A stretch of 64,000 nucleotides of DNA from a bacterium (GTDB lineage Bacteria; Spirochaetota; Spirochaetia; Sphaerochaetales; Sphaerochaetaceae), in NCBI GenBank assembly GCA_963649615.1, contig CAVJIN010000001.1, positions 12,307-76,306 of the forward strand. The letters run 5' to 3'. A program made the translations under genes and the position numbers. Every line of letters begins with the position of its first letter. Within the stretch, counting starts at the first letter, position 1. This document shows, piece after piece, positions 1 to 64,000 of this stretch. The notes under the pieces were generated by a model. The model made no database searches. It saw only the letters and a program-made list of their open reading frames with translations, and was not told the DNA's origin.

Positions 1-2023
1 AAGCATAGTAGTCAGCACTTGTTGTTGTCTCAACAAGGTTGATAACTACGTTCTCAGATCCAAGGCAATCTTCAATAACTTTCTTAACTGCCTGAGCTTC
101 TGCTGTGATTGTTGCACTTGGTGAGTAGTATACAACATCAATTGTAATTGGCCATTCAACAGAAGAACCAAGTTCTGCCTTTGCTGCAGCAAGAGCAGCC
201 TTTGCACCAGATGGATCATACCAACCGTTTACACCGTCAGCAACTGTGATTCCAGCACCAAGTTGGTCACAATAGTACTGAACAAGTTCGCCATACAATG
301 TTCCAGCTGCCCATGTCTTTCCATCAACTGTTACATCTTCTGAAAGCTGTACGAACTCTGGATGTGTATACATGTTTCTGAGGTTTGTAAGAGCAAGGTC
401 AGCACCTCTTCTTGTTGCATTGACAGTTTCTTTGTCATAAGCCTTCAAGACAGCCTTTCTGAAATTCTTGTTGAGAAGAGCTGTGTGAGTGTCAATCTTC
501 TGTTCCTCTGTCTTTGGAGATGTTGCTGCGCCACTTGCCAATGCAAATGTACCTCTGTTGAGGTTAAGTCCACCAAAGAAAGATGTGGAAGTTGTATCTG
601 AAATGTAGTGATACTTATCAAAGTTTCCGTCAGCCTTTGCAAGAGCAAGGGTTCCGTTTCCTTCACCAAGACCCATACCTGCATAAACGCCATCACAGAC
701 ATCTTTGTAAAGCTGAGTTGGGTTTTCACCGGCATCATAAATCCATGTAATAGAATCAAGAACTACGCTCTCTGGATCATAGTAGTTAGGATTTCTAACA
801 ACCTTAATGATAGAAGAGTCGTTGAGCTGCTGAAGAAGGAATGCACCACAGTAGACCTGTGAAGAAACATCTGTTGCCTTTCCGTATGTGTATGTATTTA
901 CATCATTGAAAGCTGCTGCATATTCGCTAATTCCGTAAACACCACCACGTGAGAGATAGAAGCTCTCGCAAATTGGCACAAAGCAACTATAGGTAAGCAT
1001 TGTAATGAAGTAGCTTGTTGGCTGTTCAAGTGTAATCTGAAGAGTATACTTATCAACTGCCTTATAACCTACATCATCCCATGAGCCGCCTGCAAGGTAC
1101 TCTGAAACGCCAGAAATTACGCCTTCAACGAGCCATTCAAGACCTGCCTGAGCATCCAACATGTGATGGAAACCAGCTTCAAAGTCTTTTGCTGTAACTT
1201 CAGCATACTTGACACCTTCTGATGTTGACCACCAAGCACCTTCCCTGATGTTGAATGTGTAAACAATGCCATCATCAGATACAGACCAAGACTCAGCAAG
1301 AGCAGGAATCATCTGACCAAGGTTATTGTACTGTACAAGACCATCAACACAGTTTACAAGAATCTCTGTATCTGACTGTGTAGATGTGTTGAGAGTATCA
1401 AGAGTTACAGGAGCCGTGGAGAAGGTTGTTCTGTATTCTTTGTTAATTGAGTGTCCCTTTGATGTGAGATATCCAATAGGATCATACTCGCCTTCACCCT
1501 TAACAGCCTTGTCCCAAAGAGCAAGAAGTTCTTCTCTCTCTGCAGGAGTAAGGAATGTATCACCAGAAATGACTACGCCCTTCCATCTGTCATCATCATT
1601 TCCCCACTGAACATAAGGAACTGTTCTTGGAGCAATTCTAGAGATGGTGTAGGCACCATTCTGTGTTGTGGTTGGGAGCATAACAGCAGAATCAAGGAGA
1701 TAAGCCTCTGCCTGTGCATAGAGGACGAATCTTTCAGAATCTGTAGCAGCTGCCTTAGCTTCCACGCAGAGTTCTTCATACTGGCCAAGAATTGAGTAAT
1801 AAATCTCTTCGTCATCACCACGTACATATGTTGATGGCTTTTCAACCTTTACCTCTTCTTTTGCAGTAGAAGTCTCTGTTTTAGCTGTCTCTGCTGAAGC
1901 AGTTGTTGTGGTAGTAGTAGTTGTTGTTGTAGTTGTTGCAGTCTCAGTTTTTGTTTCTTTCTTTCCGCAAGAAACACCAAGAACAATGAGAACAACAAGC
2001 AGTACTATAGCTAGTTTTTTCAT
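1..2023 (-). CDS. Family-5 (OppA/DppA-like) peptide ABC transporter substrate-binding lipoprotein; C-terminus lies beyond the window edge
   Basis: The minus-strand frame is open from the window edge up to ATG at 2023, with AGGAGG 7 nt upstream. The N-terminus MKKLAIVLLVVLIVLGVSCGKKE is a signal peptide plus lipobox Cys, followed by a poly-Thr linker. The body resembles peptide-binding SBPs. It is absent from the ORF track because it runs off the window. Confidence 0.75.
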   Translation of the reverse strand, partial: MKKLAIVLLVVLIVLGVSCGKKETKTETATTTTTTTTTTTTASAETAKTETSTAKEEVKVEKPSTYVRGDDEEIYYSILGQYEELCVEAKAAATDSERFVLYAQAEAYLLDSAVMLPTTTQNGAYTISRIAPRTVPYVQWGNDDDRWKGVVISGDTFLTPAEREELLALWDKAVKGEGEYDPIGYLTSKGHSINKEYRTTFSTAPVTLDTLNTSTQSDTEILVNCVDGLVQYNNLGQMIPALAESWSVSDDGIVYTFNIREGAWWSTSEGVKYAEVTAKDFEAGFHHMLDAQAGLEWLVEGVISGVSEYLAGGSWDDVGYKAVDKYTLQITLEQPTSYFITMLTYSCFVPICESFYLSRGGVYGISEYAAAFNDVNTYTYGKATDVSSQVYCGAFLLQQLNDSSIIKVVRNPNYYDPESVVLDSITWIYDAGENPTQLYKDVCDGVYAGMGLGEGNGTLALAKADGNFDKYHYISDTTSTSFFGGLNLNRGTFALASGAATSPKTEEQKIDTHTALLNKNFRKAVLKAYDKETVNATRRGADLALTNLRNMYTHPEFVQLSEDVTVDGKTWAAGTLYGELVQYYCDQLGAGITVADGVNGWYDPSGAKAALAAAKAELGSSVEWPITIDVVYYSPSATITAEAQAVKKVIEDCLGSENVVINLVETTTSADYYA

Positions 2024-2167
2024 GTTTTTTCCTCCTGGATTAGAATTTTCCCAAAAAGTATTTGTAAAAGTATACAAAAGTTATTCATTCTAATGCAAGA
2101 AAAAAGAAACAAACGAGTTAAAATTTCGAGAAAAACTGCAAGTTTTTGTGAATATAATTACATACTT

Positions 2168-3190
2168 CTACATATTACTGGGATTAAAACCATTTGGATT
2201 ATTCTTCTGCCACCTCCAAGAATCCTCGCACATTCTCTGAAGGTCATACTTTGTTTCAAACCCAAGAACAGCTTTTGCCTTAGCAGGATCAGCATAGACA
2301 GTGGCCAAATCGCCTGCCCTTCTTTGCCCTATAACATAAGGAACTTTTTGCCCACTAGCGAGCTCAAAAGCATGAACAATATCAAGAACACTAGAGCCCT
2401 TTCCTGAACCAATATTAAAAATTTCACACCCCGTATTCTTGGCAGCAAAACCCAGTGCGTACAAATGAGCCCTGGCAAGGTCTACAACATGAATATAATC
2501 TCTAACTCCGGTTCCATCTGGAGTATCATAATCATCACCAAAAACAGTTAAATGGTCTCTCTTTCCAATAGCAACCTGAGTCACATAAGGCATTAGGTTA
2601 TTAGGAATCCCTTGTGGATCTTCTCCCAAAAGCCCACTTTCATGAGCTCCAACTGGATTAAAATATCTAAGTAGAACTATTGAAAGCTCTGAATCTGCCA
2701 CACAAAAAGCCTTAAACATTTGCTCTGACATATACTTTGTCCAACCATACGGGTTTGTACAATCCCCTGTCTTTGAACTTTCAACTAGAGGCATTTCATT
2801 GTCGCCAGAATAAACGGTAGCACTTGAGGAGAAAACAAGCCTTTTAACATTATGTTCATTCATAACTTCCACAAGTGTCATTGTGGCATCAAGATTGTTC
2901 CTAAAATATTCTAAAGGCTTTCTAACGCTCTCTCCAACAGCTTTAAGCCCAGCAAAGTGGATAACCTCGTCAATGTCACACTCACTAAAGACTTTATCCA
3001 AGGCCTGTTTATCACATACATCTATATTATAGAAGAGAGGCCGTTTGCCAGTGATGATCTTAATCCTATCCAAGGACTCTTCATGGCTATTACAGAGATT
3101 GTCCACAACAACAACGTCATAACCTGCGTTAATTAATTCTACACATGTATGAGATCCAATAAAACCTGTACCGCCAGTTACCAAGACCAT
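2168..3190 (-). CDS. galE: UDP-glucose 4-epimerase
   Basis: N-terminal MVLVTGGTGFIGSH Rossmann motif, an SSSATVYG-type block and a YGWTKY catalytic Tyr-x3-Lys. The ATG at 3190 is preferred over the TTG at 3220 because AAGGGG lies 8 nt upstream. Confidence 0.85.
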   Translation of the reverse strand: MVLVTGGTGFIGSHTCVELINAGYDVVVVDNLCNSHEESLDRIKIITGKRPLFYNIDVCDKQALDKVFSECDIDEVIHFAGLKAVGESVRKPLEYFRNNLDATMTLVEVMNEHNVKRLVFSSSATVYSGDNEMPLVESSKTGDCTNPYGWTKYMSEQMFKAFCVADSELSIVLLRYFNPVGAHESGLLGEDPQGIPNNLMPYVTQVAIGKRDHLTVFGDDYDTPDGTGVRDYIHVVDLARAHLYALGFAAKNTGCEIFNIGSGKGSSVLDIVHAFELASGQKVPYVIGQRRAGDLATVYADPAKAKAVLGFETKYDLQRMCEDSWRWQKNNPNGFNPSNM

Positions 3191-3269
3191 GTTTAACACC
3201 CCTTTATAGAAAACCCTCAAAAATATTCTTATTGAACCAAACTTAACGATATTATATCATAATTTACCT

Positions 3270-4307
3270 ATGAGCGATTACCCTTTGACGTTTAAAACAA
3301 AAAGAATTATTAAACTCAAAAAGAAAATTGATATTGCAGATGTCACAACTGCAACACAGCAAGAAATTGATGAGTATAATCGCTCTGATATCAAAGCCAA
3401 AAGAGTTTTTAAAATTCTCTATAAGCCAGTAAAAAAAGACATCCAAAGAAGAACCTTCATTATTCCTGTTAATGATGGCGCAATTACAGGATATTTGTTT
3501 GAAAAATACAAAGACAGAGCCGTTTCAGGCCAAAGTTCTTTAATTGTCTTCTTCCATGACGGTGGATGGATGCTTGGGAATATGACAAAGTGTGCTGCTT
3601 TCTGTAGCAATCTATGCAACGTCACAGGGGCATCGGTGTTGGCGGTTGATTTTAGACTTGCTCCTAAGTTTAAGTTTCCAATTCCAGTTGAAGATTGCTA
3701 TCAAGCTTTTCTTTGGGCTTATCAAGGCGCTAGATATTGGAGAATAGACCCTTACAAAATTTATCTCATGGGAACCCTGACCGGTGGAAACCTCGCAGCT
3801 GCCGTAAGCAGACTTGCTCGAGACAGAAAAGGCCCAAAAATTGCAGGCCAAATTCTTGTTTCCCCTGTCACAGATGGCAGGATAAGAACAGAAAGTTATG
3901 AAAAATTCAAGGAAGGCCCTTTCTATACCAGTAAAGAAATGTCTTTCTTTATTCAAAATTACTCTCGTGAGCCAAAAGATATTTTGGATCCTCTTTTCTC
4001 TCCGTTGTTGGCTAGAGACAACTCTAGGCTTCCACAAACATTGATATTTGCATCTGAATTTGATCCGCTCTTTGACGATGCAAGATTGTATAGTGAAGTC
4101 TTAAACAGAGCAGAAACACCATCTAAGTTCTTGATGATGAAAGGGATGTTTAATGGTTTCTTGAAATACCCAAGTGCACCAGACTGGTTAGATGTAATGC
4201 TAGCCATTGCCTCTTTTGTGGGAGGAAGAGCAGTAAAAGATGTTGAGATTATGACTAATAAAGAAAGACGAAAACTTGCTCGCAGGCCTCAATTGATTGT
4301 GCAGTAA
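3270..4307 (+). CDS. Alpha/beta-hydrolase fold protein, hormone-sensitive-lipase (family IV) esterase homolog with nucleophile Ser and catalytic His substituted
   Basis: All four family IV blocks are recognisable but altered. HGGG is FHDGGW (codons 3555-3566). GDSAGG is GTLTGG, with Leu CTG at 3777-3779. The DPLxD block is retained. HGF is NGF, with Asn at 4152-4154. Confidence 0.75.
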   Translation: MSDYPLTFKTKRIIKLKKKIDIADVTTATQQEIDEYNRSDIKAKRVFKILYKPVKKDIQRRTFIIPVNDGAITGYLFEKYKDRAVSGQSSLIVFFHDGGWMLGNMTKCAAFCSNLCNVTGASVLAVDFRLAPKFKFPIPVEDCYQAFLWAYQGARYWRIDPYKIYLMGTLTGGNLAAAVSRLARDRKGPKIAGQILVSPVTDGRIRTESYEKFKEGPFYTSKEMSFFIQNYSREPKDILDPLFSPLLARDNSRLPQTLIFASEFDPLFDDARLYSEVLNRAETPSKFLMMKGMFNGFLKYPSAPDWLDVMLAIASFVGGRAVKDVEIMTNKERRKLARRPQLIVQ

Positions 4308-4310
4308 AAA

Positions 4311-5309
4311 TTATTTGTTTGAAACATTTGAAATATTTGGAACGTTTCCCAGCAAAAGTCCTATAGCCTCATGCCTAATTAGAAAATTATTTTCTCCAGA
4401 AGCCGAGAAATAGCAATACCAACATTTTTCATCGGCCTTATAGTGAACATCACAACCTTTAATGTATTCACTTGCCCAACCTTTGTCTGCAGGAACCATT
4501 ATTGGCCCATTTCCACAACGTTGCCAGTTGTAGCCATCATAAGACTTTAAAACAATCATCACTGAAGAGGTTCGCTTTTTTTCTTGATCCCAAAAGACTG
4601 GACACTGGAAGGCATAAAGAAAATCCCCACAAGGAACAACTCTAATGCTACCACAACCAAGGTTTGTCCATTTGTCATCTGGAATAGGCTCAAAAAGAGG
4701 CCTTTCTGGTTTTTGCATTGAATAAGGCCCTGTAATTGAAGGAGCAGAAGCACAAGCAAAATATCTTGAAAACTTTTGTTTTGAATCCGGAAGAACAAGA
4801 TGAGAAGCACCAAAGAACAACCTGTATTCATCTCCGGCTTTAATAAGTTGCGGTCTAGAAATACGTGGGTATTTAAGATAATCACCAGCAAAAGGAATTG
4901 TTCTACTATCCAAAATTGGTCTTGGCTTACTCCACGTAACTAAATCTGTAGAAGTTTTCATCTCAAAACAAGAATAAGAATCGTGCTTGCCTTCTCCAGA
5001 CCGACTATTTAAGAAAGGAATTTTCCCATCATGCTTTTCATACAATAAATAATAATTCTCGTTTTCAATGAAAATAAAAGGAGAATGAGCTCTTGGCTCA
5101 ATAAGTTTGTCCTTCTCCCATGCAATGCCACTATTGGAAACACTATGATGAAGCCCCAATAGAGAATGATAAAACAGGTGCCACTTGCCGTCACATGACT
5201 GTTCTGGCAATAGCACTTGTGGATCACAGAGAGTTGGAGTTAATTTTCCGCCACGAACAATAGGTTCGTCACTAAACGGAAACCAAACACATTTCTCAAT
5301 CTCTTGCAT
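4311..5309 (-). CDS. Beta-propeller glycoside-hydrolase-like protein (GH43/GH130-type fold); family uncertain
   Basis: 332-aa ORF with propeller-like repeats such as DPQVLL..DGKWHLFY and SPFIFIENENYYLLYE. No signal peptide is visible. The call rests on motif resemblance only. Confidence 0.4.
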   Translation of the reverse strand: MQEIEKCVWFPFSDEPIVRGGKLTPTLCDPQVLLPEQSCDGKWHLFYHSLLGLHHSVSNSGIAWEKDKLIEPRAHSPFIFIENENYYLLYEKHDGKIPFLNSRSGEGKHDSYSCFEMKTSTDLVTWSKPRPILDSRTIPFAGDYLKYPRISRPQLIKAGDEYRLFFGASHLVLPDSKQKFSRYFACASAPSITGPYSMQKPERPLFEPIPDDKWTNLGCGSIRVVPCGDFLYAFQCPVFWDQEKKRTSSVMIVLKSYDGYNWQRCGNGPIMVPADKGWASEYIKGCDVHYKADEKCWYCYFSASGENNFLIRHEAIGLLLGNVPNISNVSNK

Positions 5310-5318
5310 TAACTATCC

Positions 5319-5630
5319 TTAATTTTCTTTGGGCTTTTTATTCTTAGGTCTTTTTTTAGAAGAGAAAATAGGAGCGAAAGTTTCTTCTGCATTAACTCTC
5401 TTTGTGTACCATTTAATAAACCTAGAATAAAGGAACCAAGAAAGACCAATGGAAACAAAAAAAACCAAAAGGAACCCAATCAAAATCCCAGTTGGATCAT
5501 CTTCACTAACAACTTGATTCATTATAACAAGACCAATCAAAAAAAATGCAAGCATTAAAACAATGTTCGCTAATGTAGCTAATACCATAAATATTGCAGT
5601 ATTTCTCTTTTTCTTGCCATCATTTGTCAT
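5319..5630 (-). CDS. Small two-TM membrane protein with a Lys-rich tail, unknown function
   Basis: 103-aa ORF with two hydrophobic helices. It overlaps the lspA stop by 11 nt, which suggests co-transcription. Confidence 0.5.
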   Translation of the reverse strand: MTNDGKKKRNTAIFMVLATLANIVLMLAFFLIGLVIMNQVVSEDDPTGILIGFLLVFFVSIGLSWFLYSRFIKWYTKRVNAEETFAPIFSSKKRPKNKKPKEN

Positions 5631-6153
5631 TTTTTTCTTTTCCTTCAGGCTTTACAAAAACCATTGATATCGCTAATAAAGTTACAAAAATAACCACACA
5701 ACTGTCACTAACATTAAAAGTGGGCCATCTCTCCAATCCAAAAAGCCCATAAAATTTTACACTTATAAAATCAACAACTCCAGAATCAAATCTAAAAATT
5801 CTATCAATTATTGTTCCAATTCCACCACCCAAAATTCCGGCTGCAAACCATCTTTGTGCAGAACTAAAAAAATTCTTTTCAGAAACTATTAACCAGCCCA
5901 CAAAAACCATTAAAGCAATGGGGAAAACAATCAGCACAAGAACTCTCATGAAATCAGAACTCTCGGCCCCTAGACTAAAAGCTGCTCCAGTATTTCTTAC
6001 ATGACAAATCCAGAGAAAATCACCAAAAAACGTTTTTGAGATAGTCCCAACTGGAATGTATTTTACCACAAGATACTTAGTAATTTGGTCAAAAATCACA
6101 ATTCCAAGAGAAAGCAAAAAAGGTAAAAACTTCTTTCCTTCAAGTTTCTTCAT
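5620..6153 (-). CDS. lspA: Lipoprotein signal peptidase (signal peptidase II)
   Basis: Motifs DQITKYLV, NTGAAFS, IIDR and FNVSD across four TM segments. The ATG at 6153 is preferred over the TTG at 6165. Confidence 0.85.
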   Translation of the reverse strand: MKKLEGKKFLPFLLSLGIVIFDQITKYLVVKYIPVGTISKTFFGDFLWICHVRNTGAAFSLGAESSDFMRVLVLIVFPIALMVFVGWLIVSEKNFFSSAQRWFAAGILGGGIGTIIDRIFRFDSGVVDFISVKFYGLFGLERWPTFNVSDSCVVIFVTLLAISMVFVKPEGKEKNDK

Positions 6154-6180
6154 TTCCAACCCCAAGACCTCTAAAAGACC

Positions 6181-6951
6181 TTAAATTGAAATTGGCCTGT
6201 CAATAAAACAAGCTTCAAGACCCATTTGAGAGATTTTCTCCATGACGGCCTTCACTCCAAAAACCTCTGTCTCATAATGACCCAAACACATAAGAGTAAA
6301 AGAAGGCTCCTCCATGCAATCATTGAACATTGTGTACCTAGCTTCTCCTGTAATTAAAGCATCCAAGTCCTCACTAAGAGCATCATACATATCAGAAGCA
6401 CCATCTCCAGAGACAATGCCAACCTTCTTGATTTTACGATCTAAATCTCCAATCACAAGAGTTCTCTCATCTCTTCTAACTCCAAGATTGGCAATAATCT
6501 CATCCGCCGTCATAGGTTTTGGCAGGGAGCCTTTTACCCCTACGTGCACTCCACGGAAAAAAGAAAACTGTTCAATATCCTCTATGCCAAGACGCTTGGC
6601 CATTTGCGCATTATTTCCCACCTCTAAATTTGCATCCAACGGAAGGTGGCATGCGAACAAAGCCACATTATTATCCAAAAGCGTCTTTACGCGCCTATAA
6701 TGTCTTCCAGTAATTGCAATTGGTCTTCCCCAGAACATCCCATGGTGCACGAAAAGCATATCCGCACCCTGCTTTACAGCCTCTTCAATTGTAGCCATGC
6801 TAGCATCCACAGCAAACGCAATCTTCTTCACGTCAGCTTCAACATCACCCACCTGAAGGCCATTCAAGGAGATATCCGCATTACTAAAGTCCGATATCTT
6901 TAAAGTTTCTGAGAAATAATCAACCAAATCCTTAACTTTCATGCGATTCAT
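6181..6951 (-). CDS. Nif3-like dinuclear metal-centre protein (YbgI/GTP cyclohydrolase 1 type 2 homolog)
   Basis: Length and motifs fit the family: NGLQVG, FVHHGMFWG and a C-terminal GHYETE. Confidence 0.8.
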   Translation of the reverse strand: MNRMKVKDLVDYFSETLKISDFSNADISLNGLQVGDVEADVKKIAFAVDASMATIEEAVKQGADMLFVHHGMFWGRPIAITGRHYRRVKTLLDNNVALFACHLPLDANLEVGNNAQMAKRLGIEDIEQFSFFRGVHVGVKGSLPKPMTADEIIANLGVRRDERTLVIGDLDRKIKKVGIVSGDGASDMYDALSEDLDALITGEARYTMFNDCMEEPSFTLMCLGHYETEVFGVKAVMEKISQMGLEACFIDRPISI

Positions 6952-6965
6952 TATAATTTATTGAC

Positions 6966-8969
6966 ATGAGTTTTTCCACTACCTACAATTTGCCCATGAA
7001 CCTTGAAGAAATAGGAATTAAAGAACTCTCAGTAGAAGAAGCAAGCTTCTCCTATAATCAAAATACCATTGCCTCTTTTCGCAAAACATGTGGGAAAAAC
7101 GGCATTGTTGGACAACCTCGTGCTTTAAGTGCATTAAGCATGGGAATGAGCGTAAATACAAAAGGCTACAATATTTACATTAGCGGTGAAGATGGAACCG
7201 GAAGACATAGTGCAGTACATCAAATTGCAGAAACCCTTCCAGCTCCAAAAGAGCTTTACGACTTAATCTACGTTCACAATTTTGACAGAAATGAATCTCC
7301 ATTTCTTCTTTTGTTGCCAAGTCCCTATGGAACAGTCTTACAAAACTCACTAAGCGCTGTTGCATCTTTTGTAGATGCAGGACAGTGGGAAAGAGCTCTT
7401 ACAGAAGAAAAAGAGCTTGAAAAAACATTATCAGCTGTAGCTGAGCCCTTACTTCTAGTATTCCTAAGTCAACTTAGAACAGCCTTAGGAAAACACACAG
7501 AAGGCTATAAAAGATATCTTGGCAACCTTATTCACAATGGTTCAAAAACCAAAGTTCGTCCCCTTGTAGAAGAATACCACCCAACCCATGCAAACCTGTT
7601 TGGACAACTTACAAAAAGAGAAGAATACTGTCATTTAAGTCTCTCTGGTGGTTCCATTCTTGATGCAGTAGGAGGCTTTTTTGTAGTAAGAGCAGATAAA
7701 ATTCTTTCTCAGAACACCCTTTGGGAAGACATTAAACTTTTTGCTGAAAGCTCAAGCTTCACAATTCAAGGGCAACCAAATGACAATTTGCAAGACAAAA
7801 TCATCATAAGACCTGTTGTTTCTAAACTCCCAGTAAAGATCATTTTAATTGGCAGTGACACGCTCTATGACAAACTCTGTGACACAGACGAGGAGTTTCT
7901 TAGACTCTTTAAGGTCTCAGCAGAATTTGATTTTTCCATGCCAGCCAACGAAGAGAATATCAAGGGAACAATAGCCTATATCTTAAGTGTCATTGAAAAA
8001 AATTCACTATTACCAATCTCAGATGCAGCTATTTGTGAACTATTAAAATACAGTTCATGGTATGCAGAAATGAGAGGAGAACTCACAACAAGGCTCTCTT
8101 TTATAGGAGATCTTCTCTTTGAAGCAAACTATTTTGCAACTCAAAACAACGCCACAACCATAGATGAAAAATGCGTTAAACAAGCCATGAAGGCAAGAGA
8201 CTTTGCGAACGGATTGACAGAAGAAAAAATCAACAAGGAAATAGAAGAAGGTGAAATGATAATCTCCTTGGTTGGAACAAAAGTTGGAGTAGTAAATGGC
8301 CTTGCTGTCATGGACAGAGGTCTTGCTTCCTTTGGTACACCCACAGTGATATCGGTCTCTGTTGCACCCGGCTCGGAAGGAATTGTAAATATTGAACATG
8401 AGGCTGGCCTTTCCGGGGAGATACACGATAAAGGCCTTCTCATCCTGGAAGGATATCTCAGAAAACGCTATGCACGTTCTTTCCCGCTTTCAATCTATGC
8501 CGGAATTTGCTTTGAACAATCCTATGCAGAGGTAGATGGTGATAGTGCGTCGTCCTCTGAGCTCTTTGCTCTGCTCTCTGCCATTGGAGAGCTTCCTGTG
8601 CGCCAAGATATAGCAGTCACCGGCTCTGTAAACCAAATGGGAGACATCCAACCAGTTGGCGGAATAAATGAAAAGATAAGTGGATTTTTCTCAATTTGTG
8701 AAAAAATGGGCCTTACAGGCAGACAAGGAGTCATCATTCCAAAGCAGAATGTAAAATCCTTAATCTTGCCGGATAACATTATAGAGTCCATTCAAAAGGG
8801 AAATTTTCATATCTACCCAATCACAACTATAGATGAAGGAATGGAAATCTTAACGCTACGTCCAAGTGGAGAGCGCAACCCCAAAGGAACATTCCCACAA
8901 AACTCGGCAAACCGCATTATTGAAGACAGGCTCAAAAAGCTCTACGAACTTTCCAAGCCAGCAAATTAA
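6966..8969 (+). CDS. Lon-like protease (AAA-like N-domain plus S16 Lon proteolytic domain; YcbZ/LonC-like)
   Basis: The C-terminal GDSASSSELFALLSAI block carries the Ser nucleophile, and the PVGGINEKI block carries the Lys. The N-terminal P-loop-like sequence is GEDGTGRHS. Confidence 0.75.
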   Translation: MSFSTTYNLPMNLEEIGIKELSVEEASFSYNQNTIASFRKTCGKNGIVGQPRALSALSMGMSVNTKGYNIYISGEDGTGRHSAVHQIAETLPAPKELYDLIYVHNFDRNESPFLLLLPSPYGTVLQNSLSAVASFVDAGQWERALTEEKELEKTLSAVAEPLLLVFLSQLRTALGKHTEGYKRYLGNLIHNGSKTKVRPLVEEYHPTHANLFGQLTKREEYCHLSLSGGSILDAVGGFFVVRADKILSQNTLWEDIKLFAESSSFTIQGQPNDNLQDKIIIRPVVSKLPVKIILIGSDTLYDKLCDTDEEFLRLFKVSAEFDFSMPANEENIKGTIAYILSVIEKNSLLPISDAAICELLKYSSWYAEMRGELTTRLSFIGDLLFEANYFATQNNATTIDEKCVKQAMKARDFANGLTEEKINKEIEEGEMIISLVGTKVGVVNGLAVMDRGLASFGTPTVISVSVAPGSEGIVNIEHEAGLSGEIHDKGLLILEGYLRKRYARSFPLSIYAGICFEQSYAEVDGDSASSSELFALLSAIGELPVRQDIAVTGSVNQMGDIQPVGGINEKISGFFSICEKMGLTGRQGVIIPKQNVKSLILPDNIIESIQKGNFHIYPITTIDEGMEILTLRPSGERNPKGTFPQNSANRIIEDRLKKLYELSKPAN

Positions 8970-8998
8970 CCTAATTCTTGTGGTATATTTTTTGTGAT

Positions 8999-9349
8999 TT
9001 ACTTTCCAGAATAAAATCTAGAATCCCAATCACTTTCCTTCTTTTTTCTTTCTTCCTCTTCTGGTGCGTGAGTATTCGCAGAGGTGAAATCTTCTGTCTC
9101 CGGATTATAATAATATCTATGCTTGCTCTTTTTGGAGGCTTTCTCATCTTCCTCTTCATATGGATTTACAGGAAGAATGAAACCTAAGATTGCGTAGATA
9201 ACTAAACATGGAAAAACGGCTGTAAAAATAGCTACGAGAATAAATACGAGCCTTACGGCGTCTTCCGAAAAATCTTTCCATTGGGCAATGCCCTTGCAAA
9301 CTCCAAAGATTTCACCATTTTTTGATCTATAAAGTCTTTTTGTTGCCAT
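8999..9349 (-). CDS. pspC: PspC-domain membrane protein
   Basis: KRLYRSKNGEIFGVCKGIAQW followed by a single TM helix is typical of the PspC domain. It sits 15 nt downstream of pspA. Confidence 0.8.
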   Translation of the reverse strand: MATKRLYRSKNGEIFGVCKGIAQWKDFSEDAVRLVFILVAIFTAVFPCLVIYAILGFILPVNPYEEEDEKASKKSKHRYYYNPETEDFTSANTHAPEEEERKKKESDWDSRFYSGK

Positions 9350-9364
9350 TTTATTTTCCCTTTC

Positions 9365-10069
9365 TCAGCTTTTTTCCATTTTTTTCTTCAGTTCATCAAG
9401 TTCTTTCTGAATTGCATTCAATTCTTCCAAATCCTTGAATTTTTGCTCTAAATCTTCTTCTTTTTTTGCCTGTTGCTGTTCTTGCTCTTTACGAGCTTTC
9501 ATTCTATCAATGCGCTCTTCCATTCTAGCAAAACGCTCCATTGGGTCTTCTTTGTCCGTTTTCTCGGAATGTCCTTTCTCTGAGGAGCTAGAAAAATTAT
9601 AAGAGTATGAAGTCTCTGTGCTTTGCTCTTGTTTTTTCTGACTTTCTTCTCTCATCTTCTTGTACTTCTCTTTAGCACCAGCAAGCTTTTCTTCAAGCTG
9701 GGCAATGTCTGCCTTATATTTTTCAATAGCACTTTCATATTTTTGAACTTCTTCCCTTAATTGCAAAAGTTCTTCAGTAAGCTTCTTTTTCTCAAGTAAA
9801 GCCTCCTTTGCAAGAGAATCCTTTCCATTTGCAATAGCTAGTTCTGCTCTAGACTGCCAGCGATTAATCAAAGCCTCAAGTTCCTTAATTTTTCTATCGG
9901 TAGTAGTCTTTGAACCAATCACTGACGCGCAACTTGTTTTAATTTCAATGATGGTATCCTCCATCTCATTAATCATAAGCTTAATCATCTTCTCAGGATC
10001 TTCAGCCTGATCCAAAAGCGCATTTATATTTGAATTTACAATATCAAGAAATCTAGAAAAAACTCCCAT
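9365..10069 (-). CDS. pspA: PspA/IM30 family protein (phage shock protein A), paralog 1
   Basis: N-terminal MGVFSRFLDIVNSNINALLDQAEDPEKMIKLMINEMED, a long coiled coil, and a C-terminal ERFARMEERIDRM block. Confidence 0.85.
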   Translation of the reverse strand: MGVFSRFLDIVNSNINALLDQAEDPEKMIKLMINEMEDTIIEIKTSCASVIGSKTTTDRKIKELEALINRWQSRAELAIANGKDSLAKEALLEKKKLTEELLQLREEVQKYESAIEKYKADIAQLEEKLAGAKEKYKKMREESQKKQEQSTETSYSYNFSSSSEKGHSEKTDKEDPMERFARMEERIDRMKARKEQEQQQAKKEEDLEQKFKDLEELNAIQKELDELKKKMEKS

Positions 10070-10096
10070 GATAAATCTCCTTACACTTTCTATGTA

Positions 10097-10112
10097 GCAT
10101 TTTGCATGCCAA
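10097..10112 (-). promoter_or_regulatory. Sigma-54 (-24/-12) promoter for pspA-pspC
   Basis: The minus strand reads TTGGCATGCAAAATGC(T). GG and GC have the consensus TGGCACG-N4-TTGCW spacing. The GC element is 28 nt upstream of the pspA ATG, and GGAGA is the RBS. Confidence 0.7.
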
Positions 10113-10196
10113 CTTGATTTTTCCAGTTAAAAGGGCTTAAAACCCGATATTTTTATAGGTGTAGACTTCTTTATCTTGGCCATTTTAACCTTTTAT

Positions 10197-10209
10197 GGTA
10201 AATTTTACC
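10197..10209. promoter_or_regulatory. Palindrome GGTAAATTTTACC, candidate PspF upstream activating site / pspF autoregulatory operator
   Basis: Perfect 6-1-6 palindrome about 117 bp upstream of the predicted pspA start and 3 nt before the pspF ATG. A near-identical copy lies at 12070-12082. Confidence 0.5.
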
Positions 10210-10211
10210 AC

Positions 10212-11246
10212 ATGGACAGACAAACTGAAAACTACATAGGCGAATCAGAAGTTTTTCTAGACTTTCTACATAGAATTGCAGAGGCTGCAACAGTAGATAG
10301 AAGCGTTCTTGTAATAGGCGAAAGAGGAAGCGGAAAAGAACTTGCGGCAAGTAGATTACATTATCTGTCTAAGCGTTGGCAAAAACCCCTTGTTACGCTT
10401 AACTGCGCGGCTCTTGCCCCTTCTTTAATAGAAAGCGAACTCTTTGGATATGAGCAGGGAGCTTTTACAGGTGCAAACAAAACCAGAAAGGGAAGATTTG
10501 AAGAAGCTCAAGGAGGAACACTCTTTTTGGACGAAATTGGAAACATTCCAATGCAAGTTCAAGAAAAAATTTTAAGAGTTGTAGAATATGGAACCTATGA
10601 AAGAGTTGGATCCTCAGTAACTCATGAGGCAGATGTAAGAATAATTGGAGCAACTAATGCCAATCTAAAAGAACTATGCGAACAAGGAAAATTTAAAGAA
10701 GACCTGTTAGACAGATTAAGTTTTGAAGTAATTTTTGTTCCACCTTTAAGAGAAAGAGGAGAAGATATTCTTCTTTTAGCAAATTATTTTGCTACTCGTA
10801 TGTCTATGGAGTGCGGAATTGTAGGCAATCCCACTTTTTCTGAAGATGTTCAATTTAAGCTACTTTCATATTCTTGGCCGGGCAATGTTCGAGAGCTTAA
10901 AAATGTAGTTGAAAGAGCTGTTTACAGAAGTAAAGGAGAGACAATCTCTTCTATCCAAATAGACCCTTTTGTTAATCCGTTTGAAACAAAAGAAACAGAT
11001 AAAAAGCCAACGGATATTGATGTACAAAAACCTCAAACAACGGCCTATTTCTATGATAACATACCAATAAACAAGCTTAATGACACAAAAGAGAGCATTG
11101 AAAAGAATCTTCTCGAAAGAGCTTTACAAAAAACAAACGGCAACCAAAAAGAGGCTGCCGTTCTTATGGAGCTTTCATATGACCAATTTAGAGGTCTTTA
11201 TAGAAAGCACAAAGCTCATTTTGCAAAAACCTCAGAAGTTAATTAG
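10212..11246 (+). CDS. pspF: Sigma-54-dependent transcriptional activator with no N-terminal sensory domain (PspF-type)
   Basis: The AAA+ core begins about 10 residues from the ATG. It has Walker A GERGSGKE, the GAFTGA loop, the LFLDEI Walker B, and a C-terminal Fis-type HTH (NQKEAAVLMELSYDQFRGLYRKH). The track's TTG at 10176 was rejected. Confidence 0.8.
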   Translation: MDRQTENYIGESEVFLDFLHRIAEAATVDRSVLVIGERGSGKELAASRLHYLSKRWQKPLVTLNCAALAPSLIESELFGYEQGAFTGANKTRKGRFEEAQGGTLFLDEIGNIPMQVQEKILRVVEYGTYERVGSSVTHEADVRIIGATNANLKELCEQGKFKEDLLDRLSFEVIFVPPLRERGEDILLLANYFATRMSMECGIVGNPTFSEDVQFKLLSYSWPGNVRELKNVVERAVYRSKGETISSIQIDPFVNPFETKETDKKPTDIDVQKPQTTAYFYDNIPINKLNDTKESIEKNLLERALQKTNGNQKEAAVLMELSYDQFRGLYRKHKAHFAKTSEVN

Positions 11247-11892
11247 CAAACTTAGCTTTGAGCTCATTAAACTCAGCTTCCACACTTGCATTCTGTTCCA
11301 TACTTACAAAAGAAGTCTCAACTTTGTTTGCTTGAGAAAAAACAGAAGCCTCTGCTTCAAGTCGCTCAACTTTCTCCTCCATTTCGTTAAAACGTTTAAC
11401 TGCTTCTGAACAATCAAAAGAATTAATCTGCTTTTCCATCTCAATCTTCTCTTTAGCATGTTCTGCTCTAGCAACTAAGGTTCTTTCTTTGGCCTTTACT
11501 TCCTGAAGTTTTTCTGAAAGTTTTGCAATTTGAACTTCCTGGCTTGCGGAAATTTCTTTTAAAGTTTTCAACTCCTCTTCAACTTCTTCAACTCTAACCG
11601 CTGCCTTTTGTTTTTCAGAAATTGCTTCTTTTGCAAGCTCATCTTTGCCGTTTTTTACAGCCATTTGCGCTCTCATTTCCCATCGGGTAGTTGCAGCTTT
11701 ATACTCTTCCAAAACCTTTTCTCTTCCCTTAATAGTACAAAGAGTCTCTGACGCACTTTCCTTTGCCTTTTCTAAGGTCTCTTCCATCTGAGTAATACTG
11801 TACCTAATCATTTTAGAAGGATTTTCCATCTTGTCTAAAGCATGATTTACATTTGAACTAAAAATGTCGTGAATTCTCTTAAATGCGTTCAT
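11239..11892 (-). CDS. PspA/IM30 family protein, paralog 2
   Basis: N-terminal MNAFKRIHDIFSSNVNHALDKMENPSKMIRYSITQMEE, a coiled coil, and a C-terminal RFNEMEEKVERLEAEA block. Its 3' end overlaps the pspF 3' end by 8 nt (convergent). Confidence 0.8.
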   Translation of the reverse strand: MNAFKRIHDIFSSNVNHALDKMENPSKMIRYSITQMEETLEKAKESASETLCTIKGREKVLEEYKAATTRWEMRAQMAVKNGKDELAKEAISEKQKAAVRVEEVEEELKTLKEISASQEVQIAKLSEKLQEVKAKERTLVARAEHAKEKIEMEKQINSFDCSEAVKRFNEMEEKVERLEAEASVFSQANKVETSFVSMEQNASVEAEFNELKAKFAN

Positions 11893-11911
11893 CTTTTAAT
11901 CTCCTCGTAGG

Positions 11912-11929
11912 GAGGTTTTCAAAAACCTC
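11912..11929. repeat. GAGGTTTT-CA-AAAACCTC hairpin (intergenic hairpin family, copy a)
   Basis: Perfect 8-bp arms located 19 nt upstream of the pspA-2 ATG, just before the GGAGA RBS. Confidence 0.6.
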
Positions 11930-11976
11930 TAAAATTATTCTCTTTAAACCACAACACTTGTGGACACAAAGTCTAT

Positions 11977-11992
11977 TGCAAAACCCGTGCCA
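11977..11992 (-). promoter_or_regulatory. Sigma-54 (-24/-12) promoter for pspA paralog 2
   Basis: The minus strand reads TGGCACGGGTTTTGCA, a full match to TGGCACG-N4-TTGCA. It lies about 85 nt upstream of the ATG. Confidence 0.8.
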
Positions 11993-12069
11993 AGTTCCCG
12001 TAAGTCTATAATTGAACACAAAATAAACAAGAAGACACATAAACCACAACAAATGCAAGAACCAAAAAT

Positions 12070-12082
12070 GGTAAAATTTACC
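12070..12082. promoter_or_regulatory. Palindrome GGTAAAATTTACC, second candidate PspF upstream activating site
   Basis: Shares the flanks (ATGGTAAA-W-TTTACCAC) with the copy at 10197-10209. It lies about 109 bp upstream of the predicted pspA-2 start. Confidence 0.5.
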
Positions 12083-12134
12083 ACGAGAAAAAGTCGACCA
12101 AAAGTTGGCAAGCACAGAAAACGTTTAAAAAATC

Positions 12135-12163
12135 TTGCGTTTGTATTGCAAATGTATTACAAT
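12135..12163 (+). promoter_or_regulatory. Candidate sigma-70 promoter for the antitoxin gene
   Basis: TTGCGT, a 17-nt spacer, then TACAAT. It overlaps a near-palindrome TTGTATT...ATTACAA that could be an operator. Confidence 0.4.
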
Positions 12164-12183
12164 TTAAACAACAGGAGGGTTTT

Positions 12184-12471
12184 ATGGCTAAGGATGCTGT
12201 TCTTCAAATTAGGATTGATTCGGAACTTAAAGAAAAAGTTGAGGCTCTATATGATAATATGGGATTTTCTTTTGCTGATGCCGTTAGAATGTTTGCCGTT
12301 CAAAGCTTAGCAAACAATGGATTACCCTTTACTCCAAAATCAACAATACTTCTAAACAATTATCCAAATTCTGCTGGTGGAATCTTACACAAATATGCAA
12401 ACGCTTCTTTGTATGAAAAAGAAAAAGATGCTTGGGCAAGTGCGGTGGGAGAAAAGTATGGTCTTAATTGA
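12184..12471 (+). CDS. RelB/DinJ-family type II antitoxin
   Basis: LQIRIDSELKEKVEALYDNMGFSFADAVRMFAVQSLANNGLPF matches the DinJ ribbon-helix-helix pattern. AGGAGG is the RBS. Confidence 0.8.
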   Translation: MAKDAVLQIRIDSELKEKVEALYDNMGFSFADAVRMFAVQSLANNGLPFTPKSTILLNNYPNSAGGILHKYANASLYEKEKDAWASAVGEKYGLN

Positions 12472-12627
12472 TGCAAACATTATTCTACGCTATTTACTAA
12501 GAGACATAGAAGAGAAATATGCTATTGCAAGCCAAATCATAGAAAAAGGATGCTGTACAACAACGTGCTAGGGCAATCCGTTGTAAGTTTTGATAAAAAA
12601 CTAAATTCTCACTTGTTAGTTTTGTAG
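12458..12627 (+). pseudogene. Internally deleted PIN-domain (VapC-like) toxin remnant
   Basis: The ATG overlaps the antitoxin stop. MVLIDANIILRYLLRDIEEKYAIASQIIEKG is a PIN N-terminus, and the frame stops after 38 codons at 12571. In the +2 frame, 12568-12627 reads GQSVVSFDKKLNSHLLVL*, which looks like a PIN C-terminus. Roughly 75-80 central codons are missing. Confidence 0.6.
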
Positions 12628-12635
12628 AAAAAAGA

Positions 12636-13382
12636 TCAACAAGAAAACCAGTGTTGCATAAAAATGCCTGCAGCAACAGAAACGTTTAAAGACCCTTTGC
12701 TTCCACCAAGAGAAATAGAAACTCTTTTACCTGCACAAGCTAAAACAGCAGGACTTATACCAAATTCTTCAGAGCCAAGAATCCCAACACCCCGTTTAGG
12801 AAAAGAAAAAGAATCAATATCTTCCCCTCCAACTTCTAATGCAAGAACCTCATCAGCCCCATAAGAACTTAGAAAAGCAACTACCTCTTCTTCCTTCATA
12901 AAAGTCCAATTAACAGTAGAAACCGTACCCATTGAAGTCCGCTGGGCTCTGACATGCTCGGGAGACGCCGTTCCTTCAACAAGAATGATCTTGCTTATAC
13001 CAAAGGAATCTGCACTTCTGAAAATAGCACCAACATTATAAGGACTTCTAATTCTGTCTAAAACTAGAACTTTATCCTGTAAAACCCGTACACTTGAATC
13101 CAAAGCACCAGTAGAAGTTTCTCTGAAATCCCAGTCAGAAGGCTCTGCGCCAAGCCTTTTCAAGATATCTTGGCTAATATCGTCTAGTTTAACAACAACT
13201 GCTTCAGAAGGCAATTTGTCATCTATTTTGTCATAAGATGTTAAAGATAGGACATCATTTATGTATCCTAAGTCAACATCTTTACCGGCTCGAACATCAA
13301 AAGCTGCCTGATGCATAATAATAGAAATTTTTCTAAGCCTTGTCCTCTCTTTAAGACTCTCAAGCTTCTTCTTCGTTATCAT
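12636..13382 (-). CDS. TrmH/SpoU-family RNA 2'-O-methyltransferase
   Basis: The block SPYNVGAIFRSADSFGISKIILVEG and the C-terminal SLNVSVAAGI knot motif support the family call. Confidence 0.75.
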   Translation of the reverse strand: MITKKKLESLKERTRLRKISIIMHQAAFDVRAGKDVDLGYINDVLSLTSYDKIDDKLPSEAVVVKLDDISQDILKRLGAEPSDWDFRETSTGALDSSVRVLQDKVLVLDRIRSPYNVGAIFRSADSFGISKIILVEGTASPEHVRAQRTSMGTVSTVNWTFMKEEEVVAFLSSYGADEVLALEVGGEDIDSFSFPKRGVGILGSEEFGISPAVLACAGKRVSISLGGSKGSLNVSVAAGIFMQHWFSC

Positions 13383-14070
13383 CTAATGCACCTTTTTCCT
13401 GAGAACTCTGAGGCAAAACGCAAAGAGCAAACTCTCCTTTAACCACTTTAAGGCTTTCTTTAACCTGTAACGGTGTTCCGCTGATAATTTGCTCAAAAGC
13501 CTTTGTTAACTCACGGCCAAGAACAATAGTTCTTTCTGGGCAAAGTTCACAAAGTTCATCCAATAACTTCTCAATTCTAAATGGCGATTCATAGATAATA
13601 AAAGCCTCATTGCGCTCCAACAATTCTTGTATTCTATTTTTGCGCCTTCCACTCTTCAGACTTAAGAAACCTTCAAATGTAAAGGTTTTTCCAGCCAGTC
13701 CAGCAACACTTATAAGTGTTATGCAGGCGCTTGCTCCCGGAATTGGAACAACAGTAAAGCCGGCTTCTCTAACGGCTCTAACCAACCTACTTCCTGGGTC
13801 GCTTACTCCTGGAGTTCCAGCATCGCTCACATAAGCCACAGACAACCCTTGAGCTAATAAATTCACAATACCAGCGCTCGAATTTTCTTCATTGTGGGCA
13901 TGACAAGCTATAAGCCTCTTTCCGGTAATCTCAAGATGATTCAGCATCATCTGAGTATGTCTAGTATCTTCACAAGCAATGACATTAGCCTCTTTTAAGA
14001 CTCGGATTGCACGTAGGGTGATATCTTCAAGATTTCCAATTGGCGTGGCCACAACAAATAGAGTGCTCAT
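13360..14070 (-). CDS. rsmI: 16S rRNA (cytidine1402-2'-O)-methyltransferase
   Basis: LFVVATPIGNLEDITLRAIRVLKEANVIACEDTRHT and DAGTPGVSDPG motifs. The ATG at 14070 forms an ATGA overlap with the upstream stop. Confidence 0.85.
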   Translation of the reverse strand: MSTLFVVATPIGNLEDITLRAIRVLKEANVIACEDTRHTQMMLNHLEITGKRLIACHAHNEENSSAGIVNLLAQGLSVAYVSDAGTPGVSDPGSRLVRAVREAGFTVVPIPGASACITLISVAGLAGKTFTFEGFLSLKSGRRKNRIQELLERNEAFIIYESPFRIEKLLDELCELCPERTIVLGRELTKAFEQIISGTPLQVKESLKVVKGEFALCVLPQSSQEKGALDDNEEEA

Positions 14071-15191
14071 TTCCAACGCTCCTTTATATAAGAGCACACT
14101 TCCTTGAGAGCTTCTTCTCCCTCTGGGATGAGCTGATAGAATTGAACAAACCCATGAATGGTGCTCTTGTAGGTATGAAGCGTAGAGTTTGTGCCTAGCG
14201 TTGTAAGAAGAGCGTGATACATAATGCCGTCATCTCGCAGGGTATCGGCACCAGCAACCTGAATAAGGTGGTCTGCAAGCACATAAGTACCATCCTCATC
14301 CACCTCAACAGATGCCTTTGCATACTCATTTTCCCAATTATCTATCTTAAGCGTACCCTGAAGCATCAAAAGAGGCGACGCATATGGCTTATAGGCGTCT
14401 TCTGGGTCTTCCAAGTAATCGTCAATAACCTGAGTCATCAACTTACCACTAAGCATAACCTTCCGCCCATCAAAGCCACCAAAAAGCAAATGAGAGGCCT
14501 TAATTTCCCCTTTCACCGTTAAACTCGGATACATCAACACAACACAAGAAGGCTGACTCATATCATTTTCTTTCAACCTAATTGAGATCCCTGTAGCAAA
14601 ATTTCCACCAGAAGAATCGCCAGCAATAGCCACTTTGCTTGAATCTGCACCATACTCGGAGGCATGTTCTAGCATATAACAATAAGCATCCCACACATCG
14701 TCAACACCGGCTGGGAACTTGTTTTCAGGGGCAAGCCTGTAATCTGTAAAGAAGACCACAGAATTCAGCCTATCTGCAAGTTCGCCCACAAAAGACTGAT
14801 ATGTGAGATAATTTCCACTATTGTACGCTCCACCGTGAGTGTAAAATAAAATTGGCAAGAGCTCTGCACTATTTTCATTCCACTTTTTAGGATATGCAAT
14901 CCACAACGTGCAATTTGTAAGCTCAACAGAAATTACAACGCGGTCTTCTTTCAGCACTGGCTCTGGTTGCCCCTTGAAGGTGCCATCCGAATTCATATAC
15001 TTATTCATCATATACAGCGCCAAGGCCGATGCTTCTGACAGCTTTGTATCTGGGTCCATCGTTTGTTGCAACTGTTTAACCTCTTCTTTGCTCACTCCCA
15101 ACTTAGACCTTACAAACTCCGTCTTAATTGTTGAGCAAGAAGAGAGCAAAACAGCAATCAGCGTTAGCGCAATTACGAGGACCCTTTTCAT
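14067..15191 (-). CDS. Family IV (HSL-like) esterase/lipase lipoprotein with an intact triad
   Basis: Signal peptide plus lipobox (LLSSCS). The HGGA, GDSSGGNFA, DTLRDDG and IHGF blocks are all present. Confidence 0.75.
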   Translation of the reverse strand: MKRVLVIALTLIAVLLSSCSTIKTEFVRSKLGVSKEEVKQLQQTMDPDTKLSEASALALYMMNKYMNSDGTFKGQPEPVLKEDRVVISVELTNCTLWIAYPKKWNENSAELLPILFYTHGGAYNSGNYLTYQSFVGELADRLNSVVFFTDYRLAPENKFPAGVDDVWDAYCYMLEHASEYGADSSKVAIAGDSSGGNFATGISIRLKENDMSQPSCVVLMYPSLTVKGEIKASHLLFGGFDGRKVMLSGKLMTQVIDDYLEDPEDAYKPYASPLLMLQGTLKIDNWENEYAKASVEVDEDGTYVLADHLIQVAGADTLRDDGIMYHALLTTLGTNSTLHTYKSTIHGFVQFYQLIPEGEEALKEVCSYIKERWK

Positions 15192-15286
15192 GCATTCTCC
15201 TTAAGTTTCCATTCTTGATATCCCGCACAAAAGAAGGTTGTGCAGAAAGTATTCGATTTTTTCTAACTTTTGCAAATTTTCGTATA

Positions 15287-15333
15287 AAAAGTATTCGATT
15301 TTTTTCAAAATTAACCATTTTTCGAATACTTTT
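15287..15333 (-). terminator. Possible aspS terminator (12-bp stem, large loop)
   Basis: AAAAGTATTCGA pairs with TCGAATACTTTT. On the minus strand a T-rich run follows the stem. The 23-nt loop is atypically large. Confidence 0.4.
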
Positions 15334-15355
15334 CTACTACTCCATTGCAAACAGG

Positions 15356-17140
15356 TTACTTCTCTTCATCTTTCTTGATGATAAGATGAAGTTCGTCAAG
15401 CTGCTTCTGGTCTACATCGTTTGGACAATCGTCCATAGGAGAGATTGCAAAACTGTTCTTTGGGAAAGCAATAACTTCCTTAATAGAAGACTGCTCACTC
15501 ATGATCATGACCATACGGTCAATACCAGGAGCAATTCCACCGTGTGGTGGTGGTCCAAACTTAAACGCATTAAGCAAGAAGCCAAACTTCTTTTCGCCTT
15601 CTTCATCTGAGAAGTTGCAAATACGGAAAATTCTCTTCTGAAGTTCAACATCATGAATTCTTATTGAGCCAGAAGCGCACTCGTATCCATTACAAACCAT
15701 GTCATACAAGTCTCCACGAACCTCGCCAGGATTCTCTTCAAGAGTATCAATATACTTAGCTTGTGGCATACTGAACATATGGTGAGCAGCTTCCCAATGG
15801 CCTTCGTCCTCGTTGTACTCAAACAATGGGAAATCAACAATCCAGCAGAATTCAAAACCAGGTTTGATAATGCCAAGGTCTTTTCCAAGCTTAGATCTAA
15901 TGGCACCAGCAGAAGCACAACACTTCTTCCAGTTCTCATGTGCAACCATGAGAATAACATCTCCTTCTTTTGCCCCCATAAAGTCGCAAACTTCTTTCTC
16001 GTGTCCAACAAAAAACTTTGCGGCACTGCCAGAAAGAGCATTGTTTGCACCAACTTTAATGAAAGGAACAAACTGAGCACCATAGACTTTAGCTGCTGCA
16101 GCAATCTCATCAAGATACTTTCTTGTAAAATCAAAGCCTTCTGTTTTTGGTGCACAAATAGCCTTAGTATAGCCATTATTGGCTAAAATTGTCTTATAAG
16201 CATCAAAAGAGGACATCATTACAAGATCTTTTATATCTTTGATTTCACAACCAAATCTGAGATCTGGCTTGTCGCAACCATAAGTATTCATTGCATCAAA
16301 GTAATCAATTCTTCTGAAATGAGCAGGAAGCTCATAGTTCATAACTTCCCTGAAGACATGACCAAAGAGTCTTTCTATGAGAGCAAGAACATCGTCTCTC
16401 TTAACAAAGCTCATTTCAATGTCTAGCTGAGTGAACTCGAGTTGTCTGTCTCCTCTAGCATCTTCATCTCTGTAGCATCTTGCAATCTGGAAGTATTTGT
16501 CAAAACCACTTACCATGAGAAGCTGTTTATAAAGCTGTGGACTCTGAGGAAGAGCATAGAACTTTCCAGGATATTTTCTTGAAGGAACAAGGAAGTCTCT
16601 TGCACCTTCAGGGGTAGATCTAATGAGAGTAGGAGTTTCAATCTCGTAAAATCCTTCTGTATAAAGATATTCTCTTATTGCCTTGATAAATTCATGTCTG
16701 AGCTTAATTCTATTCTGCATTCCACTTGAACGAAGGTCCAAGAATCTATACTTGAGTCTCAAATCTTCATTTGCCACATTTTCGCTATCAATCATAAACG
16801 GAAGAGTTGCACACTTTGACAAAATAGAAATCTTTTCAGCCTTGACTTCAACTTCGCCAGTTGCCATGTCATGGTTAATCATATTCTCTGGTCTGAGTCT
16901 TACAACACCTGTAACCGCAATGCAGTATTCCATCCTGAGCTCTGAAGCGGTCTTCTGAAGCTCAGGGCTAGCATCATCATCTACAACTACCTGGGTAATG
17001 CCATACCTATCTCTTAGATTGATGAAATGAAGTGCACCGTGATTTCTATCCCTATGCACCCAGCCGTTAAGAACAACAGTTTTCCCCGCGTCAGCTCCTC
17101 TGAGCTCTCCGCATGTTACAGTACGCTGATCAAAATTCAT
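15356..17140 (-). CDS. aspS: Aspartate--tRNA ligase (bacterial type with GAD insertion)
   Basis: Class II motifs FRDEDARGDRQ and GGIAPGIDR, and length about 594 aa. The ATG at 17140 with an AAGAGG RBS is preferred over 17173. Confidence 0.9.
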   Translation of the reverse strand: MNFDQRTVTCGELRGADAGKTVVLNGWVHRDRNHGALHFINLRDRYGITQVVVDDDASPELQKTASELRMEYCIAVTGVVRLRPENMINHDMATGEVEVKAEKISILSKCATLPFMIDSENVANEDLRLKYRFLDLRSSGMQNRIKLRHEFIKAIREYLYTEGFYEIETPTLIRSTPEGARDFLVPSRKYPGKFYALPQSPQLYKQLLMVSGFDKYFQIARCYRDEDARGDRQLEFTQLDIEMSFVKRDDVLALIERLFGHVFREVMNYELPAHFRRIDYFDAMNTYGCDKPDLRFGCEIKDIKDLVMMSSFDAYKTILANNGYTKAICAPKTEGFDFTRKYLDEIAAAAKVYGAQFVPFIKVGANNALSGSAAKFFVGHEKEVCDFMGAKEGDVILMVAHENWKKCCASAGAIRSKLGKDLGIIKPGFEFCWIVDFPLFEYNEDEGHWEAAHHMFSMPQAKYIDTLEENPGEVRGDLYDMVCNGYECASGSIRIHDVELQKRIFRICNFSDEEGEKKFGFLLNAFKFGPPPHGGIAPGIDRMVMIMSEQSSIKEVIAFPKNSFAISPMDDCPNDVDQKQLDELHLIIKKDEEK

Positions 17141-17239
17141 GCTAAGTACCTCTTTGAGCACCAATTGTACCATTATGAAAATTGTCCTTCAAGATATTAA
17201 TAAATTGCGTGATTGAAAATTTATTGTTAAAATTGAGGT

Positions 17240-17767
17240 ATGACAACGAGAAGCCGTATTAAAGTCTTTGAGATCTTCACAAAAGCCCTAGTTAGTCTTG
17301 AAACTCAAGACAGGGCCCTTTTCTCCTGGCCTCGCAATAGAATCCCACTTGCTCACGCACTTGCCCTTCATCTTCACGAAGAGCTTGGTTCTTCTCCGTA
17401 CTCAGTAGACCTCTGCCCAGTCATATCACGGTCCAAAAAAACTATTAATCCCGATATTCTTGTGCATAATAGAGAAACAGACCATCATTTACTTTCAATC
17501 CTCTGTAGAAATGAATACCTAACAGAGGCAGAGCAAAAAGAACTTTCTACTATAAAAGCACTAGGCTGTGACTATGTTACCGCCGTTTCATTTCTACCAC
17601 AAAGAAACTATATCCTAGTTTACATTGCAAATGAAAACGGCATGGAATACTACCATTTTGACAGGAACCTCTTAATCATGGAGCCCGTCAGAAAAAGACT
17701 ATCAGTAGAGTCTAATGCCGACAACAAACAGCCAACTTTAGAAAAAATTCTTAAGAAGAAAAAATAA
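17240..17767 (+). CDS. Hypothetical protein (175 aa), family not recognised
   Basis: Single long ORF whose stop overlaps the next gene's start (TAATG). The SD spacing is poor, with GAGGT directly abutting the ATG. Confidence 0.4.
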   Translation: MTTRSRIKVFEIFTKALVSLETQDRALFSWPRNRIPLAHALALHLHEELGSSPYSVDLCPVISRSKKTINPDILVHNRETDHHLLSILCRNEYLTEAEQKELSTIKALGCDYVTAVSFLPQRNYILVYIANENGMEYYHFDRNLLIMEPVRKRLSVESNADNKQPTLEKILKKKK

Positions 17768-18486
17768 TGGGAATCAAGTATCAATTAGAAACAATCCCGG
17801 TTTGGGATGGCATAACAAGTAATAGTGAATGCTTTCTCTGCAATCTCATGCAAGAAGCACAGAAAGATGCTCTAAAATTCTACCTTGGCGCTTCAGTAAT
17901 GAACCCAGAAACCCGTATTAGGGTTAATGATATTGGCTTTTGCCCAAATCACACCACTATGCTAGTCCAAAGTGGAAGCCCTAATGCAATGGCTGTTCTT
18001 TGGGAATCTCACTTTACGCAAACAAGAAAAATAATTGAAAAATCAATTTTAGAGTTATCCAATACACACAATCCAAAGAAAACAATTGCAAAACTGTCAA
18101 AAACAATAGAATACAGAATTGAAGACCCTCAGTCTAATTGCCTAATTTGCAAACGCATGGAAGATAGATTAAACCGGTACTGTTTTACAATCGCCTATCT
18201 TTGGGGACAAGAACAGAACTTCAAAGAAGCTTTTGCAAACTCAAAAGGATTTTGCCTTCCTCATATGACAAAAATTCTTGAGCTCTCTCTTGAAGCACTA
18301 GATTCAAAACAACAAAAAGAATTTGCAAAAGCCATGAGCGAACTACAATCAAGAAATCTAGAAAGAATAGCCCACGACCTTTGGTACATGACAGAACACT
18401 ACAAGAGCGAAAACATAAATAAGCCCTGGAACGGCTGCGAAGATGCACAAAAACGAGCTGTTTATAAAGAAATAGGCCATCGTTAA
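17767..18486 (+). CDS. Cys-rich hypothetical protein with duplicated CxxC...CxxH modules
   Basis: The first module is ECFLC...(32 aa)...FCPNH and the second is NCLIC...(about 34 aa)...FCLPH. The pattern suggests two zinc-binding modules. Confidence 0.55.
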   Translation: MGIKYQLETIPVWDGITSNSECFLCNLMQEAQKDALKFYLGASVMNPETRIRVNDIGFCPNHTTMLVQSGSPNAMAVLWESHFTQTRKIIEKSILELSNTHNPKKTIAKLSKTIEYRIEDPQSNCLICKRMEDRLNRYCFTIAYLWGQEQNFKEAFANSKGFCLPHMTKILELSLEALDSKQQKEFAKAMSELQSRNLERIAHDLWYMTEHYKSENINKPWNGCEDAQKRAVYKEIGHR

Positions 18487-18527
18487 AGAACAATGGCCTT
18501 AAATCTTTCTTGAAACAACCTACCGTT

Positions 18528-19472
18528 TTACTTTATTAAAGCCTCAGCCTTTGCAGCAATGTCTTCTGCTGTGAAGTGGAAAGACTTTAAGAGATAGTCG
18601 AGTTTTCCAACTTCACCAAATCTCTCACCAACGTTAACAAAATCCATCTTAGTTGGTACAGTCTTAGCAAGATGGGCAGCAATTGCTTCGCCAACACCAC
18701 CTGCATAACGGCAGTTCTCGCAAACAAGAATATGTCCTGTCTCTCTAGCGGCCTTCTCAATAAGAGCAGTATCCAAAGGTTTAATGGTATGGAGATCAAT
18801 CAAACGAGCAGAAATTCCTTTTGAAGAAAGAATCTCATGTGCTTTTTCTGCTTCTCCAACCAAGGTTTCACCAGTTGCAACAATTGTAAGGTCTGTTCCC
18901 TCTTTGAGAACAATACCTTTTCCCAGTTCAATCTTAGTTCCTACTGGATAACGATGGGTAGCTCCCTTTCTACGAATTCTAGTATAAGAGCTGTGTCCAC
19001 TTTCATAGGCTTGGCGAACAAGTTCGTAACAGCTTTGTGTGTCTGAAGGGTCTAAAACAATGAGATCTGGTATAAGTCTCATAAGACCAACATCCTCAAA
19101 AGGCATATGTGTTCCGCCGTTAAGCTGAGCTGTAACACCTGGGTCTGTACCAATGAGATGTACTCTTCTCTTTGCATAGTTTACAGAAAGGAAGAACTGG
19201 TCATAGGTTCTTCTTGAAGCAAAAACTCCAAAAGAATGAGCAAATGGAACAAAACCCATAGACGAAAGACCTGCAGCAACTCCAACCATGTTGGCTTCTG
19301 CAATGCCACAATTAAAAGCTCGGTCTGGAAACTGCTTAAAGAAATTTGAACTGCCAATACAGCTGACGAGATCGGAATCTAAAAGAACTACCTCTGGATG
19401 CTCAGTAGCGAGGTCAAAGATAGCTGCATTCATTGCATCTCTCATGTTCTGGATATCGGATGTGTCTCTCAT
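18528..19472 (-). CDS. Transketolase, C-terminal (pyrimidine-binding) subunit
   Basis: 314 aa with FNCGIAEANMVGVAAG. It overlaps the N-terminal subunit gene by 4 nt. Confidence 0.85.
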   Translation of the reverse strand: MRDTSDIQNMRDAMNAAIFDLATEHPEVVLLDSDLVSCIGSSNFFKQFPDRAFNCGIAEANMVGVAAGLSSMGFVPFAHSFGVFASRRTYDQFFLSVNYAKRRVHLIGTDPGVTAQLNGGTHMPFEDVGLMRLIPDLIVLDPSDTQSCYELVRQAYESGHSSYTRIRRKGATHRYPVGTKIELGKGIVLKEGTDLTIVATGETLVGEAEKAHEILSSKGISARLIDLHTIKPLDTALIEKAARETGHILVCENCRYAGGVGEAIAAHLAKTVPTKMDFVNVGERFGEVGKLDYLLKSFHFTAEDIAAKAEALIK

Positions 19473-20302
19473 TTTGCGCCTCCAAGAAGGGCTGCAATGG
19501 CCCTTTCTTCGTCTTCATGACTTACTGTCATACTGTGGTTTGCTTTAATTCCTTCACCGGGCAAATAACCTTTACTCTTTATGGTGTCAAGAATAATCAT
19601 ACTTGGCCTGTCTTTGGCTTCCTTCGCGCACTGAACTGCGTGGTCAATTTGCTTGAAGTTGTGACCATTAATTCTCTGAACGTGCCAATTAAAACCCAAC
19701 CATCTTGTATCAATATTATCCATACAAATTATATCTTCTGTGTAGCCATCGAGCTGTTGGCGGTTAAAGTCTGTAAAAGCAATGAGATTGCCAAGTTTCT
19801 GAGTTGAAGCAAACTCAGCGGCTTCCCACACTTGCCCTTCCTGGCTTTCGCCATCACCAATCATCAAGTAAGTGTAAGAAGATTCTCCTTTAAGCCTTTG
19901 ACCAAGGGCAATACCAACTGCCGCACTTGCGCCCTGTCCAAGAGATCCTGTTGTAAAATCAATGCCGGGTGTTTTGAGCATATCGCAATGACTTGGAAGA
20001 TTTGTTCCGCCCTGATTAAGGGTCATAAGCCATTCTTTTGGGAAGTACCCTTTTTCTGCAAGAGTCGCATAAACTGCAGGACCTGCGTGACCTTTAGAGC
20101 ATACAAATCTGTCTCTACCTTCCATGGAAGGATTACTTGGGTCAATATTCATTTCATGGAAATAGAGATAAGTAAGAACTTCAATGATGGACATTGCTCC
20201 ACCAATGTGGCCATTACCAAGATGAGCAATCTCACGGATTGTAGAGACTCTCAAATCCACAGCCTTGGCCTTCAAAGCCTCTAATGTTTGAGTATCTAGC
20301 AT
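19469..20302 (-). CDS. Transketolase, N-terminal (TPP-binding) subunit
   Basis: 277 aa with GHIGGAMS, SKGHA and GDGESQEGQVWEA motifs. Confidence 0.85.
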   Translation of the reverse strand: MLDTQTLEALKAKAVDLRVSTIREIAHLGNGHIGGAMSIIEVLTYLYFHEMNIDPSNPSMEGRDRFVCSKGHAGPAVYATLAEKGYFPKEWLMTLNQGGTNLPSHCDMLKTPGIDFTTGSLGQGASAAVGIALGQRLKGESSYTYLMIGDGESQEGQVWEAAEFASTQKLGNLIAFTDFNRQQLDGYTEDIICMDNIDTRWLGFNWHVQRINGHNFKQIDHAVQCAKEAKDRPSMIILDTIKSKGYLPGEGIKANHSMTVSHEDEERAIAALLGGAK

Positions 20303-20326
20303 AGGTTACCCTCTCAAATTTTTTCT

Positions 20327-20348
20327 AAGGGTTTTACAAAAAACCCTT
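20327..20348. repeat. AAGGGTTTT-ACAA-AAAACCCTT hairpin (family copy b)
   Basis: 9-bp arms located 25 nt upstream of the ATG of the transketolase N-terminal subunit gene. Confidence 0.55.
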
Positions 20349-20450
20349 CCTTTTATTCTATCATCCTATATTAATCCTTTCAACGATTGATTTTCAGTTG
20401 CTTTTTCAGCTTGATTTTCAGTTAAACCAACTATTCATTCCAAGTTTTTT

Positions 20451-20459
20451 TGTTATAAT
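20451..20459 (+). promoter_or_regulatory. Extended -10 promoter element (TGtTATAAT)
   Basis: TG at 20451-20452 and TATAAT at 20454-20459. The predicted transcription start falls just before hairpin copy c. Confidence 0.4.
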
Positions 20460-20467
20460 CAGCGAAA

Positions 20468-20488
20468 AAGGTTTTGCTCAAAAACCTT
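20468..20488. repeat. AAGGTTTT-GCTCA-AAAACCTT hairpin (family copy c), followed by two extra GAAAACCTTT units
   Basis: 8-bp arms. AAAACCTT recurs three times with a 10-nt period (20481-20508), which allows alternative pairings. It lies upstream of the ATG at 20525. Confidence 0.55.
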
Positions 20489-20524
20489 GAAAACCTTTGA
20501 AAACCTTTAAAAAGGAAAGTCTTT

Positions 20525-22369
20525 ATGAAAAAAACCGTTTCTTTAGTAATTTTTTTCTGCTTAGCTCTATCACTAGTTTTTGCAGAAGCAAACGATCAAA
20601 AGATTTATAGTGTAGACAGCACAATGTATCAAAATCTTGTAAAACTCTACCTCGCAACTGGACATGCAATGCCATCCACAACAGGACCATGGAGTGGAAA
20701 CGAGCTTGAAAAAATGCTAGCTAAAATTGATAAAAACAGCATTCCGGAATATTTAACAGACACTTACGAGACTGTAGCACAAGAGCTAAAGGTACAGCCC
20801 AGCACTCAATTCGAGGGGGGAGGTATGGAACTTGACGGCACTATAAGTCTTGATATTTACGCCCATACATACAACGGAAACATTTCAAGAAAAGATTCAA
20901 ACGAAATTGAAGAAACCGCTTTTGCCGGAAGAACTTGGTGGTTTGGTAAAAACCTTAGACATAACACCCCATTTTTCAACCTAGAATGGGAAACTTGGAT
21001 AGGAAACAATTTCTATACCTATTTTTCAGCCTTCTTATCTAACTCAATAAGAGGAGCAAAAGAAATTGGCTCAACAAGGTTAAATTCAAACATCCCTACC
21101 TTACAGAATTTTGAACTAGATTTTAAGCTACTAGATGTCAACTTTCCAAACCGTGCCTTTGCTGCTATAGGAGGAAACGGCTGGACAGTACAAATTGGAA
21201 GAGATCAACTTAATTGGGGTAGCGGAAGTACAGGAAATCTAGTTTTAAGCAATAATTTTCCATATCATGACATGGCTCGTGCCACTATCTATACGAACAG
21301 ATTTAAGTACACATATTTGCTCTCATTCTTTCCAAGCAAATACAATTACTACACAGAAGATGGCAAATATATAGGAAACTCTGGAAACGATAGTTATAGA
21401 TTCCCTCTACAAGGCATTTCGTTTTATGCCGCACATCGTTTTGAAGGAAGAGTTCTTGAGGACAAACTTTCAATAACTGTAACAGAAGCAATTACTTATG
21501 ATTCTCCGTCAGGAAACATTACTTTTACATCTTTATGCCCAATGTACTTCATGCACAACGCATATATTCCAAGCAACACAAACTCAACCCTAGCTTTTGA
21601 GTTGAATTATACTCCCATTAAAGGACTTGGGATTTATGCACAATTACTTCTTGATAATTTTGCAATGCCTGGTTTTGAAACAAGTCCCGGCCCTAACAAA
21701 AAAGAAGACATAACCCCAGATGCAAAAGGATTCCTTTTGGGAGCAAAATATATAACAAATGCATTAGAAGGAACACTTACAATCAATCCTGAAGTTGTTT
21801 ATGTTCAGCCTTTTACATATCTAAGAGATGCAGCGGCAAAAAGAGGTACGGGAACACAACCTTATGGATTAGATTATATTGCGGCTATAAGATATCGTCT
21901 CTATTCCTATGAAGATTATGCTAAATCTGACATCTTATACGATGAATACGTACTAGGCTACACCTATGGCCCAGACTGTTTAGTTGCAAATCTTAGTGCC
22001 CAATGGGAAAAAGGAAACCTCACTATTGGTGGAAAATTCTTCTTCTTGGCTCATGGGACCCACGACTTTTGGACAATTTGGACAAAAGTCCCAGCTCATA
22101 CCTCTGAAGAAGATTACAGTAAACAATACAGCGGAATAAGCAGCGACCACAGTAACACAGGTAACTATAGATATGGAGACGAAGCAAAAAAGAGAAATAG
22201 CATTTGGTATACTTATGATATTGGTCTAAGTGTAAAGTATGACATGCTAAACAATCTTTCTTTCTCTGCTGCTGTTGATTTTGTAAATATGAACAACATT
22301 TTTAACATTAAGGGGCAAAATGCTAGTGATTTTCAGCTTATTTTGGGTGTAACATACAAACCGTTCTAA
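20525..22369 (+). CDS. Outer-membrane beta-barrel protein, possibly Wzi-like
   Basis: Signal peptide (ALSLVFA-EA) and a C-terminal ...GVTYKPF ending in an aromatic residue. The motif DQLNWGSGSTGNLVLSNN resembles the Wzi family signature. Confidence 0.5.
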   Translation: MKKTVSLVIFFCLALSLVFAEANDQKIYSVDSTMYQNLVKLYLATGHAMPSTTGPWSGNELEKMLAKIDKNSIPEYLTDTYETVAQELKVQPSTQFEGGGMELDGTISLDIYAHTYNGNISRKDSNEIEETAFAGRTWWFGKNLRHNTPFFNLEWETWIGNNFYTYFSAFLSNSIRGAKEIGSTRLNSNIPTLQNFELDFKLLDVNFPNRAFAAIGGNGWTVQIGRDQLNWGSGSTGNLVLSNNFPYHDMARATIYTNRFKYTYLLSFFPSKYNYYTEDGKYIGNSGNDSYRFPLQGISFYAAHRFEGRVLEDKLSITVTEAITYDSPSGNITFTSLCPMYFMHNAYIPSNTNSTLAFELNYTPIKGLGIYAQLLLDNFAMPGFETSPGPNKKEDITPDAKGFLLGAKYITNALEGTLTINPEVVYVQPFTYLRDAAAKRGTGTQPYGLDYIAAIRYRLYSYEDYAKSDILYDEYVLGYTYGPDCLVANLSAQWEKGNLTIGGKFFFLAHGTHDFWTIWTKVPAHTSEEDYSKQYSGISSDHSNTGNYRYGDEAKKRNSIWYTYDIGLSVKYDMLNNLSFSAAVDFVNMNNIFNIKGQNASDFQLILGVTYKPF

Positions 22370-22383
22370 GGGAGATCATTATC

Positions 22384-24114
22384 ATGCGAATGAGTAAACT
22401 TTTTTCTAAAACCCTAAGAGAAGCGCCAAATGGAGCAGATTGCAAAGGTTATGAGTATCTATTAAGGGCTGGTTATATTGACCAACTTGCAACTGGAATT
22501 TTTTCACTGCTACCTCTTGGATTTAGATCAATTCAAAAGATATCGGCTATAGTGAGAGAAGAAATGAACGCCTTGGGTGCGCAAGAAATTCTCATGCCAG
22601 TTGTAAACCCAGGTGACCTGTGGAAGGAAACTGGAAGATTCTACAGCATAGACCGCGAAATGAGTCGTTTCAAGGACCGCAATGACCGAGATATGTGCTT
22701 GGCCATGACCCACGAAGAATGTGCCACAGACCTTGGACGTAATATTATCGATTCCTACAAGCGTCTCCCTCTTTTGGTATATCAACTTCAAACCAAGTGG
22801 CGTGATGACCCAAGACCTCGTGCAGGCCTTATAAGAGTCAGAGAGTTCACAATGAAGGATAGCTACAGCTTTGATAGAGACCAAGCTGGACTTGAAAAGG
22901 TTTACAAAGCACATTACGATGCCTATTTCAGAATTTACAAGCGTTGCGGACTGCCTGTAATTGCAGTAGGAAGTGACAGCGGAATGATGGGAGGAAAAGT
23001 TTCTCATGAATACATGTATCTCTCTCCAATTGGTGAAGATACCATCATTACCTGCCCACATTGTGGCTACACAGCAAATCGCCAAGTTGCAACATTTAAA
23101 AAGCAATACTTTGCTGAAGAGCCAAAGGCAAAAGAACTTGTGGCAACACCTAACGCAAAGACAATTGAAGACCTCTGTGATTTCCTCAATATTCCAGCCA
23201 CCAAGACAGCTAAAGCCCTCTTTATGGTTGGTTCTTTCATTGACGATACAAACGGCGAAGAACAGGACAAACTCATAGTTGGCATTGTCCGGGGAGATAT
23301 GGAAATTGAAGAAAACAAACTTCAAAATGCAGCAAAAGCTAACTCTCTCAGACCTGCACACGAAGAAGAAATTCTCGCAGCTGGCATTGTCCCCGGCTTT
23401 GGCTCCCCAATTGGTGCAAAAGAGGGTACAGTCATCATCATTGACGACTCTGTAGCCAAATCAAACAACCTCGTAGCCGGTGCAAACAAAGAAGGTTATC
23501 ACTATCTCAACACAAATTACGGCATTGACTATCAAGGCCAGGTTGCAGATATAGCCAGCGCCGCCTCCGGATATGCTTGCCCAGAATGCGGACAACCACT
23601 AAACTCCTCCAAAGGCGTTGAAGTTGGCAACATCTTCCAACTTGGCACACGCTACTCCCAAGCCATGAATTGCTACTACCAGGACGAGAACGGTGTTCGC
23701 AAACCTGTCATCATGGGCAGCTACGGCATTGGCATAGGTCGCCTACTCGCCTGCTTATGCGAAGAATACAACGACGCCAATGGTCTGAAACTCCCCATTG
23801 CAGTTGCACCATACCAAGTCCACTTCATTAGCCTAATCAAAGATTCCGATATCTCTGATAAGATTGCCAATGAATTAGAAGCAGCCGGCATTGAAGTCCT
23901 CTATGACGACAGAAAAGAGACTGCCGGTGTCAAATTTGCAGATGCAGACCTCATTGGCATTCCAATCAGAATTACCCTTGGAAACAGAAGTTATAAAGAG
24001 GGCAAATGTGAAGTAAAGCTGAGAAGTAATGAAGACGAAGTAATGAGCTTTGACCTAGACAACCTTGTTCCAGAGGTCAAAGCCCTTATTGCTAAAATAT
24101 CTACCCTCTCTTGA
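22384..24114 (+). CDS. proS: Proline--tRNA ligase (bacterial type with INS editing domain)
   Basis: Length and class II motifs fit (FRDEMSRF-like, REFTMKDSYSF, GSYGIGIGR). The GGAGA RBS lies 14 nt after the upstream stop. Confidence 0.9.
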   Translation: MRMSKLFSKTLREAPNGADCKGYEYLLRAGYIDQLATGIFSLLPLGFRSIQKISAIVREEMNALGAQEILMPVVNPGDLWKETGRFYSIDREMSRFKDRNDRDMCLAMTHEECATDLGRNIIDSYKRLPLLVYQLQTKWRDDPRPRAGLIRVREFTMKDSYSFDRDQAGLEKVYKAHYDAYFRIYKRCGLPVIAVGSDSGMMGGKVSHEYMYLSPIGEDTIITCPHCGYTANRQVATFKKQYFAEEPKAKELVATPNAKTIEDLCDFLNIPATKTAKALFMVGSFIDDTNGEEQDKLIVGIVRGDMEIEENKLQNAAKANSLRPAHEEEILAAGIVPGFGSPIGAKEGTVIIIDDSVAKSNNLVAGANKEGYHYLNTNYGIDYQGQVADIASAASGYACPECGQPLNSSKGVEVGNIFQLGTRYSQAMNCYYQDENGVRKPVIMGSYGIGIGRLLACLCEEYNDANGLKLPIAVAPYQVHFISLIKDSDISDKIANELEAAGIEVLYDDRKETAGVKFADADLIGIPIRITLGNRSYKEGKCEVKLRSNEDEVMSFDLDNLVPEVKALIAKISTLS

Positions 24115-24117
24115 GTT

Positions 24118-25209
24118 TTAGTTCCAGTCTGAATATCCATATTCTTTCTTGAGGTCAGCAAACTGTTTTTTGATGACCTCATAGATTAAGCTAAGTTTTT
24201 CGTCGTGGTGAACAAACGAACTCTTCATTGCATTAATACTGATTTTCTCTAAATCTTTTAAGGTTAATCCAAAATTGTCACAGGCAATTTCTAATTCTTT
24301 TGTCATACTGGTATTACTCATTAGTCTATTATCAGTACAAAGGAAAACCCTAAAGTGATTACGGAAGAAAATTATAAACGGGTGTGTCCCAAAACTACTT
24401 GCCGCGCCAGTTCCTATATTACTAGAAAGACACATCTCCAAAGGAATTCTCTTATCTTGAATAAAATGTGCTAAATCCCCCATTTTCTCAATTCTTAAGC
24501 CATCAAGGCTCATATCGTCTACAAGATGTGTCCCATGTCCTATTCTGTGTGCTCCACAAACTTGAATGGCTTGCCAAATAGATTCAAGGCCAAAAGCCTC
24601 TCCTGCATGAATTGTAATATTAAAGTTCTTATTTCTAATATACTGAAAGGCCTCAATATGTTTCTTTGGAGGGAAACCACTTTCATCGCCAGCAAGGTCA
24701 AAACCAACAACGCCTCTGTCTCTGTAAGCCACAGCAAGCTTTGCAATATCAAGACTTATATTAGGACTTTGATTTCTCATTGCACAGAGAATAACTCCGT
24801 AATGAACTCCTGTTTCTCTTTTTCCTAATTCCATTCCTTCCAAAACAGCTTCAACCACCTGAACCATTGAAAGTCCCTTTTCTGTATGGAGAATTGGGGC
24901 AAATCTGATTTCACCATAAACAATATTTTCAGCATGCCAGTCTAAAACAGCTTCATAAGCAACTCTAACAAGGGCCTCTCTTGTTTGCATAACAGCCGTA
25001 GTCACTGCAAACGTTTCTAAATAAAGAGAAAGACTCTTTAGCTTACAACCCTGTTCAAACCAAGCTTTTAAATCTGTCGGATCTGTACTAGGGATTGAAA
25101 TTTCATATTTTTTTGCAAGATCAATTACAGTCGAGGGTCTTAATCCTCCATCAAGATGATCATGAAGTTCAACCTTTGGAATTTTCTTAATGATGTCATA
25201 AGGAATCAT
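24118..25209 (-). CDS. add: Adenosine deaminase
   Basis: KVELHDHLDGGLRP, HAGE and a TDN/TDD-type C-terminal motif (CTDNRL). Confidence 0.85.
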   Translation of the reverse strand: MIPYDIIKKIPKVELHDHLDGGLRPSTVIDLAKKYEISIPSTDPTDLKAWFEQGCKLKSLSLYLETFAVTTAVMQTREALVRVAYEAVLDWHAENIVYGEIRFAPILHTEKGLSMVQVVEAVLEGMELGKRETGVHYGVILCAMRNQSPNISLDIAKLAVAYRDRGVVGFDLAGDESGFPPKKHIEAFQYIRNKNFNITIHAGEAFGLESIWQAIQVCGAHRIGHGTHLVDDMSLDGLRIEKMGDLAHFIQDKRIPLEMCLSSNIGTGAASSFGTHPFIIFFRNHFRVFLCTDNRLMSNTSMTKELEIACDNFGLTLKDLEKISINAMKSSFVHHDEKLSLIYEVIKKQFADLKKEYGYSDWN

Positions 25210-25383
25210 TTAAGCCCTCCTCTCTTTCTTAACCCTTTTCATAGATTATATTCCAAACATAACAAGTATGAAAGAGTAATCTTAAAGACATTTAAAAGGC
25301 ATTTAAAAGGTTTACATAACTAGATTTTTCTGAAATAATCGGTCTTGTTATTTTTCATTATTAGAAAGAATAACAAGGATAGA

Positions 25384-25896
25384 ATGATGACAAACAAAAA
25401 AAAAGTTCTTAATAAAAAACTGCTAGCAGCCGCTGTTGAAGCAACAAAGGCAAAAGAAATCAACGACCTTCTCAAACAGGGCGCTGATGTTAATTGTGCA
25501 AATGATTGGGGAATGACTCCTCTCATGCTTGCTGCCCAATACAACACACATGTTGTAGTTCTTAAAGCACTTCTTCATGCAGGGGCAGACCTCCATGCAG
25601 TAGAACCAAAGTATAAATCTAATGCTTTACACCTTGCAGCTAACAAATGTTCAAACCCTAAAGTTGTTGAGGCGTTAGTTGAAGCAGGTGCCGATATCAA
25701 CGCAAGAAATTACCTTGGAGAAACTCCTCTTATCATGGCAGTACAGGCAAATGATAATACAAGAATTTTCTCCCAACTTCTTTCCTGTGGCGCAGACATC
25801 AATATTTGCGATTGGCAAGGACACAATGTCATGGATTATGCACGCAGAGAAAAAAGAGCTTACATGATTACAATTCTTAAACAACTTGGCTTATAA
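25384..25896 (+). CDS. Ankyrin-repeat protein (about 4 repeats), no signal peptide seen
   Basis: Repeated G-TPLM-AA...-LL--GAD-N units. The ATG at 25384 with an AAGGA RBS is preferred over the TTG at 25345. Confidence 0.8.
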   Translation: MMTNKKKVLNKKLLAAAVEATKAKEINDLLKQGADVNCANDWGMTPLMLAAQYNTHVVVLKALLHAGADLHAVEPKYKSNALHLAANKCSNPKVVEALVEAGADINARNYLGETPLIMAVQANDNTRIFSQLLSCGADINICDWQGHNVMDYARREKRAYMITILKQLGL

Positions 25897-25909
25897 TTAA
25901 AAACAATTA

Positions 25910-25997
25910 GGAGCGATGTCCGAGAGGTCGAAGGAGCCAGACTCGAAATCTGGTGTGGGGCTTGTCCTCACCGTGGGTTCGAATCCCACTCACTCCG
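25910..25997 (+). tRNA. tRNA-Ser (anticodon CGA)
   Basis: Cloverleaf fold: anticodon stem CCAGA/TCTGG with loop CTCGAAA, a long variable arm, and a GTGGG-TTCGAAT-CCCAC T-arm. The acceptor stem has one C:A mismatch at 5:68. Confidence 0.85.
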
Positions 25998-26006
25998 TAA
26001 AAAAAA

Positions 26007-26111
26007 GCTGGAAACAAATCACCTGCGTCTCTCCACTAACCACTTACCGTTGCTACCTCCCGGTCCTGGCGGGGTTGGGTGGCAGTTGGCAGCACAGAAT
26101 CTGTTTCCAGC
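26007..26111 (-). ncRNA. ffs: Signal recognition particle RNA (small/4.5S type)
   Basis: The minus strand reads GCUGGAAACAG...CCAGGACC-GGGA-GGUAGCAACGG...UUGUUUCCAGC. This gives the helix-8 GNRA tetraloop and AGCA symmetric-loop signature, closed by an 11-bp terminal stem and followed by U8. Confidence 0.8.
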
Positions 26112-26116
26112 AAAAT

Positions 26117-26208
<92 letters not shown>

Positions 26209-26221
26209 GGATAGCAAAGGA

Positions 26222-26250
26222 AATATAACAGAAATAAACACGTTCTTCAA
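26222..26250 (-). promoter_or_regulatory. Candidate sigma-70 promoter for tRNA-Ser(GGA)-ffs
   Basis: The minus strand reads TTGAAG, a 17-nt spacer, then TATATT, ending 13 nt before the tRNA 5' end. Confidence 0.4.
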
Positions 26251-26397
26251 GTCACAAGGCCAGTAAATATTGATGCAAAAATCTTCTCTGTTTGCTTGCA
26301 CCAAGGATATTGTGAAACCTCTCTATGATGAGAGAGGTATTCTCACAATAAATATTTATGACTTTCTTCTTGATCTTAACAGTCTAGAGAAGTATTA

Positions 26398-26415
26398 GAG
26401 GTTTTGAAAAACCTT
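26398..26415. repeat. GAGGTTTT-GA-AAAACCTT hairpin (family copy d)
   Basis: Located immediately 3' of the ABC permease stop on the minus strand. Confidence 0.5.
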
Positions 26416-26416
26416 T

Positions 26417-28069
26417 TTATAAGGAAACTTCCTTATTTCCTGTTGCTTTCATATAAATCAACAAAGAAATGATTGTAGTAACAGTTAAAATTGTTGCATA
26501 CGCTGCTGCAATACCATAATTTCCTCTACTTACATAAGTGTAAACTGCAAGCGTAAGAGTAATAGTATTGAGGTTATACAAGATAATTGCAGTAGACAAC
26601 TCTGTAATGATTGTAACCCAAGACAAAATTGCACCCGACATAATTCCATTGCCCATCATTGGAACTGTAATAGCAAAGAACGTTTTCATTTTGCTAGCTC
26701 CAAGACTAATGGCTGCCTCTTCAATAGACATTGGAATTTGCTGAAGAACAGCAACGGAAGATCTAATTGTATATGGAATACGCCTAATTATTAGAGCAAT
26801 AATCATGATTGTTGCTGTTCCTGTTAACATTATTGGTTTTTTGTTAAAGGCCAGAACTAAGGCAATGCCAACAACAGAGCCAGGAATGATGTAAGGAATC
26901 ATTGAAATAGTATCAATAACCTTGTTGGCTGCATTGTTTCTACGAACAACAAGATATGCAATAAGAATTGCAAGCACAATAACCGCAGCCAAAGCAACAA
27001 TACCAATAATAAAGGTATTAGGAATTGCCTTTTTCAGGTGTGAAAATGCATATCTATAGCTATCTAAAGAATAACCTTCAACAAACAGCTTGCCACTTGT
27101 CTTCTGAAATGAAGAATAGATGACATACACTTGGGGCATGAAAGACAAAAGAACAACAAACCAGCAATAAATATGAACAAGAACACTCTTAATCCCGTGA
27201 AGTTCTTTTCTCTCAATTGAGTGGAGAGCATTCATTGTAAACTTGTGCCGGTTATTAATGTATCTTTGAACCAAGAAAATTGCTGCTGTGATTACAATAG
27301 CAATTACGGAAACAGCTGCACCAAAATTATGGTCTGTTCCTGTTTCTGCAAAGTAGGCATCGTAAATAAGAACAGGGAATGTTTGATATCCTTCTCCAAT
27401 AAGAAGAGGTGTTCCAAAGTCTGCAAAAGCTCTCATAAAAACCAAAAGCGTTGCTGCAATGATTGTAGGCATACAAAGAGGAATTACAATGGTGAAAAAG
27501 CGCTTAACGCCTTTACTTCCCATGTTCTCTGCAGCTTCCAAAAGAGAGTTATCAATATTCTTCAGTGCACCACAAACATACATAAATACCAAAGGAAATA
27601 GTTGCAAGGAAAGAACCAAAACAATGCCCTTAAACCCATAGATGCTACCAACTTTAATTCCAAATGTGTTTTTTAGAACATTGGTAATAATTCCACTACG
27701 GCCAAGAAGAACAATCCAAGAATATGCTCCAATAAATGGAGCAGACATACTACAAAGAATGATAAGAACTTGAAGAACCGTCTTTCCTTTTATCTCATAC
27801 ATTTGATAAAAGTATGCAAGAGGAATTCCAATAGCCAATGCAATTACTGTTGTAGTAACAGTGACCTTTAAACTATTAAAGATTGTCTTAACATTGTACG
27901 ACTTACTAAAAAACTTCGCAAAAGCATCTAAAGTAAAATGCCCATTAGAATACACGGCCTGTTTTAAAAGAATAAATAGAGGATATAAAAGGAAAACTGC
28001 ATACAAAGCTATTACAGCAAAAGAGACAAATTTCCAAATATCCCTTTTCTTTGTACTACGTAGCTCCAT
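26417..28069 (-). CDS. ABC importer permease, fused two-domain (12 TM) FbpB/ThiP-like
   Basis: 550 aa with two EAA loops (LEAAENMGSKG... and EEAAISLGASK...). Confidence 0.8.
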   Translation of the reverse strand: MELRSTKKRDIWKFVSFAVIALYAVFLLYPLFILLKQAVYSNGHFTLDAFAKFFSKSYNVKTIFNSLKVTVTTTVIALAIGIPLAYFYQMYEIKGKTVLQVLIILCSMSAPFIGAYSWIVLLGRSGIITNVLKNTFGIKVGSIYGFKGIVLVLSLQLFPLVFMYVCGALKNIDNSLLEAAENMGSKGVKRFFTIVIPLCMPTIIAATLLVFMRAFADFGTPLLIGEGYQTFPVLIYDAYFAETGTDHNFGAAVSVIAIVITAAIFLVQRYINNRHKFTMNALHSIERKELHGIKSVLVHIYCWFVVLLSFMPQVYVIYSSFQKTSGKLFVEGYSLDSYRYAFSHLKKAIPNTFIIGIVALAAVIVLAILIAYLVVRRNNAANKVIDTISMIPYIIPGSVVGIALVLAFNKKPIMLTGTATIMIIALIIRRIPYTIRSSVAVLQQIPMSIEEAAISLGASKMKTFFAITVPMMGNGIMSGAILSWVTIITELSTAIILYNLNTITLTLAVYTYVSRGNYGIAAAYATILTVTTIISLLIYMKATGNKEVSL

Positions 28070-29199
28070 TACTTCTCTCCCTTCTTGAAAACATCAATAT
28101 CGTTAACAACTCCCTTAACAAGGTTTTTCTTTCCTTCCACATCAAAGATGTTAACTTTCTCTGTTTTAACGCCAAGATAAATTTCTGTTCCTTTTTCAAT
28201 AATGCTATCAATTAAAGATTCTTGAATAATTTCCGCCTTCTCGCCATCATCAAAATGAACAAAGTAGTGAGTATTAAGACCAAGGAAAACAGCATCGTCA
28301 ATGTGGGCCTTAATTCCTTCTGTAGCATTTTTCTCTACTATTAATTCTTCTGGTCTAATTGAAGCCTTAACTGGTCTAGAATACATTTCTTCAGGCAAAA
28401 TATTTGTCATTTCAACCTTGTAGTTACCAGGAAGAACCAACATAGCCTTTCCATCAACAACTTCAAGCTGGCAATCCACAACATTGGATCTTCCAATGAA
28501 GTTTGCAACAAACAAATTGGCCGGTCTTTGATAGAGAATCTTTGGAGTTCCAACCTGCTGAATTTCACCAAAATTCATAACAGCAATACGGTCAGAAACA
28601 GCCATGGCTTCTTCTTGGTCATGGGTAACATAAACCGTAGTAATTCCAATTGAATTTTGAATTTCCTTAATAACCGTTCTCATTTCAACCCTGAGTTTTG
28701 CGTCAAGGTTTGAAAGAGGTTCATCCATCAAAAGAACGTCTGGGGTAATGGCAAGAGCTCTAGCAAGAGCAACTCTTTGCTGTTGCCCTCCAGAAAGACG
28801 CTCTGGCATACGATCACGATATTCCTCAATTTTCATAAGTTTAAGGAATTGGTTTGTCTTAGCAACAATCTCTTCCTTAGGAAGTTTTCTATTTTTAAGT
28901 CCAAACGCTACATTTTTCTCAACTGTCATGTTTGGGAAAATTGCATAGTTTTGGAAAACCATACCAATATTTCTTACAACAGGATCCATGTCATTGATCC
29001 TTTTATCATTGAAGAAGAAATCTCCACCTTCAATTGAGTTGAATCCCGCAATCATGCGCAAAAGCGTTGTCTTACCACATCCTGATGGACCAAGGAGGGT
29101 GAAAAACTCACCCTCCTTGATGTCTAGTGATAAGTCAGCAATGATTGTATTATCTCCGTATTTCTTTACGGCATCTCTAATTTTGATATTTACACTCAC
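28069..29199 (-). CDS. ABC importer ATP-binding protein with a C-terminal TOBE-like domain (PotA/FbpC-like)
   Basis: Walker A GPSGCGKTT, signature LSGGQQQRVALARA, and Walker B LLMDEP. Confidence 0.85.
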   Translation of the reverse strand: MSVNIKIRDAVKKYGDNTIIADLSLDIKEGEFFTLLGPSGCGKTTLLRMIAGFNSIEGGDFFFNDKRINDMDPVVRNIGMVFQNYAIFPNMTVEKNVAFGLKNRKLPKEEIVAKTNQFLKLMKIEEYRDRMPERLSGGQQQRVALARALAITPDVLLMDEPLSNLDAKLRVEMRTVIKEIQNSIGITTVYVTHDQEEAMAVSDRIAVMNFGEIQQVGTPKILYQRPANLFVANFIGRSNVVDCQLEVVDGKAMLVLPGNYKVEMTNILPEEMYSRPVKASIRPEELIVEKNATEGIKAHIDDAVFLGLNTHYFVHFDDGEKAEIIQESLIDSIIEKGTEIYLGVKTEKVNIFDVEGKKNLVKGVVNDIDVFKKGEK

Positions 29200-29222
29200 C
29201 TTTCTGACCTCTTCCCTAGCAA

Positions 29223-29864
29223 TTATTTTGCTGTTTTCTGAACAATCTCGTCAAATCTTGTCTGCCAAGCAACCTTATTCTCGCCACAGTAAGCAAGATC
29301 TTCATATACAACATTGATTGTTGAGAAAGCTGGCATATTAGCTGAAGTGTTTGTGATGTTTGGATTTACAGGTCTAGCTGTTGTCTTTCCAATCTCGGCC
29401 TGTCCTTCATCAGAAATGAGCCAATCCATGAACAACTTTGCGTTATCCATATTCTTTGCACCCTTAATAATTGCAGCACCTGCTGGAAGCCATACAGATC
29501 CTTCTTCTGGGTAAATAAGTCTTAAGTTTGTTGCGCCATCATCAAGAAGTTGAACACATGGGTCTTCATAAGAAACACCAACAGCATATTCGCCACTTGC
29601 TGTTCCCTTGTAGATTGCTGAAGAAGAACCAAGAATTGTTCCGTTGAGCTGAGCACAGAATTTTTCTACCCATTCCCAAGCTTTTTCATCATATGGTTCG
29701 TCACCCATGACAAGGAGCATGTTTGTGAGCTCTGCCCAAGCAGAAGAGGACTTTGCTGCGTTACCCATAGCAATGTGTCCCTTGAGTTCTGGCCAAAGAA
29801 GATCATTGCAGACTTCTATTATGACACTATCCAAGATGCAATTCAAGAAAAACCGCTGTAGCAT
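29223..29864 (-). pseudogene. 5'-truncated extracellular solute-binding protein gene (C-terminal about 210 aa only)
   Basis: Only the C-terminal lobe of an iron/polyamine-type SBP is present, with no signal peptide. The frame closes with a stop at 29874-29876. The conserved dnaX start at 29894 leaves no room for the missing N-terminal lobe. Confidence 0.6.
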
Positions 29865-29893
29865 TGAGCCTAATTATTTGCTATCATAAAAGC

Positions 29894-31327
29894 ATGGCAT
29901 ATGAAGTAACGGCAACAAGAAGAAGACCCCAGCAATTTGAAACCCTTGCGGGTCAAGAATTTGTGGTATCAACTCTCAAGAACGCAATAGAGCAAGACAG
30001 AATAGCCCATGCTTATCTTTTCAGTGGGCCTAGAGGCGTAGGAAAAACCACCAGCGCACGATTACTTGCAAAAGCTCTTAATTGCGTCAACGGCCCCACA
30101 ACCACACCCTGTGGAGTATGCGACAACTGCAGAGGTATTGCAAAAGGCAGTAGCTTAGATGTCATTGAAATAGACGGAGCTAGCAATACAGGTGTCAACG
30201 ATGTTCGTGCCATTAAAGAAGAGGTCCTCTTCCCTCCAACTTCTTCACGCTACAAGATTTACATAATTGACGAAGTCCACATGCTCTCACTTAGCGCCTT
30301 CAATGCACTGCTTAAAACCATTGAAGAGCCACCCGAGTATGTCATCTTCATTTTTGCCACCACGGAAACACAAAAGGTTCCTGCAACCATTAGAAGCCGA
30401 TGTCAACAGTTCAATTTTCAATTAATTCCAATAGAAGTAATTGAAAAAGAACTTAAAGCTGCTGCGGATGAGATGAACGTCAAAGCAGACCAAGACGCTT
30501 TATTCTGGGTTGCAAAAGAAGCTACAGGCTCAATGCGTGATGCCTACACTTTGTTCGACCAAGTTGTAGCCTTCTCAAATGGAGAAATTACTCTTGCAAA
30601 AATTAGAGAAAAACTTGGTTTAGTTGGCGTTGATAGGATAAATCAAATAATGTTAGATATTCTCTCAAACCACAGCGAAGAGGCAATGGGCAAAATTAAT
30701 GATCTTTTTGCAAAAGGCGTTAGTACTGAGCAAATAATTAAAGATTTTACAGACTATTTCCGTACGCTTCTTCTTATGAAAGAAGGTATTAAAAGCGAGA
30801 ATGTCCTTGGAGAACGCCCAGAATCTTTCCCGAGAGAAATAAGCGAAGCATTTAATGAAGAACAGCTTGAAGCTGCATTAGATCTTTTCTTGGATTTATA
30901 CCGCAACATTCGCTATTCTTTAAGCCCACGTTACGAACTTGAGTTGACAATTTCTAAACTTTCTCGCCTAAAATATGTAGCTTCTAATGCAATGGTCTTA
31001 GAACAGTTGGCTCGCTTAAAAAATGACTTGTTAAGTGGAACCATCACCCCGTTAAACCCTGTTCTGGCTTCGCAGAAAAGCATAGAGCCTGAAGAAACAC
31101 CAAATAAACCTGTTTCTATTCAGCCCGTAGAAACAAAAGAAATGCAAGAAATATCGGGCCAAGAAGAAAAGCCAATTGAGGCCCCTCCGGTGGAAGTGAA
31201 GCCACAAGTTGAGGTTAAGCCTCAGGTTCAAGTGCTTATTCCAAATCCGGAGGACAAGCTTGCACAGGAGAGAAGACGCGTGGTGGAAGATTTGATTATT
31301 GCATTCGATGGGAAAGAGGAAAAATGA
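29894..31327 (+). CDS. dnaX: DNA polymerase III subunit gamma/tau
   Basis: RRRPQQFETLAGQEFV, GPRGVGKTT, the Zn module CGVCDNC, and the IIDEVHML Walker B. The ATG at 29894 is preferred over the track start at 29864. Confidence 0.9.
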   Translation: MAYEVTATRRRPQQFETLAGQEFVVSTLKNAIEQDRIAHAYLFSGPRGVGKTTSARLLAKALNCVNGPTTTPCGVCDNCRGIAKGSSLDVIEIDGASNTGVNDVRAIKEEVLFPPTSSRYKIYIIDEVHMLSLSAFNALLKTIEEPPEYVIFIFATTETQKVPATIRSRCQQFNFQLIPIEVIEKELKAAADEMNVKADQDALFWVAKEATGSMRDAYTLFDQVVAFSNGEITLAKIREKLGLVGVDRINQIMLDILSNHSEEAMGKINDLFAKGVSTEQIIKDFTDYFRTLLLMKEGIKSENVLGERPESFPREISEAFNEEQLEAALDLFLDLYRNIRYSLSPRYELELTISKLSRLKYVASNAMVLEQLARLKNDLLSGTITPLNPVLASQKSIEPEETPNKPVSIQPVETKEMQEISGQEEKPIEAPPVEVKPQVEVKPQVQVLIPNPEDKLAQERRRVVEDLIIAFDGKEEK

Positions 31328-31623
31328 TGAACCCTTTTGAATTATTGAAAAATATGGACAAGATTAAGAGTCAGGCAGAAGAAATGAAGGCCAAAGCTGC
31401 TCAGATAAAATGCACGGGCTATTCGTATGGGAACATGATTGAAGTTGTGGCAAATGGAAACATGGAAGTTGAAAGCGTAAAGATTGATCCCTCTTTAGTG
31501 ACAGCAGAAAATGCTCAAATGTTGCAGGTGCTGATTGCCTCGGCTGTAAATACGGCATTAAAAAATGTCAGAGATAGGCTCGCACAGGAAGCTGGAGAAA
31601 TGTTTTCCCAGTACAACACATGA
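31324..31623 (+). CDS. ybaB: YbaB/EbfC family nucleoid-associated protein
   Basis: 99 aa sitting between dnaX and recR with 4-nt overlaps on both sides, the classic operon position. Confidence 0.85.
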   Translation: MMNPFELLKNMDKIKSQAEEMKAKAAQIKCTGYSYGNMIEVVANGNMEVESVKIDPSLVTAENAQMLQVLIASAVNTALKNVRDRLAQEAGEMFSQYNT

Positions 31624-32210
31624 CCGCAATTGAAAGTTTAACAAAATTATTGTCGCGTCTTCCCGGAATTGGCCCCAAAAGCGCATCAAGAATAGCCTTT
31701 TCTCTAATTAAAACCCAAAGGGATTATAATACTCTACTGGCACAGGAGATTGCGAGCATTCAGGATAAAATACATCCCTGCTCCATTTGTGGTTCCTTCA
31801 CGGAGACAGATCCTTGTCCAGTGTGTTCAGACCCAAGCAGAGATAAAAGCCTTTTGTGCATTGTTGAACAACCTCAAGATGTCATTACAATACAGTCTTC
31901 TGGAGTTTATAGCGGGCTTTTTCACGTACTAGGTGGAGCTATCAATCCTCTTAACGGCGTTGGACCAGAGGATTTATCCTTTAATCAGCTCCTAAAACGC
32001 ATAAAAGAAGGCTCTTTTTCTGAGATTATTATTGCTACAAACCCAACAGAAGAAGGAGACACAACAGCTCTTTATATAAGACATTTATTGAGAGACTACC
32101 CCAATTTGAGCCTAACAAGGCTTGCATCTGGCCTTCCTATTGGCGGAGATTTAGAGTATGCAGACAGAACAACCCTTACTCGCTCCTTCCGCAGTAGGGT
32201 GAAACTTTAA
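31620..32210 (+). CDS. recR: Recombination protein RecR
   Basis: LPGIGPKSASRIAF helix-hairpin-helix, a C4 zinc finger (CSICGSF...CPVCSD), and a Toprim domain. Confidence 0.9.
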   Translation: MTAIESLTKLLSRLPGIGPKSASRIAFSLIKTQRDYNTLLAQEIASIQDKIHPCSICGSFTETDPCPVCSDPSRDKSLLCIVEQPQDVITIQSSGVYSGLFHVLGGAINPLNGVGPEDLSFNQLLKRIKEGSFSEIIIATNPTEEGDTTALYIRHLLRDYPNLSLTRLASGLPIGGDLEYADRTTLTRSFRSRVKL

Positions 32211-32268
32211 AGCTCGTTGTTTCCTTTAGAATTTTTTAGCAAAAACTTCCAAGCCGGAGTGTTAAACT

Positions 32269-33087
32269 TTATTTAATACCTCGTTCTTTTGCAATTTGCT
32301 CATAAGCCTCTTGAATTTCTCTAAAACGCTTTGTGGCATATTCCTTAAATTCATCGGCCATGCCTTTTGCGGCAACAGTGTCTGGGTGAAATTCAAGAAT
32401 AAGCTTTCTGTAGGCTTTCTTAATTTCTGCATCACTGGCATTTTCTGTTAAACCAAGTACGGCATAAGCCTTTGAAGGAGCGTTCGTAATTCCATATTTT
32501 CTACGAATGCTGTCCAAAACACTCTGTGGAATTTGGAAAACACTCGCAGCATACTCTATCATCTCCTCTTCTCTTTTAGAGATAACAGAGTCTGCATAAG
32601 CTACTCGGAAAAAAATATCAATCATCAATTGCAGAATTGCTGGGGAGTTTTTAAAGTTCTGATAAAATTGTGTTACAAGTCCTTCAAATGTGCTGTTTTG
32701 ATTGAGCGCCTGATTGAAAATGCTGACAGCATTGTTATAACTTGGCCCCATCAAATGAAGGTCGTTAATCATGAATTCTTGAATCTTTCTCTTTGCATTT
32801 TCGCTGATTGTTCCATCTGCAGAAGCCAATTTTGCAAGCATAGAAAAACAACCAACAAAGAATACCATTTGCGACTTTCCATAGCCTGTATTAAAGAAAT
32901 AGTGTCGAGAATATCCATTAGACTGGCCTCTTGGGCCATTGTTTGTGTAATTTTGGCTACTTTCGTCCTCTGAAATTTCTGAGCTTTTATCAAACATATG
33001 CCCAAAAACGGCACCTGCTATCATACCCAAAGGGCCGCCAAGAAAAAAGCCTATAGTCCCACCTATAATTTTACCAATCCAGCTCAT
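32269..33087 (-). CDS. DjlA-like co-chaperone (Gly-rich TM, TerB-like domain, C-terminal J domain)
   Basis: The C-terminal AYAVLGLTENASDAEIKKAYRKLILEFHPD carries the HPD motif. The ATG at 33087 with an AGGTGA RBS is preferred over the GTG at 33096. Confidence 0.7.
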   Translation of the reverse strand: MSWIGKIIGGTIGFFLGGPLGMIAGAVFGHMFDKSSEISEDESSQNYTNNGPRGQSNGYSRHYFFNTGYGKSQMVFFVGCFSMLAKLASADGTISENAKRKIQEFMINDLHLMGPSYNNAVSIFNQALNQNSTFEGLVTQFYQNFKNSPAILQLMIDIFFRVAYADSVISKREEEMIEYAASVFQIPQSVLDSIRRKYGITNAPSKAYAVLGLTENASDAEIKKAYRKLILEFHPDTVAAKGMADEFKEYATKRFREIQEAYEQIAKERGIK

Positions 33088-33096
33088 TGTTTTCAC

Positions 33097-34530
33097 CTAT
33101 AGTTTGTCTATAAGCATAGAACATTTTCCACTTGGAATAGGAAGTGTTTTTTTCTTTTTCTCATCAAGAATCTCAATTGTAAAATAGTAAAGTTTTTCAC
33201 TTTCAAGTCTAATCTCCCATCCTCTAGCATTTTTATTGCTCAGAATTGTGATGAGATTTCTCTTAAGGGATAGATTCTCAATACCCATGACTTCCAAATT
33301 TGGAACCATCCAATAAACTGTTTTTCTTGGAAGTGAAATATCAAGACCAATGATATCCTCAATCATCATTGTTACTGTGACAAGACACACTTGTGGCAAA
33401 AATTTCTTGCGAGGAAAAACATCTCCATTAGGAGCCTGACTAGGAGCTGGGGTTCCTTCTTTATTTGGAAGATATGCCTCCCAAACATCTCCCTGAACGT
33501 CCTCGCCAGGATGTAAGGTATCTAACATAAAATAAACATGCCTGATAGCACACTCTCTTGCAAATACATTCTCTCCATATTTTTCAAGGCCTTTTACCAC
33601 ACAATAGATATTAGAGGGAATAACAGCACCACAAAAACCTTGAACATTTTCACTATAACAAGGAGAATCTGCACTCACGCTTGGGAATGGATTATCTGTA
33701 CCAAAAAAATCTGGATTTCTGAGATAGTCAACCATTCTAGCTGCTTTTTCATCGTTTGGAATTTCTGCAAGAAGAGTCCAATATGCCCCAATCATCTTAA
33801 GAGGTAAACGCTGTTCTTGCGCATCCAAATCATGATAGAACCCTGTTTCACTATCCCACATAAGGTTGTTTATTCTTGTTTTGAGAGCAAAATAAAGTCT
33901 CTTATACCTAAAACTCAATTCTTTATCGTTCAAAATATCTCCAATATTTGACATATAAAGAGCATTGAGAGCCATAAGAGTGTTGAAATCTACAGGGTAA
34001 ACGGTATTTTCGCGAGGAACATTCCCTGTAAGACAAGCTCCTATAGGAACGGAAAAAAGTCCGTTTTCTTTTTGGAACATTTCTTTAAGCCAATTAAAAT
34101 ATTTCTCTAAAACCGGCACAACGTCCTTAAGTCTCTTCTTGTTCCCAATCTTATGATAAAACAAAAACTCTACATAAGCAAAAAGAGGAATTACAACCCC
34201 TTCTGGGTTGTCATCTGAAAGAAAAGGAGAACCGTCTTCAATGCTGTACTGTGCTCTAATAGCCCCATTTGGTTCTTGTTTGGAATAAAAGAAATCTATC
34301 ATGTCAAAAGGAGAATATGTTTGATTGCTGTAGTTTAGAAACAAAGAAGACAAGCAACAACTAAACTGATCAAAACTCTTTTGATCATTATACGAGACAT
34401 AATTTCCTACAAATCCGTTTTCTTCCGTTCCTTTTTTCCAGAATTCATCAATCCAGACCCAAGATCTATCATAGAGATCAACAAAATCTTGGTCGTAAAA
34501 GTGTATTGATGGAATAGCCTCGCGATTCAA
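33097..34530 (-). CDS. (alpha/alpha)6-barrel glycoside-hydrolase-like protein (GH63/trehalase-like); family uncertain
   Basis: 477 aa with a WDSETGFYHDLD-type block. The TTG start at 34530 is supported by AGGAGA 6 nt upstream. Confidence 0.45.
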   Translation of the reverse strand: MNREAIPSIHFYDQDFVDLYDRSWVWIDEFWKKGTEENGFVGNYVSYNDQKSFDQFSCCLSSLFLNYSNQTYSPFDMIDFFYSKQEPNGAIRAQYSIEDGSPFLSDDNPEGVVIPLFAYVEFLFYHKIGNKKRLKDVVPVLEKYFNWLKEMFQKENGLFSVPIGACLTGNVPRENTVYPVDFNTLMALNALYMSNIGDILNDKELSFRYKRLYFALKTRINNLMWDSETGFYHDLDAQEQRLPLKMIGAYWTLLAEIPNDEKAARMVDYLRNPDFFGTDNPFPSVSADSPCYSENVQGFCGAVIPSNIYCVVKGLEKYGENVFARECAIRHVYFMLDTLHPGEDVQGDVWEAYLPNKEGTPAPSQAPNGDVFPRKKFLPQVCLVTVTMMIEDIIGLDISLPRKTVYWMVPNLEVMGIENLSLKRNLITILSNKNARGWEIRLESEKLYYFTIEILDEKKKKTLPIPSGKCSMLIDKL

Positions 34531-34544
34531 TTTAATTCTCCTAT

Positions 34545-34575
34545 GAAGTTTTGAAAACTGAAGTTTTAAAACCTC
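34545..34575. repeat. Tandem hairpins GAAGTTTT-G-AAAACT and GAAGTTTTAAAACCTC (family copy e)
   Basis: Two adjacent palindromes located 15-45 nt upstream of the TTG start at 34530. Confidence 0.5.
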
Positions 34576-34686
34576 TTATCATAAAAAAGCCCCAATATCA
34601 TTCATCGAAAATTGGGTTATCTTATATGCTATCACGTTTTTTTTCTGCCGTCAAATATTTTGCAAAAATCTCTTTGATAATAAACC

Positions 34687-36558
34687 TTATTTTCTTGAAA
34701 GTAAGACTTTAGCAAGCTCTGGTTTTCCGGCTTTCTTCAAAGCCTCAAGGACAAGGGCTCTATTTTCTGATTTATTGAACTGAAGCAGGGCTCTTTGAAG
34801 ATTTGCATCTCTGCCTTTAGGAACATAAACAGGTTTAAAATTTTCTCCTGGCCTTGGGTCAAGACCAGTATAGTACATGCAAGTAGAGACAGTTGCTGGA
34901 GTTGGATAAAATTCTTGAACCTGATCTGGGACAAAACCTTGTTTTTTCATATACAAAGCAAGTTCTATTGCACTATCCAAGGAAGAGCCTGGGTGAGCTG
35001 CAATGAAATAAGGAATGATGTATTGTTTCTTCCCTTGTCGTTTGTTTTCTTCAAAGAATTCCTCTTTGAAGGCATTGTAAACTTCAACGGGACTTTTTCC
35101 CATACAAGCTAAAACTTCCTTTGATATGTGTTCTGGGGCCACTTTCAATTGTCCACTGACATGGTTTTTGACCAATTTTGTCATAAATTCTTCACGGACT
35201 TTTGGAGTTGCACATAACATAAGGTAGTCAAATCTAATGCCACTACGGATAAACACCTTTTTTACACCGGGAACACTGGCAACAGCTTCAAGCTTTTCTA
35301 GATATTCAATATGCGAATCTTTTACATTTGAACATGGCGTTGGGAACATACACTGCCTATTGGGGCAAGGTCCTGTTTTCATTTGTTTATCACAAGCCAT
35401 GCATTGGAAATTTGCAGTTGGGCCACCAAGATCATTAATATAACCTTTGAATTCAGGGTGTTTAACAAGCTTCTTTGCTTCTCTAATTAAGGACTCTTTG
35501 CTTCTTACCTGAATAATTCTTCCCTGATGGGCACTTATTGCGCAAAAGGAACAAGCCCCATAGCAGCCTCTGTTTGAAGTAATAGAAAACTGTACTTCTT
35601 TAATTGCCGGAATTCCTCCTAATGCATCATAGGAAGGATGCCATTTTCTCGTATATGGAAATTCATATAGACTATCAAATTCTTCAACTGACAATGGCCT
35701 AGCAGGAGGGTTTTGTATAACAAATCTACCATTACATGCCTGCACAAGACATTGTTTGCTAAAAGGATTCTCTTGTTGTATTTTCATTTGAAAGGCTTTT
35801 GCATACGCTTCTTGCCCTTCCTTAGTTGGCTTGTTAGACTCTTTATCTCTTGCCGAAACTTCTTCATAAGAAGGCATAAACACAGCTTTAAAAGGACACT
35901 TGTTTTGCTCTTGAAGCTTCCATTCTTTTTCTGACACAGAATAGCAAGTTCCTTGAATATCGTGCATATTGCTAATATCTTCACCTTTTGCAAGTCTTTT
36001 TGCTATTTCCAAAACCTGAAGCTCCCCCATACCATAGATTAAAAGGTTTGCTTTTGCATCAAGGATAATTGGTTTACGAACTAAATCCTGCCAGTAATCA
36101 TAATGTGCAAGCCGTCTCAATGAAGCTTCAAGCCCTCCAATTACAATTGGCAAATCTTTGAAAGCTTGCCTTGCAAGATTAGAGTAGATAATTGTTGGCC
36201 GGTCCGGCCTAAAACCAGCTTTCCCTCCAGGAGAATACATGTCATCATGCCGCCTCTTTTTTGTACTCGTGTAATGAGCAACCATTGAGTCTAAATTTCC
36301 ACCGCTTATCATACAACAAAGCTTAGGCCTTCCCATAATCTTCAGGCTGTTTGGATCTTTCCAATCTGGTTGTGAAATAATCCCAACTCTATAACCATGA
36401 GCCTCAAGCAGTCGAGAAAGTAGAGCACTGGCAAAAGAGGGATGATCCACATAAGCATCTGCAGATATGAATAAAAAATCTAACTCTTTCCAACCTCTTT
36501 GAGACATTTCTGCTCGTGTTGTAGGTAAAAATTTAGGGGTAAAATCTTCGCTTGCCAT
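34687..36558 (-). CDS. ygiQ: YgiQ-family radical SAM protein (UPF0313)
   Basis: N-terminal FLPTTRAEMSQRGWKELDFLFISADAYVDHPSF and the radical SAM cluster CYGACSFC. Confidence 0.85.
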   Translation of the reverse strand: MASEDFTPKFLPTTRAEMSQRGWKELDFLFISADAYVDHPSFASALLSRLLEAHGYRVGIISQPDWKDPNSLKIMGRPKLCCMISGGNLDSMVAHYTSTKKRRHDDMYSPGGKAGFRPDRPTIIYSNLARQAFKDLPIVIGGLEASLRRLAHYDYWQDLVRKPIILDAKANLLIYGMGELQVLEIAKRLAKGEDISNMHDIQGTCYSVSEKEWKLQEQNKCPFKAVFMPSYEEVSARDKESNKPTKEGQEAYAKAFQMKIQQENPFSKQCLVQACNGRFVIQNPPARPLSVEEFDSLYEFPYTRKWHPSYDALGGIPAIKEVQFSITSNRGCYGACSFCAISAHQGRIIQVRSKESLIREAKKLVKHPEFKGYINDLGGPTANFQCMACDKQMKTGPCPNRQCMFPTPCSNVKDSHIEYLEKLEAVASVPGVKKVFIRSGIRFDYLMLCATPKVREEFMTKLVKNHVSGQLKVAPEHISKEVLACMGKSPVEVYNAFKEEFFEENKRQGKKQYIIPYFIAAHPGSSLDSAIELALYMKKQGFVPDQVQEFYPTPATVSTCMYYTGLDPRPGENFKPVYVPKGRDANLQRALLQFNKSENRALVLEALKKAGKPELAKVLLSRK

Positions 36559-36629
36559 GAATCAATTGTAAACCTTTTCTAAAGTACGGTGCAATTGCTT
36601 GAATAACATCTACTTGCTATACTGTAGCC

Positions 36630-37799
36630 ATGAAAAATTCCCTTTTGATTAAAAATGCAAACCTAATTACGGATAGCTCATCAAGACATAATTGTGGAAT
36701 TCTTGTTTCACAAGATGGTCGCATAGCTGATGTTTTTGATATAGAGGACTACGACCTTCTTTTACATGAAGCAAATGACGTCTACGATGCAAAAGGACAA
36801 ACTGTCACAGCTGGTTTAATTGATACCCATATTCATGGAATTGGTGGCTTTGGGACAGAGGACGCAAAAACAGAATCAATTTTAAAAATGTCAGAATGTC
36901 TTGCAAACTTTGGGGTAACTGGCTTTCTTCCTACTCTCTATGCCGGAAAGCCTCAAAAAATGGAAGCAGAAGCCTTGGCTATTCTAGAAGCTATGGGAAA
37001 AGAAAAAGGGGCTACAATTCTTGGTGTAAATTTTGAAGGTCCCTTTTTGTCTCCTTTAAAAGCAGGAGCACAAGATCCAACATCAATTTCTGAGCCAGAT
37101 GAAGACACCTTTAACCGTTTTATAAAACTTTGCAAAGGACACTTAGTTTGCATGACAATAGCCCCAGAGCTAAGCAATGTTGAAAAAATTGCAAGTATCG
37201 CACGAAAAGAGAACATTGTTTTACTTGCTGGACATACAAATGCTTCTTATAATCAGGCAGAGGCAGGGGTGGAGCTTGGAATAAAACATGCAACACATAT
37301 GTTTAATGCAATGCCAAGTATTGGACACAGAGATCCTGCTGTTTCAGGAGCAGCTTTAATAGATGATAGATTCTCTTGTGAACTAATTGCAGATGGAGTT
37401 CATGTAAACAAGGACTTAGTTAAATATGTTGCACAATCAAAACCTTCTGGGAAGGTAGTTTTAATCACAGACAGTTTAAAACCGGCAGCTTTAGGAGAAG
37501 GAAAATTTACCGCAAATGGATTGAATGTTGTTCTAGGAGAAAGAGGTGCTTTTGTTAATGCTGACAACCCAGCTCTTTTGTGTGGTTCTGCTTTAACATT
37601 AAATAAGGCTGTTGCAAATCTTTCTTCTTGGGGAGTAAACAAAGAGCAGACCATAGATATGGCCACGAAAAATCCAGCCACTATTTATGGTTTTAAAGAA
37701 ATTGGAATAATTAAAAAGGGCCATTTGGCAAATATCTCGGTTTTTGATGAAAATTTTAATGCTATTGCTGTTTTCATTAAGGGAAAGAGGAGGAAATAA
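36630..37799 (+). CDS. nagA: N-acetylglucosamine-6-phosphate deacetylase
   Basis: GLIDTHIHGIGG, the NFEGPFLSP block, and HMFNAM. Confidence 0.85.
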   Translation: MKNSLLIKNANLITDSSSRHNCGILVSQDGRIADVFDIEDYDLLLHEANDVYDAKGQTVTAGLIDTHIHGIGGFGTEDAKTESILKMSECLANFGVTGFLPTLYAGKPQKMEAEALAILEAMGKEKGATILGVNFEGPFLSPLKAGAQDPTSISEPDEDTFNRFIKLCKGHLVCMTIAPELSNVEKIASIARKENIVLLAGHTNASYNQAEAGVELGIKHATHMFNAMPSIGHRDPAVSGAALIDDRFSCELIADGVHVNKDLVKYVAQSKPSGKVVLITDSLKPAALGEGKFTANGLNVVLGERGAFVNADNPALLCGSALTLNKAVANLSSWGVNKEQTIDMATKNPATIYGFKEIGIIKKGHLANISVFDENFNAIAVFIKGKRRK

Positions 37800-39235
37800 T
37801 GGATTTGTTTGAATATTTCAATCAGATTTGTAAGATTCCAAGAGAATCGGGAAACGAAGAAGGAATGAGACAGTTTATTCTCTCTTGGGCAAAGGAAAAT
37901 AAAATTGAAGCACAAAGAGACACTGCTGGAAACATCATTGCAAGAGTTCCTGCAACAAAAGGATATGAAGACCGTCCTTCAGTTGCCCTTCAAGGTCATA
38001 TGGATATGGTTTGTGTTAAGGTTCCTGGAAGTAAACACGATTTCACAAAAGATCCAATTGAAACAGAAATTAATGGGGATTGGCTAAAAGCAAAAGAAAC
38101 CAGTCTTGGTGCAGACGATGGTATTGGGGTTGCTATTACAATGGCAATCTTCACAGATAAGGAAAGCCAGCATGGTCCCCTTGAAGCTATTTTCACCTTC
38201 TCAGAAGAAACAGGAATGGACGGGGCTTTTGGACTTGATGGTTCTCTTATTAAAAGTAAAAAACTTATTAACCTCGACAGTGAAGAAGAAGGAATTATTT
38301 ATATTGGTTGTGCCGGAGGAGTAGATTTAGTCTCGGATACCGTTTTAGAATCCTCCTCTGCAAATAAAAACTGGAAACCCCTCAAAATAACAGTTGGAGG
38401 GCTAAAAGGAGGACATAGCGGAGGAGATATTCATCTTCAAAGACTCAATGCAATTAGTGCAATGGCAAGAATTCTTTATAAAATAAAAGAGGTAGGATGT
38501 CAGTTTACTATAGCATCATTCAACGGAGGAATTAGAAGAAACGTAATTCCTTCAACCTGTGAATGTACAATCCTTGTTAAGGAAAACACTTTTTTTGCTG
38601 CAAAACAAGCAATTGAAACAACCTCAGAATCCTTAAAATTTGAAAATAAACTTGAAGAACCAAACCTTTTTGTTTCATATGAAGATTTAGACTCTTTTGT
38701 ATTTCTTAAATCCCTTTCAGAGGAATCCACAAATAGAGTCATCAGTCTTTTATTTGCACTTCCACATGGAGTATTTTCAATGAGCAAAGCCCTTCCTGGT
38801 ATTGTTGAAACTTCAAACAATCTTGCTATTGTTCACACAAACGAAGAAGGAAATTTCCACATGGAACTTAGCGTAAGAAGCAACATTGATAGCGCAAAGG
38901 AATATCTTGTCAAGAAAATTGCCACAATAGTATCGGCCTTTGGATTTAACTATAAGATTGGAGATGGCTACCCTTCTTGGACTCCAGATCCAAATTCAAT
39001 GTTGGCTGCTTTCTGCGCAAAAGCCTATGAAGAAAACACAGGAAAAAAACCTCTTGTGACCGCAATCCATGCAGGACTTGAGTGTGGAGTTATAAGCAGT
39101 AAGGTTCCTGGAATGGATAGTGTTTCAATTGGGCCAAACTTAGTAGACATCCACTCTACAAACGAGAAAGTTTCAATAAGTTCAGCAAAGAGAACTTACA
39201 ATTTTGTTAAACACCTATTGTCTATAATTAAGTAA
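37799..39235 (+). CDS. pepD: Aminoacyl-histidine dipeptidase (M20C, PepD-like)
   Basis: IPRESGNE, QGHMDMV, GADDGIG and SEETGMDGA motifs. The start overlaps the nagA stop (TAATG). Confidence 0.85.
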   Translation: MDLFEYFNQICKIPRESGNEEGMRQFILSWAKENKIEAQRDTAGNIIARVPATKGYEDRPSVALQGHMDMVCVKVPGSKHDFTKDPIETEINGDWLKAKETSLGADDGIGVAITMAIFTDKESQHGPLEAIFTFSEETGMDGAFGLDGSLIKSKKLINLDSEEEGIIYIGCAGGVDLVSDTVLESSSANKNWKPLKITVGGLKGGHSGGDIHLQRLNAISAMARILYKIKEVGCQFTIASFNGGIRRNVIPSTCECTILVKENTFFAAKQAIETTSESLKFENKLEEPNLFVSYEDLDSFVFLKSLSEESTNRVISLLFALPHGVFSMSKALPGIVETSNNLAIVHTNEEGNFHMELSVRSNIDSAKEYLVKKIATIVSAFGFNYKIGDGYPSWTPDPNSMLAAFCAKAYEENTGKKPLVTAIHAGLECGVISSKVPGMDSVSIGPNLVDIHSTNEKVSISSAKRTYNFVKHLLSIIK

Positions 39236-39256
39236 TTTGCAAGAGTATGAAAAGCC

Positions 39257-39964
39257 CTACACCAAGTTATATGGTAAGCCCTTCTTAGAGATTTCTTTAA
39301 GTTGGGCCTTTCTTTTATCTAAATCTGGCAAATATCTTCTCATCAACGCCCAAAAGTCTGGTCCGTGTCCTGCCACTTTTAGATGGCAAACTTCATGCAA
39401 TACTACCATATCTATGAGTTCGTATGGCAAAATTGCGCACATATAGCTGAGGTACAAACGCCTTTCTTTTGGATAGCAGACACCCCATTTTGTCTTGGCT
39501 TTATTTACACCAAAACTTGAAAGATCCCCCACCTCCACAATATTCAACCAATAAGCAATTCTACTAGCAAGCACCTCTGCAACCGTGTCTATATACATTT
39601 GCTTGATGGCTTGTTTTACAAGACCGATATCCTTATTTTCAACATATACTGTTAATTTTTCGTCTTCTACTTTATATTGGGCCATTTTTCTCTGTTTTTG
39701 TAGAGTTTCAAAAACCTCAAGAACTCTTGGTGTTCCAAGAAGCATTATGGTATCTCCAGTTTCATAAGAAGGGGGAACTCTTTTCTCAGCTCTTTCAATT
39801 GTACTCTTACAGCTTACAACGAATTCTTCAATTTTAGAAAGTTTAACCCAATAAGGAACAGAAACCACAACCTTCCCTTCGTTACTTATCTTAAGTCGTA
39901 AATTCCGCATTCCCCTCTTTCTAATGAGATAATAAGAAATTCCCTGAACTTCTCTCTCTTCCAT
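39257..39964 (-). CDS. YgjP-like (DUF45/M48-type) metal-dependent hydrolase
   Basis: HEVCHL...H zinc motif followed by GPDFW. The ATG at 39964 gives the family-typical N-terminus, and the GTG at 40018 was rejected. Confidence 0.75.
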   Translation of the reverse strand: MEEREVQGISYYLIRKRGMRNLRLKISNEGKVVVSVPYWVKLSKIEEFVVSCKSTIERAEKRVPPSYETGDTIMLLGTPRVLEVFETLQKQRKMAQYKVEDEKLTVYVENKDIGLVKQAIKQMYIDTVAEVLASRIAYWLNIVEVGDLSSFGVNKAKTKWGVCYPKERRLYLSYMCAILPYELIDMVVLHEVCHLKVAGHGPDFWALMRRYLPDLDKRKAQLKEISKKGLPYNLV

Positions 39965-40036
39965 AAATGACCACCACAATAGTAAAAAAGCACTAGGAAA
40001 ATTCCCAGTGCTCGTCACTACAAATATAAAGCTTTT

Positions 40037-40067
40037 AGAGGTTTTTGTAAATTTTGCAAAAACCTCT
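40037..40067. repeat. AGAGGTTTTTG-N9-CAAAAACCTCT hairpin (family copy f)
   Basis: Perfect 11-bp arms between two co-directional minus-strand genes. Confidence 0.55.
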
Positions 40068-40072
40068 TTAAA

Positions 40073-40426
40073 TTACTGCTGTTCTTTGTTGCGTCTTGCA
40101 ATATCGGCTCTATCAATAAACTCAGCAATTGTAGCATTTGAATTCCTAATACAGTGAAGATCTACTGCAATTTCGCCATAGCATCTTAAAAACATGGCTT
40201 CAATTGCTATAACAATGAGCCCAACAACAATAAAAAGAATTCCACAAACAATTAGGGTAGCACCTGTTACAGGAACATCAGAAGGGTAGTAACAATCCTT
40301 ACAATTAGCGCCAGCAACAATCATGACAATACCACCAAGAATACAAAGAATTGATAAAACTATCTGAATGATATTAGCTAATTTTATAATTCCTTCACCT
40401 GAAGATTTTCCGTTTCTGTTTGACAT
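40073..40426 (-). CDS. Small two-TM membrane protein, unknown function
   Basis: 117-aa ORF with two hydrophobic helices and a charged C-terminal tail. Confidence 0.45.
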   Translation of the reverse strand: MSNRNGKSSGEGIIKLANIIQIVLSILCILGGIVMIVAGANCKDCYYPSDVPVTGATLIVCGILFIVVGLIVIAIEAMFLRCYGEIAVDLHCIRNSNATIAEFIDRADIARRNKEQQ

Positions 40427-40555
40427 AATTTTACCTCTGAAAAATTAATTTACCCAGTCATGTTACAACTTTCGTTTTTTTCATACAAGCATGACTTCTT
40501 AATAAGCATAACAAAACAAATAGATAAAAGTTTCTTTATGATATAAAATAAACCC

Positions 40556-41227
40556 ATGCACGATTTTAAAGTAATAGAAGTAAAAAGAAGTGTCTTTGAA
40601 GACAATAATAAAGATGCAAATCTATTGAGAGAAGAATTAAAGAAAGAAGGAACCTTTCTTTTAAACCTTATGTCTTCCCCCGGAGCAGGCAAAACCACAA
40701 CCTTAAAAAGAACCATCCAAATGCTAAAAGATGAAATTAAAATAGGTGTAATGGAAGCCGATATTGATTCGGATGTTGATGCTCAAACCATTGAGCAGAC
40801 AGGAGTTAGAGTAATTCAGATTCATACTGGTGGGATGTGTCACCTTGATGCGGATATGACAAGACAAGGACTTAGAGAATTTGGAACTCAAGACTTAGAT
40901 TTTGTTGTTTTAGAAAACGTTGGCAACCTTGTTTGCCCTGCTGAATTTGACACAGGAAGTACAAAAAATGCAATGATACTTTCCGTTCCAGAAGGCGATG
41001 ATAAGCCTTTAAAATATCCATTAATGTTCCAGATAAGTGATGTTGTGTTAATAAATAAATGCGATACACTATCTGTGTTTGATGATTTCTCAACAGATAA
41101 TGTCAAAGAAAGAATTCTAAAACTAAATCCAAAAGCTAAAATTTTCTTTATTTCTGCAAAAACAGGAGAAGGTTTTTCACCTTGGATAGAGTGGATAAGA
41201 GAACAGGTCAAAAAATATAATAAATAA
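40556..41227 (+). CDS. hypB: Hydrogenase/urease nickel-incorporation GTPase HypB
   Basis: P-loop SSPGAGKTT, GGMCHLDA and ENVGNLVCPAEFD metal-site motifs, and NKCD. No His-rich N-terminal region is present. Confidence 0.85.
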   Translation: MHDFKVIEVKRSVFEDNNKDANLLREELKKEGTFLLNLMSSPGAGKTTTLKRTIQMLKDEIKIGVMEADIDSDVDAQTIEQTGVRVIQIHTGGMCHLDADMTRQGLREFGTQDLDFVVLENVGNLVCPAEFDTGSTKNAMILSVPEGDDKPLKYPLMFQISDVVLINKCDTLSVFDDFSTDNVKERILKLNPKAKIFFISAKTGEGFSPWIEWIREQVKKYNK

Positions 41228-41228
41228 A

Positions 41229-41576
41229 ATGCACGAACTTGGCGTAGTCTTTCATGTAATCAATATAGTAGAAGACCTCTGTGAAGAAAATTCCCTCACA
41301 GAAGTTAAATCTGTCACTCTCCAGTTAGGTGAAGTCTCAACGGTTATAGAATCTTATCTTCACGATGTTTGGAAATGGGCCGTGCTAAATAGATCCACCC
41401 ATATGAAAGAAGCAAAACTCATAGTAGAGAAAATTCCTGCTATCACTTATTGTGAAAATTGCGGTGAGAAATATAGCACAGTTCAATACGGAAAAATCTG
41501 CCCTGCTTGTAGCAGTGAAAAAACATACCTAATACAAGGAAACGAGTTTACTATTAAGGAAATTGAAGCTCGATAA
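41229..41576 (+). CDS. hypA: Nickel metallochaperone HypA
   Basis: N-terminal MHE nickel motif and the zinc site CENCG...CPACS. The gene starts 1 nt after the hypB stop. Confidence 0.85.
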   Translation: MHELGVVFHVINIVEDLCEENSLTEVKSVTLQLGEVSTVIESYLHDVWKWAVLNRSTHMKEAKLIVEKIPAITYCENCGEKYSTVQYGKICPACSSEKTYLIQGNEFTIKEIEAR

Positions 41577-41586
41577 GTGAAAATTT

Positions 41587-42780
41587 ATGAATGTAGAAAA
41601 AGTTAGTGATACCATAAATAAAATATTTCTAGACAACGGAGATGAAATTATTCTCGTTGGAACAGCCCATGTCTCTCAAAATAGTGTTGATGAAGTGAGA
41701 CAAGTAATTGAAGAAGAAAACCCAGATCACATTTGTCTTGAATTAGACAAGGGAAGATATGACAGCAAAACCAAAGAAAATAGCTATTCTAATATGGATT
41801 TGGTTAAAATCTTTAAGGAAGGCAAAGCTTTTTTAGTTCTTGCAAATACAGCATTAGCCTCTTTCCAAAAGAAAATGGGAGCTCAAACAGGCTCAGCTCC
41901 AGGAGAAGAAATTTTATGTGCTGGAAAAATTGCAGAAGAAAAAGGTATCCCCTTCTCTCTTTGTGACCGCGAGATTCAAGTAACACTTAAAAGAGCATGG
42001 CGAAAAAGCAATTTTTGGAACAAGGCAAAACTTCTCTCCACTCTTCTTTCCAGTGCCTTTGACAAAGAAGAATTTAAGCCCGAAGAGTTAGAAGAACTAA
42101 AGAAGTCCGATACTCTTCAGGAAATGATGAATGAATTAGCAAAAGAACTTCCAGGGGCAAAAGAAGCTCTCATTGATGAGAGAGATAGATACTTAGCAAC
42201 AAAGATTATGGAAGCTCCTGGACATAAAAAGGTAGCTGTAATTGGAGCTGGACATGCCAATGGCATTATTAAGACTATTGAAAAACTTGAAAAGGGAGAA
42301 CTTTCAAAAGACCTTAGTTCTATATCCCAAGTTCCAAAACCTTCAAAAGCAGGAAAAGTCGCCGGCTGGGCAGTCCCAATTGCAATTATTGCTATTGTTG
42401 TGATTGTAGGCTTTATGCAAGGCTTTGACCAAGGTCTTAAATACTTTATTATTTGGGCTTGCACAAACTCTCTTACAACCGTTTTGTTCTCAATCCTATC
42501 TTTAGCTCATCCTTTGAACTGGCTTATATCTGCCATAGCTGCTCCAATAGCAGTTCTTAACCCCGCCATTGGAGTTGGAATTATAACAGGAATTGCAGAA
42601 GCTAAACTCAGAAAACCCAAGGTCAAAGATTTTGAAACAATCGCGGATGATATTTCATCTTTCAAGGGATGGTTTAAAAACCGAGTTCTTCACGCTTTTA
42701 CTGTTTTCTTTGGCACTAGCGTTGGAAGTATAGTTGGAACTTTTATTCTCTTCCCTATTATGCTAAAGATTTTTAGCTAA
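41587..42780 (+). CDS. TraB/GumN-family protein with C-terminal TM segments
   Basis: ILVGTAHVSQNSVDEV and VIGAGHANGI motifs, with four C-terminal hydrophobic helices. Confidence 0.75.
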   Translation: MNVEKVSDTINKIFLDNGDEIILVGTAHVSQNSVDEVRQVIEEENPDHICLELDKGRYDSKTKENSYSNMDLVKIFKEGKAFLVLANTALASFQKKMGAQTGSAPGEEILCAGKIAEEKGIPFSLCDREIQVTLKRAWRKSNFWNKAKLLSTLLSSAFDKEEFKPEELEELKKSDTLQEMMNELAKELPGAKEALIDERDRYLATKIMEAPGHKKVAVIGAGHANGIIKTIEKLEKGELSKDLSSISQVPKPSKAGKVAGWAVPIAIIAIVVIVGFMQGFDQGLKYFIIWACTNSLTTVLFSILSLAHPLNWLISAIAAPIAVLNPAIGVGIITGIAEAKLRKPKVKDFETIADDISSFKGWFKNRVLHAFTVFFGTSVGSIVGTFILFPIMLKIFS

Positions 42781-42857
42781 GAAGATTTTTGTAAACTCCT
42801 CTGAGATAAGCAAAAATTTCCATAACGGAAAAACTTCAATAAGAAAGCTTTCCTCTT

Positions 42858-44201
42858 TTAATTTTTAAACACAAAGGCATCTTTAATTTTCTTGCAACGT
42901 TTGAGAAGAAGGCGCTTTTCATCAAAGTTCATAGAAAAAGGAACAATGGCTTTATCAAAGCCCATTTCATAAGCAGCTTTTAGTCTACGGTCTCCATAAT
43001 TAACAGGTCTCACCTCTCCTGCAAGACTAAGCTCTCCAAAACAAACCATTTTTGATGGAAGATTCTTTCCACAGCAGGCAGACCATAGAGCTACAGCTAA
43101 TGCCAACTCCACAGAAACTTCATTTACTCTAACCCCGCCAGCGACATTAACGTAAATATCTTTATCTCCCAATTTAACAGCTCCATGACGTTCTAGAATT
43201 GCAGCAATTCGGGTAACTCTTGAATTATCTATCTTGTCTGAATAAACACGACTGTAACCACTCTTTGCATCAACTACGAGAGCCTGAACTTCTACAATAA
43301 AAGTTCTGGATCCTTCTGTAATAGCAGTATAGGCAATGCCAGGAGGTAGTTCACTTTCTTGACGCTCAGAAATAAAAAAACTTGATGGGTCTTTTACTCC
43401 TTCCAAGCCCGCAGAAGTCATATTAAAAATTCCAATTTCATCAACAGAACCAAAACGATTTTTTGCTGCTCTCACAAGCCTTACGCCCATAGAAGCTTGT
43501 TCAAAATAAATAACTGTATCAACCATATGTTCTATGATTTTTGGCCCTGCTAATGTACCTTCTTTGGTTACATGACCAATAAAGAAAACAGCCGTCCCAT
43601 TTCGCTTACAAAGACTTGTCAATTCCATACAACAAGTTCTAATTTGAGTAACAGATCCTGCAAGAGACGTTAACTCTTCTGAGTACAAAGTCTGAAGAGA
43701 GTCTATGACCACAATCTGAGGTTTTTCTTTTTCCAAAACGTGTGATATTTTCTCAAGTTTTGTTTCACAAAGAATATTTATTTTTGATAAATCAAGACCA
43801 AGTCTTTCTGCTCTTTGTCTTACTTGACTGGCACTCTCTTCTCCTGAAACATAGAGAACTTTTCGTTTATCTGAGCTTCCAGCTACAACCTGAAGCATTA
43901 AGGTTGATTTTCCAATTCCAGGTTCTCCGCCCACAAGAACAGAACTAGATCTTACAATACCACCACCAAGAACACGGTCTAATTCTTCAATTCCACTAGA
44001 GACTCTGAATTCACTTTCATAAGGAACTTCAGACAAAGGAATAGAGATTATTTGTAAGGATTCCTTATTAACTTTTTTTTGTTTTTCTATTTTCTCTTCT
44101 GTAAAAGAATTCCATGCATTACAATCAGGACAACGCCCTAACCACTTTGAACTAGTATAACCACATTGAGAACAAATAAATTGCGTAGCACTTTCTTTCA
44201 T
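42858..44201 (-). CDS. radA: DNA repair protein RadA/Sms
   Basis: N-terminal C4 zinc finger (CSQCG...CPDCNAW), GEPGIGKST, the KNRFG motif, and a Lon-like C-terminal domain. Confidence 0.9.
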   Translation of the reverse strand: MKESATQFICSQCGYTSSKWLGRCPDCNAWNSFTEEKIEKQKKVNKESLQIISIPLSEVPYESEFRVSSGIEELDRVLGGGIVRSSSVLVGGEPGIGKSTLMLQVVAGSSDKRKVLYVSGEESASQVRQRAERLGLDLSKINILCETKLEKISHVLEKEKPQIVVIDSLQTLYSEELTSLAGSVTQIRTCCMELTSLCKRNGTAVFFIGHVTKEGTLAGPKIIEHMVDTVIYFEQASMGVRLVRAAKNRFGSVDEIGIFNMTSAGLEGVKDPSSFFISERQESELPPGIAYTAITEGSRTFIVEVQALVVDAKSGYSRVYSDKIDNSRVTRIAAILERHGAVKLGDKDIYVNVAGGVRVNEVSVELALAVALWSACCGKNLPSKMVCFGELSLAGEVRPVNYGDRRLKAAYEMGFDKAIVPFSMNFDEKRLLLKRCKKIKDAFVFKN

Positions 44202-44277
44202 GTTAGGACTCCTAATTTAAGAGTAAAAATTCACAGGCATCAAATGGCCTGTGATTCAAAGATATTAGCAAAAAGAA

Positions 44278-44337
44278 AAACCCGCAACCAAAAAACATTG
44301 CCCAAAAAAAGAAAACTAGTGTTTTTGGTACGGGTTT
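44278..44337 (-). terminator. Probable terminator of the PPIase gene (long imperfect hairpin plus T-run)
   Basis: On the minus strand AAACCCGTACCAAAAACA pairs with TGTTTTTTGGTTGCGGGTTT, followed by TTCTTTTT. Confidence 0.5.
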
Positions 44338-44392
44338 GTTAAAAAATACAAAGATTGTGGTTTTTTCTTAGTAAGCTATCCTTCCTTTCTAT

Positions 44393-45340
44393 TTAAAAAT
44401 CCAACAACTCAACATCAAAAATTAAATAAGAATTTGGAGGAATAATTCCCGGATAACCATGAACTCCATATCCAAGTTCTGGTGGAATAATTAAAGTTCT
44501 CTTTTCTCCCTTACTCATAGTTTGAAGAGCTTCGTTCCATCCTTCAATAACTTGTCCTACTGCAAAAGTTGCCGGCTCTCCTCTATGTACGGATGAATCA
44601 AACATTCTGCCATCAAGAAGGGTTCCTGTATAATGAACTGTAACATTTTGTCCATACTTTGGATGAGTTTTTCCATCTCCTTCTTTAAGTACAACATACT
44701 GAAGCCCACTAGAGGTTTTTTTTGCTTTTGGCCAGCGATTAGCTATCTCTTTTTCAACCTTTTCAATCTCATTTTTTCTTCTTTCCATTGCTTTTTTAGA
44801 AGCATCCTGAACAAGTTGTGCAAAGATTTCTTTAGTAACCTTAAATTTCTGAGCCTCTTCTCCAATGCGTTCAATTTTAATGTCATTAATTTTATCGCCC
44901 TGCTCTATTGCATTGACAACATCTTGGCCCTCTACAACCTTACCAAAAACAGAATGTTTATCATTTAACCAAGGAGTTTTTACATGAGTAATGAAAAACT
45001 GGCTTCCGTTAGTTCCTGGCCCAGCATTAGCCATACTCATAACACCAGGACCATCGTGTCTTAAGGAAGGATCAAACTCATCTGGAAAAGAATAACCAGG
45101 ACCACCCGTCCCATCTCCTTTTGGGCACCCTCCCTGAATCATGAAATTATCAATAACTCTATGAAACATTAGCCCTTCATAGAAGTTTTCACCTGGACTG
45201 TCAAAATTAAGTTCTCCTTCAACAAGACCAACAAAGTTAGCTACTGTCATTGGAACTTTTTTAAATTCAAGAGAAACAACAATCTTTCCCTTCTCCGTGT
45301 CTATAACTGCATAAAGACCATCTTTATCTTTATAATTCAT
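44393..45340 (-). CDS. Dual-family peptidyl-prolyl isomerase: N-terminal cyclophilin fused to C-terminal FKBP
   Basis: The cyclophilin part carries [13 protein letters not shown] and NGSQFFIT. After a charged linker, the FKBP part carries [16 protein letters not shown] and [10 protein letters not shown]. Confidence 0.85.
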
Positions 45341-45369
45341 GTTAACTCCTTATATTATAAGCAATTATT

Positions 45370-46293
45370 TTATTCGTACAAATCTCCACCAGGAGAAATT
45401 ATCTGATAAATTCTTTCCAATTCTTCTTCAGAAGTAAAAGGAATAACTATTTTCCCTTTTTTCATTACACCATTCTTGTACTTCCCCTTAATTTCAACTC
45501 TACATCCTGTTGCAGAAAGAAATTTTTCTTCTAACTCAAGAATTTCAGGGGTTTTAGATGAAGAAATTGTAGATCTTCCTTCTGTTGGCCTTACAATTGC
45601 TCTAACACCTTTATTTAAACTGGCAGCCAATTCTTCTGATTGTCTTACAGAAAGATTCTCTTTTATAATCTTCGTGTAAAGGATATCCCTATCAGCAGGG
45701 TTTTCAACACTAAGAAGAGCTCGTGCATGCCCAGAGGAAAAGTCTCCATTTTCAAGCGAATCAAGCATTTTCTGTGAAAGATTCAAAAGTCTAATACTAT
45801 TGGTTATAGTAGAACGACCTTTTCCAACCTTTTTTGCAAGTTCATCTTGGCTAATTCCTGACTGTGTAAGGAGATACGAGTAAGCCCTAGCTTCTTCAAC
45901 AGGATTTAAATCCTCTCTTTGAATGTTTTCAATCAAAGAAACTTCCATACGCTGTAGATCAGTAAAAGAACGTACAATAGCAGGAATTGTCTTAAGACCT
46001 GCCATTTTAGAAGCCCGGTATCTTCTTTCACCAGCAATAATTATATAATTGTCATCTGCAATTTCCTCTACCAAAATAGGCTGAATTAATCCCTGCTCAA
46101 TAATAGAATCTCGCAATTCCATTAAAGCATCAGAATCAAAGTTTTTTCTTGGCTGATTTGGATTTGGTTTAATCTTTTCCAGCTCAATTTCATGTACTTT
46201 TGCACCAGACTCCTCAAGTTTTTTTGTTTCATAAGAATACTCATCAATAAGAGAGGAGATTCCTCTACCTAAACCATGTTTTTTAATTGGCAC
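45370..46293 (-). CDS. parB: Chromosome partitioning protein ParB/Spo0J
   Basis: GLGRG, IIAGERRYRA and an HTH region. The GTG at 46293 lies 9 nt after AGGAGG and is preferred over the track's TTG at 46299. Confidence 0.85.
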   Translation of the reverse strand: MPIKKHGLGRGISSLIDEYSYETKKLEESGAKVHEIELEKIKPNPNQPRKNFDSDALMELRDSIIEQGLIQPILVEEIADDNYIIIAGERRYRASKMAGLKTIPAIVRSFTDLQRMEVSLIENIQREDLNPVEEARAYSYLLTQSGISQDELAKKVGKGRSTITNSIRLLNLSQKMLDSLENGDFSSGHARALLSVENPADRDILYTKIIKENLSVRQSEELAASLNKGVRAIVRPTEGRSTISSSKTPEILELEEKFLSATGCRVEIKGKYKNGVMKKGKIVIPFTSEEELERIYQIISPGGDLYE

Positions 46294-47041
46294 GAGCAAG
46301 CACCTCCTTTGCTAAAGAATTATAAGCTTTTGAGCCAGAACAACTATTGTCATAAGCATTTACAGGCAATCCATGAGAAGGAGCCTCACTTAATCTAACA
46401 TTTCTTGGTATTTTTGTATCAAAAACAAGATCCTTAAAATAAACTGAAATATCTTCCACTACTTCATTATTAAGATTTGACCGGCTAGAATACATAGTAA
46501 AAACAATCCCTAAAACCTTCAATCTTGGATTTAAATACTTGTTCACAGAGGAAATTGTTCTTAAAAGTAAATTCAAACCCTCCATTGCAAAATATTCACA
46601 TTGCATTGGAATAATTACACTATCTGCCCAACAAAGAGCATTCATTGTTACAAGATCTAATGCAGGAGGACAATCAGCAAAAATAAAATCATACTGTTTT
46701 TCTATGGGAGTTAAGGCTTCTTTAAGAAAGAATTCTCTATTTTTTTCATCAACAAGCTCAACAGCAAGCCCCGCCATATTAATTCCACCACTCAAACAAT
46801 ATAAATTATTAACTGGGGTACTCTGAATGGCTGAAAAATCTGCTTCATCTGCTAAAATTTCATAAATGCCAGGCTTAGAAGTGTCTGCGGAAACAGAACT
46901 GGATAAGTTTCCTTGAGAATCCAAATCAACAAGAAGAACTTTATAACCCTCTTTTGCTAATGCGGATCCCACATTAACTGCAGTCGTAGTTTTTCCTACG
47001 CCACCTTTTTGATTAAGAAAGATTATTTTATGTGCTAACAT
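46283..47041 (-). CDS. parA: Chromosome partitioning ATPase ParA/Soj
   Basis: Deviant Walker A NQKGGVGKTT and a typical length of 252 aa. Confidence 0.85.
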   Translation of the reverse strand: MLAHKIIFLNQKGGVGKTTTAVNVGSALAKEGYKVLLVDLDSQGNLSSSVSADTSKPGIYEILADEADFSAIQSTPVNNLYCLSGGINMAGLAVELVDEKNREFFLKEALTPIEKQYDFIFADCPPALDLVTMNALCWADSVIIPMQCEYFAMEGLNLLLRTISSVNKYLNPRLKVLGIVFTMYSSRSNLNNEVVEDISVYFKDLVFDTKIPRNVRLSEAPSHGLPVNAYDNSCSGSKAYNSLAKEVLARAN

Positions 47042-47133
47042 ACTTTTATAATAAGATAAAAAGCATTAAAAGTCATCATTTTGTTGACTTAAAACCACCA
47101 ATTAGACACAATAAGACATAAGGAGACATAAAA

Positions 47134-47373
47134 ATGGACAATCTTGAACAAAAAGTCAAAGAAGCTCTTGAGAGTATTCGCCCTTCACTCCAAAACGATG
47201 GAGGAGATATTGAATTTGTCAAAATTGAAGGAAGCAAAGTCTATGTAAAACTTAAAGGTGCTTGCGCAGGCTGCATGATGGCTCAAATGACATTAAAAAA
47301 CGGTGTTGAAAGAATGCTTAAATATAATGTAGATGAGAATCTTGAAGTTGAAAACCTTCCATTTGAAGAATAA
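47134..47373 (+). CDS. NifU C-terminal-domain (Nfu-like) Fe-S protein
   Basis: 79 aa with DGGDIEFV and a CxxC pair (GACAGC). Confidence 0.8.
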   Translation: MDNLEQKVKEALESIRPSLQNDGGDIEFVKIEGSKVYVKLKGACAGCMMAQMTLKNGVERMLKYNVDENLEVENLPFEE

Positions 47374-47377
47374 TTAA

Positions 47378-47393
47378 TGTTTCACGTGAAACA
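47378..47393. other. parS centromere site TGTTTCACGTGAAACA
   Basis: Perfect palindromic match to the canonical parS consensus tGTTNCACGTGAAACa, extended to 18 bp by the flanking A/T. It lies about 340 bp from the parA start. Confidence 0.85.
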
Positions 47394-47399
47394 TAAAAA

Positions 47400-47431
47400 G
47401 CCAGACAAAAAAAGTCTGGCTTTTCTTTTTT
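47400..47431 (+). terminator. Rho-independent terminator after the Nfu-like gene
   Basis: GCCAGAC-A7-GTCTGGC followed by TTTTCTTTTTT. Confidence 0.75.
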
Positions 47432-47543
47432 CTAAATCTTCTTTTAACGTATTTCAAACACCTTAACTTTTTAGATAACTATTTTTTAGACACTCTTTAT
47501 TTTTTTACTTACTTGGTCTTTTTTTGAATTTTTCTTAAAACAC

Positions 47544-47576
47544 AAAAAAACTGCATTCCAATAGCCTAGAATGCAG
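47544..47576 (-). terminator. Rho-independent terminator of gyrA
   Basis: On the minus strand CTGCATTC-N10-GAATGCAG is followed by T7. Confidence 0.7.
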
Positions 47577-47635
47577 TTTTTATAGTGCGTTACTATTAAT
47601 AGTAACAGAATAATGTGGGTTTTTACTCCCTGTTT

Positions 47636-50161
47636 TTACTCCTTTTTTTCTTCATTTAGAACTTCACTAGGAACAGATTCTTTTATTCCGTTCTCGGAAG
47701 AATTTACAACTTCTGTTGTATCTTCTATTTCATCTTCTTGGTAATCAGTAACAGTCATAGCAACAATGTAATCATCTTCTGTCTTCATTTTGACAATATT
47801 AACTCCTGTTGCAGCTCTTCCCTGACTTGAAATTCCGTTAACATGAGTTCTTATTGTTTGTCCTTTTTTGGTTATACAAACAAGGTCATTTTCATCGTTA
47901 ACTCCAAGTGCAGAAACAAGATATGTTCCAGTGGAAAGCTTATAAATAAGCTGTCCCATTGTTCCTCTTCCATGAGCTTTAAACAAATCAAAATCAACTT
48001 GTTTTCCTTTTCCTTGCTCTGTAACAAGAACAATGTTCTTATTCTGTTCAACCTTTACGAGACCAATAACTTCATCATCTTCTGCAAGTTTGATTCCTCT
48101 TACACCATGAGCAGTTCTTCCCATAACTCTTACATCATCTACGCTGAATCTAAGACCTTTACCTTTTTTAGTAACAATCATAGCTTCATCTCCAGGATGT
48201 ACAAACTCACATTTAATAAGAGAATCTCCTTCGTCAAGGATAATTGCCTTGATACCGTTCTTTCGTGCATTAATAAAGGAATTTAAAGCAACCTGCTTTA
48301 CAACACCCTGACTTGTTGCCATGAGAATGTATTCATCTTCAGCAAAATCTTTAAAATCAATAATTGCAGAAACACTTTCTCCTGCTTCCATCTTTGGTAA
48401 AACAGCTTTAAGACTTACACCTTTTCCAACTTTTTGTCCTTCTGGAAGTTCCCACACTTCAAGACAGAAAGCCTTTCCAAGGTTTGTCATAAACAAAATG
48501 TGATCATGTGAAAATGCAGAGAACATATGCTCGACAAAATCTTCATCTCTTAACAAGGCACCTTTAACTCCTTTTCCTCCACGAGCTTGAGACTTATATT
48601 CATCTGCAGAAACTCTCTTAACAAAACCTTTATTAGTAATGACAACAACAACGTCTTCTTTTTTAATAAAGTCTTTATCAACAAAACCACCAACTTCTTT
48701 AAAGTCAATTTCTGTTCTTCTGTCATCACCATATTCAGCTGAGAGTTCATGAATTTCCTTCTCTACTTCGCCCATGAATTTAACTTCATCAGAAAGCAAT
48801 TCTCTATAGAAAGCAATTTTTACTTCAAGCTCTTTTAACTCATCTATAATTTCTTGAGTTTCAAGATGACTTAATCTTCCAAGCCTCATTTGAATAATTG
48901 CATTTGCTTGCTTATCAGAAAGAGCAAATCTTCCTTGTAACGTTAAAGAAGCTTCTGCGTTATCTGCTGCTTTTTTTATAATTTCAATTACTTCATCTAT
49001 ATTCTCAAGACCAACTTTTAAACCAAGAAGAATATGCTCTCTTTCAAGTGCCTTATTAAGTTCAAATTGAGTTCTTCTTCTAATGACTTCCTTTCTGTGA
49101 TCAAGATAACATTGAAGCATTTGTTTGAGGTTGAGACACTTTGGACGACCATTAACCAATGCTAAATTATTAACATTGAAGTTACTCTCAAGCTGTGTAT
49201 TCATAAACAAATGACGTACTACAATCTCAGGAACAGCATCTTTTTTTAACTCAATGACAACTCTTATTCCATCGCGCCCGGATTCATCTCTAATTTCAGA
49301 AATATCTTTAAGGGTGTCTTCTTTTCTTAAAGCATCAATATGTTTTACCAGTTCAGCTTTATTAACCTGATAAGGAATTTCAGTAAAAACTATGGCATCA
49401 TGAGTCTTGTGTTCTTCTATGTGGTAACGACCTCTCATGACAATCTTGCCATGTCCTGTTTCAAAGGCATCTCTAATTCCCTTAACACCACAAACAATAC
49501 CTGCAGTAGGGAAGTCAGGTCCTTTTATGTAATTCATTAATTCTAAGACTGAAATCTCTGGATTTTCAATTAAAGCACAAAGAGCATCACATATTTCTCT
49601 TAAATTGTGTGGTGGCATATTAGTAGCCATACCAACAGCAATTCCACTGGTTCCATTTGCCAAAAGGAAAGGAAAACCAGCTGGAAGGACCTCAGGTTCT
49701 TTTAAAGACTCATCAAAGTTTGGGACAAAGTTTACCGTGTCTTTGTCTATATCAGCAAGCATAAGCTCGCCCATTTTGCTCATCTTTGCTTCTGTATACC
49801 TGTAAGCTGCTGGTGGGTCTCCATCTATAGAACCAAAGTTTCCTTGTGGTTTGATTACTGGATATCTTAGAGAGAAATCTTGAGCAAGTCTTACCAATGC
49901 ATCATAAACTGAAGCATCTCCATGTGGGTGAAATTTACCAAGAACATCACCAACGGTTCTTGCACACTTCTTAAAACTCCCAGTAGATTTGATACCTAAA
50001 TCATACATATCGTACAGGATTCTTCTATGTACAGGTTTAAGTCCGTCGCGGGCATCTGGAAGAGCTCTACTGACTATAACAGACATTGCATAGTCTAGAT
50101 AAGCTTTCTTCATTTCTTCTGAAAGATCCCTTATAAACACTCTATTTTCATTATTTTCCAT
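47636..50161 (-). CDS. gyrA: DNA gyrase subunit A
   Basis: The QRDR region reads [17 protein letters not shown], with the active-site Tyr context [10 protein letters not shown] and C-terminal beta-pinwheel repeats. Confidence 0.95.
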
Positions 50162-50175
50162 ACATTACTCCAAAA

Positions 50176-52212
50176 TTAGGCATCTATTTGTGCGTAAGTT
50201 GCGTTTTTCTCAATAAAGTCTCTTCTTGGCTCAACTTCCTCTCCCATAAGCATAGAGAACACCTGATCTGCTTCAACAGCGTCATTTAAATGAACCTGAG
50301 AAATAAATCTCGTTTCAGGATTCATTGTGGTCTCCCAAAGCTGTTCTGGGTTCATTTCACCAAGACCTTTATAACGTTGAACCTTTACATTTTTGGAATC
50401 ACTTTCAGTTTCTCCGTTACTAGCAAGAATCTCTGCCTTTTCATTATCATCAAACGCATAATAGTCTTTACCTTTTATTGAAATCTTGTAGAGAGGTGGC
50501 ATTGCAAAATAAACATAACCTGCCTCAATCAAAGGTCTCATATACCTAAAAAAGAAAGTCAAAAGAAGAGTTCTAATATGAGAGCCATCAACATCAGCAT
50601 CAGCCATAATAATGACTTTATGATAGCGTGCTCTTGAAGGATCAAAGGAAGCACCAAGCCCTGCACCAATTGAGTCAATGACAGGTTGAAGTTTCTCATT
50701 TCCTTCAACTTTATCCTCTCTTGTTTTCTCTACATTCAACATTTTTCCCCAAAGCGGAAGAATAGCTTGAGTTCTTCTATCTCTTCCGTTCTTTGCACTT
50801 CCACCTGCAGAATCTCCCTCTACAATGAAAATTTCGCACTGTGACGGGTCTTTTTCAGAACAGTCGGCTAATTTCCCGGGCAAACTCGTTGAACTCTTTT
50901 TGCGGGCATTTTCGCGTGCCTTCTTGGCTGCAATTCTTGCTTTAGATGATGCGATAGTTTTTACAAGGATTGGCAATACCTCACTTGGATTCTCATCAAA
51001 GTAGTCATTAAGCTTTTGATACACAAAACTTTGCACCAGGCCCTGTACATAGGAATTACCAAGCTTCATCTTGGTTTGTCCTTCAAATTGAGGATTTGTA
51101 ATCTTCACTGAAATAACAGCACTTAAACCCTCTCTCACGTCCGAATTAAATCCCTCTTTGAAATCATCAGACTCAAAAAAAGCTTCTTCCTTTTTATTTT
51201 TGCCGATAATTTCTTTCATATGAACACTAAGTTGGTTTCTAATAGCTGCTACCAAACCAGTAGTGAATCCAATAAGGTGTTTTCCCCCTTCTCTTGTGTT
51301 GATATTATTAGCAAAAGAGTGAAGGTTTTCATCAAACCTATCGTTGTACTGTAAAGCAAACTCAATTATTGCTGATCCGTTATCATTTGACCTTTCTCCA
51401 GCAAAGTAAATAGGAGAGGACCCTTCAGGAATAACTTTCTTATTTGTGTTGATAAAACTTACAAAGTCTTTTATACCACCATCAAAATGGAAAACCTTTT
51501 CTTCAGGATTTTCTTCTCTATTATCAACTGCAGTAATTGTGACACCTTTGTTAAGAAAGGCAAGTTCACGAAATCTTTCACATAGAATAGAGAAGTTAAA
51601 GTTATCGGATTCCATAATTGTGGTATCAGGATGAAATTTAATCACAGTACCAGTTCTATCTGTATTACCTATCTTTTTCACAGACTCCACAGGAACACCA
51701 TAATGGTACTCTTGCATATACTTGTCTGGATTTCTATGTACAACTGCCTCTAGGTAATCAGAAAGGGCATTAACAACACTAACACCAACACCATGCAAAC
51801 CACCAGAAACTTTATAGGCTCCACCGTTAAATTTTCCTCCTGCATGAAGGTGACATAAAGCAACTTCGAGAGTGCTTATTCCTTCTGTAGGGTGAATATC
51901 AACTGGAATTCCTCTTCCATTGTCTTCAACCGTTACAAAGTTTCCTTTATCTATTGTTACTCTAATATTGTCACAATAACCTGCAACAGCCTCATCTATT
52001 GAGTTATCAACAACTTCATACACAAGGTGATGAAGTCCTTCAGGGCCTGTTGAACCAATATACATACCCGGTCTTACACGAACAGCTTCAAGTCCTTTTA
52101 AAACTTGAATATTTTCTCCTGTGTAATTTTCAGAAGCATGTGTCATTTCTGCAACGTCTTCATGCTGAGCAGGCATTACTTTCTCTGGATTCATTGTTTC
52201 TTCATTCATCAA
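50176..52212 (-). CDS. gyrB: DNA gyrase subunit B
   Basis: GLEAVRVRPGMYIG, the GHKL ATPase motifs, Toprim EGDSAGG, and PLWGKMLNV. Confidence 0.95.
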   Translation of the reverse strand: MMNEETMNPEKVMPAQHEDVAEMTHASENYTGENIQVLKGLEAVRVRPGMYIGSTGPEGLHHLVYEVVDNSIDEAVAGYCDNIRVTIDKGNFVTVEDNGRGIPVDIHPTEGISTLEVALCHLHAGGKFNGGAYKVSGGLHGVGVSVVNALSDYLEAVVHRNPDKYMQEYHYGVPVESVKKIGNTDRTGTVIKFHPDTTIMESDNFNFSILCERFRELAFLNKGVTITAVDNREENPEEKVFHFDGGIKDFVSFINTNKKVIPEGSSPIYFAGERSNDNGSAIIEFALQYNDRFDENLHSFANNINTREGGKHLIGFTTGLVAAIRNQLSVHMKEIIGKNKKEEAFFESDDFKEGFNSDVREGLSAVISVKITNPQFEGQTKMKLGNSYVQGLVQSFVYQKLNDYFDENPSEVLPILVKTIASSKARIAAKKARENARKKSSTSLPGKLADCSEKDPSQCEIFIVEGDSAGGSAKNGRDRRTQAILPLWGKMLNVEKTREDKVEGNEKLQPVIDSIGAGLGASFDPSRARYHKVIIMADADVDGSHIRTLLLTFFFRYMRPLIEAGYVYFAMPPLYKISIKGKDYYAFDDNEKAEILASNGETESDSKNVKVQRYKGLGEMNPEQLWETTMNPETRFISQVHLNDAVEADQVFSMLMGEEVEPRRDFIEKNATYAQIDA

Positions 52213-52346
52213 AAATGAGCCTTCCTATATTAAGATATTCTTGTATAATTATATATTATTATAAGGTGAGCCTCAAGCACTCCAAATGTAATAATTACCC
52301 TTATTTCAACTTGAAAAGGCGGGTGTTAACGTATATCATTTGTCCT

Positions 52347-53741
52347 ATGCCAACAAAAGATGACTTGTTTTATGCAGAACTATGGGAAAAAACAATTTCT
52401 CAGATAAAAACCACTCTTCCAGAGAGTGAATTTGTTACATGGTTTTCACGTCTTGTATTTGGAAAAGAAGAAGGTGGGACAATTACTCTCTATACAACTT
52501 CAACCTTTGTAAAAGAAAAGTTTGAAGAAACATATAAAAGTCTCATTGAAAACACAATAAGTGAACTTGGAGACAAACCTTGCTTTGTTAAATTTGAAGT
52601 AAAAAAAGATGCTCAAAAACCAACTAATAGTGAAAAAACCAAAGAAATAGAGAAAAATAGGACATTATTAGAGAAAAATATACAGAAAAAAAAGAAAGCA
52701 GATGATTTAATGTTTAATCCTAATTACACTTTTGATTCTTTTGTTTCTGGCGATAATAGTAGCTTTGCTTACAATGCTTGTTTGGCAATTGCAAACAATC
52801 CTGGTTCTGCTTATAACCCTTGTCTTTTATACGGAGGAGTTGGTCTTGGAAAAACACATCTTATCCAAAGTATTGGAAATTACATAAGAAGTACTACAAA
52901 TTTAAAAGTCGTCTATATTACAGCTGAGAACTTTACAAATGAGTTTATTCAATCTGTTAATGATAAAAATTCACAGCAGTTTAAAAATAAATACAGAAAA
53001 GCGGAAGTTCTCTTGATTGACGATATCCACTTTCTTCAAAAAAAAGAAGGAACGCAGGAAGAACTTTTTAACACTTTCAATGATCTTTATGACACTGGAA
53101 GACAAATAGTTTTTACCTGTGATAGGCCGGTAGAGGAATTAAAAGATATTTCAGATAGACTTAAAAGCAGATTCTCAAGAGGATTAAATATAGACTTACT
53201 TCCTCCAAATTATGAAACAAGAGTTGCTATTTTAAAGAAAAAATGTCAAGAAAAAGGTGTTTCCTTTAGTAATGAAGTAATTGAATATATTGCTTCAAAT
53301 ATTTCAAGTAACGTGAGAGATCTAGAATCTTGTCTTACTAAGTTAATTGCTTACAGTACATTACTTCATAAGGACATTTCCTTAGAGACAGCAAAAGAAC
53401 AACTAAAACATATTGTAAGTAGAAACAACGATTCTACTGGTGTTTCAATAGATTTAATTATTAAAACAGTTTCAACATACTTTAATGTTTCTCCTTTTGA
53501 AATTAAAGGAAAAAGTAGAAATCAATCTGTTGTTATGCCAAGACAAATTGCAATGTTTCTCTGTAAAGATTTAACAGACTTTTCAACTACTGAAATTGGA
53601 ATGGAATTTGGAGGAAAAAACCATACCACTGTTATGTATAATGTTCAAAAAGTTGAATCAATGCTTAAATCAAGTGAAAAGGATATTAATACAATAATTG
53701 ATAAGTTAAAAAGACAAATTAAAGCTGATTCAAAGAAATAA
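52347..53741 (+). CDS. dnaA: Chromosomal replication initiator DnaA
   Basis: LWEKTISQIK, Walker A GGVGLGKTHL, LLIDDIHFL, and the domain IV block PRQIAMFLCKDLT...GGKNHTTV. The track's start at 51999 is an artefactual extension antisense to gyrB. Confidence 0.9.
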   Translation: MPTKDDLFYAELWEKTISQIKTTLPESEFVTWFSRLVFGKEEGGTITLYTTSTFVKEKFEETYKSLIENTISELGDKPCFVKFEVKKDAQKPTNSEKTKEIEKNRTLLEKNIQKKKKADDLMFNPNYTFDSFVSGDNSSFAYNACLAIANNPGSAYNPCLLYGGVGLGKTHLIQSIGNYIRSTTNLKVVYITAENFTNEFIQSVNDKNSQQFKNKYRKAEVLLIDDIHFLQKKEGTQEELFNTFNDLYDTGRQIVFTCDRPVEELKDISDRLKSRFSRGLNIDLLPPNYETRVAILKKKCQEKGVSFSNEVIEYIASNISSNVRDLESCLTKLIAYSTLLHKDISLETAKEQLKHIVSRNNDSTGVSIDLIIKTVSTYFNVSPFEIKGKSRNQSVVMPRQIAMFLCKDLTDFSTTEIGMEFGGKNHTTVMYNVQKVESMLKSSEKDINTIIDKLKRQIKADSKK

Positions 53742-53756
53742 TCTTTGTTCATAAGT

Positions 53757-53935
53757 TGTTGATAAAAAAAGAAAACTTACTTTCTTGCACATGTATAAAC
53801 AGGTTATACACAATTGTGTTTTAAAAAGTGCTAGACTTATTATTAAATGATTAAAGGAATTACTATTTTTTTGACATTTTTTGTGCTATATTATAACTAC
53901 TAAAATAAAAATTAAATAAATAAAAATAACAAAGG
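53757..53935. other. Candidate oriC (DnaA-box-like 9-mers plus an AT-rich unwinding region)
   Basis: TGTTGATAA (53757-53765) and TTATACACA (53804-53812) each match the 9-mer TTATCCACA / its complement at 8 of 9 positions. TTATACATG (53790-53798, minus strand) matches at 7 of 9. They are followed by an almost pure A/T tract at 53900-53932. Confidence 0.5.
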
Positions 53936-53945
53936 GAGATTGCCA

Positions 53946-55049
53946 ATGAAATTCGTTTGCCAAAAAAATGCAATACTTAAAGAACTGTCAAATGCTCTTG
54001 ATTTTACTTCTCAAAGAAACACTCTTGCTGTTTATGCAAACGTATGTTTAATTCTAGAAGGAAACAATCTTATTATAAAAGCTACAGATCAAAAAATGAG
54101 CTACGTTTCTGAAATTACTGTTCAAGGATTGGTAGACGGTTCAACAACTGTTATTTGCGACAAATTTCTTGAAATTATAAAAAATCTTCCAGAAGATGAG
54201 ATTTCTTTTGAAGATATAGATGATAAATTGACAATTAAGCCTGAAAATAATCGTATTGAGTTTAAGTTAAGAACCATAGAGGCATCGGCATTTCCAAGCT
54301 TGGATTTTGCTGAGGAGAATTCTTTTTTTCAGGTACCACAAAAAGATTTCACAGATATGATTAACCAAGTAATCTTTGCCGTAAGTGATGACGAATCAAA
54401 ATTTGCAATGACTGGTGCTCATTTAGAAAAAAAGGGAAGTTCTCTTGTTTTGGTTGCAACTGATGGAAGAAGGCTTTCATATATCTGTAGAAAGATTGAA
54501 GGAGAAATTCCTGACTTTAGTGGTGCTACTATTCCAAGTAAATTCTTAAATCTTGTAAAAAAGCTTTCTGTTGGAGAAGGTGATTTTGATGTTAGTGTTG
54601 GACAAAATACTATTTCAATTAGATTTGGGAGCTGTACAATTTCCTCAAATCTTATAAAAAACGATTTCCCTGCTTATAAAAGAGTAATTCCTGAAAAGCA
54701 AAATTCTTCTTGTGTTGTTAATATTGATAATCTTTCAAATGCTCTTAAGAGAGTCTCATTGCTTGTTGAAAATAAATACAAGAAGATTGTTATTGAGTTT
54801 ACAGAAAACAAACTGTCAATTTACAGTAATGAAAGTGAAGATGGTATAGGAAGGGAAGAAATAGAGTGTCAGTATGATGGAGAACCCTTAAAAACAGCTA
54901 TGAATTTCACTTATTTGCTTAGTCCTTTAAAGGTAATGGATGGAAAGGAAGCAAAAATTGAATTTAGTGATGCTGGAAGACCTTTTACACTTAAAGCGGA
55001 GCCAGAGAGGGATTATCTACATGTGATAATGCCTATGAATTTAAACTAA
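53946..55049 (+). CDS. dnaN: DNA polymerase III beta sliding clamp
   Basis: Three-domain length (367 aa) and the conserved position after dnaA. ATG at 53946 with an AGGGAG RBS. Confidence 0.9.
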   Translation: MKFVCQKNAILKELSNALDFTSQRNTLAVYANVCLILEGNNLIIKATDQKMSYVSEITVQGLVDGSTTVICDKFLEIIKNLPEDEISFEDIDDKLTIKPENNRIEFKLRTIEASAFPSLDFAEENSFFQVPQKDFTDMINQVIFAVSDDESKFAMTGAHLEKKGSSLVLVATDGRRLSYICRKIEGEIPDFSGATIPSKFLNLVKKLSVGEGDFDVSVGQNTISIRFGSCTISSNLIKNDFPAYKRVIPEKQNSSCVVNIDNLSNALKRVSLLVENKYKKIVIEFTENKLSIYSNESEDGIGREEIECQYDGEPLKTAMNFTYLLSPLKVMDGKEAKIEFSDAGRPFTLKAEPERDYLHVIMPMNLN

Positions 55050-55052
55050 TAG

Positions 55053-56150
55053 ATGCTAATAAAAAGTTTGTCACTAAAAGGATTTCGAAATCTTGTTAAT
55101 TGTGACATTGATACTTCTTATAAACAAGTAATTCTCAAAGGGGAAAATGGGCAAGGTAAAACAAACCTTCTTGAGGCGGTCTATCTTTTATGTTATGGAT
55201 CTTCTTTTAGGACTCAAAATTTAAAAGAGGTTGTTTGTCACGGTGAAGAATTTTTTCGTATAAAATCTATTTTTGAGGATAATCAAAACCTTGAAAGAAA
55301 GGTTGATCTTTCATTTATAGAAGGAAAAAAGAAAATAAGACTTGATGGTTGTGAGATAAAAGATAGAAAAGAGTTAATTTATAGTATTCCTTGTATTGCA
55401 TTTACACATGAAGATATTTCTTTTGTTCGAGGAGAACCTGAAAACAGAAGGAGATTTTTTGATCAAACAATGTCCATGTATGATCCTTCTTTTTTTGATG
55501 ATTTAAGAAGATATAAACTTGTTTTAAGACAAAGAAACGCTGCTATAAAAGAACAACAATATTCACTTTTAGATGTATATGATGAAAAACTCGCATTTTA
55601 CGGACTTCCAATAATGAAAGCTCGTCGTGCTGTTTTAAATTCTTTTTCTACTATTTTTCCTGATATTTATAATGCAGTTTCTTTAGAGGATAGAAAAATT
55701 GAAGTAAAATATAGACCTTCATGGGATGAAGGCAAGAATGTTGACGAAATTATCTCTTCTCTTGGTCAACAAAGAGAGGTTGATATAAAGCTTTCTACAA
55801 CAACGAGTGGTCCTCATAGGGATAGGTTTATAGTTTCTGATTCAAATGGGCCTTTTATTAATTCTGCGTCTACAGGACAAATAAGATTAGCTTCCTTAGT
55901 TTTTAGATCTGCGCAAGCTGTTTTTTTTAGACAAAAGACTGGTCTTAATCCTGTTTTTTTAATAGATGATGTCCTTTTAGAGTTAGATACACCAAAAAGA
56001 GCAAGATATCTTTCATATTTAGGACATTATAATCAAGCTTTCTTTACATTTCTTCCAGAAGAAAAATATTTTGATCCTTTCTTTGATTTAAGTGACGGTT
56101 GTTCTAAAATATATAAGGTCAGTAATGGAAAAATTGAAGATGAAGAATAA
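55053..56150 (+). CDS. recF: DNA replication and repair protein RecF
   Basis: Walker A GENGQGKTN, the signature SGPHRD/STGQ, and Walker B FLIDDV. Confidence 0.9.
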   Translation: MLIKSLSLKGFRNLVNCDIDTSYKQVILKGENGQGKTNLLEAVYLLCYGSSFRTQNLKEVVCHGEEFFRIKSIFEDNQNLERKVDLSFIEGKKKIRLDGCEIKDRKELIYSIPCIAFTHEDISFVRGEPENRRRFFDQTMSMYDPSFFDDLRRYKLVLRQRNAAIKEQQYSLLDVYDEKLAFYGLPIMKARRAVLNSFSTIFPDIYNAVSLEDRKIEVKYRPSWDEGKNVDEIISSLGQQREVDIKLSTTTSGPHRDRFIVSDSNGPFINSASTGQIRLASLVFRSAQAVFFRQKTGLNPVFLIDDVLLELDTPKRARYLSYLGHYNQAFFTFLPEEKYFDPFFDLSDGCSKIYKVSNGKIEDEE

Positions 56151-56487
56151 TTATAAGAAAGACAATTATAAAACTCTTTCTCCTGAGGATCCTGCAGACA
56201 GTGGGGTTTATATTGATAAGATTTTTGAAAGGTTTGGAATAAATATTAATTCTCCTGAGGTTCAATTAAACATAAGATGGTCTGATATTGTTGGAACAGA
56301 ACTAGCCAAGGAAATTTTTTATGAAAAAATTTCAAATGAAACATTATTTATTATTTGTAAAAGTTCTTCCTATGCAAGTTTTGTAAGATTGAATTCCAAC
56401 GACATAATAAAAAAGGTTAATTCAGCTTTTCCTGAATTGAAGATAAAGAAAATATTTTTAAGAGTTTCACCTTATGGGAGGTTTTAA
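56140..56487 (+). CDS. DUF721 (DciA-like) protein
   Basis: W-DIVG--LA...L-I---SS-A--L pattern ([13 protein letters not shown]...[14 protein letters not shown]). It sits directly after recF and overlaps its end. The start could be 56125 or 56140. Confidence 0.7.
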
Positions 56488-56488
56488 A

Positions 56489-56959
56489 ATGGTTGAAAGA
56501 ACTTTTATTGCAATTAAACCAGATGCAGTTCAAAGGGGACTCATTGGAAAAATAATAGCCCGAATTGAGGATAAAGGGTATAAAATTGTGGCATTAAAGA
56601 TGCTTCAGGTATCTGATGAGCAAGCAGCAAAGCATTATGCTGAACATTTTGGAAAACCTTTTTATCCAACTCTCGTGAAATTTATTACCAGTGCTCCTAT
56701 TATTGCTATGGTAATAGAAGGAGAAGATGTCATTCTAGGAATGCGTCAAATAATGGGAAAAACTAATCCCTCAAATGCAGAAGTAGGAACTATTAGAGGA
56801 GATTTTTCTCCAGAGATGAGTTTTAACATTATTCACGGCTCGGACAGCCCGGAGAGTGCAAAAAGAGAAATAGACATTTACTTTAAAGATGAGGAAATAT
56901 GTGATAAATGGCAAACCTCTTTTGAGATTCTAAAAAATAATATGTCAAAGCAATCATAA
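56489..56959 (+). CDS. ndk: Nucleoside-diphosphate kinase
   Basis: [18 protein letters not shown] and the active-site NIIHGSDS. Confidence 0.9.
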
Positions 56960-56981
56960 GTAGTATTCCCTGATGGAGCCC

Positions 56982-57010
56982 TTGACCAAAATTGTGCATA
57001 AATTTATACT
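56982..57010 (+). promoter_or_regulatory. Sigma-70-type promoter for rpmH-rnpA-yidC-jag
   Basis: TTGACC, a 17-nt spacer, then TATACT, about 70 nt upstream of rpmH. Confidence 0.55.
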
Positions 57011-57078
57011 CAAGTGCTCAGTAAATACACTAGCGTTAATGAAAATCCCGCTTTAAGCGATATATATGGAGATATACC

Positions 57079-57246
57079 ATGAGTTACAAAGGCAAAAGAA
57101 CATACCAGCCAAGTAAGGTCAAAAGAAACAGAAAGTTTGGATTCAGAGCACGTATGGCAACCAAGGGTGGTCGTCTTGTTTTAGCAAGAAGAAGAGCTAA
57201 GGGCAGACATAGTCTTTCCGTCTGTGATGAAAAGAAGCCTTACTAA
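57079..57246 (+). CDS. rpmH: 50S ribosomal protein L34 (55 aa, slightly extended C-terminus)
   Basis: [38 protein letters not shown] matches L34. It falls below the track's length cutoff. GGAGA is the RBS. Confidence 0.85.
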
Positions 57247-57574
57247 AAAACAGATAATCAGATTTAAAGCAGATATTGACAATATATTCAAAGCGGGAAA
57301 AAGATATTCTCTTTCCTGCTTTAAGTTATATGTAGTAGAGAATAATTTAGACTACAGCAGAATAATTGTCATTCCTGCTAAACATTATGGCAATTCAGTC
57401 CAAAGAAACCTAATTAGAAGACAAATTAAAGAGATTTGGAGACTAAAGCAGGACAAAATAAAAAAAGGACTTGATATGGCCATTGTTGTATATCCTGGCA
57501 AAGACTTGGCTTATGAAGAAAAAGAAAATACATTGCTTAATCTCTTTGTAAAAAGCAGCTCCCTAGAAGCCTAG
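57227..57574 (+). CDS. rnpA: Ribonuclease P protein component
   Basis: Basic 115-aa protein with the RNR-like motif NLIRRQIKE. The start overlaps the rpmH 3' end by 20 nt. Confidence 0.85.
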
Positions 57575-57627
57575 AGGGCTGATTTTTTCATAACTATAGT
57601 TCTTTTGCCTCCGATTTAGATTTTCAG

Positions 57628-57644
57628 GAGGTTTTAAAAACCTC
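57628..57644. repeat. GAGGTTTT-A-AAAACCTC hairpin (family copy g)
   Basis: Perfect 8-bp arms 14 nt upstream of the yidC ATG. A second SD (AGGAG) follows it. Confidence 0.6.
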
Positions 57645-57657
57645 GCAGGAGCCTATT

Positions 57658-59481
57658 ATGGATGGGAAATCAATATTAGCGGTAGTCCTTTGTGTTGTTG
57701 TTATTTTTGTAAGTATGTTTATCCAAACAACATTCTTCTCAACACCAACTACCACAAGTGATTCTGATACAGTTCAGACCTCAGAGGTTGCAAACCAGCA
57801 GAAAGACGCATTAGAAATTACGCCGGTTGCAGACAACAACTCTACAGACACCTTTATTTATGAGACCGATGTTTTTGAAATAACTTTTGATCCAGTTGGT
57901 GCAAGTATTAAATCTTTGATTATGAAGGATCACGCTAATGCAGATGGTCAACATGTTGACCTTATTTTTAAAGGGGAAAACGATCATAATGCCTTCCTTA
58001 TGTATTGGGGCGATGATTTAACAAAACCAATTCTTGATACATATGCTTATGTTATTGATGGTTCAAAAATTGTCTTTACACATGATTATACAGATGAAAA
58101 TGGAAAAGCTTTCACTGTACAAAAAACTTTTGAGTTTAAGGATGGTGAATATCTTTTTGCTGTTTCTGTTGATCTTATTGGAGATTCTTCATTTGAAGGT
58201 CTTTCAGACGGTGATTATGCTTATACAATTGCATATGAACCACAAGTTGGTCCTTCATTTACACAAATGAAGAATAATAACTACGACTACAGAAGATTTT
58301 ACGTTAATAAATATAAAGAAAACGGAAAAACAAAGAAAACTAGTTATACAGGGGACTTTGAAACTACAGAAAAAGTAAAGTGGATAAGCCTTACAAGTAA
58401 GTATTTCACAGTTATTGCTGCTCCAGAAAGTAATGTTTCTTACAAGTACACTGGAAAACAAAGCAAAGATGGTGATATTGATCAAACAAACAGTATTTAT
58501 CTATCTAGACCAGCCACAGATGCATCCTCAAGTGACACCGTTTATTTCTACTGTGGCCCACAGCTTAAGAAATATCTTGGTTCTTACTACAGTGGAACAG
58601 ACAATGCATGGGGTATAAGAGATCTCAACTTAGATGATGCAATGGAAAGTGGTTCTTGGTTAGGTTGGCTTGAGACTATTCTTAAATGGATGCTTAACAT
58701 CCTTTATAAGATTATTCCAAACTATGGCGTTGGTATTATTCTTCTTACTATTATTCTTAAGCTCATTTTGTGGCCACTTTCAAAGAAAAGTACACAGTCC
58801 ACAGCTAAAATGGCGGCTTTAAATCCACAAATAGAAGAATTAAAAGTTAAATATAAAGATAATCCACAGAAATTAAATCAAGAAACAGCGGATCTTTATA
58901 AGAAAGAAGGTATAAATCCAATGGGAGGATGTTTACCGTTACTTATTCAATTTCCAATCCTTATTGCTTTCTACGGTTTGTTAAATAAGCACTTTGAACT
59001 TAGAGGTGCAATGTTTATTCCTGGTTGGATTTCAGACCTTTCTGTTCCAGAGACAATAGCAACACTTAGTTTTAACATTCCATTGTTAGGATCAGAGATT
59101 CACCTTTTGCCTATCCTTTATACAGTAAGTATGATTTTCTCAATGAAGATGGCGAATGGGCAATCTAAGAACACTGCACAAGGAGGAACAATGGCGTTCA
59201 TGACTTATGGAATGCCAATACTCTTCTTCTTCATTCTTTACAGTGCACCATCTGGCCTTTTATTATACTGGACTGTAAGTAATTTGCTTTCAATAGGACA
59301 ACAGATTTATGTAAATAAGGTTGTAAAGAATAAACCTGTACAAGAGGAAAAGAAAGAAGTTAAAGTTCCTGAAGCTGTAAGAAAATATCAGGAAAAATTA
59401 AAGAAAATTGAGGAAGAAAAAGCTAGAGCTGAGAAAGAAGCTTCCAAAAATGCAAAGAAGAATAATAAACAGGGGAAATAA
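57658..59481 (+). CDS. yidC: Membrane protein insertase YidC (long form with a periplasmic domain)
   Basis: N-terminal TM, a large periplasmic domain, then the conserved core NYGVGIILLTIILKL...PL, MGGCLPLLIQ.P, and a Lys-rich tail. Confidence 0.9.
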   Translation: MDGKSILAVVLCVVVIFVSMFIQTTFFSTPTTTSDSDTVQTSEVANQQKDALEITPVADNNSTDTFIYETDVFEITFDPVGASIKSLIMKDHANADGQHVDLIFKGENDHNAFLMYWGDDLTKPILDTYAYVIDGSKIVFTHDYTDENGKAFTVQKTFEFKDGEYLFAVSVDLIGDSSFEGLSDGDYAYTIAYEPQVGPSFTQMKNNNYDYRRFYVNKYKENGKTKKTSYTGDFETTEKVKWISLTSKYFTVIAAPESNVSYKYTGKQSKDGDIDQTNSIYLSRPATDASSSDTVYFYCGPQLKKYLGSYYSGTDNAWGIRDLNLDDAMESGSWLGWLETILKWMLNILYKIIPNYGVGIILLTIILKLILWPLSKKSTQSTAKMAALNPQIEELKVKYKDNPQKLNQETADLYKKEGINPMGGCLPLLIQFPILIAFYGLLNKHFELRGAMFIPGWISDLSVPETIATLSFNIPLLGSEIHLLPILYTVSMIFSMKMANGQSKNTAQGGTMAFMTYGMPILFFFILYSAPSGLLLYWTVSNLLSIGQQIYVNKVVKNKPVQEEKKEVKVPEAVRKYQEKLKKIEEEKARAEKEASKNAKKNNKQGK

Positions 59482-59482
59482 A

Positions 59483-60223
59483 ATGACAAGAGATTTTGAA
59501 GGTAAAACAGAACAAGAAGCCATTAATAAGGCTGTAGAAGAACTTCATATTGAAAGAGAAGATTTTGATGTTGAGATTCTTGATAATGGCAGGAGAGGAC
59601 TTTTTAAGAAGGCTAACGTTAAGATTAGAGTGCACATTGATACAGATGAAGAACCGGAGCAAGAACTTCCTGAAATGAATGAAACAGAAGTTGAAGAAAG
59701 CGAAAGCTATCTTCCAGAAGAGGCAGAGGAAGAGGAAGAAGAAATTACTCTTGAACCAAACGAAGAGCTTGAATCTCAAGTTTGTGCCTTCCTTAAAGGC
59801 GTTATTGAGCACATGGGATACGAAGCCGAGGTAAATGTTGCTTCAAGGACAGGACGAAAGGTAAATATCACAATTGAAAGTGCTGATTCTAATATTATTA
59901 TTGGAAGAAAAGGAAAGAACCTTGATGCTCTTCAAGTTCTTGCCAACGTCTTTGCTGGCAAAATTGATTCAGAAAGAAAGATTATTGTTGATTCAGAAGA
60001 TTACAGAGTTAGACATGAGGAGCAAATTATTAAAAATGCATATAAGGTTGCTCAGATTGTAAGAAAAACAGGAAGATCTCATCTTCTTGAACCAATGAAT
60101 CCGTATGAAAGAAGGCTCGTTCATACCGCTTTAAATGACGTTACTGGTATTGAAACAAAGAGTGAGGGAGAAGGCCTCTATAAACAGGTTAGAATTATCA
60201 GTAAAAGAAAGAGATATCACTAA
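59483..60223 (+). CDS. jag: Jag/KhpB RNA-binding protein (Jag_N, KH, R3H)
   Basis: N-terminal FEGKTEQEAINKAVEEL, an acidic linker, a KH region (IIGRKGKNLDALQ), and R3H (ERRLVHTAL). ATG at 59483 with an AGGGGA RBS. Confidence 0.85.
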   Translation: MTRDFEGKTEQEAINKAVEELHIEREDFDVEILDNGRRGLFKKANVKIRVHIDTDEEPEQELPEMNETEVEESESYLPEEAEEEEEEITLEPNEELESQVCAFLKGVIEHMGYEAEVNVASRTGRKVNITIESADSNIIIGRKGKNLDALQVLANVFAGKIDSERKIIVDSEDYRVRHEEQIIKNAYKVAQIVRKTGRSHLLEPMNPYERRLVHTALNDVTGIETKSEGEGLYKQVRIISKRKRYH

Positions 60224-60243
60224 AAAGTTTAAATTTTATATCT

Positions 60244-60263
60244 AGAGGGCCTTTTGGCCCTCT
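60244..60263 (+). terminator. Terminator hairpin AGAGGGCC-TTTT-GGCCCTCT
   Basis: 8-bp GC-rich stem after the jag stop, followed by CTTTGT. It sits between convergent genes. Confidence 0.6.
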
Positions 60264-60278
60264 CTTTGTATAAGGGTT

Positions 60279-61271
60279 CTACAGCAAGATTTTTTTCTCA
60301 AGAAGGGCTCTAAGTTCTGTTGCTTTTTCTTGAGAGAATTGAGCTCCAGTTTGTTTTATTATTTGCCCAGCAAGAGTTGATGCAATTAGACCACTTTCAT
60401 TAATATCAAGACCTTTACATTGTCCATAAAGGAACCCGGCAGCATAGGTGTCTCCTGCTCCTGTTGTATCAACAGGAGTTTCTGGACCCATAACGGGAAT
60501 TTCATAAATATTTCTCTTGTGGCTTATAAAAGAGCCCTTCTTGCCGTTTTTGACAATGGCTGTCTCACATAGTTTACCCATGCTCTTGCAACATTCATAA
60601 GGGTCATAGTTATCAAATAACATGCGAGCTTCTTCTTTGTTTGCAAAAACAATGTCACAGTTTTCTTTAATGAGCTCTAAGAAAGAATCCCTATATCTTC
60701 CAACAGCAAAAGGATCTGCAATATCAAATGATATTTGTACTCCATTTGCCTTTGCTATTTTGATTGCTTTCCTTATGGCTGATTTTTGGCCTTCCGTATC
60801 CCACATATATCCTGTGAAATGAAAAAAAGAGGCTTTTTTTACTTCTTCTTCACAGACATCATCTTCAATATAGTCTCTATTTGCACCTAAATAGGTGTTC
60901 ATGGTCCTCTCTGAGTCTGGTGTTATTAGGATAATGGAAGATCCTGTAACGTTTGAAGAAACGGCAAGATTATCTTTTACTCCTAAAGAAGCGAGACGTT
61001 CTTTATATATGGTTCCGTACTCATCTTGACCAACTTTACCCCCTAATGTGGTTTCTATCCCCATAGAAGCAAGAGTGATGACGGTATTAGGACATGAGCC
61101 CCCGCAAGAAAAGCGAGGCTCTTTCTTTGTTTTGATAAAATCAGTTAGCTCTAGCCTCTTTTCAAGAGTTATGAGATTCATAGTGCCCTTATAGAGGCCA
61201 AGCTTTTCTAAATCTTTATCTTCAACATTGACTATAACATCAATTAATGGATTGCCAATTCCGTAAACCAT
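60279..61271 (-). CDS. PfkB-family kinase, adenosine-kinase-like
   Basis: GNPLIDV N-terminus, CGGS, and the C-terminal DTTGAGDTYAAGFLYG motif. Confidence 0.65.
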   Translation of the reverse strand: MVYGIGNPLIDVIVNVEDKDLEKLGLYKGTMNLITLEKRLELTDFIKTKKEPRFSCGGSCPNTVITLASMGIETTLGGKVGQDEYGTIYKERLASLGVKDNLAVSSNVTGSSIILITPDSERTMNTYLGANRDYIEDDVCEEEVKKASFFHFTGYMWDTEGQKSAIRKAIKIAKANGVQISFDIADPFAVGRYRDSFLELIKENCDIVFANKEEARMLFDNYDPYECCKSMGKLCETAIVKNGKKGSFISHKRNIYEIPVMGPETPVDTTGAGDTYAAGFLYGQCKGLDINESGLIASTLAGQIIKQTGAQFSQEKATELRALLEKKILL

Positions 61272-61302
61272 ATGATTAGTGTAACCCTTTGTGGCTTACA
61301 GT

Positions 61303-62949
61303 TCAATTAAAATTGACAATACAAGGATCGTAACCTTCTGGAGCTTCATAGCCCAAAAGCTCAATACACGTTGTTGCTATGCTACTTATTCCAAGTCCTT
61401 GAGCTAGTTCTGTTGAATATTCACCATTGTAGCAAGGGTCAAAGAGAATGCAGGGAACAGGATTTAAGCTGTGGCTGGTTTTTGCTTTTGGTTCACCATT
61501 GGTTTTTAGCATTGGTTCTCCTTTTTTGTTATGCTCAATCATGTCATCGGCATTGCCATGGTCAGCTGTGATGAGGAGGATGCCACCTGCTTTACGTACA
61601 GCTTCTTCAATTCTACCAATTTGCAGATCTAGACCTTCCATGGAGCAGACAACTGCCTCAAAGACGCCTGTGTGGCCAACCATATCGCCATTGGGGAAAT
61701 TCATTTTGATGAAGTCCCATTTTCCACTCTCAATTTCTGAGATAACTCTGTCTGCAATCTCGGCACATTTCATCCAAGGACGCTGTTCAAAAGGAACAAT
61801 GTCTGAAGGAATTTCTACATATTCTTCAAGATTTTCGTCAAATTTGCCACTTTTGTTTCCATTGAAGAAGTAGGTGACATGCCCAAATTTCTGAGTTTCT
61901 GAAATTGAGAATTGTTTTACACCGCAGGCGCAAAGATATTCTGCCATAGTCCTGTCAATTGCAGGAGGATCTACTAAATACTGTCTAGGAACATGGAGGT
62001 CTCCGTCATATTCCATCATGCCAGCATATTCAACCTGTGGAACACGCTTTCTATCGAATTCTTTAAGGTCTTTAGCTTCAAAGGCTTTTGTAATCTCAAG
62101 CGCTCTGTCTCCTCTAAAGTTGAACAAGATTACGCTGTCATGATCTTCAATTGTTCCAACAGGCTTTCCATCTTTTGCTATAACAAAAGGAGGAAGGTCT
62201 TGGTCAATAGCGCCTGTTTCATTTCTTAAGGTTGTGATTGCATCATGGGCGGTATGGAAATAACGGCCTTCTCCAAGAACGTGAGTTTCCCAACCTTTTC
62301 TAACCATGTCCCAATTTGCGTTATAACGGTCCATTGTGATAACCATTCTTCCGCCACCAGAGGCTATTTTTGCATCAAATTCATCCGTAGAAAGGTCTTC
62401 AAGGAATTTCTCAAATGGATCAAAGTAATCAAGCGCAGAGGTTTCTCCAACGTCTCTTCCGTCAAGAAGGGCGTGGACTCTAACCTTTTTTACTCCCTCT
62501 TTCTTTGCCTCTGTAATCATGTCCATGAGGTTTTTAATGTGGCTGTGAACATTGCCATCGCTTAGAAGACCAATAAAATGAAGAGTGGAGTTATTGTCTC
62601 TTACGTTAGCAATTAACTTTTTCCATGTTGATCCTTGGAACATTAAGCCACTTTCAATTGAAGAGGCTACAAGTTTTGCTCCTTGAGCAAAAACTCTCCC
62701 ACAGCCCATTGCATTATGTCCTACTTCCGAGTTTCCCATGTCTGCATCTGAAGGAAGGCCTACCGCAGTTCCGTGAGCTTTGAGTTTGGTCCATGGACAG
62801 GTTTTCATGAGTTTGTCCAAGTTTTTTGTCATTGCTTGTTTGACAGCATCGCCGTCTTCATACTTTCCAAAGCCAACGCCATCCATTATGAGAAGAACAA
62901 CGGGTCCATTCCTCTTAATTTTTCCTGTTTTAGCAAGTTTTTCAACCAT
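61303..62949 (-). CDS. gpmI: 2,3-bisphosphoglycerate-independent phosphoglycerate mutase (long, plant/kinetoplastid-like subtype)
   Basis: MGNSEVGHNAMGCGRVFAQGAKLV, LLSDGNVHSH, ASGGGRM, FPNGDMVGHTG and TADHGNADDM. Length 548 aa. Confidence 0.9.
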   Translation of the reverse strand: MVEKLAKTGKIKRNGPVVLLIMDGVGFGKYEDGDAVKQAMTKNLDKLMKTCPWTKLKAHGTAVGLPSDADMGNSEVGHNAMGCGRVFAQGAKLVASSIESGLMFQGSTWKKLIANVRDNNSTLHFIGLLSDGNVHSHIKNLMDMITEAKKEGVKKVRVHALLDGRDVGETSALDYFDPFEKFLEDLSTDEFDAKIASGGGRMVITMDRYNANWDMVRKGWETHVLGEGRYFHTAHDAITTLRNETGAIDQDLPPFVIAKDGKPVGTIEDHDSVILFNFRGDRALEITKAFEAKDLKEFDRKRVPQVEYAGMMEYDGDLHVPRQYLVDPPAIDRTMAEYLCACGVKQFSISETQKFGHVTYFFNGNKSGKFDENLEEYVEIPSDIVPFEQRPWMKCAEIADRVISEIESGKWDFIKMNFPNGDMVGHTGVFEAVVCSMEGLDLQIGRIEEAVRKAGGILLITADHGNADDMIEHNKKGEPMLKTNGEPKAKTSHSLNPVPCILFDPCYNGEYSTELAQGLGISSIATTCIELLGYEAPEGYDPCIVNFN

Positions 62950-62964
62950 TTTATTATCCTTTTA

Positions 62965-62983
62965 GAGGTATTAAAAAAACCTC
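62965..62983. repeat. GAGGT-ATTAAAAAA-ACCTC hairpin (family copy h, imperfect)
   Basis: The minus strand reads GAGGTTTTTTTAATACCTC, 16 nt upstream of the gpmI ATG. Confidence 0.45.
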
Positions 62984-63038
62984 GTAATCATTTTAAGTAT
63001 AGTGTTTATAACACCTAACGTACAGAATTTAAACCTTT

Positions 63039-64000
63039 TTAAAGAGGTTTTGTTGCTTCTTTGAGGTAGTCTAGAGAACTTTCATCCACCAAATCACAAA
63101 GAACATCGTAGACCCACTGATGATAATCATTAATCATTTCAATTTCTGACTCTGTCAGAAGATCTTTACAGATGAGATCTCTTTCATAAGGACAGGCTGT
63201 TAATGTCTCAAAAGTGTAGAATTCTCCAAATTCTGTAGTCATTGCTTCTGTTACGGCTATCAAATTCTCAATTCTAATGCCATGTCTGCCTTCTTTGTAT
63301 AAACCCGGTTCATCACTTACAATCATTCCTTTTTCTAGTGCAACTGGGCGATCTTTACCAAAATTTGCAGATATTCTTTGAGGTCCTTCATGAACACTTA
63401 GTCTAAAACCAACCCCATGACCTGTTCCATGGAAGTAATTCATGCCTCTCTGCCACAAATATTGATGAGCAAGAATGTCTAACTGCACACCCGTGGTTCC
63501 TTTTGGGAAAACTTGTGAACACAAGGCTAAATGACCTTTGAGAACGAGGGTGTAATCTTCTTTTTGTTCTTGCGTGGCTTTTCCAAAGAGAAGGGTTCTT
63601 GTGATATCGGTGGTTCCGCAGGTATATTGGCCACCAGAATCCAAAACCAAGAGTCCATTTCCAGTTATTGGTTTATCTGTTTCCTCTGTTGCTGAGTAAT
63701 GGACAACTGCACCGTGATCTCCAAAACCAGCAATAGTTGAGAAAGAGGGACCTAAGTACTCTTCTTCTGCAGCACGTTCGTCTTCTAGTGCTTGAGAAAT
63801 TGTTAATTCTGTGAAATCGTACTCGTTTCTTTTTACTGTTGCTAAGAAATTAACAAGAGCAACTCCATCAAGGATGTGTGCAACTCTCATTCCTTCTAGT
63901 TCTGCTTCGTTCTTGCAGGCTTTAAAGGAAGTGGAATACTCAAGACCTTCTGTGATTTTTACGTCTTTTGCCTTATCAATGGCATTTTTAAGTTTCATGT
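63039..64000 (-). CDS. Xaa-Pro aminopeptidase (M24B) with the N-terminal part beyond the window edge
   Basis: Pita-bread catalytic domain with DSGGQY, the D/D/H/E/E metal-ligand context (HGTGHGVG, VSDEPG, IRIEN). The frame is open to the window end, so the ATG at 63998 is probably internal. Confidence 0.8.
   Translation of the reverse strand, partial: MKLKNAIDKAKDVKITEGLEYSTSFKACKNEAELEGMRVAHILDGVALVNFLATVKRNEYDFTELTISQALEDERAAEEEYLGPSFSTIAGFGDHGAVVHYSATEETDKPITGNGLLVLDSGGQYTCGTTDITRTLLFGKATQEQKEDYTLVLKGHLALCSQVFPKGTTGVQLDILAHQYLWQRGMNYFHGTGHGVGFRLSVHEGPQRISANFGKDRPVALEKGMIVSDEPGLYKEGRHGIRIENLIAVTEAMTTEFGEFYTFETLTACPYERDLICKDLLTESEIEMINDYHQWVYDVLCDLVDESSLDYLKEATKPL

Follow-up and report, generated by a model that had tools for sequence, protein, structure and literature searches.

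The region at 8999-12083 of the window, the 64,000-nucleotide stretch of DNA analysed here, is a genuine PspF/sigma-54 phage-shock (membrane-stress) cluster of a gut Sphaerochaetaceae spirochaete. It is very probably best explained as a chromosomal PspF/sigma-54 envelope-stress regulon from which pspB has been lost and to which a second pspA has been added. The kind of system is not new; PspF-linked psp operons of spirochaetes are already in the literature. What is new is a family-wide variant of the E. coli system with pspB lost and a second, separately promoted pspA, and we regard this variant as of moderate, not major, interest.

The cluster is composed of a pspC-like gene (8999-9349, minus strand, 116 aa; Pfam PspC, E = 2.6e-13), pspA-1 (9365-10069, minus strand, 234 aa; PspA_IM30, 3.4e-38), the divergently oriented pspF (10212-11246, plus strand, 344 aa; Sigma54_activat, 1.5e-61, with AAA_lid_14 and HTH_8) and pspA-2 (11239-11892, minus strand, 217 aa; PspA_IM30, 2.9e-36). 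pspA-1 and pspC are co-oriented with a gap of 15 nt, and pspA-2 is convergent with pspF, the two genes overlapping by 8 nt. A preliminary description of this DNA had listed four ORFs, which are all present as described and with correct coordinates, and had proposed checking them with the PspA_IM30, PspC and Sigma54_activat models. Domain calls with Pfam and NCBIfam profiles at curated cut-offs matched each gene to its Pfam family, including both of the pspA copies said to lie on either side of the activator. The setting had been thought spirochaete-like, and the nearest loci (61-91% PspF identity) are indeed from Sphaerochaetaceae or Spirochaetales MAGs; the source lineage is gut or rumen Sphaerochaetaceae. 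Every locus of the gut Sphaerochaetaceae clade has this layout, and at least 13 related loci conserve the module, which agrees with the lineage variant suggested earlier. The system had also been called unusual. This holds for the missing pspB and the second pspA, but the module is less unusual than claimed, because pspABC and PspF variants have already been reported in some spirochaetes (Ravi et al. 2024, PMC11237479). A search of the supplement of that study for spirochaete examples returned none. Recent horizontal acquisition was rejected because the GC content of the module (0.365-0.39) matches that of its surroundings and the module is kept across the family. Two aberrant forms of pspA-1 were also discarded as products of a 10-N run at a scaffold join, namely a 236-aa version overlapping pspC in GCA_963640085.1 (L002) and a promoterless 185-aa version in GCA_963621675.1 (L004), neither of which is a deletion.

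The activator scored 453.4 bits against the PspF equivalog model TIGR02974, above the cut-off of 443.55. Alignment with E. coli PspF revealed 49% identity, colinear from residue 1, and retention of GAFTGA and of RLHYLSKRW(56)Q, with Trp at position 56 as in E. coli. W56 is a documented PspF determinant for PspA binding (PMC6003685). The Pfam domains occupy residues 21-273 of the 356-aa ORF, no N-terminal, receiver or sensory domain was found, and the C-terminal Fis-type HTH matches HTH_8 (1.3e-06, 28.5 bits against a cut-off of 22). The listed ORF opens at TTG 10176, but the true start of pspF is ATG 10212, since gene callers use this ATG (344 aa) and the first residue of the protein then pairs with the first residue of E. 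coli PspF. The preliminary description of an AAA+ core with GAFTGA and a Fis-type HTH, without a sensory domain, is thus seen in both the Pfam domains and the alignment. Its assignment to the PspF design is supported by the equivalog score, the missing sensory domain, the W56 loop and the sigma-54 promoter and UAS before both pspA genes.

These promoters, of the -24/-12 type, were identified by pattern matching on the minus strand as TGGCATGCAAAATGCT at 10096-10111 for pspA-1-pspC and TGGCACGGGTTTTGCA at 11977-11992 for pspA-2. The window holds three sigma-54 promoter matches against 0.38 expected, and none of 100 shuffles reached three. The third match, at 56589-56604, falls within the coding sequence of ndk, has no palindrome near it and was treated as chance. 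A palindrome scan combined with the sequences of relatives revealed two candidate PspF sites, the perfect palindrome TGGTAAATTTTACCA at 10196-10210 (UAS-I) and the palindrome TGGTAAAATTTACCA at 12069-12083 (the UAS of pspA-2), and the alignment of relatives added a third candidate, the imperfect palindrome TGGCCATTTTAACCT at 10177-10191 (UAS-II). Counted from the -24 GG of the pspA-1 promoter, UAS-I lies about 93 bp upstream, a single base away from the start codon of pspF, and its centre is 19 nt from that of UAS-II; the pspA-2 UAS, counted in the same way from its own promoter, lies about 85 bp upstream. The palindrome TGGTAAAwTTTACCA has two exact matches in the window, each about 85-95 bp upstream of a pspA promoter, and the scan also gave one match with 2 mismatches elsewhere in the window, where 0.29 matches are expected at that setting. 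Among the spirochaete loci, which reach down to 61% PspF identity, almost all have promoter and palindrome before both pspA genes. In two alignments, each of 13 loci, these elements make up nearly all of the invariant columns. The invariant columns read TTGGCA..G....TGCT in the pspA-1 promoter, TTGGCA...TT.TGC in the pspA-2 promoter and TGGTA..TT..CCA in the pspA-2 UAS across 13 loci. In UAS-II the GG...CCA columns are invariant in the pspA-1-side alignment (13 loci), and a second site was found in some relatives. Spirochaetes generally carry sigma-54 with one or two EBPs (PMC3162934). A regular expression for the RpoN box had no match in either the window or the related loci examined, and a literature search on sigma-54 or rpoN in Sphaerochaeta found nothing useful.

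The absence of pspB, reported in the preliminary description, agrees with the narrow gap between pspA-1 and pspC and with a search of all six reading frames over the full 64 kb of the window, in which a PspB-like profile found no match even at E <= 10; the clade loci L001-L017 and L028 gave no match to it either. A phmmer search with E. coli PspB alone detected no PspB in any locus, and Pfam scans plus a custom profile were used in its place. PspB-like ORFs occur in 59 of the 86 loci overall, deeper spirochaetes included. Because a PspB-like gene lies between pspA and pspC in deeper spirochaetes, Desulfobacterota, Nitrospirales and others, the loss of pspB is specific to the clade. The PspC domain scored 50 bits against a Pfam cut-off of 25, and the PspC-like protein scored 60.4 bits on TIGR02978, under the equivalog cut-off of 104. 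The protein has a single TM segment and an acidic, low-complexity tail, with the motif ESDWDSRF conserved at its terminus. The loss of pspB is accompanied by Arg at the position equivalent to V105 of E. coli PspC, a residue needed there for PspA binding; loci with pspB have I or V at this position, as read in a gapless register of the low-complexity tail anchored at the terminal DWDxRF. The phenotype of V105D/V125D in E. coli PspC has been described (PMC6003685).

Both PspA proteins are full-length members of PspA_IM30 (131.9 bits for PspA-1 and 125.6 bits for PspA-2 against a cut-off of 33.9), and both are under the TIGR02977 equivalog cut-off of 242.95, with 199 and 157 bits, respectively. 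PspA-1 is the copy closest to proteobacterial PspA, with 122 bits to E. coli PspA. PspA-2, an old, divergent, spirochaete-specific paralog, scored 98 bits on the LiaH model; it shares 31% identity with PspA-1, and an NJ tree places it in a clade of its own. The two clades are under equal constraint, with mean pairwise identities of 0.70 and 0.71. In the PspF-regulatory segment (residues 25-47), with positions at least 80% conserved among single-copy PspF-linked PspA proteins as the reference, 15 of the 17 conserved positions are intact in PspA-1 and 10 in PspA-2. The corresponding numbers for residues 1-24 are 16 and 11 of 21, and at the C-terminal conserved positions PspA-2 keeps 18 of 34 and PspA-1 keeps 15. 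Both PspA-1 and PspA-2 have Pro25 and MExT, and the N-terminal helix of each is amphipathic (muH 0.47 and 0.53). The residue patterns suggest that the two proteins are not equivalent.

In the mechanism that we propose, PspF would be a constitutively active AAA+ enhancer-binding protein without a sensor domain. It would bind TGGTAAAwTTTACCA-type palindromes, two in the pspF/pspA-1 intergenic region and one upstream of pspA-2, and activate two sigma-54 promoters, one for pspA-1-pspC and the other for pspA-2. By analogy with E. coli, PspA on the W56 loop would restrain PspF until it is drawn to the stressed membrane and PspF is released. PspA and PspF have been described as the minimal functional core of Psp (PMC3041696). 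PspF probably represses its own gene, because the two intergenic sites overlap with the start of pspF and with the likely promoter of that gene. A possible sigma-70-type pspF promoter (TTGGCC, 17 nt, TAAATT) was read from the sequence at 10176-10204 on the plus strand; it would sit within UAS-II/UAS-I, with transcription possibly beginning at or beside the ATG. The consensus scan did not report this promoter, and the same -35/-10 arrangement is readable in the sequences of relatives. Induction is probably independent of PspBC, since pspB is lost and the PspC tail is without the hydrophobic residue needed for PspA binding, and PspA would probably sense the membrane directly through its N-terminal amphipathic helix. 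The second, old PspA paralog would have joined the PspF regulon.

As the anti-activator of PspF we favour PspA-1; PspA-2 more probably acts as a further membrane effector or modulator, and it may bind PspF as well, given its retained Pro25 and amphipathic helix. The jobs of E. coli PspA would then be split, with PspA-1 (together with PspC) as anti-activator and sensor, PspA-2 as a PspF-induced membrane-repair effector and signalling independent of PspB after rewiring of the PspC tail; we put forward this complete scheme only tentatively. Alternatively, both paralogs could bind the W56 loop of PspF as anti-activators and either compete for it, as the preliminary description had suggested, or co-assemble, giving two negative feedback loops of different strength. 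Such an arrangement is possible but doubtful: each pspA has its own sigma-54 promoter and UAS, both proteins have Pro25, MExT and the amphipathic helix, and the constraint on them is similar, but PspA-2 has changed at 7 of the 17 conserved positions of residues 25-47 and PspA-1 at 2.

The better preservation of the N-terminal regulatory segment in PspA-1 also argues against reversed roles, in which PspA-2 would be the dedicated PspF regulator and PspA-1-PspC the membrane effector unit. In every single-copy lineage, moreover, homology with E. coli identifies as the regulator the divergent pspA beside pspF, which is the position of PspA-1. We consider this reversal improbable, although the convergent pspF/pspA-2 pairing is tight and kept at every clade locus, often with overlapping 3' ends, and PspA-2 retains slightly more of the C-terminal conserved positions; the C-terminal domain of E. 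coli PspA also contacts PspF (PMC6003685). A further reading makes the activator independent of PspA, as a truncated generic bEBP that has an unlinked sensor or is constitutive, with the pspA genes as mere targets. PspA-PspF contact in the module is itself a prediction, but the equivalog-level PspF score, the W56 loop at the identical position and the fact that pspA adjoins pspF in most of 80 related loci, with no sensory-domain gene beside pspF, make this reading very hard to credit.

As in E. coli and Yersinia enterocolitica, PspF has no receiver, contains GAFTGA and the W56 loop and carries a Fis-type HTH; its gene is divergent from a pspA with a sigma-54 promoter, and PspC is encoded downstream of pspA. 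As in E. coli, two UAS of related sequence (TGrTrAAwTTyrCCA) abut the start of pspF, at a distance of about 95 bp from the -24 element: in E. coli, TGATGAAATTCGCCA adjoins the pspF ATG, the second site is 20 nt off and the -24 element is about 95 nt from the first site. However, pspB, pspD, pspE and pspG of the two enterobacteria are missing from the spirochaete module. The second PspF-dependent promoter belongs to pspG in E. coli, whereas here the predicted second target is a PspA paralog, convergent with pspF and overlapping its 3' end. The spirochaete PspC tail also differs from that of E. coli in having no heptad region and Arg at the V105 position, and the spirochaete PspA and PspC, unlike those of E. 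coli, are under the NCBIfam equivalog cut-offs.

The nearest non-spirochaete relatives of PspF are from Desulfobacterota, Entotheonella, Nitrospirales, Lentisphaerae and Verrucomicrobia. The pspF || pspA-pspB-pspC loci of the first four and of deeper spirochaetes (L018, L020 and L021), a type of locus covered by the comparative genomics of PMC11237479, share with the module an orthologous PspF (53-66% identity), the divergent pspA and the PspC terminal motif, and the spirochaete ones also the promoter and palindrome. They differ in retaining a PspB-like ORF between pspA and pspC and, outside spirochaetes, in having a single pspA. In L018 and L019, pspA-2 is followed by a short pspC-2, whereas the genes of L021 are arranged in tandem as A-C-A-(B)-C. 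Two diverged PspA/IM30 proteins per genome are also known from B. subtilis (PspA/LiaH) and cyanobacteria (PspA/Vipp1). In contrast to these, both spirochaete paralogs are predicted to be under one PspF/sigma-54 activator, whose gene they flank, and the module is without a LiaFSR system, sigma-W control or the Vipp1 C-terminal extension.

The Psp response is mechanistically understood almost only in enterobacteria, where PspA is regulator, sensor and effector together and these roles are hard to separate. A conserved natural variant that combines one PspF with two differently diverged PspA proteins, both predicted targets of PspF, and that lacks PspB and has a changed PspC tail could make it simpler to ask which PspA features serve PspF control and which serve membrane repair, and how induction works without PspB. 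If the split between PspA-1 as regulator and PspA-2 as effector is true, IM30/ESCRT-III proteins would have in this module a natural separation-of-function system. The geometry of PspF UAS and promoter is conserved from E. coli to Spirochaetota, which makes PspF regulons predictable in uncultured gut spirochaetes.

A terminator-like hairpin with a T-run (11135-11163, minus strand, -17.6 kcal/mol) lies 78 nt downstream of the pspA-2 stop codon, antisense within the HTH-coding part of pspF. It was rejected as the pspA-2 terminator, being kept in the closest relatives only; other relatives have intergenic terminators or none, and the conservation of the hairpin may simply be that of the HTH codons. 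A conserved hairpin in the 5'-UTR of the pspA-2 mRNA was likewise dismissed, as RNAalifold gave no consensus pairs. Small hairpins following a conserved GTGTCC in this 5'-UTR were seen in individual loci.

All four genes of the phage-shock module were found where the preliminary description had placed them: a pspC-like gene (8999-9349, minus strand; 116 aa; Pfam PspC, 2.6e-13), pspA-1 (9365-10069, minus strand; 234 aa; PspA_IM30, 3.4e-38), the bEBP gene pspF (10212-11246, plus strand; 344 aa; Sigma54_activat, 1.5e-61, with AAA_lid_14 and HTH_8) and pspA-2 (11239-11892, minus strand; 217 aa; PspA_IM30, 2.9e-36). The three Pfam models proposed there for checking (PspA_IM30, PspC and Sigma54_activat) were all matched. 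No Pfam domain was detected N-terminal of Sigma54_activat, in agreement with the claim that the activator lacks a sensory domain, and its assignment to the PspF type was supported by the NCBIfam equivalog TIGR02974 (453.4, cut-off 443.55). The equivalog level of the proteobacterial NCBIfam models was missed by both PspA copies (199 for PspA-1 and 157 for PspA-2 versus a cut-off of 243) and by PspC (60 versus 104). A mechanical ORF call started pspF at TTG 10176, but the true start is ATG 10212, because a 344-aa protein is called on identical contigs and its residue 1 aligns with residue 1 of Escherichia coli PspF. The two proteins share 49% identity over the full length, and the alignment revealed a Walker A motif (GERGSGKE), GAFTGA and the surface loop RLHYLSKRW56Q in the window PspF; mutation of W56 abolishes PspA binding in E. 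coli PspF (PMC6003685). Judged by its sequence, the window activator resembles PspF in the features that matter. For PspF, PspA and PspB, the E. coli reference proteins matched NC_000913.3 exactly; the PspC reference differed from it by a single residue.

PspF of identical sequence, with the same gene neighbours, was encoded by two MAGs at NCBI, GCA_963640085.1 and GCA_963621675.1, and by two assemblies from Logan. When GTDB was scanned at one genome per species, PspF relatives at 61-91% identity belonged to Sphaerochaetaceae or Spirochaetales MAGs, including some H07xxx bins with implausible names, and those below about 60% belonged to Desulfobacterota, Entotheonella, Nitrospirales, Lentisphaerae and Verrucomicrobia. 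PspA, PspC and PspF homologues were then mapped onto all loci. Every complete locus of the gut/rumen Sphaerochaetaceae clade (the window, L006-L013, L015, L016 and L028; contig or locus ends truncate L014 and L017) has the same layout, with pspA-1 and pspC running away from a divergent pspF and pspA-2 converging on pspF from the other side, and with only 0-35 nt between pspA-1 and pspC. The proposal of a lineage variant is thus borne out. Among deeper spirochaetes, L018 and L019 carry a short pspC after pspA-2, and in L021 two pspA and two pspC genes are arranged in tandem. Non-spirochaete loci have one pspA and a gap of 230-450 nt or larger before pspC. Three bins with a 78-91% identical PspF and the same psp layout, L006 (CAVEGR010000100.1), L007 (CAVFGI010000028.1) and L010 (CAVBWZ010000007.1), are titled Phocaeicola massiliensis, Selenomonadaceae bacterium and Bacteroidaceae bacterium, respectively, and are probably mislabelled or contaminated.

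Scanning the window with the sigma-54 pattern TGGCAY-N5-WTGCW gave 3 matches versus 0.38 expected, a number reached in 0 of 100 shuffles. Two of them, at 10096-10111 upstream of pspA-1 and at 11977-11992 upstream of pspA-2 (both minus strand), confirm the -24/-12 promoter previously noted before each pspA; the third falls within the ndk coding sequence and was rejected as a chance match. About 85-95 bp upstream of the -24 element of each pspA promoter lies a perfect palindrome, TGGTAAAwTTTACCA, at 10196-10210 (UAS-I) and at 12069-12083 before pspA-2. Among spirochaete loci whose PspF is 61-91% identical, nearly every pspA, whichever its type, is preceded by a -24/-12 match with a palindrome at equal spacing. 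The distal pspA of the L021 tandem pair had neither, and no palindrome match passed the scan in the pspA-2 regions of L010 and L011, where a degenerate TGGTATTTTTCGCCA aligns at that position. In two alignments of 13 loci each, almost all invariant columns were promoter and palindrome elements: TGGTA..TT..CCA, TTGGCA...TT.TGC and a short GTGTCC block upstream of pspA-2, and the adjacent sites TGGTAAAATTTACCA and GG........CCA, with centres 19-20 nt apart, together with TTGGCA.G....TGCT in the pspF/pspA-1 intergenic region. In the pspA-2 promoter region, about 10-15 nt separate the -12 element from the downstream GTGTCC block (window 11950-11975), and the pspA-1 promoter has GTGT at a similar distance. 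The block may correspond to the start site of transcription or to the initially transcribed region; a search for a consensus RNA structure at the pspA-2 block found none.

The intergenic region of E. coli K-12 shows the same design: TGATGAAATTCGCCA directly adjoins the pspF ATG, a second site TAGTGTAATTCGCTA lies 20 nt beyond it, and the distance from the first site to TGGCACGCAAATTGT is about 95 nt. Because of this shared design, the palindromes are read as PspF UAS sites, homologous in position and sequence, to which PspF is predicted to bind. In the window, a single base separates UAS-I from the pspF ATG, and a sigma-70-like promoter (TTGGCC-17 nt-TAAATT, 10176-10204, plus strand) is embedded in UAS-II (10177-10191) and UAS-I. 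This arrangement, with UAS-I abutting the ATG and the promoter overlapping both sites, suggests pspF autorepression and possibly a leaderless pspF mRNA. This promoter was absent from the output of the consensus scan, so we can only infer either point.

The duplication of PspA was also confirmed, PspA-1 and PspA-2 being colinear and 31% identical. In a neighbour-joining tree (distance-based, midpoint-rooted, without bootstrap support), the PspA-2 type formed a separate clade with members from the gut clade and L018-L020, and PspA-1 clustered with other PspF-linked PspA proteins and E. coli PspA. The named database homologues of PspA-2 were all Spirochaetales MAGs. Mean pairwise identities across the same 12 genomes were 0.70 and 0.71 for the two clades; PspA-2 is therefore not decaying. 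We then took the positions with a conservation of 80% or more in 56 single-copy PspF-linked PspA proteins (E. coli numbering). PspA-1 kept 16 of 21 in residues 1-24 and 15 of 17 in residues 25-47, the segment with an established PspF-regulatory function (PMC6003685), and PspA-2 kept 11 and 10; the corresponding values were 27 and 25 of 42 in residues 48-144, and 15 and 18 of 34 in residues 145-222. With this difference, PspA-1 is the more likely main anti-activator. PspA-2 may also bind PspF, and the N-terminal helices of both proteins are still amphipathic.

In L018, L020, L021 and the non-spirochaete loci, the pspA-pspC gap encodes a single-TM peptide ending in RIxxLExIL, whose best Pfam match is PspB at a sub-threshold 15-24.5 bits (cut-off 25.6). 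A PspB-like profile built from nine gap peptides and E. coli PspB matched 59 of the 86 loci at E < 1e-3, but gave zero matches even at E <= 10 in six-frame translations of the window, L001-L017 and L028. This result upholds the reported absence of pspB and identifies pspB loss as a derived, clade-wide trait. The clade PspC retains the terminal E-DWD-RF motif, and its heptad-like segment has turned into acidic low-complexity sequence. The equivalent of V105, the E. coli PspC residue needed for PspA binding, was located 11 residues back from the conserved Phe; every examined locus with pspB has I or V at this position, and every member of the pspB-less clade has Arg. The E. coli V105D and Yersinia V125D substitutions abolish the PspC-PspA interaction and PspC-dependent signalling (PMC6003685). 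In this clade, the canonical gating by PspBC has probably been taken apart or rewired, which would fit PspA and PspF as the minimal functional core (PMC3041696). In contrast to this loss, pspB is expanded in a Nitrospirales MAG (L057, 3723-4683), with three tandem PspB-like ORFs between pspA and pspC, and in L025 (2890-4627), with up to five profile matches there.

No rpoN was found within the 64-kb window. The strict conservation of the two -24/-12 elements and GAFTGA argues strongly for sigma-54 in the host, and spirochaetes as a phylum have sigma-54 with one or two EBPs (PMC3162934). The convergent pspF and pspA-2 genes share 8 nt at their 3' ends (11239-11246). The only terminator-like hairpin for pspA-2, a strong one with a T-run (11135-11163, minus strand), is antisense within the HTH-coding part of pspF and is conserved in the closest relatives only. 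Given this location, induced pspA-2 transcription may continue, in antisense, into the pspF 3' end, with antisense or transcriptional-interference feedback on pspF as a possibility.

Earlier work lists PspF-type bEBPs from several phyla (PMC3162934), mentions variants of pspABC and of the PspF operon for "some" or "a few" spirochaetes (PMC11237479) and describes pspA beside HTH regulators in Spirochaetota (PMC9239133). At NCBI and JGI, these proteins already carry PspF or PspA labels. We found no prior description of a conserved two-promoter, two-PspA regulon flanking pspF, of clade-specific pspB loss with a correlated PspC change, or of UAS sequence and geometry conserved from E. coli to spirochaetes. 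All protein-protein and protein-DNA interactions of the module are predicted from sequence.

Next to the module, a LonB/LonC-like protease gene (6966-8969, plus strand; AAA_32, LonB lid, Lon_C) is convergent with pspC, and their stop codons are 29 nt apart; near-identical contigs keep this adjacency. On the other side, a RelB/DinJ antitoxin gene (12184-12471) precedes a shortened PIN-toxin gene (12184-12571 for the pair). The window lacks 184 nt present in GCA_963640085.1 (L002, compare 6301-6937) and GCA_963621675.1; the deletion is flanked by TACAACAAC direct repeats, leaves a 64-aa remnant ORF (12377-12571) and is shared with Logan contig L003. Farther away, the region from about 47600 to 56200 appears to be the chromosomal replication origin: gyrA (47636-50161) and gyrB (50176-52212), both on the minus strand, diverge from a 580-aa ORF (51999-53741, plus strand) followed by dnaN (53940-55049) and recF (55053-56150). 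GC content falls to 0.30 there, and the sign of the GC skew switches at about 52 kb, some 42 kb from the psp module.

What the first reader, a model, noticed from the sequence alone, without database searches (positions are those of the whole stretch)
10197..12082. The same 13-bp palindrome sits about 110 bp upstream of both sigma-54 promoters (candidate PspF UAS)
What the sequence shows:
- ATGGTAAATTTTACCAC lies at 10195-10211 and ATGGTAAAATTTACCAC at 12068-12084.
- The two share 16 of 17 positions, and each contains a perfect GGTAAA-W-TTTACC palindrome.
- The centres lie about 117 bp and about 109 bp upstream of the two predicted transcription starts.

Established knowledge: this is the usual distance for enhancer-binding-protein sites.

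Inference: the first copy also ends 3 nt before the activator's own ATG, so it could autoregulate pspF. Finding the same 17-mer twice in 2 kb, in the same geometry, is unlikely to be chance.
Basis: partly seen in the sequence, partly recalled or inferred. Interest (0 to 1): 0.65.

Follow-up and report, generated by a model that had tools for sequence, protein, structure and literature searches.

The report
PspF enhancer sites at psp promoters
The repeated palindrome is almost certainly the DNA site where the membrane-stress activator PspF binds to switch on two sigma-54-dependent pspA genes and probably to damp its own gene; this arrangement is already known from E. coli and predicted in sulfate reducers, so it is a sound but ordinary find.

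Summary
TGGTAAAWTTTACCA, a 15-bp 7-1-7 palindrome rather than 13 bp, occurs exactly twice in 64 kb (0 of 100 shuffles gave any). Its centres lie 118 and 110 bp upstream of the predicted starts of two sigma-54 promoters that drive pspA1-pspC and pspA2. Between them lies a PspF-family activator gene (TIGR02974 above its cut-off).

All 17 orthologous spirochaete loci keep the motif at both promoters. TGGT-N7-ACCA is also the top dyad upstream of pspF in other phyla. It matches the PspF motif predicted for Desulfovibrionales (Kazakov 2015) and resembles candidate E. coli pspA/pspG sites.

This reproduces the E. coli two-UAS geometry I infer from sequence (-119/-99).

The paired sites abut the pspF ATG at a fixed 1-nt gap and contain -35/-10-like hexamers. 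That suggests autorepression of a possibly leaderless pspF mRNA, which is inference only.

This is a new member of a known kind and of low interest.

The parts
10196..10210 (.). Strong PspF site (distal UAS of pspA1-pspC), TGGTAAATTTTACCA. Its centre, 10203, is at -118. It ends 1 nt before the pspF ATG.
   Evidence: Exact palindrome. Top PWM hit in the window at 22.8 bits. Identical or near-identical at the same position in 17 relatives.
10177..10191 (.). Weak partner PspF site (proximal UAS), TGGCCATTTTAACCT. Its centre, 10184, is at -99, 19 bp from the strong site.
   Evidence: PWM score of only 9.2 bits. It lies inside a 40-nt block conserved in L001-L004 while the flanking intergenic DNA diverges. 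Better matches occupy the same position in L007-L012 and L023.
10096..10111 (-). Sigma-54 (-24/-12) promoter of pspA1-pspC, TGGCATGCAAAATGCT. The predicted +1 is near 10085, giving a 16-nt leader with an AAGGAG Shine-Dalgarno sequence.
   Evidence: Conserved in relatives.
9365..10069 (-). pspA1 (PspA/IM30, 234 aa)
   Evidence: Pfam PF04012, E = 3.4e-38.
8999..9349 (-). pspC-like gene (116 aa), downstream of pspA1 in the same operon
   Evidence: Pfam PspC PF04024, E = 2.6e-13.
10212..11246 (+). pspF: a sigma-54 enhancer-binding protein with no regulatory domain, GAFTGA, a W56-equivalent tryptophan, and HTH_8 at aa 294-332
   Evidence: TIGR02974 at 453.6 bits, above the 443.55 cut-off. Pfam Sigma54_activat plus HTH_8. 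49% identical to E. coli PspF over its full length.
10176..10204 (+). Putative sigma-70 promoter of pspF embedded in the two PspF sites: TTGGCC, 17-nt spacer, TAAATT. The -10 hexamer ends 7 nt before the ATG. There is no Shine-Dalgarno sequence, so the mRNA may be leaderless.
   Evidence: Only 8 of 12 matches in the window, below the threshold of the scanning tool. The same geometry scores 9-10 of 12 in L001, L006-L008 and L023 (TTGGCA-17-TATTAT or TAAATT), with a constant 7-nt distance to the ATG. This is inference only.
11239..11892 (-). pspA2 (PspA/IM30 paralogue, 217 aa, 31% identical to PspA1)
   Evidence: Pfam PF04012, E = 2.9e-36. Paralogue comparison.
11977..11992 (-). Sigma-54 promoter of pspA2, TGGCACGGGTTTTGCA (perfect consensus). 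The predicted +1 is near 11966.
   Evidence: Invariant core in 12 aligned relatives.
12069..12083 (.). Single strong PspF site (UAS of pspA2), TGGTAAAATTTACCA. Its centre, 12076, is at -110.
   Evidence: PWM score 21.1 bits. Conserved in 15 relatives, at -109 to -111 in 9 of them, and displaced by about 1 or 2 helical turns in L010, L023 and L001.
12002..12024 (-). Conserved A/T-rich island at about -36 to -58 of the pspA2 promoter. It could be a site for a DNA-bending protein or an intrinsic bend.
   Evidence: Invariant A/T columns between the UAS and the promoter in alignment A1. No convincing IHF consensus seen by eye. Its function is not tested.

Best explanation
**What the palindromes are.** They are the enhancer (UAS) sites of the PspF-type sigma-54 activator encoded between them.

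**How the system most likely works (inferred from the E. coli paradigm).**
- A PspF dimer places its two C-terminal Fis-type HTH domains on the half-sites TGGTA and TACCA, which lie one helical turn apart.
- UAS-bound PspF assembles into the active hexamer.
- DNA looping brings the hexamer to the sigma-54 RNA polymerase closed complex at the -24/-12 promoters of pspA1-pspC and pspA2.
- ATP hydrolysis, through the GAFTGA loop, opens the promoter.
- PspA is expected to inhibit activity by binding the conserved W56 loop of PspF, and membrane stress relieves this.

**Site arrangement.**
- The pspA1/pspF intergenic enhancer is a pair: a strong site at -118 and a weak site at -99.
- pspA2 has a single strong site at -110.

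**Autorepression.** The pair abuts the pspF start codon and overlaps -35/-10-like hexamers. Occupancy by PspF should therefore also repress pspF.

**Shown versus inferred.**
- Shown: the sequences, their statistics, the gene identities, and conservation of the sites in position and sequence.
- Inferred: binding, looping, activation and autorepression.
For: 1. Two exact 15-bp palindromes were found, and 0 of 100 shuffles gave any.
2. The adjacent gene passes the PspF equivalog cut-off and has an HTH_8 domain. Its putative recognition helix is LSYDQFRGLYRKH. This compares with LTYDQFRGLYRRH in Desulfovibrio DVU2989 and LTYHQFRALLKKH in E. coli.
3. Both sites lie about 110-118 bp upstream of sigma-54 promoters that drive PspA genes.
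4. Phylogenetic footprint:
   - All 17 spirochaete relatives keep a site pair next to pspF. Of the 15 in which pspA2 and its promoter were found, all keep a site upstream of it. Surrounding intergenic DNA is unalignable.
   - GG and CC at positions +/-5 and +/-6 are invariant in the 38 distinct sites (50 chosen in all).
5. In an unbiased dyad count, TGGT-N7-ACCA ranks first upstream of pspF in spirochaetes (15 of 17 loci) and in other phyla (15 of 63 loci, against 2 of 63 in 16 times more background). Site density is about 60- to 150-fold higher there than elsewhere.
6. The same motif, with 20-bp tandem spacing, was predicted for PspF in Desulfovibrionales (PMC4641369 supplement).
7. E. coli comparison:
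   - E. coli pspA has two related dyads at -119 and -99, the distal one overlapping the pspF ATG. pspG has one dyad.
   - This agrees with the published count of two UASs at pspA and one at pspG, and with autorepression of pspF (PMC3709507).
8. The pspA2 UAS-to-promoter distance changes by about whole helical turns among closer relatives: 99, 110, 120 and 131 bp.
9. PspA1 and PspA2 are only 31% identical, and their upstream regions share nothing except the palindrome. The 16-of-17 identity therefore reflects selection, not a recent duplication.
10. A metagenome scan for UAS-N60-90-sigma-54 promoter gave 17 hits. A recognisable pspA lies directly downstream in 5, and a short PspA-like N-terminal remnant in 2 more.
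Against: - No binding or expression data exist for this organism.
- rpoN is not in the 64-kb window, so the presence of sigma-54 is inferred.
- The proximal site in the window is weak (9.2 bits, seventh-best PWM hit).
- The pspA1 promoter deviates from the consensus at two positions.
- The distances from the two window sites to their -24 elements differ by 8 bp, which is not a whole helical turn.
- Across relatives the pspA1 UAS lies anywhere from -95 to -241.
- The E. coli sites I matched lack the otherwise invariant GG or CC in one half-site. Their published footprint coordinates could not be read here because the papers are not held.
- The PWM training sites were chosen by similarity to the window motif, so searches are partly circular. 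One search is not.
Confidence: 0.88

Rival explanations
1. The palindrome is the operator of a different dimeric transcription factor, for example a repressor of the psp genes encoded elsewhere in the genome, and PspF binds some other sequence.
For: No binding data exist. A/T-rich dyads of this size are typical of many HTH regulators. The site overlaps -10-like hexamers, which would suit a repressor.
Against: - The motif tracks pspF across several phyla.
- It is the only other conserved element besides the sigma-54 promoter in the pspA1-pspF intergenic region.
- It sits at enhancer distance.
- The pspA2 alignment does show other small conserved islands, but no alternative dyad.
Confidence: 0.06
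2. The conserved block upstream of pspF is only the sigma-70 promoter and translation-start region of pspF, and its dyad symmetry is incidental. It is not an enhancer.
For: -35/-10-like hexamers with 17-18 nt spacing lie at a constant 7 nt from the ATG in most relatives. The distance to the ATG is fixed, whereas the distance to the pspA1 promoter varies from 95 to 241 bp.
Against: - It cannot explain the identical palindrome upstream of pspA2, where no gene start is conserved. The RelB-like gene is absent from all 17 relatives, and the site then lies just past the end of a convergently oriented TrmH-like gene.
- It cannot explain the invariant symmetric GG...CC.
- It cannot explain the motif lying 70-120 bp upstream of pspF in Desulfobacterales.
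- The promoter match in the window is only 8 of 12.
Confidence: 0.03
3. The palindrome is a chance recurrence, a dispersed repeat, or an RNA hairpin or terminator with no regulatory role in DNA.
For: The genome is A/T-rich (37.6% GC), which favours A/T-rich palindromes. The RNA could form a 6-bp stem.
Against: - 0 of 100 shuffles gave even one exact copy.
- There are only two copies in 64 kb, both at psp promoters.
- The motif is conserved across phyla.
- The hairpin is only -4 kcal/mol, with an unremarkable z-score for one copy.
- No Rfam family matched.
Confidence: 0.01

Closest known systems
E. coli PspF upstream activating sequences (two at pspA, one at pspG) in the shared pspF-pspA control region
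   Same: - The activator lacks a regulatory domain and is 49% identical.
- pspF and pspA are divergent and share an intergenic enhancer.
- Two dyads lie about 20 bp apart, at about -119/-99 in E. coli and -118/-99 here.
- The distal dyad touches the pspF start codon.
- A second psp promoter carries a single site: pspG in E. coli, pspA2 here.
- The 5-5-5 dyad layout has an AAATT-type centre, and 9-12 of 15 positions are shared.
- PspF represses its own sigma-70 promoter through the enhancer (PMC3709507).
   Different: - The E. coli half-sites are degenerate (TGATG/TAGTG ... CGCCA/CGCTA) rather than TGGTA...TACCA.
- The second regulated promoter here drives a PspA paralogue, not pspG.
- There is no pspB or pspD here.
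- No clear IHF consensus was seen between UAS and promoter.
- pspF here has no Shine-Dalgarno sequence and may be leaderless.
- My assignment of the E. coli sites is by sequence. The footprint papers (Dworkin 1997, Jovanovic 1997 and 1999, Lloyd 2004) were not readable here.
Predicted PspF (DVU2989) regulon motif in Desulfovibrionales (Kazakov et al. 2015, PMC4641369; RegPrecise-style comparative genomics)
   Same: - The motif is essentially the same, TGG-N9-CCA with an A/T-rich centre. Examples are TTTGGTGGATTTTACCAGT upstream of DVU2988 pspA and tandem sites 20 bp apart in D. desulfuricans G20.
- The HTH recognition helix is nearly identical.
   Different: - The phylum differs: Spirochaetota here (Sphaerochaetaceae, judged from relatives' record titles).
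- The sites here are perfect palindromes.
- There are two separately regulated pspA paralogues.
- The enhancer abuts the pspF ATG.
Generic bacterial enhancer-binding-protein UAS (NtrC at glnAp2, NifA TGT-N10-ACA, and others)
   Same: Dyad-symmetric sites about 80-150 bp upstream of a -24/-12 promoter, bound by a C-terminal HTH and acting through DNA looping.
   Different: The site sequence is specific to the PspF subfamily. The activator is controlled in trans by PspA rather than by an N-terminal sensory domain.

Membership tests
PspF-dependent psp enhancer (UAS) / Psp regulon control region | The cognate activator is a PspF-family bEBP: an AAA+ sigma-54 interaction domain with GAFTGA, no N-terminal regulatory domain, and a C-terminal HTH. 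| tested here: met
   TIGR02974 at 453.6 bits, above the 443.55 cut-off. Pfam Sigma54_activat at aa 9-170 and HTH_8 at aa 294-332. GAFTGA is present. The protein starts 8 aa before the AAA+ domain. It does not reach the cut-off of the enterobacterial model NF008622 (389 vs 529 bits).
PspF-dependent psp enhancer (UAS) / Psp regulon control region | A sigma-54 (-24 GG / -12 GC) promoter lies downstream of the site at enhancer distance. | tested here: met
   TGGCACGGGTTTTGCA (0 mismatches) and TGGCATGCAAAATGCT (2 mismatches). Site centres are at -110 and at -118/-99. The transcription starts are predicted, not mapped.
PspF-dependent psp enhancer (UAS) / Psp regulon control region | The regulated genes are psp genes (pspA and others). 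| tested here: met
   PspA_IM30 twice and PspC once. They fall below the NCBIfam equivalog cut-offs for enterobacterial PspA and PspC, so they are family members rather than strict equivalogs.
PspF-dependent psp enhancer (UAS) / Psp regulon control region | The site is dyad-symmetric and conserved in orthologous loci at the same relative position. | tested here: met
   17 of 17 spirochaete loci. It is the top dyad in an unbiased count in two taxon sets, with 60- to 150-fold enrichment.
PspF-dependent psp enhancer (UAS) / Psp regulon control region | The sequence is related to experimentally footprinted E. coli PspF UASs. | tested here: inconclusive
   - Candidate E. coli dyads share 9-12 of 15 positions and the same geometry.
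- The spirochaete PWM ranks the pspG dyad first in 4 kb, and the pspA dyads second and sixth in 3 kb.
- The published footprint coordinates could not be checked because the papers are not held.
PspF-dependent psp enhancer (UAS) / Psp regulon control region | PspF physically binds the site, and promoter activity depends on the site. | not testable with these tools
   Needs EMSA or footprinting and reporter assays.
PspF-dependent psp enhancer (UAS) / Psp regulon control region | The genome encodes sigma-54 (rpoN). | not testable with these tools
   No RpoN box was found in the six-frame translation of the 64-kb window. The rest of the genome is not available.
PspF-dependent psp enhancer (UAS) / Psp regulon control region | An IHF (or other bending-protein) site lies between the UAS and the promoter, as in E. 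coli pspA. | tested here: inconclusive
   A conserved A/T-rich island lies at about -36 to -58 of pspA2, but no convincing WATCAANNNNTTR match was seen by eye. This feature is not essential for membership.
Negative autoregulation of pspF through the shared enhancer | PspF sites overlap the pspF promoter or 5' end. | tested here: inconclusive
   The sites overlap -35/-10-like hexamers and end 1 nt before the ATG, with a geometry conserved in most relatives. The promoter match is weak in the window (8 of 12), and the transcription start is unmapped.

The most novel reading that the evidence does not exclude
In Sphaerochaetaceae the pair of PspF sites is itself the pspF promoter.
- The T-TGGC of the weak site supplies the -35 hexamer (TTGGCC/TTGGCA).
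- The A/T centre of the strong site supplies the -10 hexamer (TAAATT/TATTAT/TAGAAT).
- Transcription would start on the A of the ATG, giving a leaderless pspF mRNA with no Shine-Dalgarno sequence.

One 40-bp element would then act both as the enhancer for the divergent sigma-54 pspA promoter and as a self-occluding sigma-70 promoter. This would explain why its distance to the ATG is fixed at 1 nt while its distance to the pspA promoter drifts from 95 to 241 bp.
Probability: 0.35. Interest if true: 0.4.

Novelty: new member of a known kind. Interest (0 to 1): 0.25.

Why it matters
- **Annotation.** It gives a confident regulatory annotation for a psp membrane-stress locus in an uncultured gut or rumen spirochaete. 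The locus has one activator, three binding sites and two sigma-54 promoters, and two PspA paralogues are under the same control.
- **Conservation.** It shows that the PspF operator, TGG(T/C)-N7-(A/G)CCA, and even the two-site geometry at about -119/-99 next to the pspF start, is conserved from Enterobacteria through Desulfobacterota to Spirochaetota. That makes the motif usable for finding Psp regulons in metagenomes.
- **Limit.** It does not change what is known about how enhancer-binding proteins work.

Tried and rejected
- **RNA explanations.** The palindrome folds at only -4 kcal/mol, and Rfam gave no hit in 8900-12700 at E <= 1. Rejected.
- **Recent duplication of a promoter cassette.** The two upstream regions align only at the palindrome, and PspA1 and PspA2 are 31% identical. 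Rejected.
- **The 12069 copy serving the divergent RelB-like gene.** That gene is absent from all 17 relatives, while the site stays with pspA2. Rejected.
- **Further regulon members in the window.** The next-best PWM hits, at 22477 and 49933 (14.4 and 14.1 bits), lie inside 576-aa and 841-aa ORFs with no sigma-54 promoter nearby. Treated as chance.
- **Published E. coli UAS coordinates.**
  - PMC179386, PMC177889 and PMC451634 are not held.
  - The reviews and later papers that were read give only the number of UASs, not their sequences.
- **IHF consensus between UAS and promoter.** No convincing match by eye.
- **Metagenome scan for UAS plus sigma-54 promoter.**
  - Of 17 hits, 10 have no recognisable psp gene.
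  - Pfam on four downstream ORFs gave only HDOD and Acyl_transf_3 or nothing.
  - These ORFs were not interpretable as regulon members.
Full report
**1. Observation**

They differ only at the central base.

- The symmetry is one base longer on each side than reported, giving a 15-bp 7-1-7 palindrome, TGGTAAA-W-TTTACCA.
- This 15-mer occurs exactly twice in the 64-kb window, and none of 100 dinucleotide-preserving shuffles produced a copy.
- The relaxed 13-mer with up to 2 mismatches is not enriched (4 found, 2.4 expected). The signal therefore rests on the two perfect copies.

**2. Gene context**

| Coordinates | Strand | Gene | Evidence |
|---|---|---|---|
| 6966-8969 | + | LonB-like protease | |
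| 8999-9349 | - | pspC-like | Pfam PspC |
| 9365-10069 | - | pspA1 | Pfam PspA_IM30 |
| 10212-11246 | + | pspF | TIGR02974 453.6 bits, cut-off 443.55 |
| 11239-11892 | - | pspA2 | PspA_IM30; 31% identical to PspA1 |
| 12184-12471 | + | RelB-like | |

- The pspF product has the Sigma54_activat, AAA lid and HTH_8 domains, GAFTGA, and no N-terminal regulatory domain.
- It is 49% identical to E. coli PspF over its full length, including the RW56Q loop that PspA contacts in E. coli.

Both pspA genes are preceded on the minus strand by -24/-12 promoters.

| Gene | Promoter | Coordinates |
|---|---|---|
| pspA1 | TGGCATGCAAAATGCT | 10111..10096 |
| pspA2 | TGGCACGGGTTTTGCA | 11992..11977 |

Taking +1 as 12 nt after the -12 C, the palindrome centres lie at -118 and -110.

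**3. Conservation**

A scan of one genome per species with the PspF protein returned 80 loci. Seventeen of them (61-91% identity) are Sphaerochaetaceae or Spirochaetales. They share the synteny Lon, pspC-pspA1, pspF, pspA2, trmH-like.

*Next to pspF*
- All 17 loci carry a pair of motif copies 19-22 bp apart, mostly 19-20 bp, directly upstream of pspF.
- The window's partner site is TGGCCATTTTAACCT at 10177-10191, with its centre at -99. It is weak (9.2 bits).
- It lies within a 40-nt block, CTTGGnnATTTTAACCTTTTwTGGTAAATTTTACCAyATG, that is nearly invariant in the four closest relatives.
- The roughly 60 nt between that block and the sigma-54 promoter cannot be aligned.

*Upstream of pspA2*
- A single copy lies upstream of the pspA2 sigma-54 promoter in every locus that reaches that far.
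- Its centre is at -109 to -111 in the window and 9 of 15 relatives.
- In L010, L023 and L001 it is shifted by -11, +10 and +21 bp, about whole helical turns.
- The more distant L013-L015 are out of phase by 2-3 bp.

**4. Unbiased test**

I enumerated all 4-mer dyads with gaps of 1-11 nt in the 250 nt upstream of pspF.
- TGGT-N7-ACCA ranks first in the spirochaete set (15 of 17 loci).
- It also ranks first in the 63 loci from Desulfobacterales, Entotheonella, Nitrospirales, Lentisphaerae and others. There it is found in 15 of 63 loci, against 2 of 63 in about 16 times more background sequence.

| Locus set | Sites/kb upstream of pspF | Sites/kb elsewhere |
|---|---|---|
| Spirochaetes | 3.62 | 0.059 |
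| Other phyla | 0.93 | 0.006 |

A PWM built from the relatives' sites gave the following.
- GG and CC at +/-5 and +/-6 are invariant in the 38 distinct sites.
- The two window palindromes score 22.8 and 21.1 bits. The next hits, at 14.4 and 14.1 bits, lie inside long ORFs.
- The PWM is partly circular, because its sites were picked by similarity to the window motif. The dyad count is not.

**5. Comparison with what is known**

*Desulfovibrionales*
- Kazakov et al. 2015 (PMC4641369, supplementary file 4) list predicted sites for the Desulfovibrio PspF orthologue DVU2989.
- Examples are TTTGGTGGATTTTACCAGT upstream of DVU2988 pspA, and three sites 20 bp apart in D. desulfuricans G20. This is the same TGG-N9-CCA motif.

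*Recognition helix*

| Source | Sequence |
|---|---|
| Window | LSYDQFRGLYRKH |
| Desulfovibrio DVU2989 | LTYDQFRGLYRRH |
| E. coli | LTYHQFRALLKKH |

*E. coli MG1655*

| Promoter | Dyad | Centre | Note |
|---|---|---|---|
| pspA | TGATGAAATTCGCCA | -119 | overlaps the pspF ATG by one base |
| pspA | TAGTGTAATTCGCTA | -99 | |
| pspG | TAGTCAAATTCACCA | -86 | top hit of the spirochaete PWM in 4 kb |

- PMC3709507 states that pspA has two UASs and pspG one.
- It also states that PspF bound to the pspA enhancer negatively controls sigma-70 transcription of pspF.
- I could not read the original footprint papers. Equating my dyads with UAS I and UAS II is therefore an inference from sequence, number and position.

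**6. Mechanism (inferred)**

- PspF dimers bind the half-sites TGGTA and TACCA through the HTH_8 domain.
- Bound PspF forms the hexamer, loops to the sigma-54 closed complex, and opens the pspA1-pspC and pspA2 promoters by ATP hydrolysis.
- PspA inhibits PspF until membrane stress titrates it away.

The paired sites next to pspF probably also repress pspF.
- In the window and 13 relatives, a -10-like hexamer (TAAATT, TATTAT or TAGAAT) inside the strong site ends 7 nt before the ATG (6 nt in L015).
- A -35-like hexamer (TTGGCC, TTGGCA) inside the weak site lies 17-18 nt upstream of it.
- There is no Shine-Dalgarno sequence, although both pspA genes have one.
- L014, where the site is separated from the ATG, does have a GGAG.

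This suggests a leaderless pspF mRNA made from a promoter that PspF occludes. There are caveats.
- The promoter match is only 8 of 12 in the window.
- The hexamers may simply be by-products of the operator sequence.
- L023 appears to start with GTG, which is poor for leaderless translation.

**7. Rival explanations**

- **RNA hairpin or terminator.** The hairpin is only -4 kcal/mol, and there is no Rfam hit.
- **Recent duplication.** The upstream regions share only the palindrome.
- **Promoter of the RelB-like gene.** That gene is absent from all relatives.
- **Chance.**
- **A different transcription factor.** This cannot be excluded without binding data. It is unlikely, because the motif co-occurs with pspF across phyla.

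**8. Wider scan**

A scan of metagenome contigs for TGGTAAAWTTTACCA-N60-90-TGGCAY-N5-WTGC gave 17 hits.
- In 5 hits a recognisable pspA follows directly, and 4 of those contigs also carry a pspF homologue. In 2 more the downstream ORF is a short PspA-like remnant.
- Four are near-identical marine low-GC contigs with several sigma-54-like promoters and no psp gene.
- The remainder are uninterpretable.

**9. Verdict**

- This is the PspF enhancer of a spirochaete psp locus, a new member of a well-known kind.
- The additions are a missed second site, E. coli-like geometry, and a testable leaderless-promoter idea.
- Interest is low to modest.

Noticed in passing
window 12184-12571: A RelB-like antitoxin gene (Pfam RelB) is followed by an overlapping short ORF starting near 12459 (MVLIDANIILRYLLRD...). 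By eye it looks like the N-terminus of a PIN/VapC toxin, and it stops after about 36 codons. The whole cassette is absent from all 17 related loci, where the pspA2 enhancer lies next to the TrmH-like gene. It is therefore a lineage-specific insertion with a probably decayed toxin.
   Followed up: partly
window 11135-11246: pspF (+, stop at 11246) and pspA2 (-, stop at 11239) converge and overlap by 8 bp. The only terminator-like hairpin for pspA2 (minus strand, 11163..11135) lies inside the 3' coding part of pspF. Induced pspA2 transcription would therefore run antisense into the end of pspF.
   Followed up: no
window 11962-11967 and 12002-12024 (alignment A1): Besides the UAS and the -24/-12 elements, the pspA2 control region has two more conserved islands in 12 relatives: GTGTCC at the predicted +1 to +5, and A/T positions at about -36 to -58. 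The second could be a site for a bending protein.
   Followed up: partly
L086, L088, L095, L099 (marine metagenome contigs, 27-36% GC): Near-identical regions carry the exact TGGTAAATTTTACCA plus an adjacent TGGTAAAAAAA half-site, followed by three sigma-54-like promoters (for example TTGGCACGATTCTTGCA). No PspA, PspF or PspC homologue was detectable on these short contigs. They may be a PspF-type enhancer serving other genes.
   Followed up: partly
L001, L002, L005 (record titles): Contigs labelled Phocaeicola massiliensis, Selenomonadaceae and Bacteroidaceae carry the spirochaete-type Lon-pspC-pspA-pspF-pspA-trmH synteny, at 78-91% PspF protein identity to the window. They are probably mis-binned contigs in those MAGs.
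   Followed up: partly
non-spirochaete loci L017-L080, 250 nt upstream of pspF: A second palindrome family, GCATGA-N-TCATGC (dyads GCAT-N5-ATGC, CATG-N3-CATG, ATGA-N1-TCAT), occurs in 9-12 of 63 loci. It is found in 3-5 of 63 loci in the much larger background.
   Followed up: no
L084 1374-1955: The exact 15-mer plus a sigma-54-like promoter lies upstream of a 138-aa protein with a predicted signal-peptide-like N-terminus and no Pfam match, on a contig of 54% GC. It may be an envelope-stress gene under a PspF-like activator, or a chance match.
   Followed up: partly
window 10133-10145: A small G+C-rich hairpin (GGGCTTAAAACCC) lies between the pspA1 promoter and the enhancer and was flagged as terminator-like on the minus strand. 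It is retained only in a weakened form in the closest relative L002 (one stem mismatch), so it is probably not functional.
   Followed up: partly
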